This document shows, piece by piece, positions 1 to 11,102 of a stretch of 11,102 nucleotides of DNA. The stretch is taken from contig CAMAVZ010000055.1 of assembly GCA_945861645.1 (NCBI GenBank), positions 1 through 11,102 of the forward strand, given 5' to 3'. This DNA is from Opitutus sp. GAS368 (GTDB taxonomy: Bacteria; Verrucomicrobiota; Verrucomicrobiia; Opitutales; Opitutaceae). Position numbers and translations under genes: made by a program. Numbering within the stretch: the stretch's first letter is position 1; each line of letters opens with the position of its first letter. The notes beneath the pieces were generated by a model. It did not search any database, was not told the origin of the DNA, and saw only the letters and a program-made list of their open reading frames with translations.

Positions 1-896
1 GCGTATTCGCGGCGCACCAACTCTTTCGCGGCCGCCTCCATTTGCGCAAATTCCGCGACGGTAATTTCTCCGGCAGCGAGCATGCGATCTTTCAACACCC
101 GCACGGGATCGGCTGCTTCCATGGCCGCGATATCTTCCTTCGAGCGGTAGAGCGTGTGATCATCTGAACTCGTATGACTGGCGAGCCGCTCCATTTTGGT
201 CCACAGGAGCACCGGGCCTTCGCCCGCCCGCAACTTAGCCAAAGCCGCCTGCCCTGCCGCATGCACGGCGACCGTGTCAGCCCCATCAAGCTCGGCCCAC
301 TGCGCGCGATCCAAAACCCCCAACACCAGGGGATTCGTTTTTCGCGTAGGTGTGGAGATACCGTACCCATTATCTTCTACGATAAATAAAATTGGCAGCC
401 GCCGCTCGGCGGCAAAACTGATCGCTTCAAAAAAATCTCCCTGCCGCGTCGCCGCGTCGCCAATCGTCGTGACGACGACTCCATCGGTGCCATCCAACTG
501 GAGGCCCCACGCGATCCCACAAGCCGGCAGCAACTGCGCGCCGAGGGGCGTGGGCACACTCACAATGTTCAACTCGCGGGAAGAAAAATGCGAAGGCATC
601 ATGCGGCCGCGGGACGCCGACTCGCGCTTGGCAAAATATTCGAGCGCCAAGTGACGCAGCGTCAGGCCGCGCCCCAAACACAGCCCACGGTCGCGGTAGT
701 AAGGTAAAATGAAATCCCCTTCCCGTAACTGCGCGCCGATGGCGGCCAGTGCCTCGTGGCCACGACCGGAAACGTGAAAATGCCCCTTCCCTTGCCGATT
801 CAAGCTCTCCTCACGCAGGTCGCCGTGACGGCTTTCCAGCATCGTCAGCAGCAAGTGGCGCTTCTGTTCTTTATTAAGAGGGGCGGCGGGAACCAT
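1..896 (-). CDS. 2-oxoacid dehydrogenase E1 component, alpha subunit/domain (TPP-dependent, branched-chain-like); 3' end lies outside the window
   Basis: Manual translation from the ATG at 896 gives MVPAAPLNKEQKRHLLLTMLESRHGDLREESLNRQGKGHFHVSGRGHEALAAIG...DFILPYYRDRG...GRMMPSHFS...TTIGDAATRQGDFFEAISFA...FIVEDNGYGIS...ERLASHTSSDDHTLYR. It contains the TPP-binding GD(A)...N motif, YYRD and the H-x-S-S-D-D...YR loop of E1-alpha. The frame stays open towards position 1. The ORF track lacks it because there is no stop in the window. Fusion to beta/E2 cannot be judged here. Confidence 0.93.
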   Translation of the reverse strand, partial: MVPAAPLNKEQKRHLLLTMLESRHGDLREESLNRQGKGHFHVSGRGHEALAAIGAQLREGDFILPYYRDRGLCLGRGLTLRHLALEYFAKRESASRGRMMPSHFSSRELNIVSVPTPLGAQLLPACGIAWGLQLDGTDGVVVTTIGDAATRQGDFFEAISFAAERRLPILFIVEDNGYGISTPTRKTNPLVLGVLDRAQWAELDGADTVAVHAAGQAALAKLRAGEGPVLLWTKMERLASHTSSDDHTLYRSKEDIAAMEAADPVRVLKDRMLAAGEITVAEFAQMEAAAKELVRREY

Positions 897-1092
897 GGCT
901 TAATTATGGGTCAAATTTCCCAGCAAATACCATCAAACGGCAACGCATTTCGTGCCGGCTAATAGGAGGAGGTTTTTTATTTTTTTCAATTAACCCCATC
1001 CCCTAGCCCCAAAGATGAGCAATCAAAATCACTTCGCGGCCGTGCACGCCGCAACCGGCAACGACTGCGCCCGCATCGGCCCACCCCAAAAA

Positions 1093-1225
1093 GCAGGGAA
1101 AGCGGCTCCCAATAGGAGCACGAAACCGTCCAGCCGATGCCTTCAGCCTCAACCATGGGAGTAACCAGGGGAAGATTGCTCATGAGCCTGGGTCAGCGGT
1201 CCACATAACGGCGCTCGTTAGCTGC
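1093..1225. ncRNA. Candidate structured non-coding RNA, family not identified
   Basis: Intergenic, with several nested complementary segments: GCAG(1093-1096)/CTGC(1222-1225); hairpin GCTCC-caata-GGAGC (1105-1119); CCAG(1130-1133)/CTGG(1188-1191); CTTC(1141-1144)/GAAG(1171-1174); palindrome GCTCATGAGC (1178-1187); hairpin TAACG-gcgct-CGTTA (1206-1220). The stems are short and were found by eye. Confidence 0.45.
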
Positions 1226-1232
1226 AGTAAAG

Positions 1233-1991
1233 CTAAGGGACCGCCCGCCGAGGGCCCGCGGCAAATTTCCGTAGATACTTCAAGGCCACGGCAAAATCAT
1301 TCGGTAGCGGCGCCGCCAAAGTAAATTTTGTCCGACTGAGTGGGTGCGTAAAAGTCAACTCACTCGCGTGCAGGGCAAGGTGCGTGATCAAGGCTTTCTC
1401 ATCCGCGCGGCCTTTGTACCCGCGCTTTAACGCAGAAAGCAGCAGCAAGGTTTCCGTTCCATAAAGCCGATCATTCAAAATGGGCGTACCCTGCTCCGCT
1501 AAATGCAGGCGCATTTGGTGCGGGCGACTGGTTTGGGGTCGACACTCAACGTAGGCAAAACTCACCCGTCCGACGGGGGCCGGAAATTTTTCGAGCACGG
1601 TAAATTCCGTCAAACTGATTTGGCCGTGTTTCTTCACTACACACATGCGCCCGGGCCGCCCTTCATCTTCCTTCATCACAAGCTCAACGGTGAATTCATC
1701 GTTGAGTGGCACGCCTACCGTAAGCACCTGATAAATTTTTCCCACGGTCTTGGACTGAAACTGCCCGCTCAAGAAATCGAGGGCTAATTTATTTTTGGCA
1801 AAAAGCACCAAGCCACTCGTATCAGCATCGAGTCGATGCACCGTCGCCACCTCCGCGCCCCGATGGGCCCGGACTAGCTCAAGAAGATTTTCTTCCCCGG
1901 GGGCCCGCCGATCGGGCGCAATGAGCATGGCGCTGGGCTTGTCGAAAGCGATTAAGGCATCGTCTTCAAAAATGATCAGCGGCAGCGGCAT
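1233..1991 (-). CDS. RluA-family RNA pseudouridine synthase (no S4 domain), ~252 aa
   Basis: IIFEDDALIAFDKPSAM (motif I), VHRLDADTSGLVLFAK (catalytic Asp motif II), KIY, RPHQMRLH, GTPILNDRLYG and LALHASELTFTHP. The start is placed at ATG 1991 (MPLPLIIFED); the 44-codon upstream extension to 2123 in the ORF track has no family features. Confidence 0.93.
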   Translation of the reverse strand: MPLPLIIFEDDALIAFDKPSAMLIAPDRRAPGEENLLELVRAHRGAEVATVHRLDADTSGLVLFAKNKLALDFLSGQFQSKTVGKIYQVLTVGVPLNDEFTVELVMKEDEGRPGRMCVVKKHGQISLTEFTVLEKFPAPVGRVSFAYVECRPQTSRPHQMRLHLAEQGTPILNDRLYGTETLLLLSALKRGYKGRADEKALITHLALHASELTFTHPLSRTKFTLAAPLPNDFAVALKYLRKFAAGPRRAVP

Positions 1992-2060
1992 AGGGTGCTT
2001 TTTTACCGGGGAAGCCCTCGGCGCAATCCAATACGACGAATAGGTAACGCCAAGGTTAAG

Positions 2061-2096
2061 CTTCGATGACAAAGAGAAATTCTCTTTGTGACGAAG
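2061..2096. promoter_or_regulatory. Inverted repeat, putative transcription-factor operator in the divergent rluA-like/hydrolase intergenic region
   Basis: ACAAAGAGAA(2069-2078)-A-TTCTCTTTGT(2080-2089) is a perfect 10-bp inverted repeat with a 1-nt spacer, flanked by CTTCG(2061-2065)/CGAAG(2092-2096). Confidence 0.55.
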
Positions 2097-2128
2097 GCCC
2101 GCGAGATTGAACGATAACGGCATCCCTC

Positions 2129-3223
2129 ATGCCCCCATTAAATTTTAGTCCCATGCTATCATTGGTGGCGCAGCTCCGCCACAATCCGGCCGCGCCACTG
2201 CGGATGTGGTTGCGCACTACCGATCATAAAATTCGCCCCCCCAACGCTCAGCCCCATCGACCCCGCATGCAATCTCGCCAAGCCGCGGTCCTCGCGAGCG
2301 GGCTCGCTCGGCCGCAGCAGCAGGCGCAGATTTTATCTGAACCTGCCATGGGCGCACAACCGACCATCGTCGTAGGCGGGTTTGTCCCCGACGCGATGGA
2401 TGCCCTTTATCTCCTCCGCGGAAGTTTGCGGCGGCAAGGCAGCCTTTACACCCTGAATCATCCCCCCGCGGGTTTCTCGACAGATTTATTTCTAGCGCAG
2501 CTCGCTGATCTCATTGAGGAAGTAACCGCCGCCCACCATCGACCGCCGGTCGTGATTGGCATAAGTTTTGGCGGGGGACTGGTGTTAGAATTACTGCGGC
2601 GGGCCACGGCGCATGAGACGGCTCCGGCCTTGGCGGGACTCGTCCTGATCAGTCCGGTGGCCTGCGTGGCTGATCTGCTTGATCCCACTGCGCCCAAGGC
2701 CACCACCCTACTGGGCCGCGTCATCAAACCATATGTTGAGGTCGAAGGTCCCGCGGATGGGGTCATCATCGAGCGTTCTCGCGTCATCTTTTTGAAAATG
2801 TTTGAAGCCGGCGCGCAAAATCGCGCGGCCCTTGGTCTGCTGCTCACGCGCCAAGAAACCCAGCGATTGCGCGCCGCGGTCCTGGCAACGATCAATGCCA
2901 TCACCCCCACCGGCGTGCTCGAACGCGTGCGGGCCCTCCGCGAATTTTCCCTACCTAGTGAAACCCGCTGTCTCAGCCGGACGCCCACGCTGATTCTCTA
3001 CGCAGAGAAAGAAAGTGCGGTGCTGGTGGATAATTCGCCGACGGAACAAATCTTGCGCCAGCAGACGCTAAAATGTTTTCCCCTCGGGCACTGTCTGACG
3101 GTACGAAATACCCCTGAAAATCCCGTCCAGCACGCTTCGCTGATTTTCCACGCGCAAAACTTTGAACCATTGCTTAGTAGCTTTTATCGCCAGATTAAAC
3201 CGATCCAATATCGGGCCGCCTGA
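2129..3223 (+). CDS. Alpha/beta-fold hydrolase (serine hydrolase); start may instead be 2153 or 2267
   Basis: Nucleophile elbow PVVIGISFGG (G-x-S-x-G), oxyanion segment IVVGGF, LAGLVLISP strand, PTLILYAEKE (acid position) and VQHASLIF (His position). Confidence 0.88.
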   Translation: MPPLNFSPMLSLVAQLRHNPAAPLRMWLRTTDHKIRPPNAQPHRPRMQSRQAAVLASGLARPQQQAQILSEPAMGAQPTIVVGGFVPDAMDALYLLRGSLRRQGSLYTLNHPPAGFSTDLFLAQLADLIEEVTAAHHRPPVVIGISFGGGLVLELLRRATAHETAPALAGLVLISPVACVADLLDPTAPKATTLLGRVIKPYVEVEGPADGVIIERSRVIFLKMFEAGAQNRAALGLLLTRQETQRLRAAVLATINAITPTGVLERVRALREFSLPSETRCLSRTPTLILYAEKESAVLVDNSPTEQILRQQTLKCFPLGHCLTVRNTPENPVQHASLIFHAQNFEPLLSSFYRQIKPIQYRAA

Positions 3224-3228
3224 GGAGG
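3223..3228 (+). promoter_or_regulatory. Shine-Dalgarno sequence overlapping the hydrolase stop codon (possible translational coupling to the first GH3 gene)
   Basis: TGAGGAGGCCTAATG: AGGAGG at 3223-3228 shares the last base of the TGA stop, and the next ATG is at 3233. Confidence 0.6.
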
Positions 3229-3232
3229 CCTA

Positions 3233-4855
3233 ATGCCGAGCGATCCGACCATCCTGCGCCCCGCGCCCCTACGGCTCCCGGCGGTCGCGCGCGCTTGTCT
3301 CAACCTTATTAGCGCGCCGCTGACCAGCCATACCGCGCGCCGCCTGCGTCGCCTCGGTAACGGGGTTGGCGCCCAAGAGACAATTTATCAATCGCTCGTC
3401 ACCACGCTAGCCCGACCCTCCTTCGGCCGCGTGGCTGGGCTGGAGCCCCATTTGCCCTATCGCACTTTCTGCGACCGCCTCCCCGCGCGCCACTATGAGG
3501 ATTTTTCGCCCTACATCGAACAGATGAAGCAGGGCCAAGCCGACGTGCTTTGCCCCGGCCGATGCGAATATTTCGCCGTCTCCTCGGGCACCACGGCAGG
3601 ACCCTCCAAATGGCTACCGGTCAACCGCGCCATGCTCGCTCACTTCCGGGAGGCGGGACTCGACACCCTATTTTATTATGCGCTGCGGGCAGGCAAAAAT
3701 TCCATATTCCACGGTCGCCATTTATTTCTAGGGGGTAGCAGCGCCCTGGTGGCGTTGCCCGAAATTCAACCGCCTATTTATTATGGCGATCTTAGCGGCA
3801 TCACTGCGCGCCATATCCCCGACTGGGTGGCCCGCTGGCTCTATGAACCAGGCCTCGCCATCGCGCATCTATCCGATTGGCCGGCTAAACTTGCCGCGAT
3901 TGCCCAGCGCACCTGGCGCGCTGATCTCACGATGGTGGCCGGGATCCCGAGTTGGTTGCTCGTGCTCGCCGCCACGATGCGCGCTCATGCCGAAGCCGTC
4001 TCCGGCCAGCGGCCGTCAACGCTCCAAGCTCTCTGGCCTAACCTGGAATGCCTCGTTCATGGCGGCGTGCCGGTCGCCCCATTCGCCGATGAATTGCGCG
4101 CGGCCTATGGCGCCAGCATCCAGTTCCATGAAGTTTATCCGGCGTCGGAAGCCTTTATCGCGATTCAAGACGCTGAGCCCGAAGCTGGCCTGCGCCTGCT
4201 GGTAGATCGCGGGATATTTTTTGAATTTCTACCCAGCGCCGATTACGACCCGAAAAACCCCGACGCGGCCGCCGGCCGAGCAGTGCCACTCGAAGGGGTA
4301 CAGATCAATGTTGATTATGTGCTGCTGCTCACCACCCCCGCTGGCTTGGTGCGCTATATTATTGGCGATCTGGTGCGCTTCATCAGTGTCTCCCCGCCTC
4401 GGCTGGTTTACGTCGGACGGACCAAACTCCAACTCAGTGCTTTCGGCGAACATGTCATTGAGAAAGAATTGACTGATGCCCTCACGGCGGTCTGCCGACA
4501 GCACAAGGTTCTCTTAACCAACTTTCATGTAGCCCCGCTTTTCCCTGATCCGGCCGCCCAGCGCCCGCTCGGCTGCCACGAATGGTGGATTGAACTGCGT
4601 CACCCGATCACGGCGATCCACGCTGAGCAATTTGCCGCTGATCTCGACCGCGCCCTCGCCGCCCGCAACGATGACTACGCCGCCAAACGCGCCGGGCAAG
4701 GTCTCACCCTGCCGCGCGTGCGGATGATGCCAGCAGGCAGCTTCGAGCAATGGCAGCGCCAATCTGGCAAATGGGGCGGCCAAAATAAAACTCCCCGGTG
4801 TCGTTCGGATCGACAAATCGCTGACCAACTCAAACTCTGCACCCCTTTAGCCTAG
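3233..4855 (+). CDS. GH3 auxin-responsive promoter family protein (acyl-acid amido synthetase-like adenylating enzyme), copy 1
   Basis: FAVSSGTTAGPSKWLPV (P-loop motif I), EVYPASEAFIA (motif II), GIFFEFLP, TTPAGLVRYIIGDLVRF (motif III), GRTKLQLSAFGEHV, HEWWIE, NDDYAAKR and C-terminal GKWGGQNKTPR, all typical of bacterial GH3 proteins. Confidence 0.93.
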   Translation: MPSDPTILRPAPLRLPAVARACLNLISAPLTSHTARRLRRLGNGVGAQETIYQSLVTTLARPSFGRVAGLEPHLPYRTFCDRLPARHYEDFSPYIEQMKQGQADVLCPGRCEYFAVSSGTTAGPSKWLPVNRAMLAHFREAGLDTLFYYALRAGKNSIFHGRHLFLGGSSALVALPEIQPPIYYGDLSGITARHIPDWVARWLYEPGLAIAHLSDWPAKLAAIAQRTWRADLTMVAGIPSWLLVLAATMRAHAEAVSGQRPSTLQALWPNLECLVHGGVPVAPFADELRAAYGASIQFHEVYPASEAFIAIQDAEPEAGLRLLVDRGIFFEFLPSADYDPKNPDAAAGRAVPLEGVQINVDYVLLLTTPAGLVRYIIGDLVRFISVSPPRLVYVGRTKLQLSAFGEHVIEKELTDALTAVCRQHKVLLTNFHVAPLFPDPAAQRPLGCHEWWIELRHPITAIHAEQFAADLDRALAARNDDYAAKRAGQGLTLPRVRMMPAGSFEQWQRQSGKWGGQNKTPRCRSDRQIADQLKLCTPLA

Positions 4856-4936
4856 AGGCCGGCGAGGGTGGCCCATTTTAGCGCCGCACCGTTTCGGATA
4901 TAGCCAAGCCGCCGGCACTCATTATACAGGGGAGTG

Positions 4937-6553
4937 ATGCCGCTCGTCCCGCGATTTTTAGTGAACTTCTGGGCGAGCTACCGCGTGACGCAATTCGTCC
5001 GCCGTCGGCCGTCACTCGGGCGGGGCGTCCGAGCGCAACAAGCGGCCTTCCGCCAACTCATGGAGCGCAGCGCGGGCACGGAGTTCGGCCGACTCCATAA
5101 TCTTACGGCGCAAACCACGTACCCGGAATTTTGTGAAAAAGTCCCACCGCGCCCGCATGATTATTTTGCGCCGCTCATCGCGCGCATGGCGGCCGGCGAG
5201 CCGGATGTCCTGATCCCGGGAAAATGTCAGTTGTTTGTCGAAACCGCCGGCACGACCAACTTCTCGCCCAAATTGCTACCGGTACCCGAGCCTATGCTCG
5301 CTCACTTCCAGCGAGGCCTGCGCGATGCGCTCTATCTTTATTCCGCCCGCGTCGGTCACGCGGGAGTTTTTCTTGGCCGCCACCTGCACGTCGGGGCGAG
5401 CACCGCGCTCGTCGAACAGCCGAGCCACCATCGCACCGGGCTCGATGGCCTCCTGAAGCTCTGCTTAACTCCTTGGGCCGAAGCTAAGCTTTATGCCCCG
5501 CCAGCAGCCATCGCCCAACTTCCGAGCGGGCCAGCGAAAATTGCCGCCACCCGACAAGCGATGCTCCCGCAGGATGTCACTCTGCTCGGCGGCAACCCTG
5601 CCGCCGTGAGCGCCCTCGCCCTCGCGGTGAGTCAATCGTCACCGCGCATTCCCCCGACGATTCAGCCCCTGACCTCCTTCTGGCCTAATCTAGAGTGCTG
5701 CGCCTTTACGGGAGCGGCCTTGGGCTTGCACGCTGAGCCGCTCCGCGCCGCCCTCGGCTCCACCGTCAACTTCCACGAAATTTATGCGGCGGCGGAGGGG
5801 ATCATTGCGGCGCAAGATGATGGCAGCCCCACGGGCCTAAGCTTACTGACCGATGCCGGTTTATTTTTTGAATTTATCCCCGCCCACCTCTTCAAAGACC
5901 ATCGACTGCCCGCCGCGAGCGCCGCCTGTCTGCCTTTAGCGCAAGTCGAAATCGATCGCGACTATGAACTTCTCGTGACCAGCCCCGCCGGTCTCTGCCG
6001 TTACGCTACGGGCGATATCGTGCGCTTTCTATCGCTTGATCCGCCGCGCTTACAATGGGCCGGACGGACGAGAGGCCAGCTCAACACCTTTGGCGAACGA
6101 GTCACTGAACAGGAAATCACCGACAGCCTCCTCGCGGTTTGCGCGCGCAACGGCTGGCGGCCAATTAATTTTCACGTAGCTCCGTCGAGTCACCGCATCG
6201 CGGCCGGCCAAATCATCAGCAGCCATGAGTGGTGGCTCGAGTTGGGTACGCCCACGATAAAAACCCCCACCGCGAATGGGCTCGCCCCCGAACTCGATGC
6301 GGAACTCGCGCGACGCAATCGCGAATACGCCGCCCACCGCACGGCCGGTCGCCTGTTCTTGCCCACCGTATGGCTCGTCATGCCGGGCGTGTTTGCCCAG
6401 TGGCGCCAGGCAAATGAGCAACCCGGTTTTGCGGGAAAAATACCGCCCTGCCGCCCCGATCGTCTCATCGCAGATCAACTCGCCGCCCTCACTCATTTCC
6501 ATCAAGCCCCCGTGCCTAGCTTCCCCCCGAGCCCGCCTTCATCCTCACCCTAA
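4937..6553 (+). CDS. GH3 auxin-responsive promoter family protein, copy 2 (divergent motifs); alternative GTG start at 4934
   Basis: FVETAGTTNFSPKLLPV, EIYAAAEGIIA, GLFFEFIP, TSPAGLCRYATGDIVRF, GRTRGQLNTFGERV, HEWWLE and NREYAAHR. It is colinear with copy 1 over its whole length. Confidence 0.9.
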   Translation: MPLVPRFLVNFWASYRVTQFVRRRPSLGRGVRAQQAAFRQLMERSAGTEFGRLHNLTAQTTYPEFCEKVPPRPHDYFAPLIARMAAGEPDVLIPGKCQLFVETAGTTNFSPKLLPVPEPMLAHFQRGLRDALYLYSARVGHAGVFLGRHLHVGASTALVEQPSHHRTGLDGLLKLCLTPWAEAKLYAPPAAIAQLPSGPAKIAATRQAMLPQDVTLLGGNPAAVSALALAVSQSSPRIPPTIQPLTSFWPNLECCAFTGAALGLHAEPLRAALGSTVNFHEIYAAAEGIIAAQDDGSPTGLSLLTDAGLFFEFIPAHLFKDHRLPAASAACLPLAQVEIDRDYELLVTSPAGLCRYATGDIVRFLSLDPPRLQWAGRTRGQLNTFGERVTEQEITDSLLAVCARNGWRPINFHVAPSSHRIAAGQIISSHEWWLELGTPTIKTPTANGLAPELDAELARRNREYAAHRTAGRLFLPTVWLVMPGVFAQWRQANEQPGFAGKIPPCRPDRLIADQLAALTHFHQAPVPSFPPSPPSSSP

Positions 6554-6582
6554 TCAGGAGAATCGGCGCAATCGCGTTCAGT

Positions 6583-7677
6583 TTACGCAGGCAAATTGTG
6601 CTGCAGAAACCGCAGGAAGTTGCCGTGCATGATCCCCGCAATCTCACTGGGCTGATAACCCCGTTGCGCCAGAAGGAGCGGTACTTTCTGTAAATCCGCT
6701 ATCGTATCGAGATCCTCTGGCGATTGCTCATGACCAAAACCGCCATCCAAATCGGTGCCGATGCCAGCGTGCTGCGCATTGCCCGCGAGTTGGCAGACGT
6801 GATCGATCTGCTCCACCATGTGCGCCAATTTTACGCCCACATCACTGGGGCGAGTTTTATTTTTCACCCACCCCGGCACGAGCATCCACGCATCCAGCGC
6901 GGTCCCCAACACCCCACCCCGCTCGATCACGGTCTTAATTTGTGCATCATCGAATTGTCGCACCCCCGGCACCAAGGCCCGGCAATTTTGATGACTAGCC
7001 CAAAGCGGACCGTGAAAAAGTTTGGTCGCTTCCCAAAAGGCTTCATCGCTCAAATGCGTGCAGTCGAGAATCAGGCCTAAACGATTCATTGCTTTAATCA
7101 GCTCACGACCAGCCGAGCTCAGGGGGCCCGTGGCTTCCGTGCCGGGCGCATAGGTGCCGGGGCCGTAATGCGCCGGACCAATGGCGCGCAACCCTTGCGC
7201 GAAGGAACGTTCCAAATGTTGCAACGTCACCATCGAATCAGCGCCTTCTAAACTCAGGACATAACCAATCGGCCGCGGCGCGGCGGTGGCGGACTCCGCC
7301 CGAGCGTCTGGGGTGGGTTGCCACAATTTAATCATCTTCGCCAAGCCGGCCTGGTTGGTGATTGGAAACATTTCGCCGCGCTCTTCCATCGCCCGATACC
7401 AAGCCAACTGGCCCTGCGTTTGCGCCCATGCCTGTGACGGAGAATGCCAACCGGAGAGCGGATGGGTCGGTTTGACGTAACGCGCAATCTGCGTCGCCAC
7501 ACAAATTCCCACCTGACCACGGCGCATCTCCGGCAGACAAACCGTCCCATGACCACGGTCCGCCTTATCGTGCTGATCTTTTTCCCGCACGCGAATTTCA
7601 GCGATGGGGCGCGTCAGATCGCGATTCCACTCCAACGCGTTCATACTCAGATCAAGGTGGGCGTCAAAAATAAGCAT
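6583..7677 (-). CDS. Membrane dipeptidase family (peptidase M19, renal-dipeptidase-like) metallo-amidohydrolase
   Basis: IFDAHLD (H-x-D metal motif), LSLEGAD, ILDCTHLS, LWASHQN, RQFDD and HAGIGTDLDGG. No signal peptide is evident. Confidence 0.93.
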   Translation of the reverse strand: MLIFDAHLDLSMNALEWNRDLTRPIAEIRVREKDQHDKADRGHGTVCLPEMRRGQVGICVATQIARYVKPTHPLSGWHSPSQAWAQTQGQLAWYRAMEERGEMFPITNQAGLAKMIKLWQPTPDARAESATAAPRPIGYVLSLEGADSMVTLQHLERSFAQGLRAIGPAHYGPGTYAPGTEATGPLSSAGRELIKAMNRLGLILDCTHLSDEAFWEATKLFHGPLWASHQNCRALVPGVRQFDDAQIKTVIERGGVLGTALDAWMLVPGWVKNKTRPSDVGVKLAHMVEQIDHVCQLAGNAQHAGIGTDLDGGFGHEQSPEDLDTIADLQKVPLLLAQRGYQPSEIAGIMHGNFLRFLQHNLPA

Positions 7678-7728
7678 GGGGTAAGTAGGTGCTTTAAATA
7701 AAAGTGGATGCGCAGCCGCCGATGGCGT

Positions 7729-8835
7729 TCAAATCGTGATTTGTCGAGCGCGCCCGGTAATTGGCCAGCACTCCCCCGCCACGCCCGCGGTCACGGTCAC
7801 AGCCTGGGCATAGAGCGCGACGGTCGGACAAATATGCCAAGGAATCCCATACAAACAAGCGCCCACGGCAAAATCCGCCGCGTGCGCGGTGGCGACCACC
7901 AAATGCTCTTCGCTGTGCAACACGGCCGTGGCGTCGGGGAGATTGAAAAAAATTACGCGGGGATGAGGATTTTCCGCCGCAATCGCTTTATGACCTAAGT
8001 CCAACGTCAAATGATTCGCCTGCGGCTTGCTGACGACGCGCGTCAGCACCAAGGCCGCTTGGAGAAAAGCTAAATCCGGACAAAGTTGCGCGTAGCCCGC
8101 ATCCCAAAAAATACAGGTACCCGGACTGCATTCCACTTCGCCGCGGCGCGCATGAATCGGAAAAGTCGGGGTGCCACTGGCGATGATCCGCGGCACGGTG
8201 AAACCCTGCGCAATGAGCCTGTGACGCAATTCGTTGACGGGGCCGTAAGCCTCCGCCACCCGTTGCGTGCGCACCGCCAAATCGCGGTCATGAATATGAC
8301 CGTCGTAGGCGTGCAAGCCCGCGAACCGCAAGGCGGGTAAGCTCGCAATGAGTTGGGCCAACGCCAACGCCTCCGGCCCGGGTTTAATGCCGGTGCGCCC
8401 CATGCCACAGTCGAGGTCAATTAAAACCGCCAGCACCTGCTGCGCCGCGTTCGCCGCCTCGGCCAGCGCGCGCGTTGCAGCGGCATCATCAACAACGACC
8501 GCGAATTGGGTCGCAGGAAATTTCTCTATTAATTGCAGCCAACGCCCAAGATTAGGCCCGACGAGCGGATACGAGAGTAACACTTCCGCCGCACCGGCAC
8601 TGGCCGTAACTTCAGCTTCAGCAATCGTCGCGCATTTAAATTTCGTGATCCCCGCCGCGCACTGTAGCGCAATAATCGGGGCGAGCTTGTGCGTTTTCAT
8701 GTGCGGCCGCAAACGCTCAACCCCACCCGCCAACGCGATCATCCGGCGGATATTCTCGCGGACGCGATCAGGATAAACCAACAATGCCGGCGAGGCCACG
8801 GCCTCGTGATTAGTAAGCTCATACCAGTTTTTCAC
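7729..8835 (-). CDS. Fold-type III PLP-dependent enzyme, D-threonine aldolase / D-serine dehydratase (DSD1, D-TA) family, ~368 aa
   Basis: SPALLV, LRPHMKTHK (PLP lysine), CATIAEAE, DLDCGMGRTG, GLHAYDGH, SGTPTF, LDLGHKA, SEEH and PWHICPTV (metal-binding His/Cys). The start is placed at GTG 8835 (VKNWYEL); the ORF-track start at 8964 overlaps the RidA gene. Confidence 0.9.
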   Translation of the reverse strand: MKNWYELTNHEAVASPALLVYPDRVRENIRRMIALAGGVERLRPHMKTHKLAPIIALQCAAGITKFKCATIAEAEVTASAGAAEVLLSYPLVGPNLGRWLQLIEKFPATQFAVVVDDAAATRALAEAANAAQQVLAVLIDLDCGMGRTGIKPGPEALALAQLIASLPALRFAGLHAYDGHIHDRDLAVRTQRVAEAYGPVNELRHRLIAQGFTVPRIIASGTPTFPIHARRGEVECSPGTCIFWDAGYAQLCPDLAFLQAALVLTRVVSKPQANHLTLDLGHKAIAAENPHPRVIFFNLPDATAVLHSEEHLVVATAHAADFAVGACLYGIPWHICPTVALYAQAVTVTAGVAGECWPITGRARQITI

Positions 8836-8881
8836 AAGAGGGCGGAGCGTAGTTTTTAAAAAAGCAACGGCCGAGGCGGTT

Positions 8882-9343
8882 TTACCCCAGCTCAAACATC
8901 GCCTCAATCTCGACGGCAATATTACCCGGCAGCGAGCCCGCGCCGACCGCGCTGCGGGCGCCAATCCCTTGCTCGGGCCCGAACACTTCGACCATCAACT
9001 CACTGTAGCCATTAATCACTTGCGGATGCTGGGTGAAATCAGCGGCGGCGTTAACCAGGCCCAGTGTTTTTATGAGACGCTTAATCCGGTCCAACGAGCC
9101 CAGCTCCTGCCGCAAAGTAGCGAGCATGGTCAGACCCACTTGGCGGGCGGCAAATTTTCCCTGCGCGAGCGTCAAATCAGCTCCCACGCGGCCGGTCAGC
9201 ATCGTGCCATCAAGCTGCAACGGGCCGTGACCAGAAACATAAGCCAACGAACCCACGATGACCACCGGGCGGTAAATCCCGCCCAAAGGCGGTGGTGGAG
9301 GCAGCGCTAAATTTAAGGCAGCAAATCGTTTTTCGTGGCTCAT
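8882..9343 (-). CDS. RidA/YjgF/YER057c/UK114 family protein (imine/enamine deaminase-like)
   Basis: GIYRPVV, LAYVSGHGP, GRVGADL, VINGYSELMVEVFG, GARSAVG (conserved Arg), SLPGNIAVEIEA. Confidence 0.93.
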   Translation of the reverse strand: MSHEKRFAALNLALPPPPPLGGIYRPVVIVGSLAYVSGHGPLQLDGTMLTGRVGADLTLAQGKFAARQVGLTMLATLRQELGSLDRIKRLIKTLGLVNAAADFTQHPQVINGYSELMVEVFGPEQGIGARSAVGAGSLPGNIAVEIEAMFELG

Positions 9344-9364
9344 AAATAAAATAACTGAACCATG

Positions 9365-9392
9365 AACCTAAGGATTCGCGGCGCCGAGGCAA
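9365..9392 (-). promoter_or_regulatory. Putative sigma70-type promoter for the RidA-PLP enzyme-dipeptidase operon
   Basis: Minus strand TTGCCT (9392-9387)-N16-TAGGTT (9370-9365), about 20 nt upstream of the RidA ATG and followed by an AT-rich leader. Confidence 0.35.
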
Positions 9393-9406
9393 GCCTACGG
9401 CACCGC
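9378..9406 (-). terminator. GC-rich hairpin just after the stop of the 470-aa gene (terminator or 3' stabilising stem; no immediate U tract)
   Basis: Minus-strand RNA GCGGUGCCG-U-AGG-CUUG-CCU-CGGCGCCGC forms a 9-bp stem (one U-G), a bulge, a 3-bp stem and a G(CUUG)C tetraloop, starting 10 nt after the stop at 9416. Confidence 0.5.
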
Positions 9407-9415
9407 ACGGACTGA

Positions 9416-10828
9416 CTACTCAGATTTTTTGGTGCGAGATTTCTTGGCGGCCGTCTGCTTAGCATTCAGCCAAACTTGTCCCTTAGCATTGACGTTCAGC
9501 CAATAAATTTCTCCGCCGTGCTCCGCAAAAGTGGGTTTAGCCTTGGGCGAACTTGGCCGCTCGAGACCCGCTGTCACCAAGATCGCCTGTAATTGCGTTT
9601 CGGTTTTTTCTAATTTTTTCGCGAGATCTTTGACCAGTGCGGTGACGCCTTCGCCACGTTTCTTGGGCTCCATCATGAGCCGCATCGCGGTCAGAGTGTT
9701 CTCGGGCGGCAAGATTTTCCCCGCCGACCGCCTTTTAGTGGGCACAAAGGCATCGCGCGAATCTGCCGAACCGCGCGCCGACCCGGCGGCCCGGGGAGCA
9801 GCGACCACCGGGGCTGAAGCCGGCGCGTCTGCCTCGAGCGGTTTTTCTTCGGCATTAATCCAAATCTCTCCGCGCTGATTGCGGTTGAGGTAATATTCAA
9901 AATTTCCTTTCCGCGCCAACACGGGCTCGTCGCCTCCCGACAAACGCAGCCCAAATTCGCTCAGTTTTTCTAGTAGCTGCGCGTCATCGAGTTTCAACGC
10001 TTTGGTGAGATAAGGGAAACTACCGGACCAGCCGTGACCGCGCCGATTGCGCCGCATCATGGTACGAATGCGACCCAGGAAAGAATCCGATCCGGCAAAG
10101 ACCGCCTCAAGGGCCCGCGGCGGTTGTTCCGCGCGGGACTCCGGGCGCGGCGCGGCGAGACGCGCGGGTTGCTGTTCAGCGGGGACGGGGGTCGTCTGCG
10201 CGAGCTTAAATTTCTTATCCCGCGTATTTACCCAAATGCGGCCGTTTTGATCGCGCTCCAACCAATAGAGCGACCCGTCATAATCAACCACGTCACCTTT
10301 CGCTTCACCCGCGGCCGGCAGCGGTAAACCGCACTCTTCAAAAGCGGTGAGAACTTCCCGCGCATCCTGTTCAAATTTCTTGGCGAGAAAATCTAACTCT
10401 ACCGTGCGATCACCGTGCGAATTTTTTCGCAAAAATGGCTGCAAGGCTTCGAAAAGTGTCGGCAAATCTTCTTCACTGCCCTCGAGGTCATCAAAATTAC
10501 CGAGCCCCAAATCAATCGGGAGCGGGGCATTGACCGGACGCGTGGGCGGCAAGTCGTCGGCAAAAGAACGTTCATCCTTCCCGTCATCTTCCTCGGCGGG
10601 AATGGGTGGTGGCGTATAAGCGGGTTTCGCCGCGGCGGGCGGGAACCAATCCCGAGCGACAGGGCGACGAGCTAGGCCATTAAACACGAGTGGATTATCC
10701 GGCTTCGCGGTAAAATTGATGATCTCCCATTCATCCTTACCCAGCTGCCCGAGGTGTTGTTCGAGCAACTGCATGTTGGCAAAACCCAGCGGTCCACTGG
10801 AGATCAATTTATATTCCCAAGATGACAT
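9416..10828 (-). CDS. Hypothetical protein, ~470 aa: DUF4177-like N-terminal domain plus three tandem winged-helix-like repeats
   Basis: Long ORF. The N-terminal WEYKLIS...LEQHLGQLGKDEWEII matches the WEYK...LNxLGxxGWEL pattern of DUF4177. Three internal repeats end in Y[WY]Lxx[DN]xxGx[IV]W[VIL]N and are separated by Pro/Ala-rich linkers. The start is placed at ATG 10828 (MSSWEYK). Confidence 0.85.
   Translation of the reverse strand: MSSWEYKLISSGPLGFANMQLLEQHLGQLGKDEWEIINFTAKPDNPLVFNGLARRPVARDWFPPAAAKPAYTPPPIPAEEDDGKDERSFADDLPPTRPVNAPLPIDLGLGNFDDLEGSEEDLPTLFEALQPFLRKNSHGDRTVELDFLAKKFEQDAREVLTAFEECGLPLPAAGEAKGDVVDYDGSLYWLERDQNGRIWVNTRDKKFKLAQTTPVPAEQQPARLAAPRPESRAEQPPRALEAVFAGSDSFLGRIRTMMRRNRRGHGWSGSFPYLTKALKLDDAQLLEKLSEFGLRLSGGDEPVLARKGNFEYYLNRNQRGEIWINAEEKPLEADAPASAPVVAAPRAAGSARGSADSRDAFVPTKRRSAGKILPPENTLTAMRLMMEPKKRGEGVTALVKDLAKKLEKTETQLQAILVTAGLERPSSPKAKPTFAEHGGEIYWLNVNAKGQVWLNAKQTAAKKSRTKKSE
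9452..10462 (-). repeat. Three protein-level repeats of ~83 aa (10211-10462, 9842-10087, 9452-9703)
   Basis: R1 TLFEALQPFLRKNSHGDRTVELDFLAKKFEQDAREVLTAFEECGL...YWLERDQNGRIWVN; R2 SFLGRIRTMMRRNRRGHGWSGSFPYLTKALKLDDAQLLEKLSEFGL...YYLNRNQRGEIWIN; R3 NTLTAMRLMMEPKKRGEGVTALVKDLAKKLEKTETQLQAILVTAGL...YWLNVNAKGQVWLN. Confidence 0.85.
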
Positions 10829-10963
10829 ATGAACCCAACGCATCCTGCATCACCCCGCCTGACGCCAGCTTATATTTTTCGCCCACGCCCCGTAAATTCC
10901 TAGCCATAAAGAGTCACCCCGATCCTGCTTCCCAATTCCGCCAATTCTGTCCAAACACTGCGC

Positions 10964-11102
10964 ATGCGCCGCGTGGACCAACTGCTCGCCAATCTCGGCT
11001 ACTGCTCGCGCCGTGAGGCCCGCGGCTGGATCCAAGCAGGCCGCGTTACCGTGCGTGGCGTGACGGAAAAAGATTTTGGCGCCAAAGCGAATCCCGCCGA
11101 GG
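10964..11102 (+). CDS. S4-domain protein, most likely an RsuA/RluB/E/F-family rRNA pseudouridine synthase; 3' end lies outside the window
   Basis: Manual translation from ATG 10964 gives MRRVDQLLANLGYCSRREARGWIQAGRVTVRGVTEKDFGAKANPAE, a canonical S4 signature (R-x-D-x-x-L...SRREA...I..GRVTV.G). The frame is open to the window end and is not in the ORF track. Confidence 0.85.
   Translation, partial: MRRVDQLLANLGYCSRREARGWIQAGRVTVRGVTEKDFGAKANPAE

Follow-up and report, generated by a model that had tools for sequence, protein, structure and literature searches.

In the window analysed here (the whole 11,102-nt stretch of contig CAMAVZ010000055.1 from Opitutus sp. GAS368), an alpha/beta-hydrolase-fold gene and the GH3 gene directly behind it (GH3-1) may encode a divergent version of the OlsH/OlsI-type pathway that is induced by PhoB and yields an aminolipid free of phosphorus, with a second GH3 gene (GH3-2) lying outside that route. 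We assign this reading, which draws largely on analogy with OlsH and OlsI, a probability of about 0.55. On phosphate starvation, PhoB would turn on the hydrolase and GH3-1 from a Pho-box-like array at 2033..2076. By comparison with OlsH, GH3-1 would use ATP/Mg to adenylate a free (3-hydroxy) fatty acid and couple the acyl-adenylate to ornithine or another amino acid to give a lyso-aminolipid, to which the hydrolase-fold protein, by analogy with OlsI, may add a second acyl chain via an acyl-serine intermediate. The product, a phosphorus-free acyloxyacyl aminolipid, would take the place of phospholipid. A first-pass annotation had described bacterial GH3 proteins as largely uncharacterised, a description overtaken in 2025 when OlsH and the alpha/beta hydrolase OlsI were shown to make ornithine lipid (PMC12493201). 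Among the amino-conjugate products proposed in that annotation, an amino-lipid is now the best reading, and a small signal paralleling plant hormones fits badly.

The three same-strand ORFs annotated previously were confirmed by ORF coordinates, Pfam domains, tblastn and spacings as the hydrolase (2129..3223, + strand, 364 aa), GH3-1 (3233..4855, +, 540 aa) and GH3-2 (4934..6553, +, 539 aa), for which relatives favour the ATG at 4937, hence 4937..6553. The hydrolase and GH3-1 are 9 nt apart, with an AGGAGG ribosome-binding site (3223..3228, +) that overlaps the hydrolase stop and uses the A of its TGA, whereas the gap between GH3-1 and GH3-2, earlier given as ~80 nt, is 78 nt. That description included neither the upstream repeats at 2033-2076 nor the changes in the active-site motifs of GH3-2. 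A divergent rluA-family pseudouridine synthase gene (1233..1991, −) marks the ancestral locus and is context only, outside the pathway. Both GH3 genes exceed the gathering scores of PF03321, PF23571 and PF23572 and thus belong to the GH3 family; they are 41% identical and are the only GH3 genes found by tblastn in this genome, which is 84% complete. The spacer ahead of GH3-2 (4856..4936, +) has no Pho-type box and possibly carries its own promoter, with promoter-like hexamers read by eye at 4901-4906 and 4923-4928. A sigma-70 consensus scan returned 2 sites against 1.4 expected, none of them in the spacers, and did not flag the hexamers at 4901 and 4923. The relative G250 kept this spacer after losing the hydrolase and GH3-1. 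Many relatives have an internal promoter-like element at the hydrolase/GH3-1 junction, of which the window shows no trace. Coverage by one RNA run is even along the entire stretch, the divergent spacer included, and this run may contain DNA; the other three are sparse. The three genes are two units, not one module.

As judged from its motifs, GH3-1 is an intact OlsH-like GH3 acyl-acid amido synthetase with predicted activity. Its identity to a planctomycete OlsH is 35%, and it keeps all three OlsH nucleotide-binding motifs, including Ser118 and Ser305, the former corresponding to OlsH Ser115, which is essential by mutagenesis (PMC12493201). Across linked GH3s, 97 of 147 near-invariant columns agree with a planctomycete OlsH. 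The OlsH profile NF052613 gives 363.8 bits for GH3-1 and 189.4 for GH3-2, both below its cut-off of 620 bits (positive control L095, 868.7), so the amino acid substrate of GH3-1 may differ. The closest known system is OlsH/OlsI of Singulisphaera acidiphila, whose GH3 ligase has the same nucleotide-binding motifs as GH3-1. As in the window, a gene for a Ser-acid-His hydrolase-fold protein lies upstream of the GH3 gene in one operon, and the proteins are soluble, with no hydrophobic stretch above 2.0. The planctomycete OlsHIG operon carries the N-methyltransferase gene olsG between olsI and olsH, whereas the window has no gene between the two, and tblastn found no OlsG-like protein in this genome. 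The window also differs in its extra, eroded GH3 and in its Pho-type box, as none is mentioned for OlsH/OlsI in the accessible portion of PMC12493201. According to a 2026 review, Opitutales are among the orders with OlsH homologues. The ornithine-lipid synthases OlsBA and OlsF share the product class and PhoB control proposed here (PMC12971839), but their enzymes are unrelated to the GH3 pair and use acyl-ACP; PF13444 was not found in this 84%-complete genome.

The hydrolase matches PF12146 (E 6e-8) and exceeds the cut-off of PF12697, and its model (pLDDT 82) adopts an alpha/beta-hydrolase fold (Z about 22). Ser146, Glu295 and His335 are invariant in all 50 aligned relatives, and their conservation and position suggest that they form the catalytic triad. 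The fold, the putative nucleophile-acid-His triad and the operon with a GH3 gene are all features of OlsI, but the protein is of another family, with Glu as the probable acid, and by sequence comparison it is not an OlsI orthologue. None of 50 family members matches the OlsI profile NF052614 at E up to 1 (cut-off 385 bits; positive control L095, 424.6), BLASTP against OlsI gave no match, and a profile comparison based on a 2-sequence profile gave a probability of 0.9%. Against solved-structure sequences there was one weak match with the single protein and none with a profile. No relatives were found in viral contigs, in plasmids or in 274 Verrucomicrobiota genomes of other families (the taxa of distant relatives are those of Atlas cluster labels). 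The predicted complex of hydrolase and GH3-1 scored 0.00, which speaks neither for nor against an interaction.

We propose that the hydrolase is an O-acyltransferase (or a fatty-acid-releasing hydrolase). The acyltransferase assignment, drawn from fold, gene order and analogy, is the least certain step of the pathway. An O-acyltransferase role of this fold, the option with precedent, had not been considered in the first-pass annotation, which had the hydrolase either supplying a free acid, for example a fatty acid, or reversing the conjugate. Fatty-acid supply is still a live rival, though an unlikely one that ranks behind the acyltransferase reading: in an aminolipid route likewise induced through Pho, the hydrolase would act first, as a phospholipase, lipase or thioesterase freeing fatty acid for GH3-1, and another enzyme would carry out any second acylation. 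Its structural neighbours, esterases and monoglyceride lipases, fit such a role, which would account equally well for the Pho box and for the erosion of GH3s after hydrolase loss (see below). However, an amino acid with a single acyl chain is ill suited to forming a bilayer, and searches of this genome, which is 84% complete, gave no match to the OlsI or OlsB/OlsF families. OlsH needs free fatty acid and is inactive inside E. coli, probably for want of it (PMC12493201), which favours fatty-acid supply, whereas OlsI, the only hydrolase tested so far as partner to a bacterial GH3, acts as an O-acyltransferase.

The array at 2033..2076 (+) consists of four 11-bp direct-repeat units with the core GTnAC and ends 53 nt before the hydrolase start. 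With a matrix trained on the upstream regions of 64 relatives, the lineage of the window being left out, it scores 19.7 and ranks fifth in the genome. The porin-pstSCAB-phoU promoter ranks first and phoBR second, and the promoter of a TonB receptor with a phytase also outranks the array; ranks 4 and 6 have no known phosphate link, and 136 sites exceed the threshold. Tandem 11-bp repeats are common to the array and the pst and phoBR promoters, consistent with PhoB binding to the array. A Pho-type box is present in 59/64 training regions, compared with 0.6% of shuffles and 3/86 hydrolase-less loci. Ornithine-lipid genes are under Pho control in other bacteria (PMC12971839), and a strong box was found in only 1 of 12 olsB-like loci.

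A gene-neighbourhood survey bore out the predicted adjacency of hydrolase and GH3 in relatives: a GH3 lies directly behind the hydrolase in 63/64 Opitutaceae loci, the remaining locus stopping at a contig edge, and 80/81 hydrolase-positive genomes have a GH3 match. Adjacency, together with the motif coupling described below, supports the hydrolase and GH3-1 as a functionally coupled pair. The hydrolase-GH3-GH3 order that had been put forward as a module is not a conserved unit, a second tandem GH3 being present in only 2/64 hydrolase loci and 4/65 genomes of the genus. A true three-gene pathway, in which GH3-2 would be an active second ligase with another substrate or a required partner of GH3-1, is very unlikely. 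The recurrence of the tandem order in those 4 genomes speaks for it, as do the purifying selection and clade-specific residues of GH3-2 (below), but hydrolase and GH3-1 are both missing beside GH3-2 in 36/40 of the loci fetched, most hydrolase loci have one GH3, GH3-2 has no Pho-type box upstream, and recent histories differ, with synonymous distances (dS) of 0.12-0.15 for the pair compared with 0.56 for GH3-2. The pair was apparently exchanged between species recently, by recombination, and it is deleted in two close relatives. A second GH3 is present in 12/17 genomes with the pair away from rluA versus 1/33 with the pair at rluA; in one further genome, one gene is split over two contigs. Relocated cassettes group as a single clade in the larger of two trees but not in the smaller, and support for the deep GH3 branches is weak. 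OlsB-like genes are commonest in genomes lacking GH3 (31/56 versus 11/81 with the pair, uncorrected for kinship). They are no more frequent in GH3-only genomes (11/65) than with the pair, a poor fit to simple replacement.

GH3-2 belongs to the resident rluA-linked GH3 lineage of the genus. Its modelled GH3 fold is intact, with plant GH3s as top structure matches, yet both of the serines that were tested in OlsH are Ala here, and three pocket motifs have been replaced. Ser118 is kept in 0/41 GH3-2-clade proteins, and Ala occupies the position of the essential serine in 40/41. Such changes follow hydrolase loss across the family, which occurred at least 12 times (starred branches in the tree of GH3s). 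Linked GH3s retain all five motifs in 66/66 cases, as opposed to 4/85 for unlinked ones (4/44 outside the GH3-2 clade, 0/41 within it); six very distant GH3-like sequences, six partial or frameshifted ones, eight broken frames and duplicates were left out of these counts. The coupling persists in held-out sequences matched for background divergence (0.996 linked versus 0.866 unlinked), and about 10/12 independent pairs run in the same direction and 0 in the opposite one (median p 0.002). A single ancient duplication behind all hydrolase-less GH3s is unsupported, as the tree forces at least 12 changes. Local tandem duplication of GH3-1 as the origin of GH3-2 was rejected, the two lineages not being sisters (AU p 0.011).

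This erosion, together with the Pho-type box, also weighs against a plant-like homeostasis, previously suggested, in which a small acid or signal is conjugated by GH3 and set free again by the hydrolase. If reversal were the hydrolase's only task, losing it should leave the ligase under undiminished selection, but the motifs erode after loss, and the box and the closer likeness of GH3-1 to OlsH than to plant enzymes point to lipid remodelling. The plant GH3s JAR1, GH3.12 and OsGH3-8 share fold and motif order with the window's GH3s and are the best solved-structure matches, and the hydrolase fold permits amidase activity; structural-alignment identity is however 15-18%, and their substrates are hormones. 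We regard this homeostasis as the least probable of the readings.

GH3-2 is under purifying selection, with dN/dS of 0.11-0.20 in 8 close pairs of its clade, similar to the intact pair genes (0.06-0.20). The clade has conserved residues of its own, with an acid at 188 in 41/41, invariant Glu300, Glu306, Asp379 and Arg486, and Lys519 in 38/41. That GH3-2 is a functionless gene whose deletion is still to come is improbable given this selection and full-length matches in 45/65 genus genomes (53-92% identity), even though 19/65 have no match, several of the unlinked copies are disrupted or have diverged very far, and P-loop residues are relaxed (Lys126 in 28/41). From its residues, GH3-2 is a candidate pseudoenzyme or re-purposed ligase; a literature search on GH3 pseudoenzymes and a JAR1 P-loop mutant yielded nothing usable. 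In the aminolipid reading, GH3-2 would not be a step of the pathway but the family's ancestral copy at rluA, which lost its hydrolase to an old deletion and whose catalytic motifs eroded afterwards. A second role that does not need the hydrolase may have preserved it, most likely a non-catalytic one or one with a different substrate, and the intact pair would have been re-acquired as a cassette, here placed ahead of it. A bolder generalisation, which we hold tentatively and would sooner bet against than for, is that bacterial GH3 proteins have a second, non- or differently catalytic job independent of hydrolase and phosphate. Opitutaceae would then pass repeatedly through a cycle that starts with deletion of the hydrolase and its Pho box. 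Expression of GH3 would continue from an internal promoter at the hydrolase 3′ end, the catalytic motifs would erode, selection would hold the pseudoenzyme, and lineages in renewed need of the lipid would import a fresh hydrolase-GH3 cassette. The window would contain the two halves of this cycle next to each other, and its hydrolase would represent a new lipid O-acyltransferase family.

At least 12 times, then, the family has run the same natural experiment: one enzyme is lost and its partner's active site then erodes, but the gene stays. This pattern supports a sequential pathway and points to a second role for GH3 proteins in bacteria. Ornithine-lipid capacity is overestimated when OlsH homologues are counted by identity, since 65/145 GH3-positive sampled genomes lack a hydrolase match and altered motifs were seen in most of the GH3s examined from this group. 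Literature searches returned no report of ornithine lipid, or of phosphorus-free membrane lipid synthesis, in Opitutaceae. The pair described here provides candidate genes for such synthesis in this common freshwater and soil family, together with a Pho-type box that is defined and a second enzyme that is not orthologous to OlsI, which makes lipid remodelling in Opitutaceae testable.

The window is one entire contig from a genome of 2.3 Mb and 84% completeness, and its layout is as the first-pass annotation described it: a 9-nt gap with an overlapping ribosome-binding site separates the hydrolase gene (2129–3223) from GH3-1 (3233–4855), and a second gap of 78 nt precedes GH3-2 (4934–6553, relatives favouring the ATG at 4937). 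Pfam confirms the gene identities: one product is an alpha/beta hydrolase and the other two are complete GH3 proteins, 41% identical to each other. Their neighbours are an rluA gene in divergent orientation and, running convergently, a set of dipeptidase, PLP-enzyme and Rid genes. This set (6583–9343, minus strand; Rid-family, PLP D-amino-acid aldolase/dehydratase-like and M19 dipeptidase genes) sits between GH3-2 and a 475-aa gene, an arrangement found elsewhere only in the closest relatives among the loci examined. The 475-aa protein (9416–10843, minus strand) has no Pfam or NCBIfam match over the cut-off and, by eye, three similar C-terminal repeats; in most genomes of the genus its gene is the next one downstream of GH3-2. 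Close relatives (L131, L130) carry ∼1.8 kb between the E1 gene and rluA that is absent from the window (1121–1125).

The conserved unit is the hydrolase–GH3 pair. A GH3 gene stands directly behind the hydrolase at 63 of 64 loci (one being a deletion remnant), and the remaining locus stops at a contig edge. Tandem double GH3 genes occur at 2 of the 52 hydrolase loci whose sequence extends far enough to show a second copy, so the hydrolase–GH3–GH3 synteny first proposed as the unit gives way to the pair; a three-gene pathway, for all that the genes adjoin in the window, is a worse fit and very unlikely. In a 201-genome sample of the family, GH3 is matched in 145 genomes, the hydrolase in 81 and both in 80. 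Within the window's genus (65 genomes), 46 have a GH3-2 match, 6 a GH3-1-type gene and 7 the hydrolase (one a fragment), with the three-gene order in 4/65; at 36 of 40 fetched GH3-2 loci rluA directly adjoins and the hydrolase is absent. One locus of this genus (L186, G256:C46), with ∼2 kb between hydrolase and GH3 and a branch different from that of the window's pair, is an independent acquisition. Some Opitutaceae genomes also hold distant GH3-like subfamilies (L065, L066, L068, L074, L191, L192) unrelated to the rluA locus.

Bacterial GH3 homologues had been described as largely uncharacterized, a view superseded by the published function of OlsH, which joins free fatty acid and ornithine with use of ATP, the second acyl chain being added by OlsI, an alpha/beta hydrolase (PMC12493201). 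Opitutales is among the orders listed for OlsH homologues in a review (PMC12971839). OlsH is the best NCBIfam match of both GH3 proteins, below its cut-off (GH3-1 363.8, GH3-2 189.4 versus 620), and identity to the OlsH of our positive control (L095, an olsI-olsG-olsH locus of planctomycete type in which both OlsH and OlsI exceed their cut-offs) is 35% for GH3-1 and 28% for GH3-2. No likeness was detected between the window hydrolase and L095 OlsI, and the OlsI model matched 0 of 50 members of the window's hydrolase family. The hydrolase model has an alpha/beta-hydrolase fold (pLDDT 82; Z of about 22 against esterases and lipases); Ser146, Glu293, Glu295 and His335 are invariant in its relatives, and in another 21 representatives, with identity as low as 25%, the histidine is kept in 21/21 and the serine in 20/21. 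By Atlas labels, the wider family falls in Verrucomicrobiota and Thermodesulfobacteriota. The chemistry of the pair is a variant of OlsHI, in which GH3-1 would perform the N-acylation and the hydrolase would perform the O-acylation (probability of roughly 0.55). With its likeness to esterases and lipases the hydrolase might instead supply the fatty acid that an OlsH-like ligase consumes, which is possible yet doubtful beside the acyltransferase role of OlsI; reversal of a signal conjugate is a worse fit and the most improbable of these proposals. The distribution of OlsB-like genes fits an aminolipid role (31/56 GH3-negative, 11/65 GH3-only and 11/81 pair-positive genomes), these being raw counts that ignore kinship and do not separate GH3-only from pair-positive genomes. 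In full-text searches the pathway was covered only by PMC12493201 and PMC12971839, and neither ornithine lipids of Opitutaceae nor GH3 pseudoenzymes came up; subscription papers and supplements may hold more.

Upstream of the hydrolases lie 11-bp-spaced repeats with a GTnAC core (four units at 2033–2076 in the window). A matrix seeded on this core and trained on 64 relatives, the window's lineage left out, scored >10 in 59/64 hydrolase upstream regions, 0.6% of shuffles and 3/86 hydrolase-less loci. Applied to the window's genome, it places the porin-pstS-pstC-pstA-pstB-phoU promoter at the top and that of phoB-phoR second, with a TonB receptor that has a phytase behind it in third place; the window site at 2044 comes fifth, and ranks 4 and 6 show no evident phosphate link. 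No such box was found upstream of GH3-2. Tandem arrays of these repeats are established PhoB sites, which we take the window array to be as well, and PhoB would induce the pair. Ornithine lipids are under PhoB control in other bacteria, according to the review (PMC12971839). The matrix also defines a candidate Opitutaceae Pho box and small regulon (G000:C63:1392, C51:3188 and 12087; loci L201, L202) that contains the TonB receptor with a ParB-like/phytase fusion protein. A near-perfect 21-bp inverted repeat (2068–2088), found only in the window's close relatives, overlaps the last unit of the array and may be either a second operator or a product of chance.

In OlsH, Ser115Ala abolished activity and Ser293Ala only modulated it (PMC12493201). 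GH3-2 has Ala at both of these serines, and the three pocket motifs common to GH3-1 and OlsH are replaced. Across its clade the Ser118 position is Ala in 40/41 and Thr in 1/41, Glu300, Glu306, Glu331, Asp379, Arg374, Tyr482 and Arg486 are invariant, and Lys519 and Lys126 are kept in 38/41 and 28/41; the fold is intact and the gene is under purifying selection (dN/dS of 0.11–0.20 in eight close pairs). GH3-2 has about even odds of being non-catalytic, a somewhat smaller chance of a changed substrate and a slight one of slow decay. Residues other than serine are tolerated in this loop by other adenylating enzymes, so GH3-2 need not be inactive. The same erosion recurs in other genera and is coupled to hydrolase linkage: all five motifs are intact in 66/66 hydrolase-linked, 4/44 other unlinked and 0/41 GH3-2-clade proteins, where unlinked is defined by locus and some such genomes have a pair elsewhere. 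When the columns were taken from one half of the linked proteins and background divergence was matched, motif retention is 0.996 in linked versus 0.866 in unlinked proteins, and among 12 independent pairs the trait runs in the same direction in about 10 and the opposite in 0. Unlinked copies are dispersed across the tree, whose well-supported branches require a minimum of 12 changes. A conserved element covering the last hydrolase codons and stop is present at 30/75 hydrolase–GH3 junctions, and both its halves persist at the original spacing in 28/48 unlinked loci outside the GH3-2 clade (shuffles 0; GH3-2 loci 0/38), a pattern we read as the hydrolase having been deleted repeatedly with an internal GH3 promoter spared, the promoter role being putative. 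As unlinked yet intact GH3 genes exist (L151, L167, L168) and no linked one is eroded, hydrolase loss precedes erosion. In an independent tandem (L163, G167:C329) an intact GH3 stands beside an eroded one, and the two are tree sisters (support 0.99); thus, local duplication occurs in another genus too.

GH3-1 and GH3-2 do not belong to sister lineages (AU p 0.011), and GH3-1 clusters with pairs located away from rluA. In the 50 of the 64 loci used for this comparison, a second GH3 is present in 12/17 genomes with the pair off rluA versus 1/33 with the pair at rluA, and seven of the eight second copies that were fetched adjoin rluA and are unlinked. Relative to the compared locus L001, dS is 0.15 for the hydrolase and 0.12 for GH3-1 versus 0.39–0.70 for five genes on the flanks, and the DNA is 0.93–0.98 identical over 1871–4870 versus 0.79–0.93 outside; thus, the pair has recently been exchanged en bloc. 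One genome (G250) has lost about 2057–4797 at a microhomology of 3 bases, so that the last GH3-1 codons remain, and an independent deletion in another (G205) runs from the hydrolase into GH3-2. Taken with the block exchange, these deletions indicate that the pair comes and goes, GH3-2 mostly being retained.

Follow-up and report, generated by a model that had tools for sequence, protein, structure and literature searches.

The described systems that come closest to the locus reported here are several winged-helix classes and a few other small modules. In the DNA-reading winged helix-turn-helix class, helix 3 is typically basic or polar and faces the major groove. The Z-alpha domain, known from ADAR1 and PKZ, is a small winged helix whose motif pairs an Asn and a Tyr, both conserved and both in helix 3, with an important Trp in the wing. 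Several winged-helix modules per chain are present in the C-terminus of SelB, in UFL1/DDRGK1, in ScpB, and in ESCRT-II; there they serve binding other than DNA reading and are packed closely or held on short links. The WW domain is recognized by two Trp residues 20-22 positions apart together with a C-terminal Pro. The N-terminal domain of the translation factor IF2 (IF2_N, PF04760) was reportedly described by Laursen and colleagues in 2003 as a beta-alpha-alpha-beta-beta-alpha unit of about 50 aa. The IF2 N1 domain binds the protein NusA, according to the accessible part of the source (PMC12297416). DUF4177 proteins are mostly small and stand-alone, and their function is not known, as far as the accessible text of two sources goes (PMC11322243, PMC13118837). 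One DUF4177 protein of B. subtilis is listed among RNA-bound proteins in the available portion of a preprint (bioRxiv 10.1101/2025.03.21.644579).

The gene considered here is encoded in the window, that is, the whole stretch of 11,102 nucleotides that was analysed, and its features are collected in Table 1. The gene is real and conserved: 611 homologs of similar length were found, every one of them unnamed or labelled "hypothetical." Translation probably begins at the second ATG, judging from the motif M-x-x-WEYK, which opens the protein in 36 of the 36 homologous loci where the start motif was located with a pattern of our own; at one of the loci compared (L022), the upstream ATG is not in frame. 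From the N- to the C-terminus, the protein consists of a DUF4177-like head, an acidic linker, three divergent repeats predicted to be winged helices on flexible linkers of varying length, and a basic tail. The sequence-only reading had placed the repeated domain at 9452-10462, a span which does hold the repeats but omits the 61-aa DUF4177-like domain and the acidic linker. The protein is predicted to be cytoplasmic and arranged as "beads-on-a-string"; no membrane segment is found in it, the peak 19-residue hydropathy being 0.54. Searches for Rfam matches, tRNAs, and sigma-70-like promoters gave none, and terminator-like sites are no more frequent than at chance level.

Table 1: Positions of the gene, its parts, and its divergent neighbour in the window.
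Feature	Position	Strand	Remarks
Whole ORF	9416..10843	minus	475 aa from first ATG; stop codon 9416-9418
Probable start ATG	10828	minus	second ATG, giving 470 aa
DUF4177-like N-terminal domain (MSSWEYK...RDW)	10646..10828	minus	residues 6-66
Linker 1, acidic, Pro-rich, 59 aa	10469..10645	minus	net charge -10
Repeat R1 (acidic copy)	10211..10468	minus	residues 126-211
Linker 2, Pro/Ala-rich, variable length	10100..10210	minus	dN/dS 0.245
Repeat R2 (basic copy, loop RRNRRGHG)	9839..10099	minus	residues 249-335; dN/dS 0.065
Linker 3, Ala/Pro-rich	9707..9838	minus	least conserved part; dN/dS 0.514
Repeat R3 (modelled copy, predicted winged-helix fold)	9449..9706	minus	residues 380-465
Basic C-terminal tail (AKKSRTKKSE)	9419..9448	minus	
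Start of S4 + pseudouridine synthase gene	10964..11101	plus	divergent neighbour, cut by contig end

The position next to a divergent S4-domain gene had been taken as fitting an RNA-related role. The divergent gene is real, and its full-length counterpart at one homologous locus (L006) encodes S4 and PseudoU_synth_2 domains. The argument for an RNA role is nevertheless weaker than it appeared, as, of 40 loci, 26 have an S4-pseudouridine synthase gene at most 6 kb upstream, and it is the immediate divergent neighbour in only 3 of these 26, the others having unrelated genes in between. The adjacency is regional synteny with no fixed pairing; the region has an rsuA-like S4-pseudouridine synthase gene, yhbY, and rsgA, but which genes lie directly alongside differs between loci. 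The examined loci point to no partner and to no target gene with a fixed place beside the gene. An operon-type link to the S4-pseudouridine synthase was also considered and rejected on the same count of immediate neighbours. Synteny of this kind among kin is weak evidence for a leaning towards RNA.

The N-terminal domain is likely a divergent member of DUF4177, to judge from profile scores and shared motifs. Against the Pfam profile (PF13783), the domain of the window protein reaches 14.9 bits (E 0.031; gathering cut-off 25), and all 24 homologous N-termini compared match at E ≤ 0.1, the best at 4.6e-6; DUF4177 matches below threshold occur in 7 of 148 representatives. A WEYK start and a GWE[IL] motif are common to the domain and to DUF4177. 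Its look-alikes in a protein atlas are DUF4177 clusters (score 0.83), which count as a lead only, and its profile found nothing significant among the sequences of solved structures. The dN/dS of the domain is 0.00 over three usable pairs. In the accessible text of the literature mentioning DUF4177, no fusion with winged-helix repeats is reported.

The Pro/Ala-rich linkers and the Lys-rich ending AAKKSRTKKSE were both recovered in the translation. Linker 1 is acidic throughout, with a median net charge of -13 (range -15 to -7) in 110 homologs. Linker 2 measures 29-177 aa in 67 homologs and linker 3 18-87 aa, with a majority fraction of 0.29 in the latter; the Pro content of the linkers is 11-20%. 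Conversely, the length of the repeat domain is fixed at 83-92 aa, against 18-177 aa for the linkers. Of 110 full-length homologs, 108 have at least four K or R residues among their 12 C-terminal positions, and the basic tail is retained in the clade with two repeats.

The three-fold repeat which had been proposed from the letters is borne out by comparison of the copies. Smith-Waterman scores of the repeat pairs are 84-104 against means of 23-25 for shuffled sequences (z 12-21), and BLASTP aligns R1 with R2 at 29% identity (E 2e-9), R1 with R3 at 30% (E 7e-12), and R2 with R3 at 33% (E 2e-13). The unit is about 86 aa long and not about 83 as first stated. The basic loops RKNSHG, RRNRRG, and PKKRG, the L[AT]K...GL segment, and the hairpin with its Trp and Asn are all found in the translation. 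Among 103 aligned units, the columns conserved in at least 90% are R17, G18, G20, L28, G47, P58, W69, N71, G76, W79, and N81.

The charge of the repeats is unevenly distributed. In the same 103 units, the loop that joins helix 1 to strand 1 has on average 3.26 K/R versus 0.46 D/E per unit, and the wing turn has 1.29 K/R; helix 3 is acidic, with 2.27 D/E versus 0.47 K/R (ETQLQAILVT in R3, DAQLLEKLSE in R2, and AREVLTAFEE in R1). R1 is acidic in all 36 units, its net charge being -6 to -1, whereas R2 and R3 are net basic, with a mean of +3.1 for R2. The median pI of the whole protein, taken over 110 homologs, is 5.6; an acidic pI together with an acidic linker is unlike typical nucleoid proteins. 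In a mutual-information analysis of 485 distinct units (Neff 168), the pairs 60-67, 73-77, and 44-78 fit the model of R3 described below; they are given no weight because they are confounded by the three repeat classes.

A secondary-structure assignment by Chou-Fasman and hydrophobic moment was replaced by an AlphaFold2 model of R3 (pLDDT 94.5, pTM 0.86). In this model, DSSP assigns H2-11, E21-24, H25-31, H36-45, E59-63, E66-72, and E78-84, a topology of H-E-H-H-E-E-E. R3 is thus predicted to be a winged helix with a three-helix core on a small antiparallel sheet, and the winged-helix-like topology suspected earlier is upheld by the model and by structural alignment. Foldseek searches of the PDB with the R3 model gave nothing at E ≤ 0.001 (best 0.15). 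An exhaustive VIA-align search with the model over 48,161 chains listed 50 matches over 57-76 residues at an rmsd of 2.1-3.7 Å and Z of 5.1-6.4, values below 8, for which the tool warns of a merely common arrangement. Judging from their titles and from the nature of these proteins, the aligned residues presumably belong to a winged-helix domain in all 50 listed matches, and a second look gave the same outcome. The modelled repeat has three additions to the usual winged helix: helix 1 is joined to strand 1 by an ordered loop rich in Arg (consensus RRNxRGxG), helix 3 is followed by an insert of 13 residues, and the wing has three strands carrying two Trp-x-Asn motifs that are nearly invariant.

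MarR, MepR, ArsR, SmtB, NolR, and HlyU (Z 5.3-6.4) are among the best structural matches, and they share with the repeat the order of elements, namely helix 1, strand 1, helix 2, helix 3, and wing. In 7wze, 4xrf, 2kko, 4omy, 4k2e, and 3bpx, about 63-65 of the 86 R3 residues superpose at 2.4-2.8 Å (Z 6.0-6.4). The Z-alpha structures 1qbj, 2gxb, 3irq, and 4kmf follow with Z 5.4-5.9 over 60-63 residues, and the repeat has a wing tryptophan as Z-alpha does. That the protein is a MarR/ArsR-type transcription regulator with sequence-specific DNA binding, or that it binds Z-DNA or Z-RNA in the manner of Z-alpha, is nevertheless extremely unlikely. The basic or polar recognition helix of the DNA-reading class is not found in the repeats, at the counts for helix 3 given above; the E/A/L/Q-rich helix 3 holds no conserved Asn/Tyr pair, and there is no sequence similarity to Z-alpha. 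Unlike MarR and ArsR proteins, the opitutaceal repeat has an ordered Arg-rich loop after helix 1 as well as the 13-residue insert, and one more strand precedes its wing; the protein has no dimerisation helix and carries three copies per chain in tandem on long linkers, an arrangement foreign to such regulators. Pfam MarR (PF01047) matches two other genes in the own genome and misses this one, as it also does in a relative's genome, and when the repeat profile is compared with 16 MarR domains by hhalign, the probability is 1.9% (E 0.026). The gene is also single-copy, with no fixed neighbouring target gene. OST-HTH/LOTUS (PF12872) has no match in the own genome or in a family relative (G022); the hhalign probability of 0.2% against OST-HTH was obtained with only two sequences and says little.

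Other matches come from proteins in which winged helices bind RNA, ribosomes, or proteins. Tandem-array matches are SelB (1lva, Z 5.5) and UFL1/DDRGK1 (8b9x, Z 5.9; 8qfc, Z 5.7); protein-binding ones are ScpB (3w6k and 4i98, Z 5.6), Scc1-C (1w1w, Z 5.6), ESCRT-II (3cuq, Z 5.3), and CUL9 (8q7h, Z 5.2). Unlike the modules of SelB, UFL1, ScpB, and ESCRT-II, those of the Opitutaceae are joined by low-complexity, poorly conserved linkers of 18-177 aa, and no sequence similarity to them is seen. At the sequence level, the best resemblance is to IF2_N. Profile alignment by hhalign with 29 IF2_N domains gives a probability of 47.9% (E 1.9e-4) over 26-27 columns, which span strand 1 and both helices 2 and 3 with the turn between them, against 0.25% for an unrelated-domain control. 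The likeness to IF2_N noticed earlier therefore stands for the two-helix segment but is weak and below the Pfam cut-off: IF2_N reaches 11.1 bits on the window protein (E 0.35; cut-off 25.3) and matches 3 of 103 units at E ≤ 0.1, and a search of the own genome with PF04760 matched only IF2, on another contig. IF2_N has no counterpart of the N-terminal helix, the Arg loop, or the Trp/Asn wing of the repeat.

The protein could act as a protein-protein scaffold or adaptor, each module binding a partner and the three copies recruiting several partners or several copies of one; models for such binding are ScpB-ScpA, kleisin-SMC, ESCRT-II, cullin, and PCI modules. The acidic helix 3 and the acidic overall pI agree with such a role, as do the presence of ScpB, Scc1-C, ESCRT-II, and CUL9 among the best structural matches, the two-helix segment resembling IF2_N, and the NusA binding stated for IF2 N1 in the accessible part of its source (PMC12297416). 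The Trp-x-Asn pairs on the wing strands could also form a peptide-binding surface, their exposure being suggested by strand alternation and a crude covariation. This role is somewhat unlikely, however: the gene neighbourhood indicates no partner, the IF2_N similarity is short and below every family threshold, and polyanion binding accounts better for the conserved Arg-rich loops and the basic tail.

A resemblance of the wing to WW domains was seen as well. Seven WW-domain entries are present among 15 weak rows (E 0.016-0.69) of a profile search against solved structures, all aligned at profile positions 60-85; the KIBRA WW domain matched R1 at E 0.74, and the Y-[WY]-x-N...W spacing is the same as in WW strands 2 and 3. 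A self-associating or condensate-forming protein could be imagined from this likeness, from the Pro-rich linkers, and from the opposite charge blocks within the protein, with the WW-like wing binding the protein's own linkers, or the basic modules binding the acidic linker of the same or another molecule. Such self-association is very unlikely, given that each WW match is insignificant alone, that neither the window protein nor any of the 103 units has a Pfam WW match (PF00397), and that the first WW tryptophan has no counterpart. Moreover, the linkers are the least conserved parts, no conserved PPxY-like motif was seen in them, and the strands concerned are modelled as the wing of a winged helix.

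The suggestion that the repeat is unnamed and restricted to one lineage holds in the searches made. The repeats score below the cut-off of every curated Pfam and NCBIfam family, and none of the 103 units reaches one; the top Pfam score is that of HTH_53 (15 bits; cut-off 30.6). The repeat thus appears to be a winged-helix sequence family without description, on the strength of the model and these searches; the fold itself is no surprise. From 1.84 billion proteins, a profile built from the 103 units retrieved only 185 cluster representatives. Where whole genomes were searched, the domain is confined to the Opitutaceae: it is present in 116 of 150 genomes of the family so named in record titles and in 50 of 63 genera, versus none of 274 genomes from the rest of the phylum. 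A cultured carrier is Oleiharenicola lentus, with a homolog at locus L029. The sole match of the repeat profile beyond the Opitutaceae in 191 genomes of the order is the N-terminus of IF2. A genome of the same genus (G580, 99% complete) gave no match with 17 of 35 candidates scored, which is not read as absence. No relatives were found among viral contigs, plasmids, and phages; PHROGs gave one row (E 0.22) and PADLOC none, and a protein atlas held no usable match for the repeat. Nothing significant came from the sequences of solved structures when these were searched with profiles of the repeat and of the whole protein or with R1 and R2. In the literature on DUF4177, homolog accessions and locus tags, and Verrucomicrobia winged-helix proteins, most subscription journals being outside this scope, the family is not described. 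On short contigs of metagenome fragments, fusions with a TonB-receptor piece, HTH_17, biotin-lipoyl, and GH114 were seen; these are probably gene-call or assembly artefacts.

The copy number of the repeats varies. Three repeats are present in 119 of 121 homologs; the variation asked about earlier amounts to proteins with two, three, and four repeats, the last in one protein (P0003) on a short contig of 2.2 kb, in which R2 is duplicated at 93% identity and which may be an assembly artefact. The triplication is old, since no DNA-level repeat is left within the gene. In a quick tree of the 103 units, the repeats cluster by position as R1, R2, and R3, and the triplication is therefore older than the genomes compared. 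The gene is under strong purifying selection, with dN/dS of 0.00-0.07 in the domains versus 0.25-0.51 in linkers 2 and 3. Parts of it are covered by contigs from four metatranscriptome runs of at least three studies, so that the gene is apparently transcribed in lakes, with the reserve that RNA-library contigs may include DNA carry-over; stretches that no such contig covers carry no information.

The best explanation for these features, held at rather less than even confidence, is that of a gene restricted to a large Opitutaceae clade, the modules of which would attach to a polyanionic polymer, with RNA or the ribosome somewhat favoured over DNA as the ligand. Contacts would be made by the Arg-rich loop and the wing of the modules and by the basic tail, with helix 3 not reading sequence, and the three tethered copies would supply avidity. 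Linker 1, which is putatively disordered and acidic, and the acidic R1 may compete with this binding or tune it. The basic Arg-rich loop and wing turn, the net basic R2 and R3, and the tail kept in nearly all homologs argue for polyanion binding. The leaning towards RNA or the ribosome draws on the regional synteny, the SelB and UFL1/DDRGK1 matches, and the B. subtilis DUF4177 protein listed in the available portion of the preprint cited above. The acidic helix 3, the always acidic R1, the pI of 5.6, and a linker 1 of about -13 speak against polyanion binding, as do the many winged-helix matches that are protein-binding (ScpB, Scc1, ESCRT-II, cullin, PCI) and the NusA binding of IF2 N1, the closest sequence pattern, as given in the accessible part of PMC12297416. 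A more specific form of polyanion binding is doubtful: a winged-helix family that binds through the Arg-rich loop and an exposed Trp-x-Asn wing platform and that, with its DUF4177 head, would serve as an Opitutaceae-specific multivalent factor holding RNA or the ribosome, or as a condensate factor. If true, a multivalent RNA or ribosome factor would give the widespread orphan DUF4177 its first functional context.

The gene is present in most sampled genomes of the Opitutaceae and yet is nameless in every database searched. Through it, the winged-helix fold would gain an undescribed sequence family of unusual make-up, in which helix 3 is acidic, the Arg-rich loop is ordered, and the wing carries Trp and Asn. 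The architecture is unusual as well, the three copies being strung on long, putatively disordered linkers with a DUF4177-like domain in front. Without a ligand, it stays a well-characterised orphan whose fold brings no surprise. The ligand, once found, could provide a first functional lead on DUF4177 and would account for a gene that defines a clade within a lineage common in freshwater and soil.

The window is the complete 11,102-bp contig, and the genome from which it comes is 84% complete. The target gene encodes a protein with three repeats (R1, R2 and R3), whose positions are collected in the table. Its translation start is likely the second ATG. The consensus of 67 homologs opens with MxxWEYK, an M-x-x-WEYK opening (a pattern of our own making) is present in all 36 of the 36 loci where the start motif was located, and in L022, a more distant locus, the ATG further upstream is not in frame. 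With a peak 19-residue Kyte-Doolittle mean of 0.54, no segment of the protein is hydrophobic, and it is for this reason taken as a putative cytoplasmic protein. Contigs of four metatranscriptome runs from at least three studies partly cover the gene at ≥95% identity, which fits its transcription in lakes, DNA carry-over being the other possible source. Four loci retain the motif TATAAGCTGGCGTC and, after it, GGATGC in the divergent intergenic region (135 nt); the distant L022 is one of them and has TTTAGGCTGGCGTC in place of the first motif. For the target gene, these elements may represent the promoter -10 and the leader; the scan for sigma-70 consensus sites made no call in this region.

Positions of the features in the contig, in the target protein and in related loci
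Feature	Position	Strand	Description
RluA-type gene	1233-2123	-	second pseudouridine synthase gene on the contig, without S4 domain
Alpha/beta hydrolase gene	2129-3223		ahead of the GH3 pair
First GH3 gene	3233-4855	+	N-terminal, middle and C-terminal GH3 domains
Second GH3 gene	4934-6553	+	N-terminal, middle and C-terminal GH3 domains
M19 membrane dipeptidase, alanine-racemase-N/D-serine-dehydratase-like and RidA/YjgF genes	6583-9343	-	directly downstream of the target
Spacer	9344-9415	-	72 nt, target stop to RidA start
Target ORF	9416..10843	-	475 aa
Second ATG	10828	-	likely start
Motif pair	10861-10874	-	possible -10 and leader
R1	residues 126-211
R2	residues 249-335
R3	residues 380-465
L035	6001-7767		two-repeat form
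L045	G114:C1:168500-172500		nusA-infB locus

The three repeats claimed in the sequence-only reading are confirmed by alignment. Local alignment scores between repeats are 84-104 as compared to 23-25 with shuffled partners (z 12-21), and BLASTP gives E values of 2e-9 or lower (2e-9, 7e-12 and 2e-13) at 29-33% identity. All the motifs listed in that reading are found in the translation, and no DNA-level trace of the repeats is left in the gene. A quick tree built from 103 repeat units (38 sources) clusters them by position within the protein, and the triplication is therefore older than the sampled genomes. The same reading missed an N-terminal head of 61 residues, which is DUF4177-like: with 14.9 bits the window copy stays below the cut-off of 25, each of the 24 homologous N-termini compared matches DUF4177 at E≤0.1 (best 4.6e-6), and sub-threshold matches occur in 7 of 148 representatives. 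Atlas look-alikes of the head are DUF4177 clusters (score 0.83), which is a lead only. In the literature, a 66-aa DUF4177 member is called bacteriocin-like (PMC11322243) and B. subtilis YjzH is listed among RNA-bound proteins (bioRxiv 10.1101/2025.03.21.644579). The order of the protein is head, acidic Pro-rich linker, R1, linker, R2, linker, R3 and basic tail.

With a word-indexed search, 611 proteins of comparable length were retrieved at E≤0.001; all 120 of those listed are unnamed or "hypothetical", as are the cluster members examined. Among 121 proteins, 119 contain three repeats, one four and one two. In the alignment of 67 sequences, the folded parts reach a majority fraction of 0.71-0.83, and linkers 1-3 one of 0.57, 0.45 and 0.29; the domains are steady in length (83-92 aa), and linker length varies between 18 and 177 aa. 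Against nine close homologs, dN/dS is 0.00 in the head, 0.02 in R1, 0.065 in R2, 0.068 in R3, 0.245 in linker 2 and 0.514 in linker 3, with only 2-3 usable pairs for the head, linker 1 and R1 because dS saturates. The sole four-repeat form, P0003 (615 aa, on a 2191-bp contig), has its second repeat doubled at 93% identity, either by recent duplication or as an assembly artefact. The L033-L035 clade, with a Nibricoccus MAG among its members, has only two repeats; its linker 2 contains a long Ala/Glu/Arg-rich stretch, possibly helical, and about 150 low-complexity residues (Ala/Glu/Pro/Ser) occupy the place of R3, ahead of a retained basic tail.

The claim of an unnamed domain holds, as the repeats score below the cut-off of every Pfam and NCBIfam model, and no paper on this Opitutaceae three-repeat family was found. 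At E≤0.1, single-unit scans of the 103 units match HTH_53 in 6 and IF2_N in 3. The lone match of the repeat profile outside the family (E 4e-4, 20 bits) is an IF2 N-terminus beside nusA; it lies in L045, a locus of a same-order genome that is reduced to 0.8 Mb. Compared with 29 IF2_N domains from genomes of the order, the profile reaches a probability of 47.9% (E 1.9e-4) over 26-27 columns, spanning strand 1, helix 2 and helix 3. The corresponding values are 1.9% for 16 MarR domains, 0.2% for OST-HTH (an alignment of only 2 domains) and 0.25% for the unrelated head domain as control. A PF04760 search of the source genome finds IF2 only. The proposed IF2_N resemblance is thus real as a sequence pattern, but it is short and below membership level. 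The IF2 N1 domain is described as binding NusA (PMC12297416). Among 15 weak rows from solved structures, seven are WW-domain entries (E 0.016-0.69), all on the last three strands; they are treated as a motif resemblance.

Lineage restriction was borne out. Across the full set of 1.84 billion cluster representatives, the 103-unit profile finds 185 at E≤0.001 and 143 at 1e-10, with 1-3 matched stretches each; complete-looking representatives consist of head, three repeats and tail, and most others are fragments. In the source genome the profile matches only the three repeats of the target gene. Within the family, 116 of 150 other genomes carry the repeats, as do 50 of 63 genera; with the source genome counted, 102 of 125 high-quality genomes have them. 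Positive genomes number 9/9 inside and 1/191 outside the family in the order sample, and 24/26 and 0/274 in the phylum sample. The copy-number variation to be sought with such a profile was also seen, as forms with two, three and four repeats. The head is absent as well from five family genomes without repeats, and outside the family its profile gives marginal matches only (E ~6e-4 to 9e-4, open frames of 159-176 aa). The 40 related loci are labelled in their records as Lacunisphaera, Oleiharenicola, Nibricoccus, Opitutaceae, Opitutia or Verrucomicrobiota, and no relative was found in the viral contigs, plasmids and phages searched.

Gene context gives little on function. Many loci have yhbY, rsgA and an S4 pseudouridine synthase gene upstream; the last of these is found in 26 of 40. 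The adjacency pointed out in the sequence-only reading holds in the window and in L001, L006 and L022, but not in the other 23 of the 26, where a TonB-dependent receptor, dehydrogenase, esterase or unknown genes intervene. A GH3 gene is the convergent downstream neighbor in 24 of 40 loci; two GH3 genes stand side by side in the window. The M19/alanine-racemase-like/RidA order is retained only in the closest relatives (L001, L006 and L040). The spacer before RidA folds as a pair of G+C-rich hairpins (-26.9 kcal/mol, z -2.5, matched by 2/200 shuffles), and a U-rich stretch comes after them, immediately before the RidA ATG; a consensus terminator scan made no call at this pair. In the RluA-type ORF, about 45 extra residues at the N-terminus precede the Pfam match, and the start may therefore have been set too far upstream.

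Structure was predicted for R3 only, with the 103-unit alignment (mean pLDDT 94.5, pTM 0.86). The model contains helices 2-11, 25-31 and 36-45 and strands 21-24, 59-63, 66-72 and 78-84. Foldseek against the PDB yields nothing at E≤0.001 (best 0.15). Among 48,161 representative chains, VIA-align places 60 at or above Z 5; none attains Z 8, and lower values may arise from a common arrangement. The best 50 of the 60 (Z 5.1-6.4, rmsd 2.1-3.7 Å, 57-76 residues) all presumably have a winged-helix domain at the aligned range, judging from their titles and from what is known of these proteins. The matches listed include MarR/MepR, ArsR/SmtB/NolR/HlyU, Z-alpha, ScpB and Scc1-C, and also SelB, UFL1/DDRGK1, TFIIIC, ESCRT-II and cullin/PCI; a second look at the Foldseek top 1000 agrees (MepR 6.0, RctB domain 3 5.9, Z-alpha 5.9). 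Given this uniform list and the matching topology, the predicted R3 module is accepted as a divergent winged helix. The suggested topology is supported at the level of prediction. Unlike the canonical fold, the module has an extra strand preceding the wing, an insert of 13 residues and, following helix 1, an ordered loop rich in Arg.

Across the 103 units, the loop between helix 1 and strand 1 carries 3.26 K/R per unit and the wing turn 1.29. Columns conserved at ≥90% are R17, G18 and G20 in the loop, L28, G47, P58, G76 in the turn, and W69, N71, W79 and N81 on the wing strands, where Trp and Asn at i and i+2 of both strands point to one sheet face. Of 110 homologs, 108 have four or more K/R among their 12 C-terminal residues. 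The basic character of the loop, the wing tip and the tail favors a putative polyanion ligand. The protein is tentatively regarded as a candidate multivalent polyanion binder, leaning to RNA or the ribosome, a reading that falls somewhat short of even odds. Conversely, helix 3 is acidic (2.27 D/E, 0.47 K/R per unit), R1 is always net acidic (-6 to -1; mean net charge of R2 +3.1 and of R3 +1.3), linker 1 has a net charge of -10 (median -13 among 110 homologs), and the median pI of these homologs is 5.6. These features speak against a classical protein of the DNA-reading or nucleoid type. They also leave room for a protein-binding scaffold, which is rated as somewhat less likely than polyanion binding. 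Self-association is improbable, and specific binding of DNA or its Z-form is very improbable. The sequence-only interpretation is supported in part: it holds for an unnamed, lineage-restricted, winged-helix-like repeat, with nucleic-acid binding as a candidate role. Sequence family and architecture are new, and the fold is already known.
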